Below the pieces are notes generated by a model. That model saw only the letters and a list, made by a program, of their open reading frames with translations. It did no database searches and was not told the origin of the DNA. From Deltaproteobacteria bacterium (GTDB lineage Bacteria > Myxococcota_A > UBA9160 > SZUA-336): DNA of 64,000 bases. The stretch spans positions 3,424 through 67,423 of the forward strand of contig JAJDAK010000011.1 in assembly GCA_029261895.1 (NCBI GenBank), given 5' to 3'. Below are positions 1 to 64,000 of the stretch, in pieces (positions within the stretch are counted from its first letter, which is position 1; the number at the start of each line of letters is the position of its first letter). A program made the translations under genes and the position numbers.

Positions 1-485
1 AGGGCAGCGCAGAGTTCGAGGATTTCGCCTTCTTCCAAGAGAAACCGCTGCGATGGTCGCGCATGCCGCTCGAGATTGAGGCGTGTAGGAATTTCACAGA
101 TAAAACAGCCACCTGGGGCGAGTGCTTCAATCACCGCCGCAAAGAGGTCTCGCTGCAGGTAGTGAAAGCAACTGATCAAATCAAACCGACCTTCCGGTAA
201 CGATTCACTGGCTAAATCAAGCACCTGTATCTTCAGCGCAAGTTCACGCTTCTGCGCTTCTGCGCTGGCACGCTCCAGCCCCACCGCGGACACATCAACC
301 GCGAGGACCGAATAGCCCTGTGCCGCCAGCCAGAGCGCGACCGTGCCGGTACCTGAGGCGAGATCGAGAGCGCGACCGCAGGGTAAATCGAGTTCGAGCT
401 CGGAAATCCAATCCGGTCCAGCGCCCGGTGGATGCGAACCTTCCGCGTATCGCTGATCCCAACGCACGCGATCCTGCTCCGACAA
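1..485 (-). CDS. Class I SAM-dependent methyltransferase (TehB/UbiE-like). N-terminal part only, since the C-terminus runs past the window start.
   Basis: Hand translation of the minus strand gives ...SLSEQDRVRWDQRYAEGSHPPGAGPDWISELELDLPCGRALDLASGTGTVALWLAAQGYSVLAVDVSAVGLERA...GRFDLISCFHYLQRDLFAAVIEALAPGGCFICEIP. This contains SAM-binding motif I (LDLASGTG). A TTG start lies immediately after the TAG stop of the upstream gene. The 3' end is outside the window. Confidence 0.55.
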   Translation of the reverse strand, partial: MSEQDRVRWDQRYAEGSHPPGAGPDWISELELDLPCGRALDLASGTGTVALWLAAQGYSVLAVDVSAVGLERASAEAQKRELALKIQVLDLASESLPEGRFDLISCFHYLQRDLFAAVIEALAPGGCFICEIPTRLNLERHARPSQRFLLEEGEILELCAA

Positions 486-486
486 G

Positions 487-1644
487 CTAGTGATGAAACA
501 GACGGATGCCGCTGTGCACCATCGTGATGCCGTACTCTTCGCAGGCGGCGTTGACATCGTCGTCACGGGCCGAACCACCGGGTTGCGCGATAAAGCTCAC
601 ACCGTGCTTCGCACAGTGGTCGATATTATCGCGAAACGGAATGAAGCCATCGGAAACCATCGACACGCCGTTGAGTTTGGCGGCCCAGTCGCGCTTCTCC
701 TCTGAACCGAGCGCGGGTTTCGGCTGCTCCAATACGTCATTGAATGCGGCTTGTTCAGACGTGGTGAGATCGCCCTCGATAAAGCGGACGCGCCAATTGA
801 TACGATCCTGACGCCTCACACCTTTCTTGAAGCGTAAGCCGAGCACACGCGGATGACGTCCCATATGCCAGACATCCGCCTTAGCGCCCGCAAGCTTGGT
901 GCAATCAACACGGGACTGTTGTCCGGCGCCGATGCCGATCATCTGACCATCCAACGCATAGCCGACTGAGTTGGATTGCGTGTACTTCAAGGTGATCAAA
1001 CCCAGGACAAGATCACGGCGAGCTGCATCGGTCAGTTCGCCGGTAACGACGGACGCAAGATCGTCCAGCGTGATCACGCGATTGTTACGGTCTTGCACCA
1101 AGCGCATGCCATAGATCTCTCGGGTCTCACGTTCTGGCGGGATAAAACCTGGATCCGCCTTCATCACAATGAACGAGCCGCCCTTCTTGGCAGCCAAGGT
1201 CTTGAGCGCAGCAGAATCATAGTCGGGCGCCACGATGCCATCGGAGATCACGCCTTTGAGAAAGTCAGCGGTGCTCTGATCGACAGGGGTCGACAGCGCA
1301 ACAAAATCGCCAAACGAACTCTTCGGATCGGCGCCCCGCGCCCGGACATAGGCCAATGCAGCGGGCGTAAGCTCGCGTCCCTCGACCTCGTAGGCGCGGG
1401 ATAACTCGGCGGGCAGCTCAACCGCCACCGCCGCACCCGCTGGCGAAACATGTTTGAAGCTCGCAGCTGCAGGCAAGCCGAGCGCTTCCCCGGCCTCGGC
1501 AGCCAGCTGCCAAGCATTCAACGCATCGAGCAGATTGATGATTGAGGGCGTGCCGTTTAAGACCTCAAGCGGCCGCGTACCTTCAGTCAAAGGCTCCGCA
1601 GACGCATAGGCTTGATGTGGGTTGCAACCGTACTTGAGTCGCAT
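487..1644 (-). CDS. AICAR transformylase-domain protein: the PurH C-terminal domain only, with no IMP cyclohydrolase (MGS-like) domain
   Basis: ORF track 487..1785. The protein from MRLKYGCNPHQ onward matches the PurH AICARFT domain (YGxNPHQ, FKHVSPAGAAVAV, and a C-terminal SDGFIPFRDNIDHCAKHGVSFIAQPGGSARDDDV...HSGIRLFHH). The ATG at 1644 has a GGAGGA ribosome-binding site 5-6 nt upstream. The in-frame extension to 1785 has no MGS-like sequence and would overlap the next gene. Confidence 0.75.
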   Translation of the reverse strand: MRLKYGCNPHQAYASAEPLTEGTRPLEVLNGTPSIINLLDALNAWQLAAEAGEALGLPAAASFKHVSPAGAAVAVELPAELSRAYEVEGRELTPAALAYVRARGADPKSSFGDFVALSTPVDQSTADFLKGVISDGIVAPDYDSAALKTLAAKKGGSFIVMKADPGFIPPERETREIYGMRLVQDRNNRVITLDDLASVVTGELTDAARRDLVLGLITLKYTQSNSVGYALDGQMIGIGAGQQSRVDCTKLAGAKADVWHMGRHPRVLGLRFKKGVRRQDRINWRVRFIEGDLTTSEQAAFNDVLEQPKPALGSEEKRDWAAKLNGVSMVSDGFIPFRDNIDHCAKHGVSFIAQPGGSARDDDVNAACEEYGITMVHSGIRLFHH

Positions 1645-1676
1645 GGAATCCTCCGTCGCTGCGCGCGGAGCATACC

Positions 1677-2636
1677 CTAGGAGATCGGCGCTTGTCTCAT
1701 CAGTTCGATTCCCGCGTGTGGAGCGTCGGTGGTATGCACCACGGTAAGCGCAACCCCGCCAGCGGTATGTTCGGTGCGGATGCAAATTGGGATGCTCGGC
1801 TCAGAGCTTTCGACTGCATCTCGAATCAACTGTTCGAGCATGGGTCCAACTTCAGCGGGGTCGAATCCGAGTTTCGGCAGGTCTTCTACCAGCGAGAGTT
1901 CGACCACCAATTTATGGTCTTCGAGTAACGCACGACTGCGGTCGACCGCGGTGATGACCAAATCATTGAGCGTGGCCGGCCATTGCCGCGAAACCGTGGG
2001 GACCGAAGAAGTCGTGGCGTCTCGAATCGCGGTTGCGCAGCGCCGCGTCATGCGGAGCACATCGCGTAACGCGCGCTCCATCGCCTGAAAAGAGTCCGGA
2101 CCTGAACGCTCCATCAACGCGCACTCTGCCGCCATCTGAATGGTCGCTAGCCGATTGTTGAGCGAATGCGCGAGCTGGTCGATCGCCTGCACGGCCGGTT
2201 CAGCCCCGATCGCGGGCTCATCGTGTACTCGATCCAGCATCCGCCCGACACCGACAATCTGGGTACTGCCATCGTTCGATAGCGTGGCTGTTACTAAAAT
2301 CTCATAGAGGCAGCTCTGGCCTTCGCGTTTCTTCAAGCGAAGCTTGAAACATCGAGGCAACCGACTCGAACGCAGCTCGGTCAACTCCTGTGTCAGCTGT
2401 TTCCAATCCTGCACATGCACGATGTCGGAAATCGGCGCGCCGTGGAGTTCTTCCTGGGTGTAACCCAGGCGCTCTGAACCACCGCGATTCGTGAAGGTGA
2501 CATGATCTTCAGCATCGAGCTCGAAGACGAGATCGGAGATCGCATCCAGGATTCGGCGTGAACGATCCCGCTCCGCGCCGAGGTTCTCACGCGGTGCACC
2601 CCCTCTGGGCGGGCGGCTGGGATCGTCATATAGCAT
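1677..2636 (-). CDS. PAS-domain sensor histidine kinase-like protein, with HisKA-like dimerisation and an apparently incomplete ATPase domain
   Basis: ORF track 1677..2723 with a GTG start. The internal ATG at 2636 is my preferred start. It has a PAS-like block (ILDAISDLVFELDAEDHVTFTN...), an H-box region (AHSLNNRLATIQMAAE) and an N-box-like C-terminus. No G1/G2 glycine boxes are visible. It is transcribed divergently from the four-domain fusion gene. Confidence 0.5.
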   Translation of the reverse strand: MLYDDPSRPPRGGAPRENLGAERDRSRRILDAISDLVFELDAEDHVTFTNRGGSERLGYTQEELHGAPISDIVHVQDWKQLTQELTELRSSRLPRCFKLRLKKREGQSCLYEILVTATLSNDGSTQIVGVGRMLDRVHDEPAIGAEPAVQAIDQLAHSLNNRLATIQMAAECALMERSGPDSFQAMERALRDVLRMTRRCATAIRDATTSSVPTVSRQWPATLNDLVITAVDRSRALLEDHKLVVELSLVEDLPKLGFDPAEVGPMLEQLIRDAVESSEPSIPICIRTEHTAGGVALTVVHTTDAPHAGIELMRQAPIS

Positions 2637-2755
2637 GAGCCAATACCCCCGGCGCCAATTCTCGCAGGATACCCTTTTTCGACGCCAACGGAGTCCCAGC
2701 CGTTGTAGAATATCGTCTGACACACCGTCAGTTTTCTGTGAAGGGAAAGGATCAG

Positions 2756-5700
2756 ATGCCAGCGCGGTACCTCATGGGCTTGGACCTCGGCGGCAGCGGA
2801 GGGCGCTGCCTATTACTGGATCCGGATTCCGGAGAGCAGTTCGTGAGCACGCGCGCCTGGCGCCACGCTCCGGTTCAAGACCAGGGCAATCTCGCTTTCA
2901 ACCTTAACTTTAATGAAATCGATCAAGCCCTTACCAACACCATTGCTGAGGCGCTGGAGCTGGCGGGAGCACAGGCTTCGGACATCGCTGGAATCGCGTG
3001 TACCGGAATGCGCCACGGCATGGTCCTGACCGATCGCGACCTGCAACCCATCTTCGCGGTCCCGACCCGCGATACACGAGCTGCGCTCAGCATCGGCGAA
3101 CTGGTGAACAGCGTCGGACCGCGCTGTTTGGAAGAATGCGGTTCCTGGCCGAACCCGGTTCATCTGGCTACCCGACTGCGCTGGCTCGCAACCACCCAAG
3201 ACGAGCTTTGGCGAGAGGCGAGCTGCGTGCTCGGCATCGGCGAATACTTTGCAGCGCGGCTCAGCGGCGAAGCCGCTGCGGAGCCCTCCCAAGCCAGTGC
3301 CAGCGTGTTGTTGAATCTCGCGAGCCGCGATTGGGCCTGGAACTTAATAGATGACTTGAACTTTCCACGTGAACTCTTTCCAGCAGTTCGTGTTGCAGGA
3401 TCTCCGCTTGGACATGTCACAGACGAGGCCGCCTCGGCGCTTGGATTGACGCCCGGCACGCCGGTGATCATCGGCGCTGGCGATACGCATGCTGCGTTGC
3501 TGGCGGCTGGCGTTGTGGAGCCCGGGCAGATAGGTATCTGTGCCGGTAGCACGGCTCCGCTCATGGGCGTTCTCGAGACGCCGCGCATCGATCCCGACGG
3601 TCGCCTTTGGGTCGAACCCCATATCATTCCTGGACGCTCGGTCGTTGAAAGCAACGCCGGTGGCGTCGGTGAAGCGCTCGAATGGTTCGCCCGCTTGCTC
3701 TTCCGCGATGAGATCTACCCGATGGATCACCTCTTTGCGAACGCCGCCGAAGCCAGGCTTGGATCCCGCGGGGTGCTTTCGACTTTAGGGCCGCAGGTGA
3801 TGGACGGAAAGTCGCTCGCTTTCCCCCTCGGCCGTATTCACCTCACACCGTTTTCACTGATCGACACCGCAGCCGATCGCGCGGATCTCGCGCGTGGTGT
3901 GGTGGAAGGGATCGCCTATGGGTTGCGCGCTAACGCCGAACAAATCATCGCGCATATGGGGACGGTCCCCGAGGAAATCGTAATTACCGGTGGACTGGCG
4001 AGGAATACATTCTTCACTCAACTCTTGAGTGATGTATTGAATCGCCCTGTTGCGGTAGCCAAAGGCGAGCAGACCACGGCGCTGGGAGCTGCACTCTCTG
4101 CCGGGGTCGGTGTAGGCGTATTCGAGAATCTCAGCCAGGCCAGCGCAGTCACGCGTGCTGTGGAACGCCGACATGAACCCCATCCCGATCACGCCGCCGC
4201 CTACGAGTCGATCTACCAAGGTTGGTCGCGTGTTCGTAATGCGGCGATGCCCGGGGATGCCGAGGCGGCCGGCTTGACGATCCAGACTTCGCTGCGTGAA
4301 GCACCAGCGGTCCAATCCTCAGCCGCGCTGCGTTTTCGTCCGAAGATTCTGGTGACCGCTGAATTGGATGCGTTGAGCCTCGAGCGGCTGCAGAATTTGG
4401 GTGACGTCGAGTACGCGAGTTTTCGCGACGCCATGCGGTTGCTCACGGGACCCGACTTGGTCGAAGCCCTCAAAGGCGTACACATCTTCATCACGGAAGT
4501 GGATGTTGTTGACGCTGCGGTGCTCGAACAAGCGACAGACCTCCGGGCGATCGCCATCTGTCGCAGCGACGCGGTAAACGTGGACCTCGAAGCCTGTACC
4601 GCCGTTGGCATCCCCGCGTTGCACGCACCCGGTCGCAATGCCGACGCGGTGGCGGATCTCACACTCACCTACATGCTCACACTGGCGCGCAAATGGGTCG
4701 ATGCCACGCAGTTTCTGCAGCGTCCCGGCGGCGAGGCCGGCGACATGGCGCGGATGGGTCAGGCGTTTCAGGAACTCCTGGGTCACGAGCTTTGGCAGAA
4801 AACCGTCGGCTTGGTTGGCCTGGGTGCCGTGGGTCGACAGGTCGCGAAACGTCTGCAAGCATTCGGCGCAAAGCTCTTGGTCTTCGATCCATATCTCCCG
4901 TCTCAGGCCGCGCGTGTGCTTGGCGCAGAACCCGTTGATTTAGACGAGCTACTCACGCGCAGTGATTTCGTCAGCCTGCACGCTCCCGTTACTCCCACGA
5001 CTGAAGGGATGATCGGTGGGCCCGAGTTCGGACGCATGAAACAGGGTGCGATGTTGATCAACTCGGCTCGCGCTGCGTTGGTCGACTACGACGCGTTGAT
5101 CACGAGTTTAAAGAGCGGTCACTTGGGTGGCGCCGCGGTGGATGTCTTTCCGATCGAACCGCCCGCGGCCGACGACCCGCTGCTCTCCATACCCAATTTG
5201 ATCGCGACGCCACATATCGGTGGGAACACCGTGGAGGTCGGCGCCCACCAGGGCGAGATTATTACGGACGATCTCACACGCATGCTCCGCGGCGAAGCGC
5301 CGCAGCACGCGTTGAATCCCGCTGCACTCGAGCGGTTCCGTTGGGACGGAAGTCGGGAAACCCTGGACACCGACACCTGGGATGACCTCAAGCGCGCCGC
5401 AGGTCCGACGGTCTCGGGTCCACAGAGGGCACCCGCCGTTGCAGCGGTTGCGGCAAAGCCCGAGACGGATCCAGCCTCGCGCCGCGACGACGCACAGTAC
5501 GTGAACGCGCGAGCCAAGATGCAGCCGCTTCTCGGAGCATTCGTGGCGGATTGTCTGGACGATGATGCGCTCGGCACGTTCGCTAACGGCAAATCCGTCA
5601 TCCTGCATTTCATCTTGAACGATCTCGACTTGGACTTTCAGCTGGGCTTTGCGGGTGACCGTGTCATCGGTGAGCTAGGCGCACCGAATCCAGATCCTGA

Positions 5701-6580
5701 CGTACAGCTAAAAATGAAAGCCGATATTTTCGACGGCATGTTCACGGATCGCGTCAATCCAATGCAGGCTGCGATGAACGGAAAGCTCAGCTTCAGCGGC
5801 GATACCGCGAAAGCGATGACGCTGCAACAGATTCAAGCGGATCTCTCACGAATCTACAGCGCCACACGCGAGAGAGTTGGAGATCCCGGGGATCTCGGCG
5901 CGCTCGAGCCTGCTTCGGCCGCGGTTTCGGTCCCGGAAGGCGGCGAGGGCCAAGCGTTGAAACAGGAATTGGTCGACGTGGTGAACGAACTCTATTCCAC
6001 ACAGTTGATCACGGCGACCGGCGGGAACGTCAGCGCGCGAATTCCGGAAACGGACGAACTCTGGATCACACCCAGCCAACTCTTTAAGGGCGACCTCTCG
6101 CCCGAAATCCTGGTGCGCATCGATATTGAGGGCAAGGCGGTGGGAGACCAAGCCCTCTCGGCGTCGAGCGAACGTATGATGCACTGCGCGATTCTGAAAG
6201 CGAAACCGGAAGCGCAGGCCGTTGTTCACGCGCACGCCCCCCATGCGACCATTCTTGCCAATACCGGCCTCCCCTTCTTACCGATCTCCACTGAAGCGGC
6301 GTTCTTCTCGGAGATCCCACGCATACCGTTCATCATGCCGGGTACGAACGAGCTCGCAGAGGCTATCGCGGAAGCGATCGGTGATGGTTGGGCGGTCTTG
6401 ATGCAAAATCATGGGTTGTTGGTCGCGGGTCGCAGCCTGCGCCGAGCCGCAGACATGGTCGAAATCATTGAACGCACCTGTGAAGTGATTCTGGGTTGCT
6501 ACGCCGTCGGTAAAGAACCGCCCGTGCTACCCGAAGAAACCGTTGCGATCTTGCGAGAGATGGGCGACCTCGTCGCCTAG
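2756..6580 (+). CDS. Four-domain fusion protein: FGGY carbohydrate kinase, D-isomer-specific 2-hydroxyacid dehydrogenase, SCP2 sterol-carrier domain, class II aldolase/adducin domain
   Basis: One continuous frame (ORF track 2738..6580 from a GTG start). The ATG at 2756 follows the AGGA-rich stretch ending at 2751. Kinase: GLDLGGSGG...IGAGDTHAALLAAG...GGLARNTFFTQLLSDVLNRPVAVAKGEQTTALGAALSAG. Dehydrogenase: VGLVGLGAVGRQVAKRLQAFGAKLLVFDPY...NLIATPHIGGNT. SCP2: NPMQAAMNGKLSFSGDTAKAMTLQQI. Aldolase: ATGGNVSAR...SSERMMHCAILKA...VVHAHAPHATILA. Confidence 0.8.
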   Translation: MPARYLMGLDLGGSGGRCLLLDPDSGEQFVSTRAWRHAPVQDQGNLAFNLNFNEIDQALTNTIAEALELAGAQASDIAGIACTGMRHGMVLTDRDLQPIFAVPTRDTRAALSIGELVNSVGPRCLEECGSWPNPVHLATRLRWLATTQDELWREASCVLGIGEYFAARLSGEAAAEPSQASASVLLNLASRDWAWNLIDDLNFPRELFPAVRVAGSPLGHVTDEAASALGLTPGTPVIIGAGDTHAALLAAGVVEPGQIGICAGSTAPLMGVLETPRIDPDGRLWVEPHIIPGRSVVESNAGGVGEALEWFARLLFRDEIYPMDHLFANAAEARLGSRGVLSTLGPQVMDGKSLAFPLGRIHLTPFSLIDTAADRADLARGVVEGIAYGLRANAEQIIAHMGTVPEEIVITGGLARNTFFTQLLSDVLNRPVAVAKGEQTTALGAALSAGVGVGVFENLSQASAVTRAVERRHEPHPDHAAAYESIYQGWSRVRNAAMPGDAEAAGLTIQTSLREAPAVQSSAALRFRPKILVTAELDALSLERLQNLGDVEYASFRDAMRLLTGPDLVEALKGVHIFITEVDVVDAAVLEQATDLRAIAICRSDAVNVDLEACTAVGIPALHAPGRNADAVADLTLTYMLTLARKWVDATQFLQRPGGEAGDMARMGQAFQELLGHELWQKTVGLVGLGAVGRQVAKRLQAFGAKLLVFDPYLPSQAARVLGAEPVDLDELLTRSDFVSLHAPVTPTTEGMIGGPEFGRMKQGAMLINSARAALVDYDALITSLKSGHLGGAAVDVFPIEPPAADDPLLSIPNLIATPHIGGNTVEVGAHQGEIITDDLTRMLRGEAPQHALNPAALERFRWDGSRETLDTDTWDDLKRAAGPTVSGPQRAPAVAAVAAKPETDPASRRDDAQYVNARAKMQPLLGAFVADCLDDDALGTFANGKSVILHFILNDLDLDFQLGFAGDRVIGELGAPNPDPDVQLKMKADIFDGMFTDRVNPMQAAMNGKLSFSGDTAKAMTLQQIQADLSRIYSATRERVGDPGDLGALEPASAAVSVPEGGEGQALKQELVDVVNELYSTQLITATGGNVSARIPETDELWITPSQLFKGDLSPEILVRIDIEGKAVGDQALSASSERMMHCAILKAKPEAQAVVHAHAPHATILANTGLPFLPISTEAAFFSEIPRIPFIMPGTNELAEAIAEAIGDGWAVLMQNHGLLVAGRSLRRAADMVEIIERTCEVILGCYAVGKEPPVLPEETVAILREMGDLVA

Positions 6581-7650
6581 GACTGAACCGTTCGCTTGCC
6601 CAAGAGATTGAGCTTGTAGCGACGTATCGTCTCGGGGGCGATCCGTTGACCATCGGTGCTCTCAAATGCGAGCGCGTCCATCGGGCATTGCACGACGCAA
6701 GCACCACAGCGCACACAACGATCGTCATGAGCCAAAATCGCTTTACGAGGCTCTGATTGTTTTTCGAAGCACGCTTCCGGACAAACCTCCCAACATGAGA
6801 ACACGCCCTGGCAACGATCCCGGTCTAGAGAGATCCGCCACTCGCGCTCCGCAAAATGACTTCCACCTTCAATAGGCGTTGAACCGGAGTAATCGAATGT
6901 CAGTACACCGGACAAAAACCATGTCGAGAGAAATGCAGCAGCCCAGGTGCTCGGACCCCCATGGATACAAAGGACCACGAGTGCAGCGACCGCAGTTGCA
7001 AGTAGCGTGAACAAGGTTCTTCGCGGTTCTGGCAAGCGGTCATAGAACTGAAACATGGTGATCGCAAGGACGACCGCCCAAATGACAATCGGCAAGGCGA
7101 ACTCGGAAAATGCAAACGCCCCAACGCCACCGACTACGATCGCCGTAGGAGTCGCCCAGGCGGCCGCCATTTCCAAGCGTTCACGCGTGCCGAAGCGTAC
7201 GCGCCGCATTGCGTCGTCTTTCTTCGCGCCACGCGCGAGATAGCGCGGAATATCTACTGCATCCACGGGACCGAAACGAACCTTCCAACCACAGCGGCGT
7301 GACACCTCGCGTGCTTCAACGCCCGTCGCCGCCAGTTGAGGCAAGATCGCACGCCGATGGGTGACTCGATCTTCGATGCCCGAAGTTTTGAGCGCACTCA
7401 CGACCTGATGCGTGCTGAAGTGTCCTCCCGCAGCCGCGCACCAGATATTGATGCCCGAACTCGGCGCAACGACCAGCCACGCGTCCATACCTTTGAGGGC
7501 TCGGATCACAGACCGAACCGTGAAATCGTAGTTCCCGGTCACGAGTACCGGACTGCTCGAATCCGGTTGCCCGATCGCTCGCAGGCCCGGTTCGGTCGAC
7601 CAGGGAAAAAGACGAAAGCCGGTTTGCATGACGTTGCGCAAGAGACTCAT
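6577..7650 (-). CDS. HgcA-like corrinoid-binding membrane protein fused to an HgcB-like 2x[4Fe-4S] ferredoxin (fused HgcAB-like)
   Basis: ORF track 6577..7893. The ATG at 7650 forms an ATGA overlap with the stop of the upstream methyltransferase. The N-terminal domain has the HgcA-family signature VLVTGNYDFTVRSVIRALKGMDAWLVVAPSSGINIWCAAAGGHF and the downstream DRVTHRRAILPQLAATGVEAREV motif. About 4 predicted TM helices follow. The C-terminus has CQGVFSCWEVCPEAC and CVRCGACVVQCP. Confidence 0.75.
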   Translation of the reverse strand: MSLLRNVMQTGFRLFPWSTEPGLRAIGQPDSSSPVLVTGNYDFTVRSVIRALKGMDAWLVVAPSSGINIWCAAAGGHFSTHQVVSALKTSGIEDRVTHRRAILPQLAATGVEAREVSRRCGWKVRFGPVDAVDIPRYLARGAKKDDAMRRVRFGTRERLEMAAAWATPTAIVVGGVGAFAFSEFALPIVIWAVVLAITMFQFYDRLPEPRRTLFTLLATAVAALVVLCIHGGPSTWAAAFLSTWFLSGVLTFDYSGSTPIEGGSHFAEREWRISLDRDRCQGVFSCWEVCPEACFEKQSEPRKAILAHDDRCVRCGACVVQCPMDALAFESTDGQRIAPETIRRYKLNLLGKRTVQS

Positions 7651-8300
7651 GGGTTTGGCTGCGCGACAATAACGACGAGCGTTCCAAACAAAAACCGCTG
7701 CTCGTGATGGATACGAAACCCGGCGCCCGTAATTTCTTCGACAAGATTGGGAATCGGTCGTGACACTGAACCGACCCAGAACCAACCCAACAAGGCTTGC
7801 GGAACACGCATGAAGGCAAATGTAATGCGTGCAAACACGCCAGATGGGCGCACTTCGTCGGCGATAACCAACAATCCACCGGCGCGAATACATTCGCGCG
7901 CGGACTTGAGCACGTGGTGACGCTCTAGACGCGAGAGTTCAGAGAATGCAAAACTTGCAACGACGGCATCGAACTCTCCGGGTTCAAACTGATCGACCTC
8001 GGCAGCGGTTTGTTCGAGCCAGCGTAAGTTTTGGGCATCCACGAGACGTGTTTTTGCAATCGCAAGCATCTCCGGATTCTGGTCCAGCGCCACCACACGG
8101 GCACCGCGAGCCACCAGCTTCGCCGTAAGCGATCCCGTACCACAACCGATTTCGAGTACGTGAGTTCCGTGCACCGATACCGCAGCGTCTGCGACCGCAC
8201 GATGTATCCGTCTTGCCCGTCCCAACGTTAGTATGTTCATACCCACGTCGTAGCGTTCGGGCGTCGACTCGAGCCATCGCATCAGCGCAAGCGAACTCAT
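7647..8300 (-). CDS. Class I SAM-dependent methyltransferase (Methyltransf_11/25-type)
   Basis: 217 aa. Motif I is VLEIGCGTGSLTAKLVARGARVVALD. The gene has 4-nt ATGA overlaps with the upstream TetR (8297..8300) and the downstream HgcAB-like gene (7647..7650). Confidence 0.8.
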   Translation of the reverse strand: MSSLALMRWLESTPERYDVGMNILTLGRARRIHRAVADAAVSVHGTHVLEIGCGTGSLTAKLVARGARVVALDQNPEMLAIAKTRLVDAQNLRWLEQTAAEVDQFEPGEFDAVVASFAFSELSRLERHHVLKSARECIRAGGLLVIADEVRPSGVFARITFAFMRVPQALLGWFWVGSVSRPIPNLVEEITGAGFRIHHEQRFLFGTLVVIVAQPNP

Positions 8301-8878
8301 GCTGCTAGCACCTTGCGAACACTCATCACTAAGGCTGTTTCAAGTCCGCCGATATCATCAAACGCTCGCCGATCCGCCAGGTACTGCAGAAGCAGACCAT
8401 CCATCGACGCGATCAAAAACGACGCCGTCCAAACTGAATCGAGGTTCGAATCAATCGATCCATCGCGCTGGCCTTCAGCGATCACCTCGGCGAGCAATTG
8501 ACGAATACGCCGAAAAAAATTTCGAAAGTCCAATGCTCGCAACGTGTGCAGGTCGAGCGTGATCGATCCGTTCCGCGACCAGGCTTCAAAGACGTGGCTC
8601 ATTCCAGTCATCAACTGCTCGATACGGCGCGTCGATTCGCCTTTCGACTCCAAGACGCCCCGGAATAGCTTTTCTTCGCTCTCGAGGAGATCACGCGCGA
8701 TGTCGCGAACCAACGACGACTTGTCGGGGTAGTAGTGGTACAGACTTGATCGACCCATACCGGCCGCATCCGCCACCGCGGCAAGCCCGGTGCCTTTGAT
8801 ACCCCGACGTCCAAACACACGCCGAGCGGCAGTTCGAATCTCGGCTTTCTGCGCCACACCATCGACGATCTTTGGCAT
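8297..8878 (-). CDS. TetR/AcrR-family transcriptional regulator
   Basis: 193 aa. The N-terminal helix-turn-helix is RRVFGRRGIKGTGLAAVADAAGMGRSSLYHYYPDK. It is the first gene of the TetR-MTase-HgcAB-like operon. Confidence 0.8.
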   Translation of the reverse strand: MPKIVDGVAQKAEIRTAARRVFGRRGIKGTGLAAVADAAGMGRSSLYHYYPDKSSLVRDIARDLLESEEKLFRGVLESKGESTRRIEQLMTGMSHVFEAWSRNGSITLDLHTLRALDFRNFFRRIRQLLAEVIAEGQRDGSIDSNLDSVWTASFLIASMDGLLLQYLADRRAFDDIGGLETALVMSVRKVLAA

Positions 8879-8890
8879 TGCTTCCTCGTT

Positions 8891-8908
8891 TTCGACAGTA
8901 TTGTCGAA
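8891..8908. promoter_or_regulatory. Inverted repeat TTCGACA-GTAT-TGTCGAA, a candidate TetR operator, 13 bp upstream of the TetR start
   Basis: 7-bp arms read directly from the sequence (ttcgacagtattgtcgaa). It lies in the 91-bp gap between the amidohydrolase stop (8970) and the TetR start (8878). Confidence 0.35.
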
Positions 8909-8969
8909 ATAAACCCAACGGTCAATCGAAACATCTCAGTGATTCGAATCGAGGGATCGCCCGGGCGGG

Positions 8970-9788
8970 CTATGAATTGCGCGAAAAGAAGAGCCGCTTC
9001 GCGTTCATGTAGAGATACTTGTCGAGCACGCCTTCGCGCAGATCGAGCCCAGCGGCTTCTTCAAGACAGCGCACCATCGAGAGTGCTGGGTGGTCGGAAG
9101 CAAAGATCACTTTGTCCTGGCCGCGCGTATTCATGTAGTGGATGAGCTCGGGCGGAAAATACTTTGGCGCGTACGCACTGGTCTTCAGATACAGGTTCTT
9201 ATATTTCAGCATCAACCGAATGGCTTCCTGCCACCAGGGGTCGGTGCCATGCGCCATCACCAGCTTCAACTCCGGAAAATGAAGGCATACTTTGTCGAGG
9301 TGCATCGGGTGCTGACATTCGCCGGGCACAGGCGGCCCAGGAATCCCCGTGTTGATCGTCACCGGTAAATCGAGCTCGATGCACTTGGCATAGACGGGAT
9401 AGTAAATCGGATCGCACCCCGGTCGATCGATCCAGAACGGCGTGACCCGCGCGAGAACGACCGGATAATTTTCCGCGAAACTCTCGAGCGCCCGAATGAC
9501 TTTCATCCCGCGGCGAGGATCCACCTGCGCGCCCAGCGAAAAGCGATCGGGATGGGCCTTGGGAAATGCGAGCACGTGGTCCGATGGCCGCTCGGGCTCC
9601 GTGGTGACGATCGCGCGTTCCACTCCCAAGCGATCCATTTCCTCCACGACTTCCTCGACTGAGTAATCGCGAAAAAAATCTTCGCCGCCATTGAACAGGT
9701 CTTCCGCCACGCGCACCAGGTAGTCGGGGCGGCCCAACTCGCTCATGTTGACGTTGATCCAGGTATCGATCGCCCGGAGATCAGTCAT
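8970..9788 (-). CDS. Amidohydrolase-2 family metal-dependent hydrolase (ACMSD/LigJ-like)
   Basis: 272 aa with PF04909-like features (HGTDPWW..., a C-terminal FASDHP motif). It overlaps the Rieske oxygenase gene by 8 nt. Confidence 0.7.
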   Translation of the reverse strand: MTDLRAIDTWINVNMSELGRPDYLVRVAEDLFNGGEDFFRDYSVEEVVEEMDRLGVERAIVTTEPERPSDHVLAFPKAHPDRFSLGAQVDPRRGMKVIRALESFAENYPVVLARVTPFWIDRPGCDPIYYPVYAKCIELDLPVTINTGIPGPPVPGECQHPMHLDKVCLHFPELKLVMAHGTDPWWQEAIRLMLKYKNLYLKTSAYAPKYFPPELIHYMNTRGQDKVIFASDHPALSMVRCLEEAAGLDLREGVLDKYLYMNAKRLFFSRNS

Positions 9789-10752
9789 CGCCGCGTAGAA
9801 TTGGCACGCTGAAAAACTGCTTCATCCAGCGTCGGTAGGTACCAATCTGGCCGTCTCCATCGCAGAGCAGTGGTCGGCTGTAGTAGTGCTTGTTCTCCCA
9901 AATGACGATGTCCTCCGCCATTTGTTTTTCCAAGTCTTTAACCAGCGCCGCTCCCACGCCCCGAGTGGCCGAAACCCCGTCGACCTCACGTACCGCGTAC
10001 GCGAAACTCACGTCAGTTGTGTCTTCATCAATCGGCGTTGAGGTATTGACCATCAAAGTTTCCGCGATTCCCGAAACATCAACGGTTTGCAACCCCGGCC
10101 CATAGTCCGTCGTATCGATCCCACCAGTGATCTCACCCTGCGGCGTACCCATCTTCATACGCGATCGGCAACGCAGAATATGACCGTCGATGTCGACTTC
10201 GGTCTCGGGAGACGTATGCGTGCCGTGCACGTAGCGGAAATGAATTTGATCGACAGCGTTCTCGTTCATATCCAGCCAACGACTCTTCACCGTCCAGCGT
10301 CGGATTTGATACGGCGACCATTCCGAAGACCCACATTGCCATAGCTCGGGCACCTCATACGAAGGCGGCTCGTCCTGATCGTGATACCAAGTAAAGAGCA
10401 AGCCGTTACGTTCGACCAAAAGCCATGCACGCATCTTCGCCGTACGAGGAATTTTCTTCGCATACGGAATCTCGATACAGCGCCCTTCTCCATCCCAGAG
10501 CCATGCGTGGAACGGACAGCGAATTCCCTTGCCATCTACCGTACCTCCAAAACCGAGATGCGCGCCCAGGTGAGGACAGTGCGCGTCGAGCAGATGTGCC
10601 TCGCCTTCTTCATCACGAAAGAGCACCAGATGCTGACCGAAGTAGTGCAACGCTTTGACCTCGCCGGCCGCGATGTCATCCGCATACGCGATGCGAAACC
10701 AACCGTTCGCATAGGCGGGAAACGGAAAACGTTGAGAAATCTGACGATCCAT
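9781..10752 (-). CDS. Rieske [2Fe-2S] non-heme iron oxygenase alpha subunit (phthalate-dioxygenase/KshA/VanA-like family)
   Basis: 323 aa. Rieske motif CPHLGAHL...CPFHAW, followed by a catalytic domain. Confidence 0.8.
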   Translation of the reverse strand: MDRQISQRFPFPAYANGWFRIAYADDIAAGEVKALHYFGQHLVLFRDEEGEAHLLDAHCPHLGAHLGFGGTVDGKGIRCPFHAWLWDGEGRCIEIPYAKKIPRTAKMRAWLLVERNGLLFTWYHDQDEPPSYEVPELWQCGSSEWSPYQIRRWTVKSRWLDMNENAVDQIHFRYVHGTHTSPETEVDIDGHILRCRSRMKMGTPQGEITGGIDTTDYGPGLQTVDVSGIAETLMVNTSTPIDEDTTDVSFAYAVREVDGVSATRGVGAALVKDLEKQMAEDIVIWENKHYYSRPLLCDGDGQIGTYRRWMKQFFSVPILRGDD

Positions 10753-10803
10753 CAGATACGACGATATCTGTGGTGCGTCCGCAACGCAAGCGCTTTTCCG
10801 TGG

Positions 10804-11985
10804 TTAGGAATCGAAAAGTACCGGGACGCGATCGGGACCCCGAAACATGAGACCCACCACCCCGCATTGCTGGTCCAGATCGAGCCGAAGGCCAGGCAAG
10901 CGTTCGAAGAGCGCGCGCATGCCGATCTCCGCCTCCAGATACGCCAGGCGAGATCCCGCGCAATAGTGCTTCCCGAAGCCAAACGCGATGTGATCTTTGG
11001 CATCGCGATGGATGTCGAAACGAGCCGCGTCTTTGAAGTGTGATTCGTCGCGGTTCGCGGAACCGATCCCTACCAAGACTTGAGAACCGGCTGGAATCAT
11101 CGTGCCGGCAATCTCCACGTCCTCCAATGCCCGACGGGTCACGAGCTGCACCGGAGACTCCCAGCGCAGTCCCTCATCCAACGCAGGCCGCAGCATGTCG
11201 GGTACCTTGAGAACTTCATCGAACTGCGCAGGATCCCGGAGCAAACCGAGAAACGTGGAACCCATCAGATGATACGTCGTCTCCGCACCCGCGAGCACGA
11301 GCAGTCGGATGAAGCTCACGATCTCCTCTTCCGTCATCCGCTCACCGTCGATCTCCGCGTGGACCAGCCGTGTAATCAAGTCATCGGTCGGCTGCTGTTT
11401 TCGTTTTTCGACGACGGGACGCAGGTAGTCGGCCATACGTTGGGACGCTTCAAGACCACGATTCGCATCCACGGTAACGTGCGTGAGCGAAATCGCCCAG
11501 CGATGAAATTCGGCAACGTCGTCCACGGGCAAACCAAGAAGTTCGATAAATACTTTCAACGGATACACGAACGTAAACGCTTCCACCAAATCCGCCATGC
11601 CGTCATCAGCGAACTGATCAATCAGCTCATGCGCGATCGACTCAACGAGTTTTGGGAAGTCGCCGCGCAGCGCTCTCGGGGCTAACGCGGGTGTCACGAT
11701 ATTTCGATGCTTGAGATGCTCTTCACCATCCATCGCCACGATGGTGCGCCCCATCACCAGACTGATCCCTACGTCATTCGAGCTATTGGAAAACACCCGA
11801 TCGTCACGAAGCGCACGCGCTACATCGTCGTAGCGCGTGATGAGATACCCGTCGCCACCAATGGTTTGTATTTTCAGCACGGGGTGATCGCGTCGAAGCC
11901 GGGTATATGCCGAAAAAGGATCGCGCACCGCATCGAGTTCGCTGCCACCAAATACATCGATAAATGTCGGCGCGGCATCCGTCAT
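10804..11985 (-). CDS. Cytochrome P450 monooxygenase
   Basis: 393 aa. Heme-binding loop FGFGKHYCAGSRLA. ATGA overlap with the upstream TetR. Confidence 0.85.
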   Translation of the reverse strand: MTDAAPTFIDVFGGSELDAVRDPFSAYTRLRRDHPVLKIQTIGGDGYLITRYDDVARALRDDRVFSNSSNDVGISLVMGRTIVAMDGEEHLKHRNIVTPALAPRALRGDFPKLVESIAHELIDQFADDGMADLVEAFTFVYPLKVFIELLGLPVDDVAEFHRWAISLTHVTVDANRGLEASQRMADYLRPVVEKRKQQPTDDLITRLVHAEIDGERMTEEEIVSFIRLLVLAGAETTYHLMGSTFLGLLRDPAQFDEVLKVPDMLRPALDEGLRWESPVQLVTRRALEDVEIAGTMIPAGSQVLVGIGSANRDESHFKDAARFDIHRDAKDHIAFGFGKHYCAGSRLAYLEAEIGMRALFERLPGLRLDLDQQCGVVGLMFRGPDRVPVLFDS

Positions 11986-12584
11986 GACAATGTCCTTCGC
12001 CCTTGCTGCGGTGCTTGAGCGATCAGCCGATAGACGGTGCCTAAGCCTTCGGCTGGATCGTCGGCTTCAGGACTGGGAAAAATCAACATCGAGAGCAACG
12101 CGCGGGTGATCCAATCCACCAACTGGCCGACACTCACTTGGCCACTCACCACGAGGCTCGTGTCCTTCAAGAGCGGGCCCATCAAACCCAGCAACCCATC
12201 GCGAATCAACGGAAACTCTCCGCGCAGCCACTCAAACATCAGCGGCATGTCGGTCTCGCGCAGGCGATTAAGAACAGGGTGCGCACGCATGTAGCGCGCG
12301 GTTTCGTCGAGCACATACTGAATCGCGTCCTCGCTCTCATCAATCGTCTCGAGTAGCTCGATAATCCGAGCGCGGTAGCGCTCGACTTCGTGCTCTGTCA
12401 GTGACGCGTAGACGGCGTCGCGGGTCGGAAAGTAACGGTACAGCGTGCCGCGTGAGACTCCCGCCGCGGCACTGATTTCACCCATGCTGAGCTTGCTCGC
12501 ACCATGGGTCGCGATAGCGCGCAAGGCCCCGGCGAGAATACGTATTCGGGTCTTTGGGCGTAGCTCAGGACTGCTGGATTCCAT
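11982..12584 (-). CDS. TetR-family transcriptional regulator
   Basis: 200 aa. N-terminal helix-turn-helix is ILAGALRAIATHGASKLSMGEISAAAGVSRGTLYRYF. A short ATTTG-T-CAAAT palindrome lies in the 36-bp upstream gap. Confidence 0.8.
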   Translation of the reverse strand: MESSSPELRPKTRIRILAGALRAIATHGASKLSMGEISAAAGVSRGTLYRYFPTRDAVYASLTEHEVERYRARIIELLETIDESEDAIQYVLDETARYMRAHPVLNRLRETDMPLMFEWLRGEFPLIRDGLLGLMGPLLKDTSLVVSGQVSVGQLVDWITRALLSMLIFPSPEADDPAEGLGTVYRLIAQAPQQGRRTLS

Positions 12585-12620
12585 AGGTCAAATTGAACAA
12601 AATATGCCTAATTTGTCAAA

Positions 12621-13865
12621 TCAGCTCGAAGCGCCATCCAGGCCGTAGTCGAAGAGCACCTTCACGGCGGAAGTTCTGCCCTGCCGATAACAGGTCAGAA
12701 AGGCTCGGCTGTAATCCTCGAGCGCAAAGCGATGCGTAATGATCGGCGTCACGTCGATATGCTTGTCGCGGATGAATTCGAAATACCATTCCATCGCGTG
12801 CTTGCGTCGCCCCTCGTATTCCTCGGTCGCGAATGCATTCGAGCCAATCACCCGCAGTTCTTTAAAGTAGAGCGGCGTCCACTCGAATCGCTTGGGCGTC
12901 TCAACGCCGGTCACCACGATTCGACCCCGTGGTCGTGTGATCCGTACACCAATTTCCAAGGTTTCCGCTTTGCCGACCGTGTCATAGATCAGGTCGACTC
13001 CACCATTGATCATCGGAAGCCCACGCCAGGGCGTGTAGAGTTTCTGTTCCAATAACTCGGCGACGTTCTCGACCACTTCATCCTTGGGCCAGTGTTTTAT
13101 GATCTTCTCTGCACCGAACTTTTCGGCCAGCACTGCTTGATGGGCGAACCGTGCGACGGCAAACACACGCACCGTTGGAAAGAGCGCATGTAAAATGGTG
13201 ATCGTCAGTAACCCTAAGGTGCCGCAGCCATAGACCAATGCAACGGAGTCCGCTTGTGGTGGATCGCGAAGCACCGCATGCAACGCCACGGCAAAAGGAT
13301 CCGCGAGAACCGCTGAGCTATCGGAGATGTGATCCGGAATTGGAATACATTGCGATTCGTGCGCAGGAACGAATTTTGCGAACCCGCCCGTCGCTTGCAC
13401 ACTATTGCCGTGATGCAAACCTGCATCGATTGAGCCGTTGGTGAAATTCAAACACTGCGCGAACTCACCGCGTTGACACCAATCGCAGAGCGGCAAGCCA
13501 CGGGGTATGCAGGACAACCATGGATTCAACACGACCCTTTCACCGATGCGACGGCGTGTAACACCTGGCCCCACCCGCTCGATCGTACCGACGACTTCAT
13601 GACCCAATACCTGTGGGAATGAGATCAACGCCGTCATGGGGTTGTCCGAGGCACCGTTCAAGAAGACCTGTTTGGAATCGCTACCGCAGATCCCGCAGAG
13701 GTGCGTACGAATCACCACCCAGTCCGCAGCGGGTACGACCGGATCGGGAATCCGGCGCAATTGAAGCGGCGCTGTTGGGCCCACGTACGCGCCGGCCGTA
13801 AACAAACCGAGTGCACGGGTCGTCGCAAGTCGCGGCAATCTATGATCAAAGACCAGTGCACGCAT
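12621..13865 (-). CDS. Zn-dependent alcohol dehydrogenase (MDR superfamily)
   Basis: 414 aa. Catalytic-zinc region CGICGSD...GHEVVG. Confidence 0.75.
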   Translation of the reverse strand: MRALVFDHRLPRLATTRALGLFTAGAYVGPTAPLQLRRIPDPVVPAADWVVIRTHLCGICGSDSKQVFLNGASDNPMTALISFPQVLGHEVVGTIERVGPGVTRRRIGERVVLNPWLSCIPRGLPLCDWCQRGEFAQCLNFTNGSIDAGLHHGNSVQATGGFAKFVPAHESQCIPIPDHISDSSAVLADPFAVALHAVLRDPPQADSVALVYGCGTLGLLTITILHALFPTVRVFAVARFAHQAVLAEKFGAEKIIKHWPKDEVVENVAELLEQKLYTPWRGLPMINGGVDLIYDTVGKAETLEIGVRITRPRGRIVVTGVETPKRFEWTPLYFKELRVIGSNAFATEEYEGRRKHAMEWYFEFIRDKHIDVTPIITHRFALEDYSRAFLTCYRQGRTSAVKVLFDYGLDGASS

Positions 13866-13867
13866 CG

Positions 13868-15076
13868 TTAGGCGATCACCTCCGTGGCGATCATGCGCTG
13901 AATCTCTGTTTGAGACAACCCGAGAATCTCACCCAATACCATCTCGTTGTGCTCGCCGAGACAGGGTCCGGGGCGCCGAAGCTCTGCGCTGCTGCTCCGA
14001 TGTCGAATCGCACTATGTTCGAAACGCAACGTTCCAAGATGAACGTGATCGAGGGATTGAAAATGTTCCCGATGTTCGAGTTGTGGATCGCCGTTCAGAT
14101 CTTGAAAATTCTGCACTGCACCGGCTTCGATACCCGAGTCTTGAAGTCTCTGCATTAACTCGTGTGCATCATAATCCGTGGTCCACACTCGTAGCCGTTC
14201 TTCGATCATATCTTCGTTGCGCCGACGACCCGCTAATGTTTCGAATTCGACATTCAACACCCAGTCCGGATTGCCCATGAAACGCACCAAGGCTTTCCAG
14301 TCGGCGTCGGTGTGCACCGCGATCGCGATCCACCGATCCACACCACGACAAGGATAGATTCCATGCGGCACCGCAAACTCAGAGCGATTCCCCATGCGTG
14401 TCACGGATTCACCACGGGCCGATTGGCGCGCCACCATTTCGGACAGACTGTAGACGGCGGCCTCAATCTGCGAGAGGTCGATGTATTGCCCCTCGCCCGT
14501 GCGATCGCGATGAAACAGCGCGGCAATCAATGAGAGCGCCACATACTTGGGTGAAAGTGAATCCGTAATCGTTGCGTACGGGCCCACGGCCTCACGATCG
14601 GGCCAGCCAGTAAGATGGTTAAAACCCGAGAGTGCGGAACCCTGGCCGCCGAAGCCGGGATACATGCGCTGGGGTCCGGTTTGCCCAAAGAGACAACTGC
14701 TCACCATGATGAGATCGGGTTTGAGCTCGCGTAAACGCGGATAGTCGAGACCCCATTTCGCCATCGCCTTCGGTGAGAAGTTCTCAGATACTACATCCGC
14801 CCAAAGGACGAGGCGTTTTACCAACTCGATCCCTTCAACCGTAGACATATTGATTGAAACACTGAGTTTGTTCGCGTTGAGTAGAACAAACATCGGCGCG
14901 GAGTCGAGCTCAGCATCGGAGTTCTTTGTCTGGGTGAGTGTGCGGAGAAAGTCGGGCCGCTTCGTACTCTCCACGCGTAAGACAGTCGCGCCTTGATCCG
15001 CTAGATATCGTGTGGCGACCGGGCCCGCCGCACCCGCACCAAGTTCCAGTACCTTGATACCGTCGAACGCGCCCAC
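13868..15076 (-). CDS. Family III CoA-transferase (CaiB/BaiF)
   Basis: 402 aa with the N-terminal IKVLELGAGAAGPVATRYLADQGATVLRVE pattern. Confidence 0.85.
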   Translation of the reverse strand: MGAFDGIKVLELGAGAAGPVATRYLADQGATVLRVESTKRPDFLRTLTQTKNSDAELDSAPMFVLLNANKLSVSINMSTVEGIELVKRLVLWADVVSENFSPKAMAKWGLDYPRLRELKPDLIMVSSCLFGQTGPQRMYPGFGGQGSALSGFNHLTGWPDREAVGPYATITDSLSPKYVALSLIAALFHRDRTGEGQYIDLSQIEAAVYSLSEMVARQSARGESVTRMGNRSEFAVPHGIYPCRGVDRWIAIAVHTDADWKALVRFMGNPDWVLNVEFETLAGRRRNEDMIEERLRVWTTDYDAHELMQRLQDSGIEAGAVQNFQDLNGDPQLEHREHFQSLDHVHLGTLRFEHSAIRHRSSSAELRRPGPCLGEHNEMVLGEILGLSQTEIQRMIATEVIA

Positions 15077-15077
15077 G

Positions 15078-16289
15078 TCAGATGATTTCCTGCGCCTGAA
15101 GCGTTTCGAGTTCAGACAAGTCTATGCCGAGCTCGGCATAGACTTCGTGATTGTGCTCACCGATCCGTGGCGCACGTCGGCGCACGCCGATCTTGCGCGC
15201 CGTCGATTTGGCAAAAAAACCCGGGATTTCAAAATCTTCGCCCAACTCAGTTTCAATCGTGACGAAGAAATCCCGTGCACGAAGCTGAGGTTGGTCAACA
15301 ATCTCCGCCGCGTTATTGCACGGCGCGAGCAGGATCCGCCTCTTCAGGGCTTCCTCATAGAGTTCTCGCATGGTCTTGGTTGCGAAAAACGTGGTGAACA
15401 CCGCTTCGAACCGCGCGATCTCAGCATCCGCGAGCGTATTATGGTTGTACTTCGACCAATCGTATTCGCGCAGCCAATCCGGAGCGAGGTCGTTCTCATG
15501 CATGTACTCAACGGCCGCGATCAGGTTGGGGATACGTGCCGCGCCGCCGCGCAGTCCGAAGGAGACATAACCATCTTTGGCTCGCCAAATTTCGCGCGTT
15601 CGTCCAAGCACCGCACCCGAACGCGTACCGAGTCTCTCTGTATATGCGTACTGTGCCGCGCCGGTAATCAGTGAAGAAAGCTGGGCTTCCTGCATCGACA
15701 CATCGATGTAATCCCCCTGCTGGCTTCGACCCCGCGCATAGAGCGCGGTCAAGACACCGATCACGGCTTCGGGTCCAGCGTGATAATAGGCGGTCGGCAT
15801 GCTGCATCGAATCGGCGGGCGATCGGGATCTCCGGTCATCGATGGGTTGCCCCCCATCGCGACCGCAACCAAGTCATGCGCACGATACATCGCGTATGGA
15901 CCCGTCTGGCCGAACGGCGTGATCGATGCCCAAACGATGCCAGAATTCTTTGCACGTGCGTCCGCGTAACCGAGGTTCATTGCATCAAGCGTTCCGGGGG
16001 CAAAGGTTTCCAAGAGCACGTCTGCAACGCCGATCAGTTCACGCAATAACGCGCGACCTCGCTCGAATTCCAAACTTAACGTGATGCCTCGTTTGCTGCT
16101 GTTGAGCGCATGCCAGAGCAGGCTGCGCTCGGGGTCGTCGACACCCCCTAAGAACGGACCTCGACGCCCAGACAAATCGCCGGACGGCGGTTCGATCTTG
16201 ATGACATCGGCGCCGAGCTCCGCGAGGATCTTGCCCGCGAGGAAACCCGGCTCCTGTGTCAGGTCCAATACGCGAATACCCGAGAGCAC
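15078..16289 (-). CDS. Family III CoA-transferase (CaiB/BaiF), second paralogue
   Basis: 403 aa. IRVLDLTQEPGFLAGKILAELGADVIKIE. Confidence 0.85.
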   Translation of the reverse strand: MLSGIRVLDLTQEPGFLAGKILAELGADVIKIEPPSGDLSGRRGPFLGGVDDPERSLLWHALNSSKRGITLSLEFERGRALLRELIGVADVLLETFAPGTLDAMNLGYADARAKNSGIVWASITPFGQTGPYAMYRAHDLVAVAMGGNPSMTGDPDRPPIRCSMPTAYYHAGPEAVIGVLTALYARGRSQQGDYIDVSMQEAQLSSLITGAAQYAYTERLGTRSGAVLGRTREIWRAKDGYVSFGLRGGAARIPNLIAAVEYMHENDLAPDWLREYDWSKYNHNTLADAEIARFEAVFTTFFATKTMRELYEEALKRRILLAPCNNAAEIVDQPQLRARDFFVTIETELGEDFEIPGFFAKSTARKIGVRRRAPRIGEHNHEVYAELGIDLSELETLQAQEII

Positions 16290-16354
16290 GCTAGAATTCT
16301 AACACCTCGTCAGATTTCGTTGGGGTATGCTATCTCCCCGGAGGAACACGTGTT

Positions 16355-17134
16355 TTGAGGCTCCAAGAGCTCTTTGATTTGACCGGCAGAAACGCCCTCG
16401 TCACGGGAGGCGGGCGCGGCATCGGGCGCCACCTTGCACTCGGGCTCGCGGAAGCCGGCGCGAACGTCGCCGTCGCCTCGCGCAAAATCGAAAACTGCCA
16501 GGCCACCGCCGTTGAGATCGAACGACTCGGGCGGCGCGGACTTGCGATCGGAACCGACTTAAGCCGTGAGGACGATATCGCGGCACTTGCAGCGCAGGTC
16601 ATCCACGAGTTTGATCACGTCGATATTTTGGTCAATAACGCGGGCGCGATCTGGGGTGAAGACACCCTGGAATACTCGATCGAGGGCTGGGACAAAGTTT
16701 TCAATGTGAATGTCCGTGGACTCTGGCTGCTTTCCCAAGCGATCGCTCGACATATGAAAGCAATCGGTTCAGGCAGCATCATTCACATCGGCTCTGCATC
16801 TGGGCTTCGCGGCGAGCGCGAGGAAGACATGCCGGCGATCGCGTACAACGCGAGCAAAGGTGCAGTAGCGACACTGACTAAGGACATGGCGGTCAAACTG
16901 GCACGCTACGGCATTCGCGTGAATTCGATCGCACCCGGCGCATTTACCACAGACATGATGAGTCACATCACTTCCGACCCGGACAAGCTCGACGCGTTCA
17001 ATGCGAAAATTCCGTTGGGTCGTTCCGCAGGCGAGGACGACATTAAGGGCGCGGTTGTATTCTTGGCCAGCGACGCAGCCGCGTACGTCACGGGCCACAC
17101 CCTCGTTGTAGACGGCGGAACGCTCGCGCTCTAA
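16355..17134 (+). CDS. Short-chain dehydrogenase/reductase (FabG-like)
   Basis: 259 aa. TGGGRGIGRHLA Rossmann motif and SDR catalytic region. Confidence 0.85.
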   Translation: MRLQELFDLTGRNALVTGGGRGIGRHLALGLAEAGANVAVASRKIENCQATAVEIERLGRRGLAIGTDLSREDDIAALAAQVIHEFDHVDILVNNAGAIWGEDTLEYSIEGWDKVFNVNVRGLWLLSQAIARHMKAIGSGSIIHIGSASGLRGEREEDMPAIAYNASKGAVATLTKDMAVKLARYGIRVNSIAPGAFTTDMMSHITSDPDKLDAFNAKIPLGRSAGEDDIKGAVVFLASDAAAYVTGHTLVVDGGTLAL

Positions 17135-17395
17135 TAACTGCGTATGCTTTGCATGGCGGTGTTTTGACTCAAGTTCCACCAACGTCATCCCGATGTAGGG
17201 CATGACCAATACGACACATAACAGTGTCCGCCATCAGGTGACAGAACTCCTTAAAATGGTTCTGTCCCACGAAATGGCAAACCCGTCGTAATACGGGGAC
17301 GCAAAGCCAGTGCCCTACCGCGGTAGTCTTCGAATATCGCGCGGGTCGAACGGTTGGCGAATGGGTCAGATGATGAACTGCATTGAAGGAGATCT

Positions 17396-17473
17396 ATGTC
17401 CCTACCATACCTTTCAACGTTACCCCATGTGAGCACCGTGTTCCGCTACTTCGGCCATAGCGACGGCCTCTAA
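17396..17473 (+). CDS. Candidate small ORF (25 aa, MSLPYLSTLPHVSTVFRYFGHSDGL) with a consensus Shine-Dalgarno sequence
   Basis: AAGGAG at 17386..17391 sits 4 nt before the ATG. The ORF is below the ORF-track size cutoff. A strong hairpin follows 30 nt downstream. Confidence 0.3.
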   Translation: MSLPYLSTLPHVSTVFRYFGHSDGL

Positions 17474-17503
17474 CATATTGGCGTAACCCACAGCAGAACC
17501 TTG

Positions 17504-17551
17504 GTGGCACCGCTCCCTGTACTCTGGAGCGGTGCCACTTTGCTTCTATAT
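17504..17551 (+). terminator. Intrinsic-terminator-like hairpin: 13-bp GC-rich stem (gtggcaccgctcc / ggagcggtgccac), 9-nt loop, T-rich tail
   Basis: Read directly from the sequence. The tail is tttgcttctatat. It sits between the small ORF and the START-domain gene start at 17592. Confidence 0.4.
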
Positions 17552-17591
17552 GAGTCGCTGACGATCGGCGGGAGCGCTACGCTCAATCGCT

Positions 17592-18284
17592 ATGAAGCGA
17601 ATTGCCTGTTTGATCGGTGCGGCGTATTTCCTATCGTCTGCCGCTGCGGCCGAATCACTCCGCGTTACCGAGCCACTCTCGATTACCGAACAAGACTGGG
17701 AATTCGTTGCCAAGAAGAACGGCATCGTGGTTTCCCAGCGACTCCACCCTGATGGTTTTCCCATCTTCCGTGGCGTCACGACCCTCGATGCGAGTCCGTG
17801 TGCATTGCTCGCTGTGATGCACGATGTCCCGCGTCATACCGAGTGGATGGAGCGATGTGCTGAGTCCAAGACGTTGAAGGTCGAATCGAAGTATCGTCGA
17901 ATCGTTTACAACCGGACCGACCTGCCCTGGCCTGCTGCCGATCGCGACACTGTGACACGTTCAATCGTGCGTGTGATCAAAACCGCGAGCACGATCGACC
18001 TTGAGTTTAAAGCGATACCAGACGTTCTAGATCCAATCGAAGATGTGGTTCGCATGCCCCGCCTTGAGGGGCGGTATCAGCTTCGTTCGACCGATCGGGG
18101 AACCGAAGTTACATATCAGGTTGCGGCGCATCCGGGTGGCCGTATTCCGGGCTGGCTCGTCAATCAGATCGTGCGGTCGATGCCGATCAAGACGCTAAGC
18201 CGACTGCCGGAGCAGGAAGCGAAACATCATGAGACCTATCAGTCATTTCGCGAGGAGTGTCAGGCCTGGCCTGCAACCAAGTAA
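17592..18284 (+). CDS. Secreted START/SRPBCC lipid-binding domain protein
   Basis: 230 aa. N-terminal signal peptide MKRIACLIGAAYFLSSAAAA. The START-like block is DVPRHTEWMERCAESKTLKV...RSIVRV. Confidence 0.6.
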   Translation: MKRIACLIGAAYFLSSAAAAESLRVTEPLSITEQDWEFVAKKNGIVVSQRLHPDGFPIFRGVTTLDASPCALLAVMHDVPRHTEWMERCAESKTLKVESKYRRIVYNRTDLPWPAADRDTVTRSIVRVIKTASTIDLEFKAIPDVLDPIEDVVRMPRLEGRYQLRSTDRGTEVTYQVAAHPGGRIPGWLVNQIVRSMPIKTLSRLPEQEAKHHETYQSFREECQAWPATK

Positions 18285-19924
18285 CCATGGCCATCAATCG
18301 TCACAGCGTCGGTGGCGAGGCGCTTTTCCGCGGCTGCACGCAGGGGACCCAGTTGAACCTTCTCCGTACCTGTGAGTTCGAGTTCCCCGGGTTCAAAGAA
18401 GAGCACGGCTTTCGGAACCTTGTATGCCGCAAGTTTACTGCGTAAAAACTCGCGCAGCTCCGCCTCTTGAATCGATGAACCTTCCACACGTACGACGCAG
18501 AGAACTACCGCTTCTCCAAGCGTCGGATGCGGAACGCCGACCGACCTACCGAGTCGAACATCGGGATGCATTTCAATATGCCCATCAATCTCGACCGGCG
18601 ATACATTCGCACCCCCGGTCTTGATCAAGCTTGAAAGTCGCCCGGTCCAATGCAGATAACCCTCCGCGTCCAGCCAACCACCGTCTTGCGTGTGGAAGTA
18701 ACCGTTCGCGTCGAAAGTTTCTTCGGGCGGCACTTTGTAATAACCACTCATCAGGGTGACGCCGCGTATGACGATCTCGCCCGTCTGCCCCGGCGATAGA
18801 ATCTCTCCGCTCTCCGCATCCATGATCCGCAGCTCCACACCCGGCAGTGGCCGGCCATGCGTCTTCTTCCGCAGTTCGAGCGCGGCATCGGCCGGGATCG
18901 AACTTGCGATCGTGAAGCTTTCGCTACAGCCATACGAACCCTCGGGATCCCAAAGGTCTTCCGTGAGCCCCGCGAACTTCGCCAACGGGTTGCTGAATTT
19001 AACCTTCTGAAGCGCGGATAAATCTCGCGTGGCCGCTGTGGGATGTTCACCAAGCTGCTTCTCCTGATGCGGCCAGGCATGTAGCGTCGTGACAGCTTCG
19101 CTTTCGATCAGATCGAGGGCCGCACCCGCTTCAAAAACCTCCTGCAAAACCAGGCATGCGCCCGCGGCGAACGTCGCACCCAAAGACATCGCGATCCCGG
19201 CTGTCCAGAAAAATGGTTGCGCAGTCCACACAACATCATCGGGTGCCAAGCGCATCTGCTCGGCGAAACGCCAGCTCTGAATCACCGGGGTACGCTGTCG
19301 ATGCATCACGCCCTTCGGCATGGCGGTGGTGCCTGAGGTGTAGATCAGCAGCGCTGGGTCGGTGGGCTTAACTTCAAGCATCACACTCTCGAGAAATTCA
19401 TCCGATACTTCGTGCCCAAGCTGAAGAAACTCGCTCGGCTCATCCATGCATTGAACACGACGCAACATCGGCAAAGCATTGGTTCGAATTCGACCCGCCG
19501 GCGCTTTTCGAATCTCGGGATATTCTTCGACAAGCTCGTCGAGATATTGATGTTTCAACAACTGTGATTGCAGCAGCAGCACTTCCGCGTCGCTATGCCG
19601 CAGAATATGATTCCGTTCCTCGCGATTCGCGAACGTATTCACCGGGACGATGACCGCTCCGATCATCCCGGCACCCAGCATATTGAAAACCCACTCTGGG
19701 CGGTTTCCAAAGAGCAGCGCGACGTGCTGCCCCTTGCCGACACCGGCGGCGAGCAGCGCTTTGGCGCGCTGTCGTGCTTCCCATTCTAAATCACGGTAGG
19801 TCCAGACACGATCTTCGAAGCGAATGCAGGCGCGATCCGCGTGGTGACCCGAAATGCGACGCAGAAACTGACCGAGTGTGAGTTCCGCTTCCGCTTGCCC
19901 CACCCACGCATCGGAAGCTTGCAT
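18260..19924 (-). CDS. AMP-dependent acyl-CoA synthetase/ligase
   Basis: 554 aa. AMP-binding motif LIYTSGTTAMPKGV. Confidence 0.85.
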   Translation of the reverse strand: MQASDAWVGQAEAELTLGQFLRRISGHHADRACIRFEDRVWTYRDLEWEARQRAKALLAAGVGKGQHVALLFGNRPEWVFNMLGAGMIGAVIVPVNTFANREERNHILRHSDAEVLLLQSQLLKHQYLDELVEEYPEIRKAPAGRIRTNALPMLRRVQCMDEPSEFLQLGHEVSDEFLESVMLEVKPTDPALLIYTSGTTAMPKGVMHRQRTPVIQSWRFAEQMRLAPDDVVWTAQPFFWTAGIAMSLGATFAAGACLVLQEVFEAGAALDLIESEAVTTLHAWPHQEKQLGEHPTAATRDLSALQKVKFSNPLAKFAGLTEDLWDPEGSYGCSESFTIASSIPADAALELRKKTHGRPLPGVELRIMDAESGEILSPGQTGEIVIRGVTLMSGYYKVPPEETFDANGYFHTQDGGWLDAEGYLHWTGRLSSLIKTGGANVSPVEIDGHIEMHPDVRLGRSVGVPHPTLGEAVVLCVVRVEGSSIQEAELREFLRSKLAAYKVPKAVLFFEPGELELTGTEKVQLGPLRAAAEKRLATDAVTIDGHGYLVAGQA

Positions 19925-19928
19925 CAGC

Positions 19929-21083
19929 TCAACCCGCCGGAAGCATGACCTCGGCTGCCCCGATTGCCATCAGATTGTCGTCCTGATTCGTCATTCTGAT
20001 TTGTAAGGTCGCGATCGGGCTTCCCGACGGATCATCGTAGTTGAGATTGGAGACCTCGCCATCGATGTACGTCACATCGCCCGTCAGCGCGGGTGCGCGG
20101 AACTTCATATCCGAGTGCACGACGAATCCCCACTCGCCCGCCCAATTGGTCAGGTAGTCGACGATCCACGCCCCCATGGATGCGCCGTAGCCGTAGCCGC
20201 GTGGCATGCCAATCAATTGCGCGTACTTCGGCTGCACGTGTCCGCGGGATGGCCCTTTGTAAAGACCGTCATTATGCGACGGGTCAACGGCCGCGCCTTC
20301 ATCGTCGCGAGACATCTCAGGCAACCAACCGGCCTCATAGGTCGAGGACCGACCTTCGTCGTAACTCGCGCCCCAAACCGTCATTAGATACGACCGCCAC
20401 TCGGTTGTGAATGTCATAAGCGAATGCGGACCGATCACGCGCCGCGGAAGTTTGTCGCCGACTTGAACAAAGAGCCGCTTTTCATGACCCAGATCAAGAA
20501 AGCTTCGGTAATACTCCAGCTTCTGACGCTCGACTTCTTCAAGTTCCTCGTCGGTCCACTGTTTCTCTTGCTGGTCTTCGAACGAGGCTCGCTTGCGAGC
20601 TTCCTCGGCCAGGTAGCGAATCGAGGTCGAGCGCTGCTTGCACACGACCTCGCCCGTTTGACCGATGTATGTGGTATCGCCACGCGAAAACATCGTGGGT
20701 CCGGCGAATTTCGTATCTTTGACTGAATAGTCAAAAAGCATCCGCTCGGAACGAATTTTATCGCCGGGCCGAATTCGTGGACCAAAGAACCACCACTCAT
20801 CGCCGCCAAAGAGCATATGCGTGCCGGGGATATTGCCTTGAATCGCCGGAACCGCGCCGTGTCCGACCGTGGTGCAAACTGCAAACGACTGCGGCGCGAC
20901 GAGTTCGCCGAAGTGACCTTCCGCTGCAAATCTCTCGTCGTAGAAGAGCGGATTGGGATTTTGCATTCCCTGCGCCCAGCGTCGGATATCGTTGACGTGA
21001 ATCGGGTCTTTGAACTGGCCGCCACCGATCGGCACGCCCACCCACCGATCAACGTCGCTTGTATCGAACGGGATCTCACTCAT
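19929..21083 (-). CDS. MaoC-like (R)-specific enoyl-CoA hydratase, double hotdog fold
   Basis: 384 aa. Sits between an acyl-CoA ligase and an amidohydrolase. The two hotdog-like halves resemble ChsH-type hydratases. Confidence 0.6.
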   Translation of the reverse strand: MSEIPFDTSDVDRWVGVPIGGGQFKDPIHVNDIRRWAQGMQNPNPLFYDERFAAEGHFGELVAPQSFAVCTTVGHGAVPAIQGNIPGTHMLFGGDEWWFFGPRIRPGDKIRSERMLFDYSVKDTKFAGPTMFSRGDTTYIGQTGEVVCKQRSTSIRYLAEEARKRASFEDQQEKQWTDEELEEVERQKLEYYRSFLDLGHEKRLFVQVGDKLPRRVIGPHSLMTFTTEWRSYLMTVWGASYDEGRSSTYEAGWLPEMSRDDEGAAVDPSHNDGLYKGPSRGHVQPKYAQLIGMPRGYGYGASMGAWIVDYLTNWAGEWGFVVHSDMKFRAPALTGDVTYIDGEVSNLNYDDPSGSPIATLQIRMTNQDDNLMAIGAAEVMLPAG

Positions 21084-22198
21084 TGGTCAAGACCATAGAT
21101 GCGCTTCACGTTGCCACAGATAATCAGTTCCTTTTCGTCTTGGGGAACATTCTGAAAGAGTTCCCCGATCACTTTGCGGCTGTACGGCCAATCGCAACCG
21201 TGGTGAGGAAAGTCCGTCGACCACGCCATATTGCGAACGCCGACGTCATAGCGATTGCGAATACCGACATGATCGCTCAGAAACGTACACATGAAGTGTC
21301 GATGGAAGTAGTCGCTCGGCAGGCCGCGAATGGTGAGCCCGGTATGGGTTCGGTTGCGCCAATAGAAATTGTCGAGCTGCTCGAGCGCGGTCGGAATCCA
21401 GCCGATATCGACCTCAACACCGCAGATGAAGGCGTTCGGCACGCGATCAAAGAGACCTGAGGTAATCAGCTCGGCCATGATGGGCGGGAAGTTCAACATC
21501 CCCGCCAACGCCATATTGCCAATCGCCGCATGTCCCTCGAGCGCACCCGTCGTGGTGCGACTGCGCTGAATATTGATATGAATGCTAACCGGCAAACCCA
21601 TCTCGGCAGCCGCGGCAAAAAAACGATCGTCTTCATTCGTGAGTTGGTCGCCACCCGCCGGCCACGCGGAGATGATGACGCCGCGCACACCTTTCACCTT
21701 GCAACGTTCCATTTCGGCGATCGCTTCGTCGACACCGAGGTTGGGCATCTGCGCCAGATGAAATAGCCGCTCCGGATCCGCGGCGCAGAACTCGTCCATC
21801 ATGAAATTGTTGTAGGCCTGAATGCCCGAACGATGAAACTCCGTGTCCTTGTTATGCATGTAGTAGTACATCGTGCGCTGACTCGGATAGAGAAACTCGG
21901 CGTCGATGCCATCGAAGTCCATGTCCTCCAATCGCGCTTTGGCCTCAAAGCATGACTGTCGAATCGATTCGTAGGTATTGCCCGACCACTTCATGTCCTC
22001 GTAACTCTGGCCAGCCGTCGTTACCAAACCAATCTTCATCGGCGGTCGACCGTCGTTGAACTGCCACGCATCACCGCCGGCTTCGTCTTTCACCAAGCGC
22101 GGGGCGTCGTCTCGAAACTTACTCGGTAGGTAGGTGTCCCAAATATGCTTGGGTTCGAGCACGTGACAATCGGCGTCGATGATTCTGTAATCCCGCAT
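21080..22198 (-). CDS. Amidohydrolase-2 family metal-dependent hydrolase
   Basis: 372 aa. Begins IIDADCHVLEP. The C-terminal WSTDFPHHGCDWP motif is typical of PF04909. Confidence 0.75.
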   Translation of the reverse strand: MRDYRIIDADCHVLEPKHIWDTYLPSKFRDDAPRLVKDEAGGDAWQFNDGRPPMKIGLVTTAGQSYEDMKWSGNTYESIRQSCFEAKARLEDMDFDGIDAEFLYPSQRTMYYYMHNKDTEFHRSGIQAYNNFMMDEFCAADPERLFHLAQMPNLGVDEAIAEMERCKVKGVRGVIISAWPAGGDQLTNEDDRFFAAAAEMGLPVSIHINIQRSRTTTGALEGHAAIGNMALAGMLNFPPIMAELITSGLFDRVPNAFICGVEVDIGWIPTALEQLDNFYWRNRTHTGLTIRGLPSDYFHRHFMCTFLSDHVGIRNRYDVGVRNMAWSTDFPHHGCDWPYSRKVIGELFQNVPQDEKELIICGNVKRIYGLDQ

Positions 22199-22296
22199 GA
22201 GGCCTCCTCGGATGCAAAATCTGACGGTCTGTCAGATTCTACTTTATATCCCCGATCTGGCCGAAAATCAAGCGATTCCTATGCTAGCGTGGCGCT

Positions 22297-22734
22297 GTGC
22301 CCATCGATGCCATCAGCCATATCGGGATCTGTGTATCCGACCTCGAAAGGTCTCTCACCTTCTACTGCGACCGGCTCGGCTTTCGCGAAGTCGCGGATCT
22401 CGAAATTGCGGGCGCCCAAGCCGAGCGCTTGCTGCAACTATCGAACGTGAAGCTGAAAGCCGTTTACCTCGAACGCGACGGCACACGGATCGAGCTGCTG
22501 AGTTTTGATCAACCCGGCACGGTGGATGACGATGAGGGTCGGCGGCTCAATCGTTTGGGACTGACACATCTCAGTTTCGCCGTTCATGATCTCGATGCGC
22601 TGGTCACCGAACTCGAGCGCGAGGGCGTACGCGTGCTTCACGAAACCCGGATCGGTGATGCGGCCGTTATGGTCACCGATCCCGACGGCACACGAATCGA
22701 GCTCTATCATTCGGACCGCGTGCCTAAGTCGTAG
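22297..22734 (+). CDS. VOC/glyoxalase-family protein
   Basis: 145 aa. ISHIGICVSDLERSLTFY and THLSFAV blocks. Confidence 0.7.
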   Translation: MPIDAISHIGICVSDLERSLTFYCDRLGFREVADLEIAGAQAERLLQLSNVKLKAVYLERDGTRIELLSFDQPGTVDDDEGRRLNRLGLTHLSFAVHDLDALVTELEREGVRVLHETRIGDAAVMVTDPDGTRIELYHSDRVPKS

Positions 22735-23845
22735 CGTTTAATCCGAGGCCGTGGCGCGCGATCACGCCGCGCATCATTTCCGATGTACCGCCACCGATGG
22801 TTTCCCAAATACTTTGACGCCACAGTAGTTCGACTGTGCCACCAGCGGCAATGAGCTCGGCTCCCCCGATTTCCTGTGCAAAACGTGCGATGTTTTGACA
22901 GCTAGTGGTCCAGGCGAGTTTGTTGCGCGCGGCTTCAATCGTGGAATTCCGTCCCGCCTCGACGGCGGCGACCACCGAGAGTGCGTGCATCTCAACCTCT
23001 CGAACCTCGACCACAAGCTCTGCCAGCCTTCTCCGTACGAAGTCATCGTCCGTGAGCTGGAGCCGACCCGCAAACGCGATCACGTCTTCGAGATCGCGGC
23101 GCAGACGCTTCGGCGGAAACTGCACGTGACGTTCGGCCGCCAGCGCATCTGCCATCAGTTTCCACGCCCCGTCCTCGGGCCCGACGCGATTGGCCGCGGG
23201 AACCTCGACACCATCGAGTCTGATTTCATTGAGTTGCTCGCCATCCATCAAGGGCAGCGGTTGGATCGATACACCCGCAGCGTGGAGATCGACGATGAAG
23301 AGGCTGAGTCCACGACCTCGGCTCTCTTGCGTGCCGGTTCGCGCCAAGAGCCAGAGGTAATCGGCGTCCTGTGCATACGAAGTCCAACATTTCTCGCCAT
23401 GCATCACGTAGGAGTCGCCTGTCTTTTCCGCGCGGGTACGCACCGAGGCAAGGTCCGACCCTGCCTCGGGTTCCGAATACCCGAGTGAAAAATGCATCTC
23501 ACCCGAGGCAATGCTCGGTAGAAAACGCGCACGTTGTTCGTCGCTGCCATGCTGGATCAATGTCTTCGCGACGATGCCAGGTGCGAGCGGCGGTCGTGCC
23601 GCACGCGTGTATGCCATCTCGTCCCAAAGAATAAATTCAAAACTCGCGGGGCGGTCCAGTCCACCCACCGCCTCTGGCCACGATAGCGAGAGCCAGCCTT
23701 TTCTCCCCATGGCCTCAAAGAGCGCCCGCACTTCCGGCCATCGCCGATCCTGATACAGGAATCCGTTAAGCTCGCGATAGTCGGCTAAGAACTCCCGCAC
23801 TTCGGCACGAAAGCGTTCTGCATCGTCGGGAAACCTAAAGTTCAT
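22724..23845 (-). CDS. Acyl-CoA dehydrogenase
   Basis: ORF track 22724..23968. The ATG at 23845 forms an ATGA overlap with the upstream crotonase stop. Sequence: MNFRFPDDAERFRAEVREF...SLGYSEPEAGSDLASV. Confidence 0.8.
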   Translation of the reverse strand: MNFRFPDDAERFRAEVREFLADYRELNGFLYQDRRWPEVRALFEAMGRKGWLSLSWPEAVGGLDRPASFEFILWDEMAYTRAARPPLAPGIVAKTLIQHGSDEQRARFLPSIASGEMHFSLGYSEPEAGSDLASVRTRAEKTGDSYVMHGEKCWTSYAQDADYLWLLARTGTQESRGRGLSLFIVDLHAAGVSIQPLPLMDGEQLNEIRLDGVEVPAANRVGPEDGAWKLMADALAAERHVQFPPKRLRRDLEDVIAFAGRLQLTDDDFVRRRLAELVVEVREVEMHALSVVAAVEAGRNSTIEAARNKLAWTTSCQNIARFAQEIGGAELIAAGGTVELLWRQSIWETIGGGTSEMMRGVIARHGLGLNATT

Positions 23846-24711
23846 ACGTCGGACTCGGTGTTCCGCGCATTCGGATCTGGATTCCACTTGGGTTTGCGTT
23901 TTTCCGCGAACGCACACGGCCCTTCCTTGAAGTCTGGGTGTGCCCAGTGCAGGCGAAGCAACGCCCATGCATGCTCGAGCGCGTCTTGGTAGCTGCGCTC
24001 AAGAGAACCCCAAACGGCCTGCTGTGAAAGTGACATCGCCTGTGGGGAATTCTCCAGCATCGCTCGCGCCATTTCCTCCGCGGTTTTGAGCAGTGCATCG
24101 GCAGGAACCAATTCATCCACCAAGCCGAGTTCATAAGCGCGTTTAGCGGGCATCCGATAGTGACGACCCATCAAAGTCATTCTCAGCGCGGAACCCAGCG
24201 GTAGACGTTTCGCGAGACCCACATTCTCAAGCGCACCCACCATTCCCACATTCACGTGCGTATCCATGAACGCGGCGTTCTCGGTTGCGATCACGATATC
24301 TGCGTCGACAACGAAATGAAGACCGGCACCTACCGCGAGTCCGTTGACGGCACAAATCGTCGGCTTCCAGACATCGTTATGTCGCGGTGACCAGAATACG
24401 TCCTCTTTGAACGGTAGATTGTTTGCGACGGCTCCCGATTCATCGATCGACGTAACGTCGAAGCCCGTCGAAAAATGTCGCTCACCCGCCGCGGTCACGA
24501 TTGAGACGCGGACGTCGCCGTCCTCACGCACATCCCGCCAAATCGCACGAAAGATCTGCTCCATCCTCTTCGTGAGTGAATTACCCTTGTCCGGACGGTT
24601 GATGGTGATGAACGCGATTCCATCCCGTTTCTCGTAGAGAATTCCATCGAGTGGGGCCTCGAGGTCAATATCCTCGTATCGAAATTTCACCATGGATGAT
24701 TCTCCCTTCAA
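23842..24711 (-). CDS. Enoyl-CoA hydratase/isomerase (crotonase family)
   Basis: 289 aa. ...GIAFITINRPDKGNSL...AVNGLAVGAGLHFV. Confidence 0.85.
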   Translation of the reverse strand: MKGESSMVKFRYEDIDLEAPLDGILYEKRDGIAFITINRPDKGNSLTKRMEQIFRAIWRDVREDGDVRVSIVTAAGERHFSTGFDVTSIDESGAVANNLPFKEDVFWSPRHNDVWKPTICAVNGLAVGAGLHFVVDADIVIATENAAFMDTHVNVGMVGALENVGLAKRLPLGSALRMTLMGRHYRMPAKRAYELGLVDELVPADALLKTAEEMARAMLENSPQAMSLSQQAVWGSLERSYQDALEHAWALLRLHWAHPDFKEGPCAFAEKRKPKWNPDPNARNTESDV

Positions 24712-25637
24712 TCCGAGAACGACTCGAACGCGCGCGTAGCGGCGTTCGCATCGGCAATCGGTGCTGAAATCAACTCACGAATACGACGACCCTGTAGATA
24801 GACTGGCCCTTCGATCGTAATGCCGATCGCGCCAAAGACCTGATGGCAGGTGTAGAGCGTTTCGAGCGCGTTCTTGGCTGCAGATACGCGCGCGGTCGCA
24901 GCAACCGAGGAGGCTTGACCCGTCGCATCGAACTCGTCCGCCGCTGCACGCGCGAGCCATCGACTGGCATGCAGCGATGTGGAGCGGTCGGCCAAGGGAT
25001 AGCTCACGGCTTGAAACTCCCCGATCGCGCGGCCAAACTGCTGCCTTGTCCGCGCGTGTTCGACGGTGCGGGTCAGCAGCGAATCCGCCGCAGCACCCAA
25101 GTACGCCGCCATCGCAATATCGGTCAGTGTGCGCGCGCGCCCAAGACCTGTGAGCTCTCGCTGCCGTGTGACGTCACCTTCAAACCAATCCCCGAGCGCG
25201 GTATTCAAGACGCGCGGCGGGGTGGCGAACTCCACCTGCCACGCGCGCTCGTCGTCGAGCTCAATAAAAACGCCGGCAAGATCCGCCCAGGGGAATAAGC
25301 CTCGCGCACCGACAGTGACCATCCGCTCCCCACTTACAATCGCCTCTACGGTTTCCGGCAGCATGACCTGGCTCGCGTAAACCGTTTCCAGTAGTGGGCC
25401 CGGAAACAACGCACGGCCCAAGGATTCCATGACGGCAGCGAGCTCGATCGCGCCCGATCCGCTCTCGGGCATCATCACGCCGAGAACGCCCAAATCTGCG
25501 AGCGAACGCCAAAGATCATCCGGAAATTTTTCAAGCGCTGCGTGCAAGACCGCTTCATCGCAGTGATCACGGCAAAAGAGATCGATCGACTCTGCGATCG
25601 CCGATTGTGCGTCGTCGTATTCGAGATCCAGACTCAA
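24708..25637 (-). CDS. Acyl-CoA dehydrogenase-family protein, probable partner subunit of a heteromeric ACAD
   Basis: ORF track 24708..25658 (TTG start). I shortened it to the TTG at 25637 so that it does not overlap the upstream gene. The ACAD C-terminal fold includes QQFGRAIGEFQAV. Confidence 0.6.
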   Translation of the reverse strand: MSLDLEYDDAQSAIAESIDLFCRDHCDEAVLHAALEKFPDDLWRSLADLGVLGVMMPESGSGAIELAAVMESLGRALFPGPLLETVYASQVMLPETVEAIVSGERMVTVGARGLFPWADLAGVFIELDDERAWQVEFATPPRVLNTALGDWFEGDVTRQRELTGLGRARTLTDIAMAAYLGAAADSLLTRTVEHARTRQQFGRAIGEFQAVSYPLADRSTSLHASRWLARAAADEFDATGQASSVAATARVSAAKNALETLYTCHQVFGAIGITIEGPVYLQGRRIRELISAPIADANAATRAFESFSD

Positions 25638-26566
25638 GAAATGGCTCCCGCTTGCCAACGCGCCTTGCTCAATGCGAGGTGGTGCGCGCTGACTCCGCCC
25701 AATTCGAGTCGAAGTGCCTGCAGACGCATACTCCAGACATGCAAATCATGTTCGCGTGTATATCCGATGGCGCCGCTGAGTTGATGCGTTTCATTAAAGA
25801 CCTGGCTCGCGGCCAACATACTCTGCGCGGCGGCAGCCGCGACCGCTTCTTCAGGCGCGCCAAGCCAGGCGGCCTCATAGGTCAGCCACCGGCTGCCTTC
25901 TACCAATACGTGACAGTCGGCAAGGCGGTGCTGCACGGTCTGGAATGATCCGATCGCACGGCCGAACTGCTTGCGTGTCTTCAAATAATCCAACGTGCAC
26001 TGCAGAGCGCTCTGCATCGTGCCAACCGCTTCCGCCGCGATGCCCAGGCGCCACCATCGCCGAAGTTTGCTCCCACTGCCGATACCAAGACCTTCACCCC
26101 GAACGCTTTTCAGTCGACCCATCGGATACCCGAAATTCGACGGCACCGGCATCGCATCACCCGCATCAAGGGCCATCAGCTCGGCTTCTTCACCGCGATC
26201 CACGAGGACGGTCCGAGCTTGCGCGGCGAAGCGAATCGGTGCAGCTACATCGCCACTCGCCAGCGCGACGGGCGTACTGGGTTCGTGACGCAACACAGCC
26301 GGCACAACCAGCAGCGACGCCATCGAGGCAACGGTACCCGCCGCAGCTGCACAGGCTTCGACTACAAGTACGGCTTCGAGCGGCCCGGTTTCGCCGCCAT
26401 TCATAAGCTCAGCGAAGCCCGCGCTGATGAGCGCTTCCTCTAGCTCGAAATCGTATTCGGTTTTTCGCGCCAACTCGATCGCGCGTTTGGCACCCGCGCG
26501 TCGCGCAAGCAGTGTCTGCACGGCTTCGAGGATCGCGCGCTGTTCATCGCCGAGTTCAAAATCCAT
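25634..26566 (-). CDS. Acyl-CoA dehydrogenase-family protein (short form)
   Basis: 310 aa. KQFGRAIGSFQTVQHRLAD. Confidence 0.7.
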   Translation of the reverse strand: MDFELGDEQRAILEAVQTLLARRAGAKRAIELARKTEYDFELEEALISAGFAELMNGGETGPLEAVLVVEACAAAAGTVASMASLLVVPAVLRHEPSTPVALASGDVAAPIRFAAQARTVLVDRGEEAELMALDAGDAMPVPSNFGYPMGRLKSVRGEGLGIGSGSKLRRWWRLGIAAEAVGTMQSALQCTLDYLKTRKQFGRAIGSFQTVQHRLADCHVLVEGSRWLTYEAAWLGAPEEAVAAAAAQSMLAASQVFNETHQLSGAIGYTREHDLHVWSMRLQALRLELGGVSAHHLALSKARWQAGAIS

Positions 26567-26568
26567 CG

Positions 26569-27714
26569 CTACCCCTTCGGCAAGCCGAGCGCGCGCGAGG
26601 CGATCAGACCCAATTGAATCTCGGTTGTTCCCACGGCCACACCGGCCGTCATCGCCATACGGAAATTCTTATCCGCGAAGCCGCCGTACTCGAGCGCATC
26701 CGCGCCATGAACCTGGAGTGCCAACTCGGCAATCGCGCGATCGGCGCGGGTACCAGCGACCCGTGCAACGTTGGAATCCGGCGTCGGTGGTAAACCATGC
26801 GCGCGTTGATCCACCACGCGATACGTCAGTACCCGCGCAGCTTCACAGAGCGCCCGCGCCTCCCCCAAACGCTCCTGAATACGTAGATCATCAAGCAGGC
26901 CGCGCTCGCGCGCGTGCTCTGCGATTTCATCGAGCGTCTTGGCCGCGCGTGCATACCTGGGAGCACCGACACGCTCGTACTGCAGCGCGTAACTCACGAT
27001 CGACCAACCCTCGTGCTCCGGTCCCAAGAGACATCCAATAGGAACCCGTACATCTGTCAAAAAGACTTCGTGGAAGTAGCGATCCCCCACAACCGCTGGG
27101 ATTTCTCGAACCTCTATTCCGGGAAGATCCATGGGCATGAGGAGCACAGAAATACCGCGATGACGCTGCGACTCTGGATCCGTCCGCACCAGCAAGAAAC
27201 AATACTGCGCGTTGTTCGCGTACGAAGTCCAAATTTTCGAGCCGTTCACGACGTAGTCATCACCATCGCGAAGTGCCAGCGTACGCAATGCGACTAAATC
27301 CGAACCCGCTTCGGGCTCAGAAAAACCCTGACACCAAAGCACCTGCCCGCTTGAAATCAAAGGAAGGTGGTGGGCCTTCTGTTCCTCGGTTCCGTACTGC
27401 ATGATCGTCGGACCGATCCAATTCACGTTCATGTACTGCGGACCCCGAGGTTCGCCACGCGCCCACATCTCTTCGCTGAGAACGATATGCCGCCACGCGG
27501 TCGCATCGCCACCACCGTATTCGCTCGGCCAATGCTGCGTGAGCCAGCCGCGTTCGGCGAGTTTACCGGCGAACTCGTAGGAGAACTCCGCCTGCGCGTC
27601 GCTACCGGGGCCGTCTGCGGATAGCTCCGACCATGTTTCGGGCAGCGCTTCCTCAACGAACGCGATCAGCTCGCGTCGATAGCGTCGATCTTCTTCGGAC
27701 CAACCGAACTCCAT
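26569..27714 (-). CDS. Acyl-CoA dehydrogenase
   Basis: 381 aa. QGFSEPEAGSDLVALRT...VVNGSKIWTS. Confidence 0.85.
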   Translation of the reverse strand: MEFGWSEEDRRYRRELIAFVEEALPETWSELSADGPGSDAQAEFSYEFAGKLAERGWLTQHWPSEYGGGDATAWRHIVLSEEMWARGEPRGPQYMNVNWIGPTIMQYGTEEQKAHHLPLISSGQVLWCQGFSEPEAGSDLVALRTLALRDGDDYVVNGSKIWTSYANNAQYCFLLVRTDPESQRHRGISVLLMPMDLPGIEVREIPAVVGDRYFHEVFLTDVRVPIGCLLGPEHEGWSIVSYALQYERVGAPRYARAAKTLDEIAEHARERGLLDDLRIQERLGEARALCEAARVLTYRVVDQRAHGLPPTPDSNVARVAGTRADRAIAELALQVHGADALEYGGFADKNFRMAMTAGVAVGTTEIQLGLIASRALGLPKG

Positions 27715-27719
27715 GCCGA

Positions 27720-28394
27720 CTACCCTCTTTTTGAGTCCGCCATCAGCTGCTCAACAACATCGGCGTACATCTGCCGCTTCATCGCGCCGTAGGTCTTGCG
27801 ATCCTTGCTCGCGAGCGCGGCTGCACGCTCCAACGCACGTGCACGTAGGTTTTCTTCGGGTACCGCTTCGTCGGCGATCCCCGCTATGACCGCGGCAGCG
27901 GCAGCGTAGCGCGCGCCCGTCAGCGTGGCATCGCGCCAGATGTTGGGCGTTAGCGCCGACTTCACCAGCGCCATCATTCCCGGACGAAACTGAACCTTCA
28001 AGTCAATCTCCGGTAGACAGATGTAGCCACGCTCCTGTCGCATGATGCGGAAATCATGCGCGAGCACGTGCACGGCACCCGCACCGAACGCGTGGCCGTT
28101 GATCGCCGCAATGGTAGGCATCGGAAAAGTAAGGAGTCGCGCCCAGAGCGCCTGGGTATCGGCAAGAAAGCCGATCGCCTCACGGCCAAGCTCGAGAACT
28201 GTCTGCAGATCGAAGCCGTTGGAAAAAAACTTTCCCTCGGCCGTCGTGATCAGCGCCGCAGCGCCCTCCGAAGCCTCGACCTCATCCAGCGCGTCATGGG
28301 TCGCTGTTAGAAACTCGGGCGTGATACGGTTTTCATCCGACCCGAGATTCAATACGAAGACTTCCTTCTCGCGGACCAAACTGATTTGACTCAT
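27720..28394 (-). CDS. Enoyl-CoA hydratase/isomerase (crotonase family)
   Basis: 224 aa. ...AAINGHAFGAGAVHVLAHDFRIM. Confidence 0.75.
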   Translation of the reverse strand: MSQISLVREKEVFVLNLGSDENRITPEFLTATHDALDEVEASEGAAALITTAEGKFFSNGFDLQTVLELGREAIGFLADTQALWARLLTFPMPTIAAINGHAFGAGAVHVLAHDFRIMRQERGYICLPEIDLKVQFRPGMMALVKSALTPNIWRDATLTGARYAAAAAVIAGIADEAVPEENLRARALERAAALASKDRKTYGAMKRQMYADVVEQLMADSKRG

Positions 28395-30457
28395 TTCGCT
28401 ACCTCTACGACGTAATTACCCAGATGATCTAACTCTGCCGACTGTCCTGGATACAGAACAATCGTTGTAAAACGTTCCTCGATGATGGCCGGACCATCCA
28501 CGCGATGCCCCGCGCGGAATAGATCGCCGTCATACACCGGGGTATCGACGTAACCATCGCCGAAATATGCCGGACGGCGTTCGCGTAACGCGGACTCCAC
28601 CGCTGAGCCTCCCGCATCATATTCAAGCGGCGTCGGCTTTTCCGTCTGACCGATGGCCTGGATGCGCACGGCGCGTAGCACGGGTGCCTCATCGCGCTGT
28701 GCGTAGGTGTGGAGCTCTTCGTGTTGGTCGTGGAAACGCACGATCGTTGCTTTCAGGTCGGCTTCGCGCATTCGCGTGTCGGTCAGCACCATCGGCACGG
28801 CCATATCAAAGGTTTGACCCGGATAGCAGATATTCAAACTGCGCACGAATTCAATATCCTCGCGCCCCAAACCCGCAACCTCCAACTCAGCAATCGACTG
28901 CGCTTCAGTCTCGTCCAATATCCGGTTGATGTAGTTCACATCCGCCTGTGCGGCGGGAGAAATGTAGGACCGCTGAATATCCACCAAGTAGTCTGCGACC
29001 AGGAGTCCCAATGCGGAAAACGCGGGCGAGGTCTTTGGCACGATGTAAGACTTAATTCCCAATTCTGCAGCCTGCATGCCGGCATGCATCGGACCATTTC
29101 CGCCGTAGACGACCATTTGAAACTCGCGTGGATCGAATCCTGCCTGAGATGAAACGCGGCGAATCGCGTTCGCCATATTGGCGTTGACGATTCGAAAGAT
29201 TCCGTACGCGGCTTTGACGAGCTCAAGATTCAGCGGCTTGGCGATTTTTTCTTCGATAGCTTCGCGAACGCCTTCCGACGACAACTTAAAATCGCCACCG
29301 CAGAGCGCGCCCGGATTGAGGTAGCCCAAAACGAGATTAGCGTCGCTCACCGTCGGTTCGGTGCCGCCGCGTCCGTAGCAGATTGGACCCGGATTCGCTT
29401 TCGCGCTGCGCGGACCGACCTTCAGCGCTCCCGCTTCAACATACGCGATCGAACCGCCCCCGGCACCAATGGAATGCATCTCCAACATCGGCAGCCCAAC
29501 AAGGTATCGATGCTGCCAATTCCAATAGCTTCGAATCGTCGGCGTGCCGCCATGCACGAGACAGGCTTCGTAACTGGTTCCACCCATGTCAACAGCAATG
29601 AAATTCTCGATGCCCGCGCGCTGCGCAGTTTCACACGCGCCCTTAACCCCGGCAGTCGGACCCGAGCCGAGCGCCGACACCGCACGGCGAGACATGCCCT
29701 CGGCCGTCGCGAGTCCGCTATTGGATTGCATGATCAAGAGGTCATGCGCATAGCCCGCGTTACGAAGCGCAGCTTGCAAATTCTTGAGATACGTCTCCAC
29801 ACGCGGGCCCACGTAGGCATCGACCAACGTGGTCGAAGTTCGCTCGAACTCCGGTGCGGTGGGCATCACCTCATGCGAAAGCGAAACCCGGACTCCAGGA
29901 TATTCCTCTTCGATCAACTCGCGAACGCGTTTTTCATGGGCGGCGTTGATGAACGAAAACAGCAGCACCACCGCAATCGACTCAACCCCCTGCTGCTTAA
30001 GCCGACGAATCGCTACTCGGGTCGCGGCTTCGTCTAACGGACGCACAACCTCACCTCGGAAATTCAAGCGTTCAGGAACGCCCAAGCGACGCCGCCGCGG
30101 CGCAATCGGCACCGGAGGTGGAGCCGAAGGATCCCAAATGTCTTCTTTGAAGCCCCGTCGAATATCAATTTCGTCGCGATGACCTTCGGTGGTCAGCAGG
30201 CCTGTTAACGCGCCACTCATTTCGATCATCGTGTTATCTGCGGTGGTGGTGCCGTGGACAATCAAGTCTGTGGCTGCGAGAAATGCCGCGGTGTCGAGTC
30301 CTTCGCGCGACGCGAGCTCCTGAATTGCATTCATTACACCGAGCGATTGATCTTCGAGTGTCGTCGGTGTTTTCGAGAGGATTAGCTCGCCATTCGTTCG
30401 AACCAGGACGAAATCCGTAAACGTACCGCCGACGTCGATGCCGATTCGATAACCCAT
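28391..30457 (-). CDS. Hydantoinase A / acetone carboxylase beta / 5-oxoprolinase A-type ATP-dependent subunit (HyuA family)
   Basis: 688 aa. Starts MGYRIGIDVGGTFTDFVLV. Confidence 0.85.
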   Translation of the reverse strand: MGYRIGIDVGGTFTDFVLVRTNGELILSKTPTTLEDQSLGVMNAIQELASREGLDTAAFLAATDLIVHGTTTADNTMIEMSGALTGLLTTEGHRDEIDIRRGFKEDIWDPSAPPPVPIAPRRRRLGVPERLNFRGEVVRPLDEAATRVAIRRLKQQGVESIAVVLLFSFINAAHEKRVRELIEEEYPGVRVSLSHEVMPTAPEFERTSTTLVDAYVGPRVETYLKNLQAALRNAGYAHDLLIMQSNSGLATAEGMSRRAVSALGSGPTAGVKGACETAQRAGIENFIAVDMGGTSYEACLVHGGTPTIRSYWNWQHRYLVGLPMLEMHSIGAGGGSIAYVEAGALKVGPRSAKANPGPICYGRGGTEPTVSDANLVLGYLNPGALCGGDFKLSSEGVREAIEEKIAKPLNLELVKAAYGIFRIVNANMANAIRRVSSQAGFDPREFQMVVYGGNGPMHAGMQAAELGIKSYIVPKTSPAFSALGLLVADYLVDIQRSYISPAAQADVNYINRILDETEAQSIAELEVAGLGREDIEFVRSLNICYPGQTFDMAVPMVLTDTRMREADLKATIVRFHDQHEELHTYAQRDEAPVLRAVRIQAIGQTEKPTPLEYDAGGSAVESALRERRPAYFGDGYVDTPVYDGDLFRAGHRVDGPAIIEERFTTIVLYPGQSAELDHLGNYVVEVAK

Positions 30458-32247
30458 TAGGCGCTTGGCTCCACGCGGCGGGATTTACGCAGGCGGGTGG
30501 TCGCGCCGACATCCACCTGCAAATCCAAAGCCTCGACGCTGCCGCTGAAGACAACGCCGTAGTCACGTTCGGCTGCTTCGATGGAAACAAGCTCATCGAG
30601 CACATCATCCTTGACCGCTTCAGGTTCACGCTTTAGAGCATCACCCCAACCACCGCCGCCGCCATACAGGTATTCAACCCCTTCGCCCGCAGCGTGCGGT
30701 ACAAAGTTTGCCATGCGTTCGACCCGCGTGGGCGTGTCGCCGCCGTAGTTGACGGTCAGCTGGTTCGGACTGCCGTTCTGGCCTCCGGCGATTCCGGGCA
30801 TCGGATAACGAATCCCCACCATGTAGGTCTGAATCGCCGCTGGCGCGGTCACGCGTTTCACATAACGCGAGCCAGGACAACCACGCCATTGGCCCGCTCC
30901 CCCGGAATCCATTTCATAGTCGCAACATTCGTGCAGCGTGGGAAAGATGGACTCACTGATCTCCGCCGGTGCGCGTACCAGGTTCCCAAACGACGCCGGC
31001 ATCGAGCCCCAGCCGTCTTGTCCATACACGGCGCCGCAGTAGGCGGAAAGCGTGTCCACCGAATGATCGACAAACATCTGACCTGTCTCGGGATGATCGC
31101 CAATCACGACTGTGGGCATTCCGAGCTTGTAAATCTGCGGGCACGCGCGCTCCGGAATTACCTTCGCAAGCGCCAAACAAATCGCCTCGCCGACCTCCAC
31201 GCCTGGGTGATGCGTTCCCGCAGCGACTGTTTTGCCATCCTCGGGATTGAGACAGCAGCCCTTGGGCACCACCAGCTCAATCGAGTCAAAGAAGCCTTCG
31301 TTTTTAGGAATCGCGGGATCCATCATCGACGCCAGCTGTGCAACAACGTAGCCACGTGTATTGCCGAAACTCGAATATGCTTGCAGGTTTTGCCGCATAT
31401 CCGAACCCGTGAAGTCGACCTTGAGTCTTTCGCCATCGACGGTAACCGCGCAGTGGACATGAATATCCAAGTTACCAGCAGGATCATGGTCGACGTAGAC
31501 ATCCGCTTCGTAGCTACCATCGGGCCAACGCGAGACTTCCTCGCGAAAACGTCTCGCCGCGTAATCGATCGAGTGATCCACTGCCGCTCGCACCGCATCG
31601 ATTCCGTAGCGCTCAATAATTTCGCCCAGACGCTTGGCGCCCAATTGGGCTGCACCGACCTGCGCACGAATATCACCGATGAATGTCGGCGTACGGTTAT
31701 TTATTCGCAGCATGTACATGACATCCCGCCGCTCCACGCCACGGTCGTAAACCTTTAGCGCGGGGAAACGCACGCCCTCGGCCCAGATATCGATCGCCTC
31801 CGCGTTGTACCCACCCGGCATGCCGCCACCCGTATCCGCGTGATGGCATTGAATCGACGCGATCAAGACCACTTCATCGCCAACGAGCACTGGCGCAAAC
31901 ACGTTGTAGTCCGGTAGATGTCCGCCGCCGTGATACGGATCGTTCGCTACGAAGACATCGCCCGCGCTAAAACCTTCATCTGCAAAAAACTCCAGCGCGA
32001 AACGCACCGGTAAAGTCGAAGAAAGCATGAACTGCGGAATTCCAACCGAAAGTGCGGCCAATCGGCCCCGTTCATCCAAAATGGTCGCGTTCCGTTCGTT
32101 GGACTGGTTAAGTATGGGAGTGGTCGCTGTCAGAGAAACATGGGTCGCCATTTCGAATGCGACCGTCTCCATTGCGCCCCGAATCACTTCGGCGGTCACG
32201 GAATCGATCCGATCGGCTTTGCGGGCTGAATTTCGGCGATCTGACAT
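30457..32247 (-). CDS. Hydantoinase B / oxoprolinase B-type subunit (HyuB family)
   Basis: 596 aa. It abuts hyuA directly. Confidence 0.85.
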   Translation of the reverse strand: MSDRRNSARKADRIDSVTAEVIRGAMETVAFEMATHVSLTATTPILNQSNERNATILDERGRLAALSVGIPQFMLSSTLPVRFALEFFADEGFSAGDVFVANDPYHGGGHLPDYNVFAPVLVGDEVVLIASIQCHHADTGGGMPGGYNAEAIDIWAEGVRFPALKVYDRGVERRDVMYMLRINNRTPTFIGDIRAQVGAAQLGAKRLGEIIERYGIDAVRAAVDHSIDYAARRFREEVSRWPDGSYEADVYVDHDPAGNLDIHVHCAVTVDGERLKVDFTGSDMRQNLQAYSSFGNTRGYVVAQLASMMDPAIPKNEGFFDSIELVVPKGCCLNPEDGKTVAAGTHHPGVEVGEAICLALAKVIPERACPQIYKLGMPTVVIGDHPETGQMFVDHSVDTLSAYCGAVYGQDGWGSMPASFGNLVRAPAEISESIFPTLHECCDYEMDSGGAGQWRGCPGSRYVKRVTAPAAIQTYMVGIRYPMPGIAGGQNGSPNQLTVNYGGDTPTRVERMANFVPHAAGEGVEYLYGGGGGWGDALKREPEAVKDDVLDELVSIEAAERDYGVVFSGSVEALDLQVDVGATTRLRKSRRVEPSA

Positions 32248-32295
32248 AGTGTCAGCATTCTATCATCTCGCTCGCTTTGCTAGTCTTCGGACCGC

Positions 32296-33873
32296 ATGAA
32301 CTGGCCCGAACACGTCGCGACCGTTCCAGCCGCACTCGAAGCCTGGGGCGGAAAATTCGGGTCGCGCACCGCCTTGGTGGACGGAGCGCGCCGCCTCACC
32401 TACGCCGCGCTCGATCATGAGTCCGCAAAACTCGCAGCCGGGCTCATCTCCCAGGGTGTCGGTAAAGGCCATCACGTCGGGCTGCTGATGCCAAACGGAG
32501 CCGATTGGGTGCTCGCATTTCTGGCAGCCGCCCGAATCGGCGCCGTGATCGTGCCGATCAACACGTTCTACCAAAGCCGCGAGTTGAGACGCACGTTGAA
32601 CCATGGCGATGTCGAAACCCTGCTGATGACTCAGCGCTTTGCCAACCACGATTACCCGGCATTGCTCGAGGACACGGTTCCCGGACTTTGCGATCAGACC
32701 GATTTGATTTGCTGCCCCGAGGTTCCATGCCTGCGACGTGTGTTTATTTGGGGAAACGTCGAAGTTCCCTGGGCGCGATCCGCCACCAATCTCTTGCAGT
32801 TCGGTTCTGCGTACGGGCCCTTGCAAGCTGGTCTCTCGAAGAACGTCGTACCCGCGGATCGCCTACTGCTCATGCATACGTCGGGCAGCACTGGCGAACC
32901 CAAAGCGGCAATCCATACGCATGGCTCAGTGATCCGACATTCGTACCAACTCGCCATGACCCGCGATCTAAGGGAAGACGACTGCGTTTGGTCGCCGATG
33001 CCGTTCTTCTGGATCGGTGGTTTGGTCTTTAGCCTGCTTGGAGCCCTGCACCGCGGCGCATGCTTCGTCGCGCAGGGCAAGTTCGATCCGCGCGCAACAC
33101 TCGAAATCATGGAGAAAGAACGCGTTACGTTGGCACTCGCATGGCCACATTACGGGCGCGCGCTGGCTGAGGACCCTTCGTTTAAGGCCCGTGACCTTTC
33201 CGCGCTTCGCGGCGGCAACCTCCAGGAAATTTTACCGAACGATCTTAAACCGTCGGATCCAAGCTTACGTGCGAATAGCTTAGGCATGACGGAAACCTGT
33301 GGGCCCCATACCTTCGCCGAGGGCACGTTGCCCGAACGGCTGCGCGGCTCTTTTGGCCCAGCACTTCCGGGTCTTGAACATCGCATCGAAAACGATGAAA
33401 TCTTGGTTCGCGGTTACGCGTTGATGCAAGGTCTCTATAAGGAAGAGCGCGAAGACACCTTCGATGCCGACGGTTTCTATCACACGGGTGACTCGGGCCA
33501 CTTCGATTCTGAAGGTCAGCTCTTTTTTACCGGTCGCTTGACCGAACTCATCAAGACCGCGGGCGCGAACGTCAGTCCAGCCGAAGTTGAAACCGTGCTG
33601 CTGGAGCGCCCAGAGATCGAGCAGGCCTATGTCTTTGCCATACCGGATCCCGAACGCGACCAAGTGGTCGGCGCCGCCTTGGTGTTATGCGAGGGCGCAA
33701 GTGTTGATGCTGAAGCCCTGCGCGTGCACCTCAAATCCCTGATCGCGAGTTATAAAATTCCGTCTCGAATTTTCTTTCTCGAACGCAGCGCGCTCCCCCT
33801 CACCGACACCGGCAAGGTAAATCGCCACGAGCTCTCGCGCGCACTACAAGGCTTAGAACAGCACCGCCGCTGA
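32296..33873 (+). CDS. AMP-dependent acyl-CoA synthetase/ligase
   Basis: 525 aa. LMHTSGSTGEPKAA. Confidence 0.85.
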   Translation: MNWPEHVATVPAALEAWGGKFGSRTALVDGARRLTYAALDHESAKLAAGLISQGVGKGHHVGLLMPNGADWVLAFLAAARIGAVIVPINTFYQSRELRRTLNHGDVETLLMTQRFANHDYPALLEDTVPGLCDQTDLICCPEVPCLRRVFIWGNVEVPWARSATNLLQFGSAYGPLQAGLSKNVVPADRLLLMHTSGSTGEPKAAIHTHGSVIRHSYQLAMTRDLREDDCVWSPMPFFWIGGLVFSLLGALHRGACFVAQGKFDPRATLEIMEKERVTLALAWPHYGRALAEDPSFKARDLSALRGGNLQEILPNDLKPSDPSLRANSLGMTETCGPHTFAEGTLPERLRGSFGPALPGLEHRIENDEILVRGYALMQGLYKEEREDTFDADGFYHTGDSGHFDSEGQLFFTGRLTELIKTAGANVSPAEVETVLLERPEIEQAYVFAIPDPERDQVVGAALVLCEGASVDAEALRVHLKSLIASYKIPSRIFFLERSALPLTDTGKVNRHELSRALQGLEQHRR

Positions 33874-36800
33874 GAGGCAGACCTCTGACTCCCCCTTGCT
33901 TGCTAGTTCTTCGGGTCCGAATTGCGGGTGCACGTGAATATTCGAGCGCTTGGTATGCGCGGCTTGCTTCGGAGCACGCTTCGCCCGGTAGCAAAGCAGG
34001 TGTCGAGCCGCGTCCTTCACGCCTTCTCCGTTCTTATCCGTCGCGTTGCAAAGATGCGTCGGCCGGATGATGTCATAGAGTCGATCTTCGAACTGATCCA
34101 AGATCGGCACGTCTTCAACCCTATCGAATCCGCCCACCCGCTTGAGTTTGTAACAAAGATAGTGATCGACCTGATGGGTCGACGAGTCGATCGGTTCTGG
34201 CAGCGGCTGCGCGAGGTCTTTCAGCGTCGGAACCAGCAAGCGGTCCGCCTTGAGGGTATCGACCGAAACAGTTCCCAATAGCGTCGTCACTTGAATTCCG
34301 CTGCGCTTCGTATGCTTTGGCTGACCGCCGAGCAGGCTAACGAGATAACCTTCAAGGTGCGTCGCCGAGTCTTCAACGGCAGTACCGTCATAATCAGCCG
34401 GGAGCGCGAGTCGCAACGCGCGTCTCACTTTGAAGTTCGCCGATTCTGCGAAAGTCGGATCTTCAAGGCTGACGTCAACCGTGGAAAACTTCGGCGTCCC
34501 TTTGCTCTTGGCAACGCGATAGCTCACAAAAGGATCGCCACCATCGCACGCATCACCGACGCCATCGGCATCGAAATCCAGCTGAGAGGGATTTGCGGTG
34601 ATCTCACAATTATCATCGCCGTCCAGTACCGCGTCTTCGTCGCGATCAATACCGATGCGAACGCCAGACGCAGGAGGCACGCATGTATAGGTCAACTCAG
34701 TCCCGCCGCCCGCGAGGCCACGTAGCGCAGCATCCGTCAACGGCGCTTCGTTTGCGCGGTCCGAGACGAAGTCGCCGCTGCCATTCATCACCCAGCCACG
34801 CGCCTCACCGCCGAACAAACCTTTGACCACCAGGTCACACTCATTTGCCGATGGATCGTCCGCTTTGACGAACGGCGTAGACGCGCGCGCCACCAGGAGA
34901 TCGATGCGTGCGTTCTGATCGATATCGTTTGGATCATCGAGCGTCATCTGTTGCCCGACGATGGGTGCCAGGTCGGTTTCAAACGCCAACGCAAACGCTT
35001 CCACCTGGCGCCGCTTCACATCTCCGTCGTCGGGACCATCAAATCCCACGCCCTCCTGGGAGCCAGGAATGATATCGGGGAAGGGGTTTACGTTTGGATC
35101 GGAACTGAACACATCCGCGCGCAAAAACCGAAAGAGGGTATCGGTGCTGCCATCGTGCAAGAAACCAAAGCCCCGTACCTGATCGCCCTTGTGGTCGTTA
35201 TCTCCGGCTTCAAAGAACTGCACGAGCGGCATCCCAAACATGCCTATTTTCGTATACATATTGCGCAGATGCGGAATCTTCATAAACTGCGGCTCGTTTT
35301 CGAAACTCGCGCCACCATCGGTGCCAAAGAAGCCTTGACTTGGGTCAAGCACGTGGCAACCCACACAGTTAAAGCCAAGCTGTATACCGGGAAGATCGAA
35401 ATCCGCGCCGTCGGAACGGCGAGACCCCGTCATGAAATCGCGACCCGCCTGCTCGTCCGCTGTCAAAGAGTTGTCGAGATTGCGAATCGGATTCGGTGGT
35501 AGCGTGACGTCAAGGATGAAATCTGTAAAAGCCTGCATCTCTTCGTCGCTGAGATCGCCTTCATCGCGGCCGACGAGCCCGCCGAACGCGACGTTAAACT
35601 TTTTAAACGCCGCGTCGGAATCGAATGGATCGCCGTTCGGGTCGTTACCCCCGGTACGATCCCCGCGCCAATGCATCGAACCCGAATTGAGCATGCCGCG
35701 CAGTGTTTGCGTCGTCATCGGTCCCTTCATGGGATGATGCTCGTTCGTGACATTGAAAAACGACGCCGCGATTTCCAAGCGTGTGGGTATCGGGTTGGCA
35801 ACGATGGAGCCATCGGGGTCGCCCAAGTCCCAGCCGAGTTCGTCCTTGTCGGCGAAGATATGACATGACGAACACGACGCTTCCCCATTGCTCGAGGTGA
35901 AATTCGCGTCATAGAGAAAGCGACGACCGGCGATGACGTGGTCGGGCTCCGGATTATGAAGCACATGATGGGCGATCTCATCATGCGTCGTGGTATCGAT
36001 CACGCTCAGGCCGTTGTCAAAGCGTGTGAGTACGTAGAGCTGCTGCCGCGCTTCGTCAAGAACCAAACCCGCGGGGCCGCCACCCGAAACAATGACATGA
36101 TCGTTTGGGTCCGGCGCGAAGGTATTGCTCTCCAACTCGGCAGTGCTGAAGATCCCCACTTTGCTAGAACCGAAGGCCGCGACATATATCGTGGTCCCGT
36201 CGCTCGTCAGCGCCATTTCGACGGGCGTTGCCAAACTCTTGCCCTTGACGTCCGCTGGCATTGGCGATGCGGCATACGGAATATGCTTGTTCAAATGGCG
36301 CGGCAACACCGCAGCACCGTCGAGAATCGTGATTCGGGACTGCGCGAGTTGACCACGAACCGTCGTGGCGATCGTCCCCGGCCCTTCAAAACGTACGTGG
36401 TTTTGTGAGTCGGTATTGCTGACGTAGACCTTTCCATTCACCGGGTTGACCGCCATATTGAACAGAATGGTTCCGACATGCGCGTAACGCCCCGCCGGAT
36501 CTTCAACGGGAGGATTCGCGAGTGCATCCAACGTAAAGACGTCGTAGTCAGGAAGATCGAAGCGCACGGCGTTATCCCAAACACGGTCGAGCTCATCGAC
36601 CCAGTGGGTACCGTCGTATTTGACCACCAGTCCTGTTTCCGGCGCGTCATCGCCCTCCACCGATTGATTCGGCAGCGGCGATCCGCCGGGCATGTTGACG
36701 CCTTCAATCACACACGGACCGACTAAACCACCGCCGTCGCAAACCGCACCTTCAGAAACCGACGTCGTCTGATTTCCAGACATGAAGACGCCCGCGTACA

Positions 36801-37422
36801 CCGTGCTTCCATCCGGCGTTGCCGCGAGCGCGCGCGGCGTATCCCCAAACACGGTAATAATGGTGAGCGGCGTGCCCCCCGCCGGTGCGCCCAGACTATT
36901 CGCATCAAAGACCCAGATGTCGGCGCGCCCAATGCCTTCGGTGGTTAACTGGGGATCCATGGGGCTGTTTTGACCACGATGCGCAGTGGTGATGAACGCG
37001 CGCGGAAACGGTTGATTCGGATCCGTGCGCATACCCGCAAAAACGATGTCACGCGGTTCGTCACCGGTGTGCAGCGTACGGACGACCCGCGCCGGCATGG
37101 TGGAAGCGTCAATAATCGAAACGCTGTCGGAAAGATGATTGACGACCCAAATCTCAGTGTTCGTGCGCGCAGCGATTGCGACGGGTTCGAGACCAACAGG
37201 AATCGAATGCAGATGACTGAGACCGGCAGAGGTGATTGCGAAAACCTCGACGCGATTGTCCGGCGTATTGGTCACGTAGAGCCGGCTACCATCCGGAGAA
37301 AGTGCCATCGGCCGCACCGAGCCCGACTCGAACGCGACAAACGATTGCGCCGCTTGCGCGAATGCCGGTAGCGCGAATGCCATCAATAGGATCAAAACGC
37401 CAGATCGAATACGCCGTGCCAT
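33853..37422 (-). CDS. Large secreted multidomain protein: signal peptide, YVTN-type beta-propeller, di-heme cytochrome c peroxidase/MauG-family domain, TSP3-like Ca-binding repeats, C-terminal repeated Cys modules
   Basis: ORF track 33853..37524. The start at the ATG at 37422 is the one that gives a signal peptide (MARRIRSGVLILLMAFALPAFAQA). Two CxxCH motifs: CSSCH...MHWRGDRTG and CVGCH...KIPHLRNMY. Also DRDEDAVLDGDDNCEITANPSQLDFDADGVGDACDGGD. Confidence 0.75.
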   Translation of the reverse strand: MARRIRSGVLILLMAFALPAFAQAAQSFVAFESGSVRPMALSPDGSRLYVTNTPDNRVEVFAITSAGLSHLHSIPVGLEPVAIAARTNTEIWVVNHLSDSVSIIDASTMPARVVRTLHTGDEPRDIVFAGMRTDPNQPFPRAFITTAHRGQNSPMDPQLTTEGIGRADIWVFDANSLGAPAGGTPLTIITVFGDTPRALAATPDGSTVYAGVFMSGNQTTSVSEGAVCDGGGLVGPCVIEGVNMPGGSPLPNQSVEGDDAPETGLVVKYDGTHWVDELDRVWDNAVRFDLPDYDVFTLDALANPPVEDPAGRYAHVGTILFNMAVNPVNGKVYVSNTDSQNHVRFEGPGTIATTVRGQLAQSRITILDGAAVLPRHLNKHIPYAASPMPADVKGKSLATPVEMALTSDGTTIYVAAFGSSKVGIFSTAELESNTFAPDPNDHVIVSGGGPAGLVLDEARQQLYVLTRFDNGLSVIDTTTHDEIAHHVLHNPEPDHVIAGRRFLYDANFTSSNGEASCSSCHIFADKDELGWDLGDPDGSIVANPIPTRLEIAASFFNVTNEHHPMKGPMTTQTLRGMLNSGSMHWRGDRTGGNDPNGDPFDSDAAFKKFNVAFGGLVGRDEGDLSDEEMQAFTDFILDVTLPPNPIRNLDNSLTADEQAGRDFMTGSRRSDGADFDLPGIQLGFNCVGCHVLDPSQGFFGTDGGASFENEPQFMKIPHLRNMYTKIGMFGMPLVQFFEAGDNDHKGDQVRGFGFLHDGSTDTLFRFLRADVFSSDPNVNPFPDIIPGSQEGVGFDGPDDGDVKRRQVEAFALAFETDLAPIVGQQMTLDDPNDIDQNARIDLLVARASTPFVKADDPSANECDLVVKGLFGGEARGWVMNGSGDFVSDRANEAPLTDAALRGLAGGGTELTYTCVPPASGVRIGIDRDEDAVLDGDDNCEITANPSQLDFDADGVGDACDGGDPFVSYRVAKSKGTPKFSTVDVSLEDPTFAESANFKVRRALRLALPADYDGTAVEDSATHLEGYLVSLLGGQPKHTKRSGIQVTTLLGTVSVDTLKADRLLVPTLKDLAQPLPEPIDSSTHQVDHYLCYKLKRVGGFDRVEDVPILDQFEDRLYDIIRPTHLCNATDKNGEGVKDAARHLLCYRAKRAPKQAAHTKRSNIHVHPQFGPEELASKGESEVCLSAAVLF

Positions 37423-37552
37423 GAACCATCCCTCCCAGCTTTGAAAAGCGCGTGCCTCTCGGAAAACTACATACATGCACGCGGCTCTACTCGAATGTAG
37501 TCTGAGCAGGAAGAAAAGTGGCATAATTTTATAAATTTACAGTATGAATGCA

Positions 37553-38509
37553 TTATCGATAGATGCTATGAGTCACGCAGTGGACGGCGCCGTACTTTCG
37601 CATCATGGCTCGGGCAGGAATCGGTATCACCGCAAAGCCAATCTCACGATAGGCCGCAAGCGCGGCTTCATCACCGGGCAGATGATAGACCGGAACAAAA
37701 CCATCGGAGTCAATGAGCAAACTATTGATGTAGCTCGCATAGACGCCGTCGCCCGGTACGGCGTGTGGAATCTTTAGTAGCTGGTATCCCGCACGGCGTA
37801 GTCGCGCGTAATTGATTTCCATCACGTGCTGCGCCTGACTGCCCGCGGGAAACGCCGCAACCAACGCACGTTGGTCGGCCAAGATCTGCGTGTGAAGATC
37901 GATGTGGCCCGTGCGCTCGCCCGGAAGGGCTTTCAACGACACCGCTTCCCGACAACCGAGTTGCCGTAGCACACGCGAACGCGTCGTCTGCGCCCGCGGA
38001 TTTTTGAATACGGTTTCACCAAGGAAACAGCGCCCGGAAGCATCGGCCTGGAAGTTTCCACCCGCCAAGTTTACCTGCCATCCGACACCAGTCGCGTGTG
38101 CCACGCCCTGCTCCACTGCAATACGCCGCGGCAAATCGTCATCACCACCACTACGTCCGTAGTGATGATCGATCACGCGGAGCTCATGCTGGTCACGCAC
38201 CCAAAACGGTCCATAATCGCGAATCCAATACGTACGAAGGTCCGCGACTCGCAGCTCCGCCGCCGGCAGGCGAGCTTGTACAGCGACACGACACGCCGCA
38301 GACACGTAGACGACCAACGGATACTTCGCCGCGATCCGCTCCGCTAGAAAACTGACTTCTTCAGTAACCGCAGCATCGCCATCCCCACAGCCAGGAAAAG
38401 CCATCATGACTTTTTCGGGATGCGTGAAGGTCGGGACGGGAAACAGCGTCGATGATGAAGTCGCACAGCTGCAGAGAAGGAGCATCGCTAGCGGCCTATA
38501 CCAGCTCAA
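37553..38509 (-). CDS. Agmatine deiminase / Porphyromonas-type peptidyl-arginine deiminase family protein, secreted
   Basis: 318 aa. IRDYGP...GGNF...HIDL...YGAVHCVTH with the catalytic Cys near the C-terminus. N-terminal signal peptide. Confidence 0.65.
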   Translation of the reverse strand: MSWYRPLAMLLLCSCATSSSTLFPVPTFTHPEKVMMAFPGCGDGDAAVTEEVSFLAERIAAKYPLVVYVSAACRVAVQARLPAAELRVADLRTYWIRDYGPFWVRDQHELRVIDHHYGRSGGDDDLPRRIAVEQGVAHATGVGWQVNLAGGNFQADASGRCFLGETVFKNPRAQTTRSRVLRQLGCREAVSLKALPGERTGHIDLHTQILADQRALVAAFPAGSQAQHVMEINYARLRRAGYQLLKIPHAVPGDGVYASYINSLLIDSDGFVPVYHLPGDEAALAAYREIGFAVIPIPARAMMRKYGAVHCVTHSIYR

Positions 38510-39492
38510 CGATTCGGCGCGACCTCACCTTCGAAGTAGCGACGCGGATTCTCCTCGAAAATCACTCGCTCGTCTTCTTCGGTCAGCCCTTGATTCCGCA
38601 TCTCGGGAAGAATGCGTTTGAAGAGATGTGTCGCGTTCCAATCCGGCGCGAGCCGTTCCACGATTCCCGCAGGGAATACCTTGCCGTCAATAATCGGACG
38701 ACCCAACCAGGTACAGATCGAATCGTGAGAGAGAAAGATCGAGCGTCGATAGCCGGCTTGAACCATCGCCATCACACTCTTGATCCGTTCTTCATCGGGA
38801 ATAATGGTGTGGATCCCAAAGCGATCGAACCCAAGATATGCGCCCGCGTCGGCCAGACTGCGATGATACGCGTGATCACTTCGTCCGTCGGAATGCCCCA
38901 CCATGATTCGATGCGCTGGAACGCCTGCGTCGATCAGAATCTGCAATTGCTCTTGGCCACAGCACGCATCGTCGGTGTGGGTCAAAACCGGGCAGCCGAC
39001 TTCGGCGGCCGCCATTCCGCCCGCGGTGAGGAGTTTGAGTTCATACGGTGAAATTGTGGGTGAGCCTGTTGCGACTTTTACGAGTCCCGCACGAATGCCA
39101 GTATCACCGACTCCCTCGGTCAGCTCCTTGATGTAAATATCGCGAATCTCTTCCATCGGTAGGGCCGCAAAGGTGTACGTGAGTCCTTGATCTTCTTTGT
39201 AAGCGCCCGTCGCGCAGATCACCCTCATGCCAGATCGCTGCGCAACCTCGGCCATGAATTCGACGTCGCGACCGAGGTCGACCGGGCATGGATCCAGGTA
39301 GGTGGCAACACCGTGTCCCTGGAGCTCTTGAAGCTTATCGATCGCACGCACACGAACTTCTTCGCGGGTGTACGTCGGTGCGAGCCCGTCCATCTCCCAC
39401 CCCGGGAAGCCGATTTTCAAATGCTCGTGCACCAGTGTTGTGCCGAGTTCCGAGGAGTCACAGGGACCGGTGACGGTTTGAACCTTCGCCAC
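38506..39492 (-). CDS. Phosphotriesterase-family (PTE/PHP) metal-dependent hydrolase
   Basis: 328 aa. TLVHEHL near the N-terminus, with the rest of the amidohydrolase-superfamily pattern. Confidence 0.75.
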   Translation of the reverse strand: MAKVQTVTGPCDSSELGTTLVHEHLKIGFPGWEMDGLAPTYTREEVRVRAIDKLQELQGHGVATYLDPCPVDLGRDVEFMAEVAQRSGMRVICATGAYKEDQGLTYTFAALPMEEIRDIYIKELTEGVGDTGIRAGLVKVATGSPTISPYELKLLTAGGMAAAEVGCPVLTHTDDACCGQEQLQILIDAGVPAHRIMVGHSDGRSDHAYHRSLADAGAYLGFDRFGIHTIIPDEERIKSVMAMVQAGYRRSIFLSHDSICTWLGRPIIDGKVFPAGIVERLAPDWNATHLFKRILPEMRNQGLTEEDERVIFEENPRRYFEGEVAPNR

Positions 39493-39493
39493 C

Positions 39494-39874
39494 TCAGGCG
39501 TTCTCCGCTCGCGTGAACATGTACGCCCAGGCGATCAATAGGAACTGAAACGGCAGGCGGATCCAATTGATTATTCCACCGTCGCTCATTTCACCCAGTG
39601 GGATATTGTTCAACGCGACATGAATATTGGCGGGGAAAATCGCAATGAATAGTGCAATCAAGCCCCAGGCCGCGAGCACACGAAAGCGGGGAATCAGTAC
39701 AGCAGCGCCAAGCGCGATTTCCGCCACACCGGACAACCAAATCAGGAAGTCATGCGCGGGCAAGTACGGCGGCATCATCGGTTGATAGAACTCTGGACTT
39801 ACGAAGTGAGGCACACCGGCGCCGATCATCACGACACCTAGAAGCCAAAGAAGAATGCGTTTGGTTAGACTCAT
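39494..39874 (-). CDS. DoxX/YqjF-like small membrane protein
   Basis: 126 aa with 4 hydrophobic segments. Confidence 0.45.
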   Translation of the reverse strand: MSLTKRILLWLLGVVMIGAGVPHFVSPEFYQPMMPPYLPAHDFLIWLSGVAEIALGAAVLIPRFRVLAAWGLIALFIAIFPANIHVALNNIPLGEMSDGGIINWIRLPFQFLLIAWAYMFTRAENA

Positions 39875-39914
39875 CGCGACATTATCGCGCGAAAGTCCGC
39901 AGGACGGTGAATTT

Positions 39915-40880
39915 TTAGTGGAGCGTGTCCTTCAGCTCTTCCGCGGCCTCATAGATACGCTTCATCTGTTGCTCGTTGAGGCCGAGCAATTCCCGTGCTT
40001 CGTCGAGCACTCGTTCCGGCGTCCGGTCGACACTCGATAAACCGGTCAGGCACGCGACTTCGACTTCGCTGACCCCTTCCGGCGTCTCATCCTCTCCCGG
40101 CACCACGCCCAGTCCCAACTCGTGCGCGATGTGATCTGCGAGCGCGACCGTGGCGGCCATGGGATGTCCTTGACCGTCGATCTTGACTCGGTGGTGTGCG
40201 CTTACAACGAGCTGAATGTCCAGCGGCAGATCCCAAAACTTTGCCATCAGAACGCCGGCTTCATGATGCATTCGGTGGATACCTGGCCAGACAGAGATCA
40301 GGTCAGGTCGCTTCCACTTGCCATTGGGTTCACTGAGCGCGACCAGCGTTCCCGCGATGCCGACATCGTGCATCAGGCCACAGAGAAACGCGAACTCACC
40401 CTCGATCGAAGTGTACTTGCAAATCGTTCGGCAAAGATGTGCCGTGAACGCGCTATGACGGCGCAGGCGTTCCATCGTGTCGGTGTACGCATCGGATCGA
40501 AAGACGCGCATGTTCATCGAAACTTCAATCACGATGTCACGCAACGTGTTAAGCCCTAGGCGCACAACGGCGTTTTTCAGTGAGGTGATCTCCACGGCGC
40601 CACAGTAAATCGGTGAGCGAACCAGCTTGAGCACTTTGCCCGCAAGCATGGTGTCTTGTTCAAGTACAGCTACGACTTCTTCGAAACGAACATCCGGTTT
40701 TTGCGAGAGTTCCATCAACTCCATCGCAACTTTCGGCAACGTGGGCGGCCGGTAACCTGGCGCGGTAAAAATCTCGAGTAATCGACCGGTGAATTCGTCG
40801 TCCGCGATCAGCGCGTCGTCATCATCCGAGAGCTGAACCTGTCCCTCTCCGTAGCCCTCATCTGTTTTTCGCTTGCCCAT
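39915..40880 (-). CDS. HDOD-domain signalling protein
   Basis: ORF track 39915..41009 (TTG start). The ATG at 40880 is my preferred start. HD-related motif LCGLMHDVG. Confidence 0.6.
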   Translation of the reverse strand: MGKRKTDEGYGEGQVQLSDDDDALIADDEFTGRLLEIFTAPGYRPPTLPKVAMELMELSQKPDVRFEEVVAVLEQDTMLAGKVLKLVRSPIYCGAVEITSLKNAVVRLGLNTLRDIVIEVSMNMRVFRSDAYTDTMERLRRHSAFTAHLCRTICKYTSIEGEFAFLCGLMHDVGIAGTLVALSEPNGKWKRPDLISVWPGIHRMHHEAGVLMAKFWDLPLDIQLVVSAHHRVKIDGQGHPMAATVALADHIAHELGLGVVPGEDETPEGVSEVEVACLTGLSSVDRTPERVLDEARELLGLNEQQMKRIYEAAEELKDTLH

Positions 40881-41077
40881 AGAGGTCGTCTCGCCGTTTT
40901 CTGCGCCAATCTTGAATGTCCCGGCATCGATCCAGACTCGGAAGTGCTGAGCATTACCTATCCTATTGAATTTAATAGACTTTTCTACTTTCCGACTGGG
41001 CGGTGTCAACCCAATTGCGGGCTCTGCGTTCTATCTCCTAGCAGCCCGGATTTTCGGGCGCAAAGGAAGGGACCAAG

Positions 41078-41503
41078 ATGAAGTACGGAATTGGGGCCGC
41101 AGCCCTTATGGGCGTGATAATCGGACCGCTTCATGCGGATGCGAGCGATGGGCATCGCATTGAGGATCGCTTTGATCGCAAGGGCGACAGAATTGAACGC
41201 CGCCTCGACCGCAGGGGTGATCGCATCGATCTGCGTCTGGATCACAAAGGCGACCGCATAGAAGCTCGTTATGATCGAAAGGCCGACCGCGCCCGCGCGC
41301 ACGGCAAGGATCGGTTGGCGAATCGCCTCGAGCGCAAGGGCGACCGCATCGATCGGCGCCTTGATCGCAAAGGCGATCGCATTGATCGGCGTTTGGATCG
41401 TCGCGGCGATCGTGCGGACCGACGTTGGGACCGAAAGGGCCGAAGGCACCAGCGCCACCACAACCGTCGGCATCACCGACGGCATTACCGTCGGCATCAC
41501 TAG
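41078..41503 (+). CDS. Secreted repeat protein: about 9 tandem decapeptides (RLDRKGDRID consensus) and a His/Arg-rich C-terminal tail
   Basis: 141 aa. Ribosome-binding site AGGAAGG. Signal peptide MKYGIGAAALMGVIIGPLHADA. The tail is RRHQRHHNRRHHRRHYRRHH. Confidence 0.6.
   Translation: MKYGIGAAALMGVIIGPLHADASDGHRIEDRFDRKGDRIERRLDRRGDRIDLRLDHKGDRIEARYDRKADRARAHGKDRLANRLERKGDRIDRRLDRKGDRIDRRLDRRGDRADRRWDRKGRRHQRHHNRRHHRRHYRRHH
41160..41450 (+). repeat. 30-bp tandem coding repeats (about 9 units) inside the repeat-protein gene
   Basis: Visible periodicity of gatcgcaaaggcgatcgcattgatcggcgc-like units. Confidence 0.55.
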
Positions 41504-41624
41504 ACCCGGCAAGGGCCTGCGCACATTGGATGGACTGTGCGCAGGCCCTTGAGGCAGACTAAAGTGATTCAGAATTTATCAGGGGGATGCCGCGCTGTCC
41601 GACACTCAGGCGCTGAATCGTTTC

Positions 41625-42128
41625 TTGGCCGGAATCGAACGGCGCGCGTTTCGGATTGCCGAAATCTCGGTGGGCGATCGCGAGGACGCACTCGATATCG
41701 TGCAGGACGCGATGTTCAAGCTAGTCGAGCGCTATCGTGATCGCGACGAATCGGAATGGCGCCCCCTGTTCTACAAAATACTGCAAAGCCGAATTCGAGA
41801 TCGTTATCGTCGAACGGCGGTTCGAAATCGTCTGCGCGGTTTCTTTTCCCGCGGCGATTCCGCAGACGAGGATCCGATCCAAACCGCCCCAGACCCGAAG
41901 GGCGAAACACCGGAGCGGCAGCTCGAGCAGACCCAGACCATGGACTCGATCGACCAGGCATTGCGAACCTTGCCTACGCGACAACAACAAGCTTTTCTAC
42001 TTCGGGCATGGGAGGGGATGGCCGTCGCCGAAACCGCGGCGGCCATGGGATGTTCCGCAGGTAGCGTAAAAACCCACTATCATCGTGCCGTACATGCGTT
42101 GCGAGCCATACTAGAGAGCACGGAATGA
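41625..42128 (+). CDS. ECF-type RNA polymerase sigma-70 factor (RpoE-like). The true start probably lies about 30-50 nt upstream at a non-ATG codon.
   Basis: ORF track TTG start. Region 2 reads ALDIVQDAMFKLVERY...WRPLFYKILQSRIRDRYRR and region 4 reads AFLLRAWEGMAVAETAAAMGCSAGSVKTHYHRA. The in-frame upstream stretch SDTQALNRFLAGIERRAF looks like sigma region 2.1 but has no ATG or GTG. Confidence 0.7.
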   Translation: MAGIERRAFRIAEISVGDREDALDIVQDAMFKLVERYRDRDESEWRPLFYKILQSRIRDRYRRTAVRNRLRGFFSRGDSADEDPIQTAPDPKGETPERQLEQTQTMDSIDQALRTLPTRQQQAFLLRAWEGMAVAETAAAMGCSAGSVKTHYHRAVHALRAILESTE

Positions 42129-42469
42129 GTCGAAATCGAGACGAAGAAGAATTCACAGATCGTGTGAAGGCGAAGCTGGACCAAACGGCCGACCCGCTCG
42201 ATGCGAATACGCTCACGCGATTGCAGCAGATTCGTCTCGCTGCTCTAGCACGCGCGGAAACGGAGAAACGTCCACGCAGCTGGCTGCCCGTGGGTGGGGT
42301 CTTGGCGGCGACAGCTGCGTTAGCACTTTTCCTGCTCAACAAGGACTCGATTCCAAACGCTGAGCTTGATGCGAATGAGCTCGACATCCTCGCTTCGAGT
42401 GACGAAGTCGAACTGTACGAAGACTTAGAATTTTACCAGTGGCTGGACGCCGACGAAGAGCAAAGCTAA
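42125..42469 (+). CDS. DUF3619-like single-pass membrane protein, putative anti-sigma factor
   Basis: 114 aa. ATGA overlap with the sigma stop. One TM helix (VGGVLAATAALALFLL) and an acidic C-terminus. Confidence 0.5.
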   Translation: MSRNRDEEEFTDRVKAKLDQTADPLDANTLTRLQQIRLAALARAETEKRPRSWLPVGGVLAATAALALFLLNKDSIPNAELDANELDILASSDEVELYEDLEFYQWLDADEEQS

Positions 42470-43060
42470 ATGGCTCGCCCTCCTGTTACTCATACTGGCT
42501 CCGTACGTGGTCACAAGAGCTGCGGGTTCCTGCTCGTTGGGCTGCTGGTTTTCGCGACCGTGGCGAACGCCGACGAGGCCGTGCCTTGGGAATCTTTGAG
42601 CGAATCCGAACGCGAAGTATTGGCACCGCTAGAAGAGACATGGTCCGAGCTTCCGGCAAAACGTCAGCGACGTTTGCAACGTGGAGCGGCGCGTTGGGAG
42701 ACGATGGACAAGGGTGAACGCGACGGTGCGCGTAAAAAGATGCAGCGCTGGCGTGGCCTTTCAGCTGAGAAACGACAGCGCATACGCCAACGCTTCGATC
42801 GTTTCCAAAGCCTGCCAGCTGAAACCCAGGAACGTTTACGAAAGCGTCGGCGCTGGTTCCAGAGCTTGCCCAAAGAGCGCCAAGATAAGTTGCGGGAGAA
42901 ATGGCGCGGCATGACGGCAGAGGAGCGTCGGGATACTGCGAGAAAATGGAATCAGAAACGCCGAGAGCGTTTGCAGAAGAAAAAACGCTACAAGAAGAAG
43001 CTCCGACAGCAGCAGCGTGACCAGAAACAGCAGCGCCGTCAGGGCCGTGACAGCGAATGA
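42470..43060 (+). CDS. DUF3106-family periplasmic repeat protein
   Basis: 196 aa. Signal/TM segment, then repeated W..L.PE.R..LR..W motifs (WSELPAKRQRRLQRGAARW; LSAEKRQRIRQRFDRFQSLPAETQERLRKRRRWFQSLPKERQDKLREKWRGMTAEERRD). Confidence 0.6.
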   Translation: MARPPVTHTGSVRGHKSCGFLLVGLLVFATVANADEAVPWESLSESEREVLAPLEETWSELPAKRQRRLQRGAARWETMDKGERDGARKKMQRWRGLSAEKRQRIRQRFDRFQSLPAETQERLRKRRRWFQSLPKERQDKLREKWRGMTAEERRDTARKWNQKRRERLQKKKRYKKKLRQQQRDQKQQRRQGRDSE

Positions 43061-43449
43061 GCGAACGCGCCACCGGTTTCCTGCTCTGGCTTATCTTCGT
43101 TTGTGTGCTCCCGCTACCGTTCTTTCTGGTCGTAACGGGTTGGGTTCCCGTCTGGCGGCTATTTCAACTCAGTACCGCACTTGTCGAGGTACGGATCGAG
43201 CAAGGGGGTCAAGGAGCGATTGACTTCGCGCTCGTGATCTTACTCACGCAGGCGGTCGTCGGGACAATGCTATGGGGGTATCTCGCAAAACGCGCCGCGG
43301 CCTTATTGCCCAACTCGACGCGCATGAGATTGATCAGCGTTCTTATGATCGGCGTCGTGTCATTCACGCTCGCGAGTCAATTCGACGTCTACGGCACGCC
43401 TTTCAGGCAAAAGGCGTTACGTGGGACCCTGCTTGAGGTCGCGGAGTGA
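43057..43449 (+). CDS. Small integral membrane protein, function unknown
   Basis: 130 aa with 4 hydrophobic segments. 4-nt overlaps with both flanking genes. Confidence 0.45.
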   Translation: MSERATGFLLWLIFVCVLPLPFFLVVTGWVPVWRLFQLSTALVEVRIEQGGQGAIDFALVILLTQAVVGTMLWGYLAKRAAALLPNSTRMRLISVLMIGVVSFTLASQFDVYGTPFRQKALRGTLLEVAE

Positions 43450-45248
43450 TTCGCAAGCTCTTCGGCATCTGGATGCTCGTACTATTGCCGCTCGGTGCCC
43501 CTGCAGAACCGCAACGTTGCGATGACTATAACGCCGAACGGAACGCCTACTTCGGCGACACCCACGTTCATACCGCGCTCAGCTTCGACGCAAACGCATT
43601 GGGCGTGCGCAACACGCCCTACGATGCGTATCGCTTTGCTCAGGGTGAACGTGTCGGCCTACAGCCCTACGATCCCAACGATCGCCCGCTTCGTTCGGTA
43701 AAGCTTGGGCGACCGCTCGACTTCGCCATCGTCACAGATCACGCGAGTTTGCTAGGTGAGATTCGACTTTGCCAACAGCCCGACTCGGGAGCGCACGAAT
43801 CTGCGGTCTGCCGGTTGTATCGACGCTGGCCGCTCCTCGCTTACTTCGTGGTCAACAGCCGGACATTCAACGTAGCCAACCCGATGCGCTACTCGTTCTG
43901 CGGAGAAAACGGTCAGCTCTGCCGCGATGCGGCCGCGGCACCGTGGAAAATGATCCAAGACGCGGCGGATGCGGCAGATGATCCCTCCCCTATGTGTCGT
44001 TTCACCAGTTTTGTTGGTTACGAATGGAGTGGCGGCCCCGAATCCAAAATGATTCACCGTAATGTGATCTTTCGGAACCGGGTCGTTCCGGACCATCCGG
44101 TCGGCTATATCGACGAACCCACAGTCAAGGGCTTATGGTCATCGCTTCGCAAGAATTGTCTCGACCGGGATAACGGCTGCGACGTACTCACAATTCCTCA
44201 TAATTCAAATTTAAGCGGCGGCCTACTCTTTCAACATTCACCCGCAGATGCGAAAGAACGTGCCTTCTTCGAACCTCTCGTTGAAATCATGCAGCATAAG
44301 GGCGACTCGGAATGTAGTGTTGAGACCAGCCCAACCGAAGACGAACTCTGTGGTTTCGAAAAACTTCCCTTCGCACAGATGGATCAACAACCCTTTAAAT
44401 TTCTTTGGTCGCAAGCGAACTCGCAAAGTTACGTACGCGATGCACTCGGACGCGGCTTGATCGAAACTCAAAACGGCCGCGCCAATCCCTTCAAGTTTGG
44501 CATCATCGCTTCCACCGATTCGCATCTGGGTACCCCCGGGCTGGTGGATGAATCCGCTTATCCCGGGCACGGTGCCGGCGGCGATACGAGTCGGGTTGAA
44601 ATCGCGGCACGTCCTGACGCGGCCGAGTTCAACCCGGGCGGTCTCGCGGTGGTCTGGGCGGAAGAAAACTCCCGCGAGGCGATTTTTAAAGCCATGCGCC
44701 GTCGCGAAACCTATGGCACGAGTGGCCCTCGCATTCGGCTACGTTTTTTCGCGGGGAGCGGTCTCGCTGAGGACCTCTGTGAACGCTCCGATTTCGTAAG
44801 TCAGGGTTATGCCCATGGCGTGCCGATGGGTGGCACGTTAAAGCTGGAGCCTGGCGGGGCGGCGCCACGCTTCGCCGTCTGGGCGGGTCAGGATCCCGAC
44901 GGCAACCTCCTGCGGAAAATCCAAATCGTTAAACTCAGTGTTCGTGGCGACGAAATCTTAGAACGTGTGCATGACGTGGCCACCCATCCGGGTCAGGAGG
45001 CGAGCGTCGATCTCAACACCTGTAAGACCTTCGGCTCCGGCGCCTCCTCACTTTGCGCCGTTTGGCGCGACCCCGACTATCAAGCACACGAACAGTCCAC
45101 CTACTATGTTCGCGTGCTCGAGAACCCCAGCTGCCGCTGGACGCAGCACCTCTGTATTCGTAATCCTAACGCCTGCTCGGACGTGCCGCCGATCCAGCAA
45201 GAGCGTGCGTGGAGTTCTCCTATCTGGCTGGGCAATCCGGTACACTAG
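43446..45248 (+). CDS. Secreted DUF3604-like protein (PHP-type metal-dependent phosphoesterase fold predicted)
   Basis: 600 aa. Signal peptide, then YFGDTHVHTALSFDA close to the N-terminus. Confidence 0.55.
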   Translation: MIRKLFGIWMLVLLPLGAPAEPQRCDDYNAERNAYFGDTHVHTALSFDANALGVRNTPYDAYRFAQGERVGLQPYDPNDRPLRSVKLGRPLDFAIVTDHASLLGEIRLCQQPDSGAHESAVCRLYRRWPLLAYFVVNSRTFNVANPMRYSFCGENGQLCRDAAAAPWKMIQDAADAADDPSPMCRFTSFVGYEWSGGPESKMIHRNVIFRNRVVPDHPVGYIDEPTVKGLWSSLRKNCLDRDNGCDVLTIPHNSNLSGGLLFQHSPADAKERAFFEPLVEIMQHKGDSECSVETSPTEDELCGFEKLPFAQMDQQPFKFLWSQANSQSYVRDALGRGLIETQNGRANPFKFGIIASTDSHLGTPGLVDESAYPGHGAGGDTSRVEIAARPDAAEFNPGGLAVVWAEENSREAIFKAMRRRETYGTSGPRIRLRFFAGSGLAEDLCERSDFVSQGYAHGVPMGGTLKLEPGGAAPRFAVWAGQDPDGNLLRKIQIVKLSVRGDEILERVHDVATHPGQEASVDLNTCKTFGSGASSLCAVWRDPDYQAHEQSTYYVRVLENPSCRWTQHLCIRNPNACSDVPPIQQERAWSSPIWLGNPVH

Positions 45249-45282
45249 CGCCAGCATTTTTTCTCAGAGCTAGGGAGGACTG

Positions 45283-45759
45283 ATGAGTACAACGATCGCT
45301 TCGCCTTCACCGATCGACACAAGTCTTGTTTCGTACGACGCGATTCCTTGGGCCGAGCTCATTCCTGGAATTGAAATCCGCATGCTGAGAACCGGGGAAG
45401 GCTCTGGAACCTACACGGTAATGAGTCGTTTTGCGCCAGGCACGGTTCTGCCCAAGCACTACCATCTGGGTTGCGTGCATGCGTATACGATTTCAGGCGA
45501 GTGGTTTTACCAGGAATACGATTGGGTCGCCGGTCCGGCGTCCTACATCTACGAACCCCCGGGGTCGACGCATACACTGGCGGTGGCAGACGCTGCCACT
45601 GAGCCCGCAGTAATCATCTTCGTGATCGATCAAGGCATGGAAATCTATGGCCCCAGCGGTGAGGTGCTCACTGTTGAGACGGCCGAAACAATCACCCAGA
45701 TGTATCGTGATGTGCTCAAGACAAAGGGGATTCCACTGCCGACTGGAATCCTCCCCTAA
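45283..45759 (+). CDS. Cupin-fold protein, 2,4'-dihydroxyacetophenone dioxygenase (Dad)-like family
   Basis: 158 aa. PKHYHLGCVHAYTISGEW. Confidence 0.55.
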   Translation: MSTTIASPSPIDTSLVSYDAIPWAELIPGIEIRMLRTGEGSGTYTVMSRFAPGTVLPKHYHLGCVHAYTISGEWFYQEYDWVAGPASYIYEPPGSTHTLAVADAATEPAVIIFVIDQGMEIYGPSGEVLTVETAETITQMYRDVLKTKGIPLPTGILP

Positions 45760-45773
45760 CTCGACTTTGGGTT

Positions 45774-46868
45774 CTACGAATCCCCGCCCACCCGAGCGAG
45801 CTCGGCATCAATGACGCGCGTGAACGCGCTCAGCGGTTGTGCACCCGAGAGCGGAATCCCGTTAATGAAAAAGTGCGGTGTACCGTTTACGCCTGCCGCT
45901 GCTCCCGCTTGAGTGTCCACATTCACCTGCTCAGCAAAACGATTCTCACTCACGCAAGCTTTGAAGCCGTTGAGATCCAGACCCGCTTTCTCGGCCACTT
46001 TTTCTAGATCTTCCGCCGCGAGACTTCCCCCCACGTCGGTGAAAATCAACTTGTGATATTCCCAGAACTTCCCCTGGTCATCCGCACAGGCCGCAGCTTC
46101 CGCCGCAGGCTTTGCGCGCGCGTGAAACTCCAATGGATAGTGGCGGTACACCAGGCGGATCTTGCCCTTATAGCGCTCCATCACCTGCTTGACGGTGGGC
46201 TCAGCGCGCTTGCAGAACGGGCATTCGTAGTCGCTGAATTCCACCAATGTAATCGGAGCATCCGCGGGTCCCATCGAGGGTCCGGTTGGATCTACCGGAA
46301 TTCGCGGCGGTTCGATATTGACCGCAACCCCCGCGTCCACGCGCAAACCGGAGACAAACTTTTCAATCGACTCGCCACGACGCAGCTGACCGAGATAGAT
46401 GCCGATTCGCTCAGACATGTCGTCGAAACTCGCTTCACCGAATCGCTCAGCGTTTTCTTCATAGAAACTCTGCACTTCTGCTTCGGTTACCTCACCCACC
46501 TTCTCGGATTCGCGCGTGAGTAGCTCCTCCGCTGTTAACCCTTCTTTCGCAGCCGCAGCCTCGATCAAGCGCTTTTGGATCAGTCGATCCAAACCGGTGG
46601 ATCGCAGTTCATACAGACCCGACTCATCCAGTTCTTCCGTCTGTTGTTCCCAGAGTTCTTCTTTGAGATGGGTGGTGAGTTCGGCCTCGCTGATCGGAAC
46701 CCCGTTCAACTCTGCGACAATGGTGTTACCGCTTTCAGCGATCGATCCGGCTGCAGCTGCTTCTGGATTGGAAGCATCGGTAGGCGCTGAAGAATCCGCG
46801 GTCCCCTGGGGCTCACATCCGAGCGCCAGTGCGGCAATAATGAAGGCGGAGAAACACACACGGATCAT
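45774..46868 (-). CDS. DsbA-family thiol:disulfide oxidoreductase lipoprotein with an N-terminal SurA-like chaperone domain
   Basis: 364 aa. Lipobox LALGC. Thioredoxin motif EFSDYECPFCKR. Confidence 0.75.
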   Translation of the reverse strand: MIRVCFSAFIIAALALGCEPQGTADSSAPTDASNPEAAAAGSIAESGNTIVAELNGVPISEAELTTHLKEELWEQQTEELDESGLYELRSTGLDRLIQKRLIEAAAAKEGLTAEELLTRESEKVGEVTEAEVQSFYEENAERFGEASFDDMSERIGIYLGQLRRGESIEKFVSGLRVDAGVAVNIEPPRIPVDPTGPSMGPADAPITLVEFSDYECPFCKRAEPTVKQVMERYKGKIRLVYRHYPLEFHARAKPAAEAAACADDQGKFWEYHKLIFTDVGGSLAAEDLEKVAEKAGLDLNGFKACVSENRFAEQVNVDTQAGAAAGVNGTPHFFINGIPLSGAQPLSAFTRVIDAELARVGGDS

Positions 46869-46935
46869 CTGGGGGTTCCTTTCGATACGGTTTCGGAATC
46901 GCTCCGAAACGCGGCAAGAGTATCACGAGGGGTAT

Positions 46936-48531
46936 TCACCTGCTCGACACAGGCTGTAAATCCGCTTCGCCGTTCCGGTAGAGCGGTTCCATCAAGCCGA
47001 CGACGTCTGAGTTCAAATAGTCGGCGTGTGCACCGATCGGATCCAACCAGCCCAAGGTAAAGTCGACCATCGGTCGTGCAAGGTTTTCAAAGAAGATCCC
47101 CTCCTGGATCTCGTCCGAAGCGTCTACCGCGAAAGCGCCGCTACAAATCGGCAGGTGGCAGCCGTCCGCGAGCGAGCGCTGAAACTCTTCCATCGAAAAA
47201 ACCGGAGGAACATCTCGCTCGAGAATTCCGTGCGTCACAACGCGCCCAACGGATTCATGCAACACCCCAAGATTGAAAAAGCCTTTACTGCGTCGACCCC
47301 AGGGTACTTCCTTACCCGCCACGCGCGAAAGCGCCTCGACTGGAATTTCGACCAGCGGGATCTGCGCCAAGGTGTCCATCACATGATCAACGGGATGCGT
47401 CGCTAGCCCGCGCGTCTGCGTGTACGCATAGCTGATCGGTGTCGACACGATGGTAAATGCCAAACTCGCCGGAATACTCAGGACTTCGGCAAGCGAGCGT
47501 CGCAGTCGAAACCCGGTATCGCCAGGCAGAGACATATGCGGCCGCGGGATTCGAACGTTCGAATTCGGATCCATCGGTCGCATGCGCTCCGGCAGCGGCG
47601 CCTGCATGATGTCCTTCATCATATCTGCCGTGACTTCCATGGTCGACATCGTCGTATCGACTGCGGTACCCACGCCACTTTCGACGTAACTGAAGACGTA
47701 ACGCCGAAAGAACGCCTCAAAAAGCGTAAAACTAAATGCGTTCAAAGGAATATTGGCGACGGGAAACAAGAAACCGTTGGCATGGTCGTGCGCACTTTGG
47801 GTAACGAGAATCGGATACTCGGCGTCGTTGTGCAGACTCGGTCGTGCGAGCGCTGGCTGAATCATCAATGCAGCACTTACACGACTCGCACCGGCGAATG
47901 GTTCGGCTTTAACGGGGAACGGACCGAGGCGATTCTGCATCAGCCCCGACAAGACACGCGTGCCAAAACTATGACCGATCAGATACACGGGTGGCGATTT
48001 TTCGACATCGGGGTAGACGGAGGAAAAAATCACGTTGAGTGCGCTACGGAGACCCCCGAAGCCAATGCGGTCGGCCATCGCAGCTTTCGACCAAAATGAA
48101 ATCGGAAACAAGAGCTGGTCCGGAATGAAAGCGAGTGAATCCGCGATGATGGGGAGCGGAATCACATCGTTCAAAAGTTTGCGAAAACCTGTTTGTGACG
48201 AATCCCAACCAACAGCGATAACCGCGGTTTCACGGAGATCGAGCGCCGACTCCTTACTGAAGTCATCCAACAAGTGCCGATACGTCGAATACGAGACCTC
48301 ACCGTCATTCGCCCAGCCGTAACTGATGACCAAAATACGCTTGATCCCGAGATGAGCGCGCATTTCCTGAACGGCGAGTTCGACCTCGAAGGGGTCCACG
48401 AGATTTCCCCAACGATTAAAGGACAACACGTAGAGCCCGTGAAACATGGGCTCTTGCGCCTTCGCGGCGCTGGCCATCAGGCCCGCGGTCGCGATCAAAA
48501 GCACCAATAACGTGGCGGATAGATTTTTCAC
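46936..48531 (-). CDS. Secreted alpha/beta-hydrolase-fold protein (DUF900-like esterase/lipase)
   Basis: 531 aa. Signal peptide. GxSxG nucleophile motif VYLIGHSFGTRV. Confidence 0.55.
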   Translation of the reverse strand: MKNLSATLLVLLIATAGLMASAAKAQEPMFHGLYVLSFNRWGNLVDPFEVELAVQEMRAHLGIKRILVISYGWANDGEVSYSTYRHLLDDFSKESALDLRETAVIAVGWDSSQTGFRKLLNDVIPLPIIADSLAFIPDQLLFPISFWSKAAMADRIGFGGLRSALNVIFSSVYPDVEKSPPVYLIGHSFGTRVLSGLMQNRLGPFPVKAEPFAGASRVSAALMIQPALARPSLHNDAEYPILVTQSAHDHANGFLFPVANIPLNAFSFTLFEAFFRRYVFSYVESGVGTAVDTTMSTMEVTADMMKDIMQAPLPERMRPMDPNSNVRIPRPHMSLPGDTGFRLRRSLAEVLSIPASLAFTIVSTPISYAYTQTRGLATHPVDHVMDTLAQIPLVEIPVEALSRVAGKEVPWGRRSKGFFNLGVLHESVGRVVTHGILERDVPPVFSMEEFQRSLADGCHLPICSGAFAVDASDEIQEGIFFENLARPMVDFTLGWLDPIGAHADYLNSDVVGLMEPLYRNGEADLQPVSSR

Positions 48532-48656
48532 GGGCCGCAGTATCCCTCTGTAGCACTCGCTTGGATAGGCATGGCAGCTCGAGACCGGGATTTTCCTTGA
48601 CCTCCCCCGGGCTCATTCGTATGCTTGGACGAAATTTGAGGAGGACTCAATTTTAA

Positions 48657-50240
48657 ATGACCCGCCCTCACGACTTCAAACGGAACTCGTCCCAAGACTG
48701 GCCCTTCCCCTTTTCAGCACCGGGGCGACCCAAGAAGCGTGCACTACCTGCGCGCACCGAATCCCGATGGCCTTTCACAAGCATCGACGCGCTGGACTCC
48801 GAACAGCCCCCACCCGTATTTGTGCGCAGTCCGGTTTCGGTCGAAAGTCTCAAGAAGGAACTGCTCGGCTTCGCCGATGATGTCGGCGTCATCTCGATCG
48901 ACCATCCTGCGATCGCACACGAGCGCGATGAGATTCGTTACGTCTACCCGCATGCAAAGTCGTTGATCTGTCTGATTGGCAAAGAAAATAAGGCGGCCAT
49001 GCAGTCGCGCTACCTACCCACGGCCAATCACGAGCTCTACACCTGCGAAGAGCGCATCTTCGAAATGGGTCGTCGCACGATCGAATATATCGAAACACTT
49101 GGCGGCGCGGGACTCACCACGACCATTGGCTGGCCACAAGAAGTTTCTCAACGCTGGGCGGATAAAATCTGGCCGCTGTCGCATAGGTTGGTCGCGCAGG
49201 CGGCAGGTCTTGGCGTGATCGGAACCAGTCGAAATTTCTTACACAAGAAGTTCGGTGCCTATTGCTTGATCGATACCGTCGTATCGAACTTGGAATTTCC
49301 CGATCGTGAATTCGACCAGACCTCGGAATGGAATCCGTGCCTCAACTGCAATCTATGTGTGGCATCCTGCCCAACCGACGCCATTAAAAGCGACGGTGAT
49401 TTCGACTTCTTCGCCTGTTACAACCACACCTACCGCGATTCGATACCGGGGTTCCTCGATCTCGTACAGGATCTTGGCGCTGCCAAACCGAAGCGCTTCG
49501 CCAAGCGCTGGAACGACTCCGAGATCGCGGCACTTTGGCAATCCCTTTCGTTCAAGGTCGAGTACCGCTGCTTCAACTGCGTGGCAACGTGTCCTGCAGA
49601 AATTCACGGACCGTTCCATGCTGACCGTGGCGTGCGGCGCGACTACCTCGATCATGTGATGAAGCCGCTCGCCCATACCCGTCGTCATGTCGAGGAACAG
49701 TTCGTCATCGACACACCATCGGCGCGCGAAGAATTCGGCATACCGCCCGGACAGTGGCGAACGCGTCCAGATATTACGCGCCCCAACGCGCGCGGCACCC
49801 GGCTCGTCAACCTGCAGCGCATCCGCACATCGAATATCGATTCGATGATGCGTAATATGCCGCATTACTTTCGCGGGACCGAAGCGCGCGGCCTCGACTT
49901 CGTGGCCCACCTCGCGTTTAGCGGCGATGGGGGTGGTGACTGGACATTGCGCATCGCCGAACAACGCTGTCAGGTCGTTCCCGAAGCGCCGCCGAAAGCC
50001 GACCTTCGACTACGCTGCGATGGCAGCCTGTTCTTACGCATTCACCGCGGCGAAACGAGCCCTGTTTGGGCACTGATCACAGGTCGATTGCGCCTCGATG
50101 GCCGGCGCGAACTCTTTCTTCATTTCGCTCGACTCTTTCCCTCAACGCTTGGGAATACTCTGCTCGAGCGAGCACAGTGGTATGGGAGACGGATATGGCA
50201 GCGCATTCAGAAACCTTGGCGGAAAAACCGAACGACGTAA
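48657..50240 (+). CDS. QueG/reductive-dehalogenase-like 2x[4Fe-4S] protein fused to a C-terminal SCP2 lipid-binding domain
   Basis: 527 aa. CLNCNLCVASCPTDAI and CFNCVATCPAE cluster motifs. The N-terminal block LLGFADDVGVISIDHPAIAHERDEIRYVYPHAKSLICL resembles QueG/RdhA. The SCP2-like block is DWTLRIAEQRCQVV...LITGRLRLDGRRELFLHFARLFP. Confidence 0.6.
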   Translation: MTRPHDFKRNSSQDWPFPFSAPGRPKKRALPARTESRWPFTSIDALDSEQPPPVFVRSPVSVESLKKELLGFADDVGVISIDHPAIAHERDEIRYVYPHAKSLICLIGKENKAAMQSRYLPTANHELYTCEERIFEMGRRTIEYIETLGGAGLTTTIGWPQEVSQRWADKIWPLSHRLVAQAAGLGVIGTSRNFLHKKFGAYCLIDTVVSNLEFPDREFDQTSEWNPCLNCNLCVASCPTDAIKSDGDFDFFACYNHTYRDSIPGFLDLVQDLGAAKPKRFAKRWNDSEIAALWQSLSFKVEYRCFNCVATCPAEIHGPFHADRGVRRDYLDHVMKPLAHTRRHVEEQFVIDTPSAREEFGIPPGQWRTRPDITRPNARGTRLVNLQRIRTSNIDSMMRNMPHYFRGTEARGLDFVAHLAFSGDGGGDWTLRIAEQRCQVVPEAPPKADLRLRCDGSLFLRIHRGETSPVWALITGRLRLDGRRELFLHFARLFPSTLGNTLLERAQWYGRRIWQRIQKPWRKNRTT

Positions 50241-50836
50241 GAAAACCGCGTTCGCGGGCCTGGCGTTGGGACCCTGAAGGGCGACGTGCACGCATTCTCC
50301 ACGCCGCCGCGCACGAGTTTGGCCGCAAGGGTTATCACGCAACCCGCGTGGAAGACATTGCGAAAGCCGCGGACGTCGCGGAGGGAACGGTCTACCACTG
50401 GTTTCGTACCAAACGCGGCTTGCTCATCGCCGTGGGCGACCGTTACGGACAAAGGCTAGCTGAGGCTGCGTTCGGCGGAATTGGGGCATCGCCGCAGCCA
50501 TCCGACGTGGAATCGGTCGTACAGAGCGTTTTTGCATTCGTGCGTGAAACCGAACAACCACTCGCGGCATTCATACTCTCGAACCAAACGGATGAAGGTG
50601 CACCCGCACAAGCCGCGAGTCGTGCACAGATGCTCGAAGCTATTCAGTCCGTACTCGACCTCTGGGTTCGAAGCGGCGAGGCGCCCGCGATGAATACGCA
50701 GATCGCCGCCAAGGTGCAATACGGTTTGGTCGAAGCCGCGCTGCGCACATGCTTTCTCGAGGAAGGCGGTGCGGATGAGGCCGCGTATCAAACTGAAGTC
50801 ACGCGTGCGCTACGCGCATCTCTGCACAAGCGCTAA
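50195..50836 (+). CDS. TetR-family transcriptional regulator
   Basis: ORF track 50066..50836. The ATG at about 50195 gives MAAHSE...ILHAAAHEFGRKGYHATRVEDIAKAADVAEGTVYHWF. It overlaps the preceding gene by 46 nt. Confidence 0.6.
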   Translation: MAAHSETLAEKPNDVRKPRSRAWRWDPEGRRARILHAAAHEFGRKGYHATRVEDIAKAADVAEGTVYHWFRTKRGLLIAVGDRYGQRLAEAAFGGIGASPQPSDVESVVQSVFAFVRETEQPLAAFILSNQTDEGAPAQAASRAQMLEAIQSVLDLWVRSGEAPAMNTQIAAKVQYGLVEAALRTCFLEEGGADEAAYQTEVTRALRASLHKR

Positions 50837-50849
50837 GACCTAAGCCGCG

Positions 50850-51269
50850 CTAGGGCTCCAGATCGTCAACGTCTAGCTGTCCACTCACGCGCCGGCGAAC
50901 CAATGACCAGCTCAGCCCTGCGGCTAGTACCCCGGACAGTACGAAGATCACGAGGTACGACACCACGCGAACGCTGTCGGTAGGCAATCCCGCGTACTCG
51001 ATCAGCAACCAGACGAGCGTGCCAAAAAAGGCCAGCGCTAGCGCCAATCCAAACGCGCCGAGCGAGCGCATGGTGGCGCGGAGAAAGACCGTCCAGGCGA
51101 TCAAGAGCACGACGCCGGCGAAGGCCTTCAGCGCGTCGAAATCGGGCAAGCCCGCGAGCGCCCAATGGTAGTAGGAGAATCCCTCCGGATTGTACGTAGC
51201 CAGAATGAGCAGCACCGCGGCCAAAAAGCGTATCCCCGCACCCGCCCAAGTGAATTCTCGATCCGACAT
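50850..51269 (-). CDS. Small integral membrane protein, function unknown
   Basis: 139 aa with 4 hydrophobic segments. Confidence 0.4.
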   Translation of the reverse strand: MSDREFTWAGAGIRFLAAVLLILATYNPEGFSYYHWALAGLPDFDALKAFAGVVLLIAWTVFLRATMRSLGAFGLALALAFFGTLVWLLIEYAGLPTDSVRVVSYLVIFVLSGVLAAGLSWSLVRRRVSGQLDVDDLEP

Positions 51270-51370
51270 CCCCCCTCCCCTTTTTCAAATGGAATCATAG
51301 CGTGTTACCGATGTCGCCAACCGGCATCAGAGTCTGAAACGGGTAAGATGCCCTGCACCTGGAGGAACAC

Positions 51371-52117
51371 GTGATGCTGAACGAGAAACAGATCAAACAA
51401 TGCGAGGACAGCCGCTGGGACTTTTCAGATCTCAACGCTCTGTTTTTGAATTGCACTTTAAAACGATCCCCCGAGCGTTCCCATACAGATGGGTTGGTTC
51501 AAATCTCGCGCGCGATCATGGAGAAAAACGGTGTGACGGTCGATGCGCTGCGACCTATCGATCATCAGCTCGCGTTTGGCGTCTACCCGGATATGACTCA
51601 AAAGGGTTGGGACCGCGACGATTGGCCGGAGATTTACGAAAAGGTAAAAAAGGCAGATATCTTGGTTCTCACTATGCCTATCTGGCTTGGCGAAAAATCT
51701 TCGGTCTGCACGCAGGTGATCGAGCGGCTCTACTCATCGTCGGGTGATCTGAACGCCAATGGCCAATACGCCTACTACGGACGTGTTGGCGGTTGCTTGG
51801 TCACGGGTAACGAGGACGGTGCGAAGCATTGCTCGATGAACGTGCTGTATTCGTTGCAACATTTAGGATACGTGATTCCCCCGCAAGCCGACGCCGCGTG
51901 GCTCGGCGAAGCTGGACCCGGTCCGTCCTATCTCGATGAAGGTTCCGGCGGGCCTGAGAATGAATTTACCAATCGCAATACCACCTTCATGACTTGGAAC
52001 TTGATGCACATGGCGCGCATGATTAAGGACGCGGGTGGTATTCCTGCACACGGCAATCAACGCTCGGAATGGGATGCCGGCTGTCGCTTCGATTACCCGA
52101 ACCCGGAGCATCGATAG
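51371..52117 (+). CDS. Flavodoxin-like fold NAD(P)H-dependent FMN reductase family protein
   Basis: 248 aa. ...ADILVLTMPIWLGEKSSV... Confidence 0.55.
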   Translation: MMLNEKQIKQCEDSRWDFSDLNALFLNCTLKRSPERSHTDGLVQISRAIMEKNGVTVDALRPIDHQLAFGVYPDMTQKGWDRDDWPEIYEKVKKADILVLTMPIWLGEKSSVCTQVIERLYSSSGDLNANGQYAYYGRVGGCLVTGNEDGAKHCSMNVLYSLQHLGYVIPPQADAAWLGEAGPGPSYLDEGSGGPENEFTNRNTTFMTWNLMHMARMIKDAGGIPAHGNQRSEWDAGCRFDYPNPEHR

Positions 52118-52120
52118 CCA

Positions 52121-53008
52121 TTGAGCCAAGGCAATGACGCGATCGATCGACCTATCATCGTGCTCGGTACGGGACGAAGCGGGACGTCGTTGTTTTTCGA
52201 CCTTCTCGCCTTTCACCCGCAGCTCGCTTGGTTTTCAAATTACGATGAGCGTTTCGGCTGGCCTCCATTCTGGGGGCTGCTGAACCGCGTCCACGACCTA
52301 CCGGGGATTTCGAATCGACTGAATCATACTTCGCGCTATATACCGCGACCGGTCGAGTCTTATCGAATGCTCGACCGCTGCACGTTTGGCTTGTTCACTG
52401 AAAATCGAGACCTTACGCGCAGCGACGCCACGGATCGTGTGCGCAAACGGTTTCGGAAGCAAGTCAGATGGCAGATGCAGCTACAGGGGAAACGGCGCTT
52501 CATTACCAAGTACACGGGCGTGCCGAGAACCGACTTCGTTCGAGAGATTTTTCCCGATGCCCGCTTTATCCACGTCTACCGTGATGGTCGTTCGGTCGCA
52601 AATTCGTTCTTGAACGTCGACTGGTGGCCCCAGGACGAAACGGGTTGGTGGTACGGCGAGATGCCGGCTGAAGTGCGAGAACGCTATGAAGCCTCTGGCC
52701 GTTCCCCCGTGGTGCTCGCGGGATTGGTTTGGTCCACGCTCGTCACCGCGATCGATCAGGAATTGAAAGCGATGCCCGAGAACCAAACGCTCAGCATTCG
52801 TTATGACGAACTCATCCGCGATCCGGTCGCGACGTTACAGCGGGCAACGGATTTCTGTGGTCTCAATCGATCTGACGACTTCGAAAATCATGTGCGTTCG
52901 ATACGCGTGAATGATCGCGACAATAAGTGGAAGCACGACCTAACCCCGGAGCAGCAGCGATTGCTTGAGGGTACGATCGAAGAAACCCTACGATGTTTCA
53001 ATTACTAA
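52121..53008 (+). CDS. Sulfotransferase-family protein
   Basis: 295 aa. PAPS 5'-phosphosulfate-binding loop IIVLGTGRSGTSLFF. Confidence 0.7.
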   Translation: MSQGNDAIDRPIIVLGTGRSGTSLFFDLLAFHPQLAWFSNYDERFGWPPFWGLLNRVHDLPGISNRLNHTSRYIPRPVESYRMLDRCTFGLFTENRDLTRSDATDRVRKRFRKQVRWQMQLQGKRRFITKYTGVPRTDFVREIFPDARFIHVYRDGRSVANSFLNVDWWPQDETGWWYGEMPAEVRERYEASGRSPVVLAGLVWSTLVTAIDQELKAMPENQTLSIRYDELIRDPVATLQRATDFCGLNRSDDFENHVRSIRVNDRDNKWKHDLTPEQQRLLEGTIEETLRCFNY

Positions 53009-54723
53009 TTAAAAGAAATCGATTTCGACGCCTGACTTCCCGCGGTACCGGAGCCTTGATAGGTGAGCGTTCCGGATTGGACGTTCGATCCGATCAAGCG
53101 CCAGGTCCGTACCCAGCCACCAATCACATTGGATCCCTGGCAGAAAACCTTCTCGGAGCCAATCTGTTCCATTTGAATTCCATTGACGGTCATGGAATTC
53201 GACAGCGCATAACCGAATTCGAGGGTGGAGACAAAGATATTGCCACCGTGATTCCCCGCGTTAAACGCCCCGAAAGAAATTGGAACCCATTGGTTGTTGG
53301 AGATGCTTGAACCCACGGCCATGATCTCTACCTGACGTAACGTCGGCACCACAGGACACGCGGAAATTTCGGACCCTTGCGGGAACCACGAGGGATACGG
53401 ATTCCCAATCGGCAAGGTGCCGCCGCCCCCACCATTGAGGACCACGAGGTAGGTGATGTCTTGGCGCGCCTTTACCTCGGTTGAACCCGTCGAAAACCCA
53501 GACTTCGACGCGCGCATTACGTGCACGTCTACAAAATCTTGGTTGTTCCAGGAAAAGAAACCGGGAATCAGAAAACGTTCCTCGGTCAAGCCGAACGCAC
53601 CCGTTGTCGAGACGCCGAGGTTTTCGCCCATAACATTGGTCATCGTCACCGTCGCGCCGACAACCCCGGTGCGAGACGACGTTTCCACCACACCGCCAAC
53701 CGAATACCACGCGTCGAGAATCGAGTTTTCATCGGTTTCGACCGAACTCCGTTCACCGACGATCGGATCGAGCACACGAGGCATGTAGAGACCCACGGTA
53801 CGATTGACCGCGACCGATATCCCCTCAGGCAATGCGTCCGCAGTTGCCAGGACATGACGAAAATCCGTTCCACAGCGAATGCTGCCGGAATCAAACACGT
53901 TATCCCAGGTATTGCGTAGCTCGATGCACGGGCCGACGGCAGCATCGAAGTCCACGCGGCTGAAGTGATTGGCGACCGGATACCCCACTACGCCGGGTGC
54001 TACCTCGGTCGCAGCGATCAAGAGCTGCCCCATTTCATCGCGATAAAATCGATTTTCAAACGCATTGCCCGCGATCAGCGTGAGATCGCGAAGCTGATTA
54101 CTATGGAGCCGGGCGCCTTCGGTACTGTCCAATACCAACCCGATCATCGCGCCCTCAGAACTGACCGAACTCACCTTGGCCTTCTGCGAACCGTCCAAGA
54201 AAATGTTTATGACCCTGTTGTTGGAGAATTCGGAGCGTTGAAGATCCAATCGCGTCACGGCCGGATCGGCATAGAGACCGATATTGGTATTGTCGTGGAC
54301 GTTGATTCCCCTGATCCGCGCACGTTTGGTGGCGCCGTAGATTTCGATGCCGTTCTGGTTTCCCGAAAGCTCGGTATCCCTCAACGTAATCGACCGAACG
54401 TTGGCGAAGAGTAGACCGGTTTGAAAGCGTTCGACTTTCACGTCGCGGACATAGCCACGTTTCTGGTCCTCCACGAGGATACCGATCGTACCCGCCTCAC
54501 CGTTACCGCTGACGCGGAAGCCGCGTCCATCCAAATACGCGCGCGCGGCGATCTTCAACGCGTAGGGAGTGGAACAGGGACCTAGGTTCTTGGTGAGGCG
54601 CGCGCGGCGCACCACGGTATCGCCGCATTCGCAGCTCACCCTGCCACCGCAGTCACCGGCGAATACGCCGTCTGCGAGCGGGCTCAAACCCAGTACCAGC
54701 AACAAGAAAAGGCTGCGCATCAT
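53005..54723 (-). CDS. Secreted right-handed parallel beta-helix repeat protein
   Basis: 572 aa. Signal peptide. Repeats of the type NxIxxNxxxGIxI. No catalytic assignment. Confidence 0.55.
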   Translation of the reverse strand: MMRSLFLLLVLGLSPLADGVFAGDCGGRVSCECGDTVVRRARLTKNLGPCSTPYALKIAARAYLDGRGFRVSGNGEAGTIGILVEDQKRGYVRDVKVERFQTGLLFANVRSITLRDTELSGNQNGIEIYGATKRARIRGINVHDNTNIGLYADPAVTRLDLQRSEFSNNRVINIFLDGSQKAKVSSVSSEGAMIGLVLDSTEGARLHSNQLRDLTLIAGNAFENRFYRDEMGQLLIAATEVAPGVVGYPVANHFSRVDFDAAVGPCIELRNTWDNVFDSGSIRCGTDFRHVLATADALPEGISVAVNRTVGLYMPRVLDPIVGERSSVETDENSILDAWYSVGGVVETSSRTGVVGATVTMTNVMGENLGVSTTGAFGLTEERFLIPGFFSWNNQDFVDVHVMRASKSGFSTGSTEVKARQDITYLVVLNGGGGGTLPIGNPYPSWFPQGSEISACPVVPTLRQVEIMAVGSSISNNQWVPISFGAFNAGNHGGNIFVSTLEFGYALSNSMTVNGIQMEQIGSEKVFCQGSNVIGGWVRTWRLIGSNVQSGTLTYQGSGTAGSQASKSISFN

Positions 54724-54886
54724 TCAACTCCAAAGACCGTAACCGTATGTGGATGGATGCATGATACAGGCCGAAAGAGATGAGTCTATCACGAGTCGGC
54801 AAGCGAAGAGCAGGTGGGTACCGATCTGGAGCCTCGCACTGGCGAAATTACTTCCCTGGGCCTACCCCCGCGCGTAGTATCGGAGC

Positions 54887-56143
54887 ATGCAATCAGCCAT
54901 TCCTAAATCGATTGATGTCATCAACGCTGCCCAATATGGGCAGACGGGTTACCCGCATGATGAATGGACTCGGATGCGGCGCGAATCGCCGGTTCACTAT
55001 TGTGAGCCTCCGGGTTACAAGCCTTTTTGGGCGATCACCAAGCACGCCGACATCACAGAGATTTCAAAGCAGCCTGAAAAATTTCGCAGCTTCGGGCGCT
55101 TCATTCTGTTTCCAGAGGCCATGGGCGAGGCAGAGCAACTGACTGAAAATCCACCGCTGCGCATGCTCGTCAACATGGATCCGCCCGAACACCGCGACTA
55201 TCGCAAGCTCGTGAGCCATTGGTTCACACCGCGAGCCATCGGAAACTTGAAACCGCGACTCGAGGAAATCACCGCGGAGATTTTTGACGACCTGGCAAGA
55301 GACGGTAGTACCTATGAATGCGATTTTGTTTACGAGATCGCGGTCAAGCAACCCCTCCGCATGATCACCGAACTACTTGGCATTCCCCGCAACGACGAGG
55401 ATTTTGTACTTCGTATCACCAACGAGAATTTCGGTCAGGAGGATCCAGAATTCCAACGCAAAGGTGAAACGCCGGAAGAGCGCCTTGGTTTTCTACAGGA
55501 GGCGTTTGGGTACCTGGCGAAAATCACTGAAGAGCGTCGACTCCAACCTCGGAACGATCTTACAACCGTGCTCGCAAATGCGACGTTCGACGGGGAACCC
55601 GTGCCGCAGTTTGAACTTTTCTCACTGTATTTTTTGATTATGGTCGCCGGACACGATACGACACGAAACGCCATCTCCCATGGCATGCAAGCGCTCTTCG
55701 AACATCCGGATCAACTCCATGAGCTGCTGGAAAATCCCGGGCTTGCTGGTACCGCGGCAGATGAGATCGTGCGTTGGACCACACCGGTCAATCATTTCGC
55801 ACGAACCGCCACTGCCGATTACGAACTACGCGGACAGAAAATTCGCGAAGGCGATTCAGTGGCGCTCTTTTATGCATCAGCCAATCGAGACGAAGAGGTT
55901 TTCGAAGATCCGTTCGCGTTCCGTCTTGACCGATCACCGAATCCCCATCTTGGCTTTGGCATTGGGGAACATTTCTGCCTCGGCGCGCATTTGGCTCGAA
56001 TCGACCTTCAGGTATTCTTTCGGCAATTCGCAGAGCGCGTCGAGTCGATCGAGCTCGCGGGACCGATCGAACAGTTACAGTCGAGCTTCGTTTGCGGACC
56101 CAAGCGGCTGCCCGTGCGCTACCGCTTCAAGCCGAGAGTGTAA
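54887..56143 (+). CDS. Cytochrome P450 monooxygenase
   Basis: 418 aa. FGIGEHFCLGAHLA. Confidence 0.85.
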   Translation: MQSAIPKSIDVINAAQYGQTGYPHDEWTRMRRESPVHYCEPPGYKPFWAITKHADITEISKQPEKFRSFGRFILFPEAMGEAEQLTENPPLRMLVNMDPPEHRDYRKLVSHWFTPRAIGNLKPRLEEITAEIFDDLARDGSTYECDFVYEIAVKQPLRMITELLGIPRNDEDFVLRITNENFGQEDPEFQRKGETPEERLGFLQEAFGYLAKITEERRLQPRNDLTTVLANATFDGEPVPQFELFSLYFLIMVAGHDTTRNAISHGMQALFEHPDQLHELLENPGLAGTAADEIVRWTTPVNHFARTATADYELRGQKIREGDSVALFYASANRDEEVFEDPFAFRLDRSPNPHLGFGIGEHFCLGAHLARIDLQVFFRQFAERVESIELAGPIEQLQSSFVCGPKRLPVRYRFKPRV

Positions 56144-56148
56144 TTTCG

Positions 56149-56949
56149 ATGATCGAAACACCCCATCAGCCATCGGCCGAACTTCATTCCATCGGCACCT
56201 ACGTTCGACTCGTATCCACGCCCCTGGATCGCGTGTTTGAGAATGCGTACGACTGGGAGCACCTGCCCTGGCTCCATGCCCAGGACTTTGCATCGATCTC
56301 ACTTCACGAGAGCGGTCCCTGGGGTTGGCGCGCGCAAATCGGACTGCGACCCGACAGCCGAGGCACACTCGATTTAGAACTTCTCGTCAATCGAGAACAT
56401 TCGTGTTGGGTGTCACGCCCGTGCGGCGGCGAAAGTATGGGCGAAGTATGGACCTATGCGAAAGCCTCGAGTCCGACGGAAACACGCTTGGAGATCAGTT
56501 TTCACGTACCCGTCAAACTCCTGCCCGCAAAAGAGATCCTTTTCGAACAGTATCAGGCGCTGTATCGGCGACTTTGGAATCAAGACGAAGAGATGGCTTG
56601 GCTTCGCGAACGACGTTCATCACGACCACCGTCCGCTGCAACAGAGTTGGATCTTGGATCGGTGAAATCGGTCCGCGCGAGCCTGCCCCTGCAAGTTGAG
56701 TTCGGCGGCCGCCCTTTCCGCCTGGTAGACCTCGACGGCGAACTGGTCGTGCATTCCGCGACCTGTCCGCATTGGTTGGGCCCGTTACAGAATGCCAGTG
56801 TTGTGGACGGCTGCGTGACCTGCCCATGGCATGGCTATCGATTCGATATTCGTACGGGCGAGAACGTGGAAGGACGGAAACTCAAACTTGCGAAAGCGCC
56901 CGCGGTCATCATCGAAGATCATCGCGTGCTGCTTCGAAGTACGGACTAA
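56149..56949 (+). CDS. Rieske [2Fe-2S] protein with inverted domain order: N-terminal SRPBCC/oxygenase-catalytic-like domain, C-terminal Rieske domain
   Basis: ORF track 56092..56949. The ATG at 56149 is 6 nt after the P450 stop. The C-terminus has CPHWLGPL...CPWHGYRF. The N-terminus has ENAYDWEHLPWLH, a D-x2-H-x4-H pattern. Confidence 0.6.
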   Translation: MIETPHQPSAELHSIGTYVRLVSTPLDRVFENAYDWEHLPWLHAQDFASISLHESGPWGWRAQIGLRPDSRGTLDLELLVNREHSCWVSRPCGGESMGEVWTYAKASSPTETRLEISFHVPVKLLPAKEILFEQYQALYRRLWNQDEEMAWLRERRSSRPPSAATELDLGSVKSVRASLPLQVEFGGRPFRLVDLDGELVVHSATCPHWLGPLQNASVVDGCVTCPWHGYRFDIRTGENVEGRKLKLAKAPAVIIEDHRVLLRSTD

Positions 56950-57422
56950 AAACGCCGACGCAGGAAGTACCCGATCGGCAAAGCGAGCAACATCGCTGCC
57001 ATCGACAACGCGACCGGGTGATCAAATCGGGCCAAATGACCCGCGATCGCCGCTCCGCCGAATGCCGCGAGCCCGAGTGGCAGTACGCAGAAAAGAAACA
57101 CACTCAGCCCCAACCCGAGACCACCGGCTTTCAGCGCGGACTTGATGCGACTCGGCGCCACGCCATCCACACTGAGACTCAGCGTAGACGGGCCCTCCGA
57201 TAGATCCCAGTCAAGACCGCTGCAACACTGGCGCTCGAACTCCACAAGTTCTTCCAGCTTACGCTGCAACTCCGGGTTGCGCTCAAAGGTCCACGTACAA
57301 CCATTTGCGCGCTCGTCCTTCCCCGTTGCGAGCGGAAGCAACTCGCTGCGGATCATTTTGATTCGTTCCTGGAGCTCATCCTCCGGAAGATTGCAGAAAT
57401 CAGTGGACTGGCAGTTTCCCAT
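56946..57422 (-). CDS. Hypothetical Cys-containing protein with a C-terminal membrane anchor
   Basis: 158 aa. No family recognised. Confidence 0.35.
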   Translation of the reverse strand: MGNCQSTDFCNLPEDELQERIKMIRSELLPLATGKDERANGCTWTFERNPELQRKLEELVEFERQCCSGLDWDLSEGPSTLSLSVDGVAPSRIKSALKAGGLGLGLSVFLFCVLPLGLAAFGGAAIAGHLARFDHPVALSMAAMLLALPIGYFLRRRF

Positions 57423-57556
57423 GTCATCGATCCTTTCGGCAGAATGATGCGCTGAAGATAGCGCTTCAAGTTAACTTTAAGTCAATAGGTAGATTGCGTC
57501 GCCAGCGCGCTGGTGATAAGAGGGGAAGGTATCGCTCCCCAAGCCAAGGAGAAAAC

Positions 57557-59053
57557 ATGGCCGCGCCTCAAATCCTCGAACCCGTTCAAGATTTTCTAAA
57601 CCAATCTCAAACGTTGCTCATCGATGGCAAATGGGTTGCGCCCGCGAACGGCGAGACTTTCGTGGTGGAAAACCCCGCCACCGAGGCCCATATCGCGACG
57701 GTCGCCCGTGGCGGGCCCGCGGATGTCGAGCGCGCCGTCACAGCCGCGCGCCGGGCGCTTGAGACAGGTCCTTGGCTACGTCTCAACCCCAACGAACGCG
57801 GCAAAATGCTTTGGCGCCTGGCGGATTTGATTGAACAGCATAGCGAGGAATTCGCTCAGCTCGAAAGCCTCGACAACGGCAAACCCCTGACCATGGCGCG
57901 TGCCGCCGACGTCGCTCTTACGATTGATCACTTCCGCTACTACGCAGGTTGGGCGACCAAAATTGAGGGAGAAACCATCCCGATCAATTCGCCAACCGGC
58001 GGCATGTTTCTCGATTACACCTTACGCGAACCCGTTGGAGTCGTTGGCCAGATCATCCCCTGGAACTTCCCACTGCTGATGGCCGCGTGGAAACTCGGTG
58101 CAGCGCTCGCGTGTGGTAACACCGTGGTGTTGAAGCCCGCCGAGCAAACACCACTCACAGCGATCCGCCTGGGGCAGATGATCTGTGAGGCGGGTTTCCC
58201 CGATGGCGTGGTCAACGTGGTCACGGGATTCGGCGACGCCGGGGCCGCATTGGCGCAACACCCCGGCGTAGACAAGGTGGCGTTCACGGGCAGTACTGAA
58301 GTTGGACACGAAATTGTTCGCGCTTCGGCAGGCAACCTGAAGCGCGTCTCACTTGAACTCGGCGGCAAGAGCCCCGCGATCGTTTTCGATGACGCCGATC
58401 TCGAACTCGCCGCAGCTGGCGTGGCGGGAGCGATCTTCTTCAACCACGGTCAATGTTGCGCGGCCGGGTCTCGCCTCTTTGCGGGACCGAAAATTCGTGA
58501 AGAGTTGATCGAACGCGTACGCAAGATCGCGGCGGATACTCGACTCGGTGATGGCTTCGACCCCTCAACCGATATGGGCCCGCTGGTCTCACGCGACCAA
58601 TACAATCGAGTCACCGACTACATCCGGTCAGGAACCGAACAAGGCGCAGCCGTGATTCACGGCGGCGACGCGCGCCCGAAGTCGCTCGAAAAAGGACATT
58701 TCGTGAAGCCCACGATCTTCGGAAGCGTCACCAATGAGATGCGCATCGTCCGCGAAGAAATTTTTGGGCCGGTGGTTTGCGTGCAGGACTTCGAAGACCT
58801 GGATGAGGTCATAGGCCGTGGCAACGATACGCCCTACGGTCTTGCGGCAAGCGTCTGGACCCGCGATATCAACAAAGCGCATCGCGTGGCCGCAGGCTTG
58901 AAAGCGGGAACCGTGTGGATCAACTGCCACAACGTGTTCGACGCTGCAGCACCTTTTGGCGGCTATAAGAAGAGTGGGTACGGACGCGAGATGGGTCGGC
59001 ACGCGCTCGAACTCTACACCCAAACCAAGAACGTGGTCGTCAATCTGGGTTAG
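57557..59053 (+). CDS. NAD(P)-dependent aldehyde dehydrogenase
   Basis: ORF track 57494..59053. The ATG at 57557 has an AAGGAG site 5 nt upstream. ALDH motifs include ELGGKSP and a catalytic Cys region FFNHGQCCAAGSR. Confidence 0.85.
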   Translation: MAAPQILEPVQDFLNQSQTLLIDGKWVAPANGETFVVENPATEAHIATVARGGPADVERAVTAARRALETGPWLRLNPNERGKMLWRLADLIEQHSEEFAQLESLDNGKPLTMARAADVALTIDHFRYYAGWATKIEGETIPINSPTGGMFLDYTLREPVGVVGQIIPWNFPLLMAAWKLGAALACGNTVVLKPAEQTPLTAIRLGQMICEAGFPDGVVNVVTGFGDAGAALAQHPGVDKVAFTGSTEVGHEIVRASAGNLKRVSLELGGKSPAIVFDDADLELAAAGVAGAIFFNHGQCCAAGSRLFAGPKIREELIERVRKIAADTRLGDGFDPSTDMGPLVSRDQYNRVTDYIRSGTEQGAAVIHGGDARPKSLEKGHFVKPTIFGSVTNEMRIVREEIFGPVVCVQDFEDLDEVIGRGNDTPYGLAASVWTRDINKAHRVAAGLKAGTVWINCHNVFDAAAPFGGYKKSGYGREMGRHALELYTQTKNVVVNLG

Positions 59054-59054
59054 T

Positions 59055-60560
59055 TTGAAACTGCACTGGCTCGATGGCGCGCTGCTCCTTGCTTATTTCG
59101 GCGGGATCGCGGCACTCGGATTATTCTTCGCCAAGAAAAACCAAGATACCGAGGAGTATTTTCTTGGAGGTCGAGGTTTTTCTGGCTGGGTGATCGGCCT
59201 CAGCATGGTCGGAACCGCGATCAGTTCGATCACGTTTCTATCGATGCCCGCCGATTCTTTTAAAACCTATTGGTTACGCTTTCTCCCCTACGCCTTCGTG
59301 CCGATCGCCGCACTGTTCGCCATCGTGTTCTTCATCCCCCTCTTTCGGGCGCAGCGCATCACATCCGCCTACGAGTACTTAGAAACGCGTTTCGGCCCAT
59401 CGATTCGGACCTATGGTGCGGCGACATACATCGTCGCGCAGTTGCTCCGGATTAGCCTGGTGCTCTACCTCGTCGCCCTGCTCCTCCACCGGCTCACGGG
59501 CCTTGATCAAACGCTCTGCATCGTGATCGCGGGTGCTTTCGTGGGGCTGTATACGGTGGTGGGCGGGATCGATGCAGTGATCTGGACAGACGTGATCCAG
59601 ACCGTCGTTCTCGCGTCGGGCAGCCTGCTCTGTCTCGCCGTCATCATCTACAAATTACCAGGAGGGCTTTCGCAGATCTTCGAGGTCGCGAACGCGCACT
59701 CAAAGTTCGCGCTCGCAAGCTTGGTCGACGGCAAACCCTTGCCGATGTCCTGGGGACTCAACCTCGGGGAGAAAACCATTCCCTTGATGGTGATGATGAG
59801 CGCGACGTTTTTTTTGACCGAATACGCGACGGCCCAGCATTTCGTGCAGCGCTATTGCGCAGCGCGCAGTACCCGCGAGGCGCGAAAGGCGATGCTTGTG
59901 CAAGTCGCCATCGCGATGCCCATTTGGTTGTTCTACATGTTCCTCGGTACCGCGCTCTTCGTTTTCTTCCATGTCTTTCCTGCGACCGAAGCCAGCGAGA
60001 TGCTCAACGGCACGCGACGCGCCGAAGGCATCGTGCCCTTCTTTGTGCTCAACCACTTGCCCCCAGGAATCGCTGGATTGGTGATTGCCGCAGCGCTCGC
60101 CGCCGGCATGTCGTCACTCGATTCAAGCATCAACGCGGTTGCGACCGTTGCGGTCGTAGACATCTACAAGCGTCATTGGGCTAAGGACCGAGAAGATCGT
60201 CACTACCTTCGCGTCGCTTGGGTTGTCGCTGCTGCCGCTTCCGTTCTCATGTTGATCGGGGCGTCACTCCTGCTTCACGCGGAAAGCACCACGCTTCAAG
60301 ACACCTCGATCAAATTGACTTCACTCGTTGGCGGCGGCATTCTCGGCGTCTTTCTCTTGGGATTTTTCACACGCGTCGGCGATACGCGCGCGGTTTGGTG
60401 CGGCATTCTCTGCACGCTGGGCTTTACACTCTGGACGATGTTCGGAAGCGTGCCGTTCGACAGCTACTACACCGCCACAATCGGCAATCTACTCATGTTC
60501 GCCATCGGTGCAATCCTGGGGACGGTCCTTAAAAAGTTGCAGAAATCTGCAACTTTTTAA
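59055..60560 (+). CDS. Sodium:solute symporter family transporter
   Basis: ORF track 58956..60560. A TTG start at about 59055 begins right after the ALDH stop. 12-13 TM segments. Confidence 0.65.
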   Translation: MKLHWLDGALLLAYFGGIAALGLFFAKKNQDTEEYFLGGRGFSGWVIGLSMVGTAISSITFLSMPADSFKTYWLRFLPYAFVPIAALFAIVFFIPLFRAQRITSAYEYLETRFGPSIRTYGAATYIVAQLLRISLVLYLVALLLHRLTGLDQTLCIVIAGAFVGLYTVVGGIDAVIWTDVIQTVVLASGSLLCLAVIIYKLPGGLSQIFEVANAHSKFALASLVDGKPLPMSWGLNLGEKTIPLMVMMSATFFLTEYATAQHFVQRYCAARSTREARKAMLVQVAIAMPIWLFYMFLGTALFVFFHVFPATEASEMLNGTRRAEGIVPFFVLNHLPPGIAGLVIAAALAAGMSSLDSSINAVATVAVVDIYKRHWAKDREDRHYLRVAWVVAAAASVLMLIGASLLLHAESTTLQDTSIKLTSLVGGGILGVFLLGFFTRVGDTRAVWCGILCTLGFTLWTMFGSVPFDSYYTATIGNLLMFAIGAILGTVLKKLQKSATF

Positions 60561-62341
60561 GGACCGTCCCCGCGAATGAGCTTTCCGGGCAAGAAACCCG
60601 TCGGTTCGCCGTTTTCATAGATCACGTGGCCTGAAACCAGGGTGTAGTCATAGCCCCGGGCGCCTTGAAAAAGTCTGCGACCCCCTGCGGGTAGATCAAA
60701 GATCATTTCGGGACGAGTCAGATCGAGGCGCTCAAAGTCAATCACGTTGACGTCAGCCTTCATTCCCGGCGCAAGTAGGCCGCGATCCCAGAGCCCGTAT
60801 TGTTCGGCGGTATCGCGGGTTTGTCGACGCACAATGAATTCCAACGGTAGGCGTTCACCGCGTTTTCGATCACGCACCCAGTGCATCAACATGAACGTGG
60901 GTGTACTCCCATCACAGATGGCGCCACAGTGCGCACCACCATCAGCGAGGCTCAGTCCGGTCTGCGGATGTTTCATGGTTTCGAGAATTGCGTCGAAGTT
61001 CCCTTGCGCGTAGCCAAAAAGCGGAAAGTAGAGGAACCCCTTGCCGTCCTGATCGAGCATGGCGTCATAAACCAGCTCAGCGGGGCTGCGACCACTGCTT
61101 TCGCAAAGCCCAGCAATCGACTTCGATGCGTCGGGCTCATAGTCGTGCTCACCACGCATCGGAAACATCTTATGTGTACTCGCAACCAGGAACTCGAGAA
61201 AGATCGGGGGAATCGGCGGGTCCTCGGGGAGGCCGTCGGTTCTGAGCTTGCCACCATCAATGAGCCGAGCGCGCACCTCTGGCCGTCGGAGTTGCGCGAG
61301 TCTTTGCTGGAACGGCAACTCCGCAAGCTTGGCGTATTCGGGGTGCCCGATAAACGGGTGAACCGTCGTCTGCCAACCCATCAAGACGCCAACCGGCCGA
61401 CCTGAAAATTGACCACGCAACTGCGTAATGCCTTCGGCCCGTGCTTCATCGAGCAAGCGCAGCCCCTCCTTATAAAGTTCCGGCGCTTCATCGATCTGCT
61501 GCAAATTAAACGTGACGACACGCCCTGTTTCGCGCGCGAGATCCTTCATCCACTTCATCTCGTTCGGAACTTCACGATGTGTGACGCTCATTTGGAACAC
61601 GCCGGCTTCCAATTCGCCTAAGACACGACCGATGCCAAAGAGCTCCTCACGGTTCGCGAAGGTTCCCGGCACAGCGTCGCCTGTAAGCGTGCGATGGAGT
61701 TCCGTACGGGATGTTGAAAATCCGAGTGCACCGGCACGAATGCTTTCCCGCACAATCTCACGCATCGCCTCGATATCTTCCCCCGTGGCATCCTCATTGC
61801 GCACGCCGCGATCACCCATGACGTAGGTACGCAGTGCGCAATGCGGGACCTGCAGCCCATAATCGATCGCATGCAGGCGACGCTCGAGCGCATCCATGTA
61901 CTCGGGGAAACTCTCCCACTCCCACTCGATGCCTTCGTGCATCGCGGAACCGGGAATATCTTCAACCGCTTCCATCAGGTCGATCAGGTCGCCGCGCTGC
62001 GCCTCGTGAACCGGCGCGAAACCAACGCCGCAATTTCCCATCACGACAGTCGTTACACCGTGGTTCGATGACGGTGTGAGGTAAGGATCCCACGTCGCTT
62101 GTGCATCGTAGTGTGTGTGAATGTCGACCCACCCGGGCGTAACAAGTTTGCCCTGAGCATCAATTTCCCGGGCACCCGAACCTACATCTGTACCAACCGC
62201 GTCGATTTTGCCCTTGGAAATACCAAGATCAGCTTCGAAGGGGGCCGCCCCACTACCATCGACCACCGTCCCGCCACGTATCACGACATCATACTGACTC
62301 ACGGAAACCTCCTGATCGGCACATCCTATCAAACCCAGCAC
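60557..62341 (-). CDS. D-aminoacylase / N-acyl-D-amino-acid deacylase family amidohydrolase
   Basis: 594 aa. GTG start. YDVVIRGGTVVDGSG...VDIHTHYD. Confidence 0.8.
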   Translation of the reverse strand: MLGLIGCADQEVSVSQYDVVIRGGTVVDGSGAAPFEADLGISKGKIDAVGTDVGSGAREIDAQGKLVTPGWVDIHTHYDAQATWDPYLTPSSNHGVTTVVMGNCGVGFAPVHEAQRGDLIDLMEAVEDIPGSAMHEGIEWEWESFPEYMDALERRLHAIDYGLQVPHCALRTYVMGDRGVRNEDATGEDIEAMREIVRESIRAGALGFSTSRTELHRTLTGDAVPGTFANREELFGIGRVLGELEAGVFQMSVTHREVPNEMKWMKDLARETGRVVTFNLQQIDEAPELYKEGLRLLDEARAEGITQLRGQFSGRPVGVLMGWQTTVHPFIGHPEYAKLAELPFQQRLAQLRRPEVRARLIDGGKLRTDGLPEDPPIPPIFLEFLVASTHKMFPMRGEHDYEPDASKSIAGLCESSGRSPAELVYDAMLDQDGKGFLYFPLFGYAQGNFDAILETMKHPQTGLSLADGGAHCGAICDGSTPTFMLMHWVRDRKRGERLPLEFIVRRQTRDTAEQYGLWDRGLLAPGMKADVNVIDFERLDLTRPEMIFDLPAGGRRLFQGARGYDYTLVSGHVIYENGEPTGFLPGKLIRGDGP

Positions 62342-62573
62342 ATGCCACGCTGGATCCTCACCGACGTTCTATGCACATGGGCAGCCCGTCCTTCGGGCGG
62401 ATGCACTGGCGTGCGCCGCCACCAAAGGGGAATACGCGAAGCGCGCTCGAAAAAGTTTCGCTTTGTGCTCGACCCAGGGCAAGTCAGTCATATAACCGAT
62501 GACCTCCCCGGTCCGTCTACCCCCTGCACGCTGGTACTGCTAAAAGCCGACCTCTATGACTTCAGCTCTAGCC

Positions 62574-62605
62574 TTGACTCTGTAGTAAGGTACAGGGTCT
62601 ACAGT
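62574..62605 (+). promoter_or_regulatory. Candidate MerR-type promoter: TTGACT, 20-bp spacer, TACAGT, with an imperfect dyad across the spacer
   Basis: Read directly from the sequence. The over-long 20-bp spacer is typical of MerR-family promoters. It lies about 30 nt upstream of the merR-like start. Confidence 0.35.
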
Positions 62606-62633
62606 ATCAGCATTGGAGATCGCGGTGGAATCC

Positions 62634-63038
62634 ATGACAATCGGACAAGTGGCCAAGCAGACCGGTGTCGGTATCGAGACCGTTCGCTTCTACGAGCGCG
62701 AGCGGATGATTCCCAAGCCGCCTCGTCGGTCTTCCGGGTACCGCGCCTATCCGCTGGAAACCATTGCTCGCGTGGCATTTATCCGCAACGCGAAGGAGCT
62801 GGGCTTCTCGCTGCGAGAAATTCGGGAACTACTCTCCCTCCACGTGGACTCGCGCGCAAACTGCAAAGCGGTAAAGCAAAGGGGCGAAGAGAAAATCGAG
62901 GATATCAACAGCAAGCTCCGACGCCTTCAACGCATGAAACGCGAACTCACCAAACTCTTGCATGCATGCAATGAGCGGCAGCCAACTGGCCCCTGCCCAC
63001 TCCTCGATGCGCTCGACCACAAAGACCTCGGCCTTTAG
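62634..63038 (+). CDS. merR: MerR-family metalloregulator with the mercury-type three-cysteine site
   Basis: ORF track 62613..63038 (TTG). The ATG at 62634 gives MTIGQVAKQTGVGIETVRFYERERMIPKP. Cys77, Cys112 and Cys121 (RANC ... LLHAC-x8-CPLLD) are spaced exactly as Cys82/117/126 in Tn501 MerR. Confidence 0.8.
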   Translation: MTIGQVAKQTGVGIETVRFYERERMIPKPPRRSSGYRAYPLETIARVAFIRNAKELGFSLREIRELLSLHVDSRANCKAVKQRGEEKIEDINSKLRRLQRMKRELTKLLHACNERQPTGPCPLLDALDHKDLGL

Positions 63039-63046
63039 ACGGTGCG

Positions 63047-63253
63047 ATGATGGAAATAACATCAACCATCACCTGCCCGCATTGTCAGCATACGAAGGTC
63101 GAGGAAATGCCGACGAACAGTTGCCTCTTCTTTTACGAGTGTGCCGGTTGCCAGCGTCGGTTAAAGCCGAAGTCGGGAGACTGTTGCGTATTTTGCTCGT
63201 ACGGAACTATTCGCTGTCCACCAAAACAACAGGAAGAAGGGTCCGACACATGA
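63047..63253 (+). CDS. Small Cys-rich GDCCVxC-motif protein (68 aa, 9 Cys)
   Basis: CPHC...CLFFYECAGC...SGDCCVFCSYG...CP. Starts 8 nt after the merR stop. Confidence 0.65.
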   Translation: MMEITSTITCPHCQHTKVEEMPTNSCLFFYECAGCQRRLKPKSGDCCVFCSYGTIRCPPKQQEEGSDT

Positions 63254-63633
63254 CGAGTTCCATCACAGCACTGGATTGGGTCGCTCGAAGGCGCAGCTGG
63301 TTTCTGTTTTGGGGTGCACCCTCGATTGCAATCGCGGTTTCTGTCGTAGTGACATCAGATCAAATGACGCTAGGAATCATCTGGAGTGCAGCATTACTTC
63401 TTATGAGCGGTGCGTGCTTGATGAACGCTCGTCGCTGCGGCCGCCTGCACTGCTACCTCACCGGCCCATTTTTCCTCGTGATGGCTCTACTGTCGATGGC
63501 GGAGGGATTGGGGATCATCTCCCTCGGCCCCCACGCATGGCCACGGCTTGGTGCGATCCTAGTCGCCGGTGGCGCTTTCCTTCACTTCGTCCCCGAAAAG
63601 CTCTGGGGCAAATATCGGCAGCGACAGGACTGA
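63250..63633 (+). CDS. 4-TM membrane protein with an intramembrane/loop Cys cluster (C-x7-C-x4-HC)
   Basis: ATG at about 63250 forms an ATGA overlap with the stop of the GDCCVxC gene (reading frame of ORF track 62962..63633). Sequence: MTSSITALDW...SGACLMNARRCGRLHCYLTGP.... Confidence 0.5.
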   Translation: MTSSITALDWVARRRSWFLFWGAPSIAIAVSVVVTSDQMTLGIIWSAALLLMSGACLMNARRCGRLHCYLTGPFFLVMALLSMAEGLGIISLGPHAWPRLGAILVAGGAFLHFVPEKLWGKYRQRQD

Positions 63634-63806
63634 CCCGACACTCACCGGCACATCCGCCGAGACCGAGTCACCCTGAAACCTGACCCGGGCTGGGGTGTGT
63701 CGATCATGGCATCACTTACTGATGCTCTTCCTCGGGATGCCTTCCTCAGATTCTTCCGTATGGATCCTATGGGACCCTTCGAGTAATGTGTTGATCGGAG
63801 GAACCC

Positions 63807-64000
63807 ATGTCCCACCAAGACATCGTTGAAGATTTACCCTTTAAGCTTGGACAACTCGACCACGTGGTGCTCCGGACAATCAACGTTCAGACGATGCTGG
63901 ATTTCTATGCTGCGCTCGGTTGCAACGTCGTGCGCAGCAGTGAGAAACTGGGTATGCATCAGCTAAGGGCCGGGTCCTCAATGATTGACATCGTCGACGC
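63807..64000 (+). CDS. VOC/glyoxalase-family protein. N-terminal part only, since it continues past the window end.
   Basis: MSHQDIVEDLPFKLGQLDHVVLRTINVQTMLDFYAALGCNVV... Confidence 0.5.
   Translation, partial: MSHQDIVEDLPFKLGQLDHVVLRTINVQTMLDFYAALGCNVVRSSEKLGMHQLRAGSSMIDIVD

Follow-up and report, generated by a model that had tools for sequence, protein, structure and literature searches.

A merA-less operon of a merR-like regulator, a GDCCVxC protein and a four-helix Cys3His membrane protein as a reduced, probably Hg(II)-responsive variation on the mer theme

In a 64,000-nucleotide stretch of a deltaproteobacterial contig (the window), we identified three co-directional genes encoding a merR-like regulator, a GDCCVxC-domain protein and a four-helix inner-membrane protein with a Cys3His cluster (Table 1). 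On balance, these genes appear to form an autoregulated operon under one MerR-type promoter, with Hg(II) as the most probable inducer. Judged from the sequence, the locus is probably a merA-less, Hg(II)-responsive accessory operon, a pared-down module of the mercury type as opposed to a novel class of system; the regulator adds one more member to an established family, and the operon represents the mer theme in reduced form. Mercury is favoured most strongly by the finding that both genes downstream of the regulator belong to mer-operon accessory families, and it is because of the gene neighbourhoods of these families that Hg(II) is considered the likeliest inducer.

Table 1. Features of the window, with three fetched reference promoters for comparison
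Feature	Position	Strand	Description
HgcAB-like fusion protein gene	6577..7893	-	NF043039 398 bits (cut-off 285)
MerR-type promoter	62574..62605	+	-35 TTGACT at 62574-62579, 20-bp spacer, -10 TACAGT at 62600-62605; sequence reading
Imperfect dyad operator in the spacer	62577..62598	.	ACTCTGTAG-TAAG-GTACAGGGT
merR-like heavy-metal regulator gene	62634..63038	+	134 aa, Cys77/Cys112/Cys121; alternative GTG start at 62625
GDCCVxC-domain protein gene	63047..63253	+	68 aa; NF041374 101.4 bits (cut-off 40)
Four-helix inner-membrane protein gene	63250..63633	+	127 aa; ATGA overlap with the GDCCVxC stop
Tn501 merT promoter			TTGACTCCGTACATGAGTACGGAAGTAAGGT; spacer 19 bp; fetched reference
pbrA promoter			TTGACTCTATAGTAACTAGAGGGTGTTAAAT; spacer 19 bp; fetched reference
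zntA promoter			TTGACTCTGGAGTCGACTCCAGAGTGTATCCT; spacer 20 bp; fetched reference

The translation of the regulator gene, which starts MTIGQVAKQTGVGIETVRFYERERMI, matched three Pfam models above their cut-offs: PF13411 (65.4 bits) and PF00376 (52 bits), representing an N-terminal MerR-type winged helix-turn-helix, followed by PF09278 (69.9 bits), representing the MerR-DNA-bind dimerisation helix. The protein contains exactly three cysteines, which lie within SRANC, LLHAC and TGPCPLLD, and it ends 13 residues past the last of them, with no C-terminal ligand-binding domain. A preliminary description of the window had read this gene as a MerR-family regulator with Cys77, Cys112 and Cys121, and both the translation and the Pfam matches bear this out. 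The alternative GTG start lies 7 nt downstream of a GGAG sequence, the ideal distance, and the public gene call (P0001, 137 aa) begins there. With this start, the residue numbering shifts by 3 and the cysteine spacing is unchanged.

In a MAFFT alignment with MerR, CueR, CadR, PbrR and ZntR, Cys112 and Cys121 fell on the loop cysteines of all these proteins; the two residues bound a loop at the end of the dimerisation helix, as in the heavy-metal subgroup of the MerR family. Using HMMER and MAFFT, all three cysteines aligned column for column with the Hg(II) ligands of the Tn501 and Bacillus MerR proteins, the references being the Tn501-type MerR of plasmid CP075759.1 (144 aa, Cys82/117/126, encoded beside merTPADE) and PDB chain 4ua1, respectively. 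The 35- and 9-residue spacings, previously equated with those of Tn501 Cys82/Cys117/Cys126, are identical in the real CP075759.1 protein, and the alignment proposed as a check against MerR, CueR, ZntR and PbrR puts the cysteines in the columns of the Hg ligands. The 35/9 spacing followed by Cys-Pro was kept in 110 of the 120 closest database homologs of the regulator, indicating that the spacing is a conserved feature and not a product of chance. After Cys121, the regulator reads CPLL (Cys-Pro-Leu-Leu) and thus carries the proline of MerR proper; in the structural study of Tn501 MerR, CPLI is described as conserved and the P127L mutant as defective in activation (PMC5027573). These results support the assignment of the 134-aa protein as a heavy-metal MerR-family regulator.

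The promoter upstream of this gene has the 19–20 bp element spacing and the dyad within the spacer that characterize MerR-type promoters. The same architecture, TTGACy-20 bp-TAnnnT, precedes merR in five homologous loci (L003, L173, L174, L175 and L138), and because of this recurrence we regard the promoter, already proposed in the preliminary description, as real; the architecture was also sought in the upstream regions of L090 and L026, where no match was found. The equivalent site of L003 is a perfect 9-2-9 palindrome, CCCTGTAGT-AC-ACTACAGGG, while that of L138, CCCCGTAC-TATG-GTACGGGG, is near the Tn501 site, TCCGTAC-ATGA-GTACGGA. The window shares with the Tn501 mer promoter the ‒35 element TTGACT, an over-long spacer and a GTAC-type dyad in the same register, but its spacer is 20 bp, as in zntA, against 19 bp in Tn501. 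Its half-site, CTCTGTAGT, equals those of zntA and pbrA at 8 of 9 positions, with CTCTnnAGT in common with the operators of the PbrR/CadR/ZntR group, and that of Tn501 mer at 6 of 9. The operator does not identify the metal, since a zntA/pbrA-like half-site occurs here, yet that of L138, whose regulator belongs to the same clade, comes close to that of Tn501.

A generic sigma-70 scan of 62300..64000, which allows spacers of 16–18 bp, did not report the MerR-type promoter, as expected for an over-long spacer. Likewise, no terminator was detected in this interval by a generic scan, leaving the transcription unit without a defined 3′ end. As merR is co-directional with the downstream pair, to which it is joined by an 8-bp junction followed by an overlapping one, the operon appears to be autoregulated, with merR as its first gene. 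This arrangement differs from that of Tn501, in which merR is divergent, and from which merTPAD have no counterpart here. The ATGA overlap between the GDCCVxC gene and the membrane-protein gene suggests translational coupling.

The preliminary description had noted two small genes as the apparent regulon; they are indeed present and co-directional, but their identity as mer-accessory genes had been missed. The first encodes a clear member of the NF041374 family, in which the motif is intact as GDCCVFC and every invariant family column is present (alignment A1). It contains nine conserved cysteines and represents the Cys-Cys form of the family, not a selenoprotein. An AF2 model (pLDDT 78.6) gave no Foldseek match in the PDB at E≤0.001, with only weak zinc-ribbon-like matches. 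In the list of public gene calls for this contig, the gene is missing, and no protein identical to its product was found in a database of 5.8 billion clusters. In a scan of one genome per species, the GDCCVxC protein was detected in at least 599 species genomes, and it occurs on 354 plasmids. A literature search for ‘GDCCVxC’ returned no paper, no published function was found for NF041374, and no experimental work was found on either accessory family.

We analysed the neighbourhoods of 80 GDCCVxC loci, in which mer genes were detected with Tn501 references only. In 35 of the 80, merT or merTP lay immediately upstream on the same strand. Regulators of the ArsR type were found as neighbours in 19 loci and those of the MerR type in at least 15, heavy-metal P-type ATPases in 12 and RND pumps in 11. 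The gene also occurs outside mer contexts, as on a Sinorhizobium plasmid, where it follows thioredoxin-CcdA-symporter genes, and on a Cupriavidus plasmid, where it lies beside ars genes. A short MerA-like flavoprotein of 448 aa, without a C-terminal Cys pair, adjoined GDCCVxC in 7 of the 80 loci. The idea that GDCCVxC replaces NmerA was weakened by these proteins, which are merely MerA-like and lack that Cys pair.

The product of the last gene, a 127-aa membrane protein, matched no Pfam or NCBIfam family. Its relatives form a family of about 1001 clusters at 50% identity (E≤1e-3), with the invariant motif ACLxNARRCGRxHCYxTGPFF (alignment A2). In a four-helix AF2 model (pLDDT 88.2), Cys56, Cys63, His67 and Cys68 are located at the turn between helices 2 and 3, and this turn is cytoplasmic by the positive-inside rule, as judged from the charge distribution. 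Like MerE, MerT, MerC and MerF, it is a small inner-membrane protein of mer operons with essential-looking cysteines; it differs from them in having four helices and a Cys3His cluster at a cytoplasmic turn, as opposed to a Cys pair within the first helix. Comparison of the family with Tn501 MerE and MerT by hhalign gave probabilities below 1%, indicating no detectable sequence relationship, and none of the three operon proteins matched a MerC or MerF model in Pfam or NCBIfam.

Scanning metagenomes for the membrane protein, we confirmed 527 relatives and kept 80 loci, and the family was found on 95 plasmids. Its gene directly follows that of a genuine MerA with the C-terminal sequence SCCAG in L160, L106/L112 and L119–L121; in L160, the layout is merR followed by merA-membrane protein, and no other mer-associated ORF was detected. 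It lies between merD and merE in L097 and L099, and after merTP-GDCCVxC in L096, L144 and L158. In pIP40a, an IncC plasmid, the genes run merR-merT-merP-merC-merA-EAL-merD-like-membrane protein (annotated ‘hypothetical’)-hypothetical-Tn3 transposase, in which the membrane protein, downstream of the merD-like gene, approximates the position of merE in Tn501-type operons. About half of the membrane-protein loci contained no mer gene detectable with the Tn501 references. For orf4 and orf5 in the mer operon of pMR68, considered as possible further equivalents, the paper gives no sign of such a relationship, and they were rejected.

The two accessory genes also occur together. GDCCVxC immediately precedes the membrane protein in 13 of the 70 loci with room upstream, including the complete mer operons L026, L032, L096 and L158. 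In L142 and L147, merR, GDCCVxC and the membrane protein were detected with nothing else, with merR divergent, and in L089 the gene pair was found without merR. The locus in the window resembles the canonical mer operon, merR-merTP(C/F)-merA-(merD-merE), in placing a MerR-type switch over membrane and thiol-rich proteins, and both accessory families are found within canonical operons elsewhere (L026, L032, L096, L099, L106, L158 and pIP40a). It differs from them in the absence of MerA and the classical transporters. That merT, merP and merA do not follow the regulator gene had been stated previously, and a search for merA and merT had been proposed; using phmmer (E≤1e-3), we found no homolog of Tn501 MerA, MerT, MerP or MerE anywhere in the 64-kb window, which is the extent covered by the search.

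To which metal the regulator responds was examined by comparison of family models, structures and a tree. Among all PDB chains, the best HMMER matches of the regulator were Bacillus MerR (4ua1; 90 bits, 1.5e-24) and Tn501 MerR (5crl; 86.6 bits), followed by CadR (79 bits), CueR (75 bits) and 5gpe (68 bits). The top NCBIfam model was likewise MerR, TIGR02051, at 129.5 bits, and CueR (112.7), ZntR (112.2) and CadR-PbrR (107.2) were 17–22 bits behind. The regulator was below the equivalog cut-off of all four models, including that of TIGR02051 (150.85), and scored 91.7 against a cut-off of 261 for NF010315. By NCBI rules, these sub-cut-off scores allow only the name of heavy-metal-responsive regulator, as in its homolog P0060, which is named ‘heavy metal-responsive transcriptional regulator’.

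With the Tn501/Tn21 MerR structure (5crl), the regulator shares the winged helix-turn-helix and coiled coil, the aligned Hg ligands, the 8-residue loop and Cys-Pro-Leu; the similarity is only moderate in bit score, and His81 and His118 of Tn501 MerR are Asn76 and Asn113 in the window protein. Bacillus MerR (RC607-type; 4ua1/4ua2), the best structural match, aligns without gaps and has the same 35/9 spacing, but the gene in the window has neither merA nor merB linked to it.

The main competing explanation is that the regulator, like PbrR, CadR or ZntR, responds to a thiophilic divalent metal other than Hg(II), for example Pb(II), Cd(II) or Zn(II), which the small proteins would then buffer or move. 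PbrR of pMOL30, the sequence of which was verified at 100% identity on the plasmid (NC_007971.2, 114583-114996), has Cys79/114/123, matching the regulator in both the 35/9 spacing and the 8-residue loop. The Hg(II)-type spacing claimed in the preliminary description thus stands as a match to the MerR ligands but not as a diagnostic feature: the three-Cys spacing does not tell Hg sensors from Pb sensors. At the level of sequence, what the spacing does establish is a predicted sensor for a divalent thiophilic metal, and Cys at the first site, where CueR has Ser and PbrR, CadR and ZntR also have Cys, marks the regulator as a divalent-ion sensor. The resemblance of the half-site and the 20-bp spacer to zntA and, for the half-site, pbrA, nearer than to Tn501 mer, the small score differences among models that all fall short of their cut-offs, the general NCBI name of P0060, and the occurrence of GDCCVxC near P-type ATPases and RND pumps also agree with another metal.

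Several observations speak for MerR over PbrR, CadR and ZntR. The residue after the last Cys is Pro in the regulator and MerR, whereas it is Gly in PbrR, Ala in CadR and Ser in ZntR (CG, CA and CS, respectively). The loop of CadR is shorter, and the extra Cys and His ligands of ZntR are absent from the regulator; all three score lower against it than MerR. The targets of PbrR, CadR and ZntR are P-type ATPases, and no efflux ATPase adjoins the regulator gene. Both downstream families are linked far more often to merT or merA than to other metal genes.

A neighbour-joining (NJ) tree was constructed from 35 MerR-family regulators of the fetched loci, labelled by their neighbouring genes, and seven references, with 200 bootstraps. 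The regulator formed a clade with those of L003 (Candidatus Eisenbacteria), L138 and L090 in 163 of 200 bootstraps (82%). These relatives include a locus with the order membrane protein-merR-merT (L090) and one with merR-x-x-membrane protein (L003). The clade was placed inside a group containing both reference MerRs and most of the regulators adjoining merT, merP, merA, GDCCVxC or the membrane protein, and ZntR, PbrR, CadR and CueR split from this group in 126 of 200 bootstraps (63%). The regulators of L108 and L120/L121 and the MerD-like sequences of L097/L099 were located outside it. The tree, which sets the regulator among mer-linked regulators, is supportive of the MerR grouping, not decisive. 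Taken with the best PDB and NCBIfam matches, these observations make a Pb(II), Cd(II) or Zn(II) sensor unlikely, although it is the likeliest of the alternatives.

A second explanation is that the locus is the decaying remnant of a larger mer operon, which has lost merT, merP and merA and, with them, its metal function. The absence of these genes from 64 kb is in line with such decay, as are the flanking genes, which encode an amidohydrolase, a solute symporter, an aldehyde dehydrogenase and a glyoxalase-family protein and belong to unrelated metabolism. However, none of the three ORFs is disrupted or has lost an invariant residue of its family, and the promoter and its dyad are intact and conserved. 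The minimal architecture recurs independently in L142, L147 and L089. In addition, the nearest regulator homologs on long contigs (L173, L174 and L175) lie in merA-less operons of merR, a transporter and a thiol protein: merR-merC-thioredoxin-like-YHS in L173, merR-106 aa-thioredoxin-like in L174 and merR-260 aa-thioredoxin-like in L175. The intact ORFs and promoter, the recurring architecture and the merA-less operons of homologs together suggest a selected arrangement rather than debris, and we regard the remnant explanation as very improbable.

A redox- or drug-sensing MerR-family protein of the SoxR, NmlR or BmrR type, with incidental cysteines, is effectively refuted: apart from weak matches to the SoxR (51.7 bits) and NmlR (45.9 bits) models, the regulator matches heavy-metal models at 100–130 bits, contains three cysteines only and no SoxR cluster motif (CX2CXCX5C), has no ligand-binding domain at its C-terminus and shares its metal-site pattern with nearly all of its closest homologs, so that the grouping with such sensors named earlier as grounds for rejecting the MerR assignment was not observed.

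The preliminary description had also pointed to an HgcA-like gene in the window as a second mercury-related family, and this part of it needs correction. The gene encodes an HgcAB-like fusion paralog that scored 176.6 bits against a cut-off of 275 for the HgcA equivalog NF040863 (HgcA_corrinoid), and that has NIWCAAAGG as its cap-helix region. The only member of this clade to have been tested, the fused form from Pyrococcus furiosus, does not methylate Hg (PMC10083202). The neighbours of the gene encode a SAM-dependent methyltransferase and a TetR regulator, and its co-occurrence with merR carries little weight given the distance of 55 kb and this unrelated neighbourhood. A mercury ‘island’ comprising the gene and the operon was likewise rejected, as P450, Rieske, TetR and sugar-kinase fusion genes lie between them. 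No functional link was seen between the HgcAB-like gene and the merR operon.

For the Hg(II)-responsive operon, we thus count the MerR proteins as best matches among PDB chains and NCBIfam models, the Cys-Pro sequence, the tree, the gene contexts of close homologs, the conserved promoter, the linkage of the accessory genes to merT and merA, the recurring gene pair and the ATGA overlap. Against it, we count the lack of merA, merT and merP in the window, the score below the MerR cut-off, the identical spacing in PbrR, the zntA/pbrA-like half-site and zntA-like spacer, the 63% bootstrap value of the split from the other metal sensors, the GDCCVxC genes outside mer contexts, the membrane-protein loci with no mer genes, the missing terminator and a literature search that turned up no experiments on either accessory family.

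If the operon is Hg(II)-responsive, the established MerR mechanism (PMC5027573, PMC4551924) predicts that the apo regulator dimer would sit on the dyad and hold the promoter inactive. A thiophilic divalent metal, most probably Hg(II), would be bound by Cys77′ of one subunit together with Cys112 and Cys121 of the other, and the metal-bound dimer would untwist the spacer, allowing RNA polymerase to open the promoter and the expression of all three genes to rise. From its placement in mer operons, the 68-aa GDCCVxC protein may be a cytoplasmic Cys-rich protein that binds or hands off Hg(II), and the 127-aa membrane protein may be an Hg(II)-handling component in the role of MerT, MerE or MerC. The thiol/imidazole cluster of the latter, at the cytoplasmic face, could transfer Hg(II) to thiols in the cytoplasm, either across the inner membrane or along it. 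With no MerA linked to it, the pair might feed a reductase encoded elsewhere in the genome, or might buffer or sequester the metal. Synechocystis provides a precedent, as its merR and merA are reported to be unlinked (PMC6741143). It is conceivable, though rather doubtful, that the GDCCVxC and Cys3His membrane proteins form a self-sufficient Hg(II)-handling pair, acting in uptake and hand-off or in membrane-anchored sequestration and replacing MerT/MerP and the NmerA domain where full mer operons are present.

Although mercury resistance ranks among the best-understood metal systems of bacteria, the locus draws attention to two genes that recur in mer operons without an assigned function, one of which belongs to a family with no curated model that is labelled ‘hypothetical’ even in the mercury transposon of a clinical IncC plasmid. 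The minimal merR-GDCCVxC-membrane protein operon offers a natural construct for testing these accessory genes free of interference from MerT, MerP and MerA, and its regulator and promoter are a compact pair for studies of metal specificity. If the proposed function is correct, the mer genes would gain two widespread members now called ‘hypothetical’, copies of which are also found on clinical IncC plasmids and on Pseudomonas plasmids, and the pair by itself, under a MerR-type switch, might enable uncultured environmental bacteria to tolerate mercury independently of MerA.

The public gene calls of the same contig lack the 68-aa GDCCVxC gene of the window, which encodes a member of a cysteine-rich protein family, and a database of 5.8 billion clusters yielded no identical protein. 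This is a small gene overlooked by annotation. In one homologous locus (L079), GDCCVxC occurs twice within a few kb (3962-4195 and 4986-5186).

The glyoxalase/VOC-family gene runs in the same direction as the four-helix Cys3His membrane-protein gene and starts 174 bp past it. No terminator was detected in the gap, and the two genes might be co-transcribed. The glyoxalase/VOC gene is not kept downstream across related loci.

The membrane family was also found on plasmids. Conjugative IncC plasmids carry it within a complete Tn3-family mercury transposon, whose gene order in pIP40a is merR-T-P-C-A-EAL-merD-like-membrane-family gene. Further members are carried by Shewanella ANA-3, Citrobacter, Providencia, E. 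coli and Alteromonas plasmids. The family is duplicated within a few kb in locus L087 (4001-4381 and 6028-6309).

Features of the window and of a plasmid homologue
Feature	Position	Strand	Remark
1280-aa fusion ORF	2738..6580	+	four enzyme-type domains, single polypeptide
Fused HgcAB-like gene	6577..7893	-	NF043039, 398 bits; directly 3' of methyltransferase/TetR genes
SAM-dependent methyltransferase gene	7647..8300	-	
TetR regulator gene	8297..8878	-	beside methyltransferase gene
68-aa GDCCVxC gene	63047..63253	+	2530-2736 in L001
Glyoxalase/VOC-family gene	63808..64000	+	continues past window end
Membrane-family gene, pIP40a (L177, NZ_KX709966.1)	4971-5366		annotated 'hypothetical protein'

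At the other end of the window, the HgcAB-like protein combines a CdhD corrinoid domain, transmembrane helices and a C-terminal 2x[4Fe-4S] ferredoxin, and its cap-helix variant is NIWCAAAGG; the true start of the gene is probably near 7650. The neighbouring fusion ORF joins an FGGY sugar kinase, a D-2-hydroxyacid dehydrogenase, SCP2 and a class II aldolase, an unusual four-enzyme fusion.

In five genome loci (L013, L028, L054, L060 and L083), a MerA-like flavoprotein of 448-461 aa with the redox motif CALRGC adjoins GDCCVxC and MerT/MerTP. Both the NmerA domain and the C-terminal Cys pair are missing. The protein is no canonical MerA and may represent a distinct disulfide reductase recruited into GDCCVxC/MerT operons.

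Among the loci of regulator and membrane-protein homologues, Thioredoxin_3/glutaredoxin-like proteins of 86-89 aa were repeatedly observed in merA-less merR-merC and merF operons (L173, L174, L175 and L087). This recurrence of small thiol proteins in merA-less operons suggests that modules of the type 'sensor + transporter + small thiol protein' form a family.

Follow-up and report, generated by a model that had tools for sequence, protein, structure and literature searches.

Organization of the locus

A locus of three genes preceded by a candidate MerR-type promoter was analysed within the window, which here means the whole 64-kb stretch of DNA under study (Table 1). The genes encode a MerR-like regulator, a small Cys-rich protein of the GDCCVxC family and a membrane protein referred to here as X.

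Table 1. Features of the merR/GDCCVxC/X locus, numbered from the first nucleotide of the window
Feature	Coordinates	Strand	Basis
Promoter/operator candidate (MerR-type)	62574..62605	+	From sequence; function inferred
merR-like regulator, 137 aa from GTG 62625	62625..63038	+	Pfam/NCBIfam matches
GDCCVxC-family small cytoplasmic protein, 68 aa	63047..63253	+	NF041374 match
Four-helix inner-membrane protein X, 127 aa	63250..63633	+	AlphaFold2 model, family alignment

The small ORF lies directly behind merR, as had been claimed in an earlier note on this DNA, with a gap of 8 nt after the end of the regulator gene (63038). The ATGA link to a four-helix membrane protein described in the same note was also seen, the TGA stop codon of the GDCCVxC gene (63251..63253) overlapping the ATG start codon of X (63250..63252) across 63250..63253, and four helices being present in the AlphaFold2 model of X. 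The GTG start codon of merR has a GGAG sequence 6 nt to its 5′ side, with alternative in-frame starts at TTG 62613 and ATG 62634. A public annotation of this DNA gives a merR product of 137 aa and does not include the GDCCVxC ORF. A glyoxalase/VOC gene, the sole downstream gene shown on the public contig, is located 173 nt away; it was not among the recurrent neighbour clusters listed and was left out of the unit.

Searches of the 64-kb window with tblastn, using three MerA sequences as the MerA queries, detected no MerA, MerT, MerP, MerC or MerF. The mercuric reductase of a canonical mer operon is thus absent from the window locus, and X is the sole membrane candidate in the window.

Promoter and regulator

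The candidate promoter consists of TTGACT (62574-62579) and TACAGT (62600-62605) separated by a 20-nt spacer, with an imperfect dyad of ACTCTGTA (62577-62584) and TACAGGGT (62591-62598) whose arms are separated by 6 nt. An inverted repeat wider than this spacer dyad was also found at the promoter by a computed search. Hg(II)-responsive MerR proteins have their dyad operator placed within a promoter spacer of 19-20 nt, and the long spacer and dyad found here are, as judged from sequence, typical of MerR-activated promoters. A standard promoter scan allowing spacers of 16-18 nt did not report the window promoter, which is expected given its 20-nt spacer. The promoter could be aligned without gaps to those lying 5′ of a co-directional merR in five other loci (L095, L100, L132, L139 and L153), which carry merT, X, merP and merA further along.

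The regulator is matched by all three of the Pfam families MerR, MerR_1 and MerR-DNA-bind. Its best NCBIfam match is TIGR02051 with 129.3 bits, which lies below the equivalog cut-off of 150.85, and the next model is CueR with 112.4 bits. Cys77, Cys112 and Cys121, the last two in a C-x8-C arrangement, are shared without exception by the proteins aligned with it, namely the annotated Hg(II)-responsive MerR of pIP40a and the MerR proteins of MerA-containing loci. The earlier description of this protein as an Hg-type MerR therefore holds for its three Cys residues and falls short at the equivalog score.

That score raises the question of whether the same architecture serves another soft metal or metalloid (Cd, Zn, Pb, Cu, Au or As), the MerR being a non-mercury sensor. 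This explanation, which would fit with the close scores of the CueR, ZntR and CadR models and with the lack of MerA in the window, is considered improbable, given that the regulator fits an Hg-type MerR both in its three aligned Cys residues and in the C-x8-C spacing, and that the operator/promoter aligns with those of MerA-containing operons. Further evidence on both sides comes from the genomic neighbourhoods presented below.

The GDCCVxC protein

The product of the small ORF (MMEITSTITCPHCQHTKVEEMPTNSCLFFYECAGCQRRLKPKSGDCCVFCSYGTIRCPPKQQEEGSDT) contains nine Cys residues, at positions 10, 13, 26, 32, 35, 46, 47, 50 and 57, with the GDCCVFC stretch encoded at 63176..63196; the length, Cys number and motif position reported earlier were all confirmed. 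One Cys spacing required correction, the CxxxxxxC of the earlier note being C26-x5-C32-x2-C35. The assignment of the motif to a described family also proved right, since the protein matches NCBIfam NF041374 ('GDCCVxC domain-containing (seleno)protein') with 101.4 bits (E 2.4e-29), the cut-off being 40. The alignment is full-length, with protein residues 6-63 covering profile positions 1-58 of 58, and on the basis of this match a chance ORF can be dismissed. The protein collection searched did not contain the window protein itself, and the best match in it was 76% identical. A Pfam scan of the 68-aa protein gave no family at E<=0.01, a metallothionein profile match being thus absent.

In an alignment of 30 sequences, eight Cys residues (C10, C26, C32, C35, C46, C47, C50 and C57) do not vary, conservation of C13 is 90% or higher, and the window protein has the full set of nine. 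A C-terminal CC tail, common among GDCCVxC members, is missing from it. The AlphaFold2 model of the protein has a pLDDT of 83.5. Fold and sequence searches with GDCCVxC gave weak matches only, to zinc-ribbon and zinc-finger families, and no informative relative; its N-terminal half may be zinc-ribbon-like. GDCCVxC proteins have no signal peptide and are found fused to the cytoplasmic ends of membrane proteins. The window protein has Cys throughout and no selenocysteine position.

The membrane protein X

The AlphaFold2 model of X (mean pLDDT 88.3) contains four hydrophobic helices at residues 14-34, 38-63, 66-87 and 96-119. The Cys/His motif of the protein is C56-x6-C63-x3-H67-C68, which replaces the C-x7-C-x4-HC given earlier, and the family signature around it is A-C-x2-N-A-x-R-C-G-R-x-H-C-x2-T-G-P. 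The family comprises 1016 clusters (50% identity, E<=1e-3), and its invariant columns (P24, W45, C56, N59, A60, R62, C63, R65, H67, C68, T71, G72, P73, W97 and E116) are all present in the window protein. With many relatives found for both X and the GDCCVxC protein, both genes are regarded as real.

Lys and Arg residues of the X family are concentrated in loop 2 (3.0) and the C-terminal tail (3.1), compared with 0.1-0.2 in loops 1 and 3, and an N-in/C-in topology is predicted from these positive-inside counts. The model accordingly places C56, N59, R62, C63, R65, H67, C68 and T71-G72-P73 at a predicted cytoplasmic turn between TM2 and TM3. Cys is almost absent from TM1 (a mean of 0.06 per sequence), and the conserved Cys residues are found in TM2, in loop 2 and at the beginning of TM3. 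As there is neither a conserved Cys on the predicted outer side nor a vicinal CC pair of the MerT/MerF/MerC kind, no transport path is evident for X.

No family in Pfam or NCBIfam matched X. Profile comparison using hhalign covered MerT, MerF, MerC and MerH. A probability of 90.9% for homology with MerT was an artefact, as the stop-free stretch taken as 'MerT' in locus L152 also encoded X; upon removal of the contaminating sequence the value fell to 2.9%, with 0.3% for a reversed control, and X was rejected as a MerT homologue. Identity with MerH was likewise rejected (0.2%), and no homology was detectable with MerF (0.5%) or MerC (0.3%). A fold search with X was uninformative: it returned only generic up-down four-helix bundles (4-14% identity), with designed proteins as well as the CheA P1 domain and cytochrome b562 among them.

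Genomic neighbourhoods and gene fusions

More than 599 GDCCVxC loci and more than 553 X loci were found overall. Neighbours were tallied in 80 species genomes for GDCCVxC and 80 metagenome loci for X. The profiles for MerT, MerP, MerA and other neighbours were built ad hoc from few annotated proteins, and the counts that follow are therefore approximate.

Mer-type neighbours (MerR, MerT, MerP, MerA and others) were present within 3 kb in 42 of the 80 X loci, with MerR in 23, MerT in 22, MerA in 21, MerP in 17, GDCCVxC in 16 and MerF in 8. Where MerT is present, the common gene order is merR-merT-X-merP-merA. Homologues of X, labelled 'hypothetical protein', are also encoded in the annotated mer operon of the IncC plasmid pIP40a (merRTPCA...X) and alongside merT, merF and merA on Roseobacter plasmids. 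For GDCCVxC, the gene directly upstream encodes MerT/MerTP (24), MerP (10), MerC (7) or MerF (1) in 42 of the 80 genomes. Regulators nearby include MerR in 14 genomes and ArsR in 18.

The earlier note had expected GDCCVxC genes to be linked to MerR-family regulators and to this membrane protein. The survey bears out a link of both families to MerR-family and mer genes, but the linkage is partial, X being present in only 3 of the 80 GDCCVxC loci and GDCCVxC in only 14-16 of the 80 X loci. The view of the two products as a unit is upheld by 10 loci besides the window in which the two genes are adjacent, and by 106 cluster representatives (median 198 aa) in which they form a single chain, always with GDCCVxC at the N-terminus. 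From the recurrence of the pair and these fused clusters, it is concluded that GDCCVxC and X are functionally coupled. In-frame fusions of MerC with GDCCVxC were also found, in 6 loci, and locus L071 encodes, straight after merT-merP and in the position of MerA, an NmerA-like HMA domain that lacks a signal peptide and is followed in the same chain by GDCCVxC.

The suggestion that the pair is an alternative to MerP/MerT was not sustained for either protein. GDCCVxC has no signal peptide, follows MerP in 10 of 80 genomes and excludes MerA rather than MerP, while X, which commonly shares an operon with MerT, is for this reason usually an extra component. None of the 80 GDCCVxC loci gave a MerA match of more than 600 nt, and among the X loci GDCCVxC was present in 14, MerA in 20 and both in none (Fisher p = 0.016).

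These neighbourhoods also bear on the possibility of another metal, as GDCCVxC genes lie beside ArsR and ars genes, CDF and P-type ATPase genes and RND efflux pumps as well. Against this, about one X locus in four has MerA next to X, and the membrane proteins encoded right beside GDCCVxC are transporters of the mercury type. No mer-type neighbour was found in 31 of the 80 GDCCVxC loci or in about half of the X loci. The flanks of these 31 mer-free GDCCVxC loci are heterogeneous, with an RND pump in 4 and the others being singletons, so that no second theme emerges. Several fused GDCCVxC-X genes are solitary and without a regulator; together with the mer-free loci, they indicate that the core function may be broader than mercury.

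The lack of MerA and MerT in the window could also mean that a larger mer operon has decayed here, losing its transporter and reductase and leaving a locus without present function, and comparable merA-less modules have been termed 'defective' (PMC4785139). Such decay is regarded as highly improbable. The three ORFs are intact and tightly coupled with every invariant residue present, the promoter is conserved, the GC content of the three genes matches that of the surroundings, and GDCCVxC operons without MerA are the rule and not the exception. In addition, MerR, GDCCVxC and X form this minimal trio again in unrelated metagenomes (L124, L127 and L130), with an operator of the TCCGTAC-N4-GTACGGA type in L124 and L130.

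In several loci (L023, L049, L078 and L179), a 448-aa pyridine-nucleotide disulfide oxidoreductase with the active site GGTCALRGCDPKK and no C-terminal CC was found in the position of MerA, before GDCCVxC or a GDCCVxC-X fusion. This arrangement is in keeping with GDCCVxC and X being redox components, either of a thiol/disulfide relay (with a selenol in some members) or of a two-component Hg(II) reductase. In the relay form, GDCCVxC/X would keep the Cys residues of a transporter or reductase reduced; in the reductase form, Hg(II) would be given to a MerA-like flavoprotein lacking its own C-terminal Cys pair, and the window locus would then have its flavoprotein partner at another site or lack one altogether. 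Selenocysteine is usually the sign of a redox-active site, and the NCBIfam family name implies that some members are selenoproteins. Many GDCCVxC proteins also end in a MerA-like CC tail, and thioredoxin-like genes or fusions were found with X. A redox role is nonetheless thought unlikely, to about the same degree as a role with another metal, as neither a flavoprotein of the GGTCALRGCDPKK type nor a CC tail on the GDCCVxC protein is present in the window, and most GDCCVxC loci have no oxidoreductase nearby. No in-frame TGA specifying a selenocysteine variant was seen at the motif in the loci examined, which had been chosen by their all-Cys pattern.

Comparison with known mercury and metal-binding systems

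MerT, MerF, MerC and MerH are small inner-membrane mer proteins in which essential Cys residues pass Hg(II) to cytoplasmic acceptors. MerC resembles X in having four helices and in occurring fused to GDCCVxC. X differs from all four proteins in that it has no vicinal CC in the first helix and carries its Cys/His cluster at the cytoplasmic TM2/TM3 turn instead.

The cytoplasmic Cys sites which take Hg(II) from the transporter are those of the NmerA domain and the C-terminal Cys pair of MerA. GDCCVxC is similar to these in occupying the operon position of MerA, in its fusion to an HMA domain in L071 and in its frequent CC end, so that its likeness to the MerA/NmerA end of the relay is greater than its likeness to MerP. 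It is unlike MerA/NmerA in its predicted fold, which appears zinc-ribbon-like and not that of a ferredoxin-like HMA domain, and in having no flavin or NADPH domain, for which reason it cannot itself reduce Hg(II).

Another point of comparison is the bacterial metallothionein SmtA, a small cytoplasmic protein with about nine Cys residues and a zinc-finger-like core. GDCCVxC is like SmtA/BmtA in size, cytoplasmic location and Cys number, with no sequence relation detected by Pfam.

A close match in operon type is the 'partial mer' module of Tn5563/Tn5563a (pRA2 and IncP-6 KPC plasmids), which has, like the window, a MerR-controlled operon without merA. The annotated gene order in Tn5563 is merR / (merT) merP, GDCCVxC, tnpA, so that the GDCCVxC gene comes last in the operon, and the merP-GDCCVxC segment was found on 213 plasmids, pRA2 among them. 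Tn5563 has MerT and MerP and no X, whereas the window has X and neither MerT nor MerP. Published descriptions of Tn5563 and Tn5563a list merR, merT and merP only and call the locus defective; the present analysis found that Tn5563a also carries the GDCCVxC gene. In the sole experiment with a bearing on this question, Tn5563a (merR-merT-merP) made 2 strains more tolerant by Hg(II) MIC, while in 6 the MIC dropped by a factor of 2 or more (PMC4447125), results which argue against GDCCVxC as an effective bulk sink. A mercury importer (MerT/MerP) has been combined with a cytoplasmic metallothionein in engineered bioaccumulation strains (PMC6215804). The GDCCVxC module of Tn5563a differs from such a metallothionein-type sink in giving no reliable protection in the MIC data.

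Proposed mechanism

The interpretation favoured here, with modest confidence, is that the three genes make up a mer-type operon which is under MerR control, has no mercuric reductase and encodes a putative Hg(II)-inducible GDCCVxC/X thiol relay. The operon would be turned on by MerR upon entry of Hg(II) or a similarly thiophilic metal. X would lie in the inner membrane with both termini in the cytoplasm and would present its Cys/Cys/His-Cys cluster at the cytoplasmic membrane face, while GDCCVxC would be a cytoplasmic domain, comprising a four-Cys zinc ribbon and five more Cys residues, which docks on X. Metal could then be exchanged between X and GDCCVxC by thiol ligand exchange, comparable to that from the cytoplasmic Cys residues of MerT/MerC to NmerA. 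GDCCVxC would hold the cytoplasmic acceptor role taken by MerA/NmerA in classical operons and would either keep Hg(II) or give it up, to thiols of the cell or to a reductase whose gene lies elsewhere. Passage of the metal across the membrane through X is the least certain step.

A wider proposal, rather doubtful at present, is that GDCCVxC (alone, with X or fused) represents a second, overlooked branch of bacterial mercury handling that is independent of MerA. The nine-Cys cytoplasmic domain would take Hg(II) from a membrane component and either store it or feed a MerA-like flavoprotein without a Cys tail, the two proteins making up a two-component mercuric reductase.

Significance

Mercury resistance is among the best-studied bacterial metal systems, and to our knowledge the list of mer genes (merR, D, T, P, C, F, E, G, H, A and B) is regarded as essentially complete. 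The present results add two further families which recur in mer-type operons: GDCCVxC, catalogued by its motif name only, and X, which has no family model. The earlier statement that the unit is of an uncharacterised type agrees with this, as no paper in the library searched mentions GDCCVxC and literature searches on MerH, merTP, Tn5041/orfY and merA-less operons turned up no description of either family. Their recurrence in mercury operons and frequent fusion suggest that GDCCVxC and X are probably an unstudied means of handling mercury-like metals.

GDCCVxC marks a large class of operons for mercury import without a reductase, one of them being the transposon module found on over 200 plasmids that have been sequenced. 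If the MerA-independent branch is real, the 'defective' merRTP of Tn5563, which is also carried by KPC carbapenemase plasmids, would count as complete and functional, and X would be a new family of mercury-operon membrane proteins. Should the pair not relay Hg(II), it would still be a conserved and widespread Cys-rich membrane complex worth characterising. If the pair does bind and relay Hg(II), the persistence of reductase-less mer operons would be explained, the mercury pathway would gain a new membrane component, and a compact natural import-plus-binding module would be available for biosensing or bioaccumulation.

Organization and predicted regulation of the locus

At the right end of the window, a merR-like gene is followed head to tail on the + strand by two ORFs encoding proteins of 68 aa and 127 aa (see Table), the latter a membrane protein of an unnamed family designated here as X. 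The 68-aa protein contains nine Cys residues and reaches 101.4 bits (cut-off 40) with NCBIfam model NF041374, "GDCCVxC domain-containing (seleno)protein", the match spanning the entire domain; the family membership given in the earlier note was therefore right. No identical protein was found in a collection of 15 billion proteins, the top match being 76% identical. Its ORF is also missing from the public gene calls for the matching contig, which leave a gap between merR and the membrane protein; short ORFs encoding such proteins have probably often been overlooked in annotation. A glyoxalase/VOC-family gene lies downstream of X, with none seen among the recurrent neighbour clusters of related loci.

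The description of the regulator as an Hg-type MerR held for its residues and not for its profile score. The metal-binding Cys residues C77, C112 and C121 (C-x8-C spacing) are invariant in an alignment of the window protein with one annotated Hg(II)-responsive MerR and the MerRs of MerA-containing loci. The top NCBIfam model is that of Hg(II) MerR (TIGR02051), with a score of 129.3 that lies below the cut-off of 150.85, and CueR, ZntR and CadR follow closely behind. A rival reading is that the unit handles a different soft metal.

The candidate promoter upstream of merR was missed by an ordinary promoter scan, which covers spacers of 16–18 nt only. The candidate region gives a gap-free alignment with promoters from loci where merT, X, merP and merA come after a merR in the same direction. 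Operators in other related loci have either the classical sequence TCCGTAC-N4-GTACGGA or the variant CCTGTAG-N3-CTACAGG. It is predicted that merR, the GDCCVxC gene and X form one autoregulated transcript.

Table. Coordinates of features in the window and in related loci (L numbers; L161 is a public contig matching the window DNA)
Feature	Location	Strand	Remarks
Candidate promoter 5' of merR	window, TTGACT 62574-62579; TACAGT 62600-62605		20-nt spacer with dyad ACTCTGTA-N6-TACAGGGT
merR-like gene	window, probably GTG 62625, end 63038	+	GGAG 6 nt before GTG; 137 aa also in public gene call of identical DNA
GDCCVxC ORF, 68 aa	window 63047..63253; L161 2521-2733	+	starts 8 nt past merR
X ORF, 127 aa	window 63250..63633	+	own ATG overlaps GDCCVxC stop (ATGA)
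Glyoxalase/VOC-family gene, 159 aa	window 63807..64000 (runs off end); L161 3290-3769	+	173 nt 3' of X
MerC-like + GDCCVxC fusions	L001, L003, L009, L020, L052, L056, about 4580-5200 in each		Bacteroidota
HMA-GDCCVxC gene	L071 4680-5210		Acidobacteria
GDCCVxC-like partial match	L132 2979-3107; L137 2979-3107	-	E 4e-7, ~43 aa
Operon with GDCCVxC and X	L172 3456-5381		
188-aa membrane protein	L162 (pIP40a) 5363-5929		4-nt overlap with X homologue
GDCCVxC of Tn5563-type module	L174 (pKPC2_045096) 4992-5204		
merP-GDCCVxC segment	pRA2 NC_005909.1 17209-17704		
Flavoprotein, ~448 aa	L023 2992-4326; L049 3630-4964; L078 3622-4959; L179 2090-3433; L163 5388-6734; L169 10305-11657		

The membrane protein X

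No Pfam or NCBIfam match was obtained for X or for 33 relatives scanned with it. A search of 1.84 billion representatives (E<=1e-3) gave 1016 clusters at 50% identity, a moderately large family. An AlphaFold2 model built from a 34-sequence alignment showed a confident four-helix bundle (pLDDT 88.3) with helices at residues 14-34, 38-63, 66-87 and 96-119. Both termini and the TM2/TM3 turn are predicted to be cytoplasmic because of the family mean K+R counts under the positive-inside rule, namely 1.9 in the N-terminal tail, 0.1 in loop 1, 3.0 in loop 2 (the TM2/TM3 turn), 0.2 in loop 3 and 3.1 in the C-terminal tail. Nearly all invariant polar residues are held by this turn (C56, N59, R62, C63, R65, H67, C68 and T71-G72-P73), and the motif in the earlier note has been corrected to C56-x6-C63-x3-H67-C68.

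Genomic context of X

Among 80 X-anchored metagenome loci, 42 had mer-type genes within 3 kb of X: MerR in 23, MerT in 22, MerA in 21, MerP in 17, GDCCVxC in 16 and MerF in 8. Other X genes were without mer neighbours, so that X recurs in mer operons without being obligate there. The order merR-merT-X-merP-merA was recurrent, and one locus examined over its full length (L132) had merR, a MerT-like gene and X, followed by an HMA domain plus a MerA in which both the active site GGTCVNVGCVPSK and a C-terminal CC are present. The proposal that X could be an alternative to MerT was not borne out, X usually accompanying MerT and seldom standing in its stead.

Homologues of X in annotated plasmid mer operons are labelled "hypothetical protein". 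In the IncC plasmid pIP40a, merR-merT-merP-merC-merA is followed by an EAL gene, a MerR-family gene, X, a second membrane protein and a Tn3 transposase; nearly identical matches were listed for Shewanella, Citrobacter, Providencia, E. coli and marine plasmids. The second membrane protein, also annotated as "hypothetical", gave one hit among the collected loci and carries an LLCCTPLLP motif which recalls MerT, MerF and MerE. Plasmids of the Roseobacter group have the order merT, MerP-like gene, merF, merA, X and oxidoreductase. In one protein (P0268) a thioredoxin-like domain (LTFKGCPNAQ...) is fused to the N-terminus of X.

Genomic context of the GDCCVxC family

At least 599 species-representative genomes and 352 plasmids carry the family. 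In the best 80 of the at least 599 genome loci, the next gene 5' of GDCCVxC, on the same strand, encoded MerT or MerTP in 24, MerP in 10, MerC in 7 and MerF in 1. An ArsR-type regulator was near in 18 and X followed in 3. Annotated orders included ArsR-MerTP-GDCCVxC; MerR / MerT-like, MerF, GDCCVxC; MerR / MerT, GDCCVxC; and MerR / (merT) merP, GDCCVxC. The linkage to MerR-family regulators and membrane partners envisaged in the earlier note was found in part: MerR was near in 14 of these 80 loci, and 31 of the 80 had no mer-like gene nearby and heterogeneous neighbours.

No MerA match longer than 600 nt was present in any of the 80 GDCCVxC loci, though 63 of them have at least 3 kb on each side. 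GDCCVxC and MerA also occurred together in none of the X-anchored loci (14 with GDCCVxC, 20 with MerA; Fisher p = 0.016, a test weakened by short contigs). Just 5' of merR in two MerA-containing loci (L132 and L137) lies a weak partial GDCCVxC-like match, which may be a gene remnant.

Ten further loci also contain GDCCVxC and X as an adjacent pair. In three of them (L124, L127 and L130) MerR completes the same three-gene minimal set as in the window. That the window locus is a decayed remnant is the least likely explanation, because its genes are intact and conserved and the trio recurs elsewhere. A further operon (L172) has the order MerR / Thioredoxin_3, MerF, GDCCVxC, 42-aa ORF, DUF1097 and X.

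A further rival reading, a redox or two-component-reductase role for GDCCVxC and X, draws on a conserved 448-aa flavoprotein, which lies at the position of MerA in some loci. This protein is a pyridine-nucleotide disulfide oxidoreductase with the active site GGTCALRGCDPKK and a C-terminus ending in ...YPTGASDIGYML without a Cys pair, annotated merely as NAD(P)/FAD-dependent oxidoreductase. It is recurrent in mer contexts, sometimes in place of MerA and sometimes adjoining MerA or MerB.

Fusion proteins

The representative search returned a 197-aa protein consisting of GDCCVxC followed by X, which as a query retrieved an entire subfamily. Both occurred in one chain in 106 cluster representatives among the matches listed, always with GDCCVxC first; 71 of these were near full length (median 198 aa), with identities down to ~44%. 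The ATGA-coupled pair of the window is the split form of this fusion. In six loci from Bacteroidota, GDCCVxC continues the reading frame of a MerC-like four-helix protein with no stop in between. One Acidobacteria locus has canonical merR, merT and merP; there, an HMA domain without signal peptide, a linker and GDCCVxC form one gene which has an ATGA overlap with merP and lies exactly at the merA position; the HMA domain is NmerA-like. All three fusion types place GDCCVxC in the cytoplasm, on the cytoplasmic end of the membrane component or on an NmerA-like domain.

At the position equivalent to C63 of X, Ser was present in 26 of 55 readable near-full-length GDCCVxC-X fusions (P0303-type; 16 more were unscorable), while stand-alone X proteins had 216 Cys and 12 Ser. 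The attached GDCCVxC domain may compensate for the lost ligand. Within GDCCVxC we infer a division of the Cys residues in which C26, C46, C47, C50 and C57 possibly form a second site. Many members possess a C-terminal CC tail like that of MerA, which the window protein is without.

Relationship to Tn5563 and proposed function

Of the systems described so far, the merA-less mer module of Tn5563 comes closest. The published descriptions of Tn5563/Tn5563a consulted name merR, merT and merP only and treat the module as partial or defective; in the module record a GDCCVxC gene lies directly after merP and before tnpA. Of 213 plasmids with the merP-GDCCVxC segment, 204 match at >=99% identity; the set includes the prototype pRA2 and KPC plasmids, with Pseudomonas (86), Klebsiella (43), Aeromonas (27) and others as hosts. 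No mention of GDCCVxC was found in the literature searched. The framework of MerR control with a mercury thiol relay is known; both effector families, GDCCVxC and X, are uncharacterised, and their coupling is unreported in the literature searched.

Only one experiment is relevant here: with Tn5563a the Hg(II) MIC went up in two strains and down in six (PMC4447125), which makes GDCCVxC an unlikely candidate for a strong sink. It should also be noted against the mechanism proposed here that X has no obvious trans-membrane ligand path, that numerous genes for X, GDCCVxC or their fusions have neither mer genes nor a regulator beside them, and that no reductase was found within the 64-kb window.

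On the present computational reading, the locus would be a mer-type operon that lacks a reductase and is induced by Hg(II). Thiols of X would be displayed at the cytoplasmic face of the membrane, and GDCCVxC would exchange metal with these thiols and fill the acceptor role held elsewhere by NmerA and MerA. Confidence in these specific roles is moderate, and it is fairly high for the general assignment of the locus as a mer-type soft-metal handling unit.
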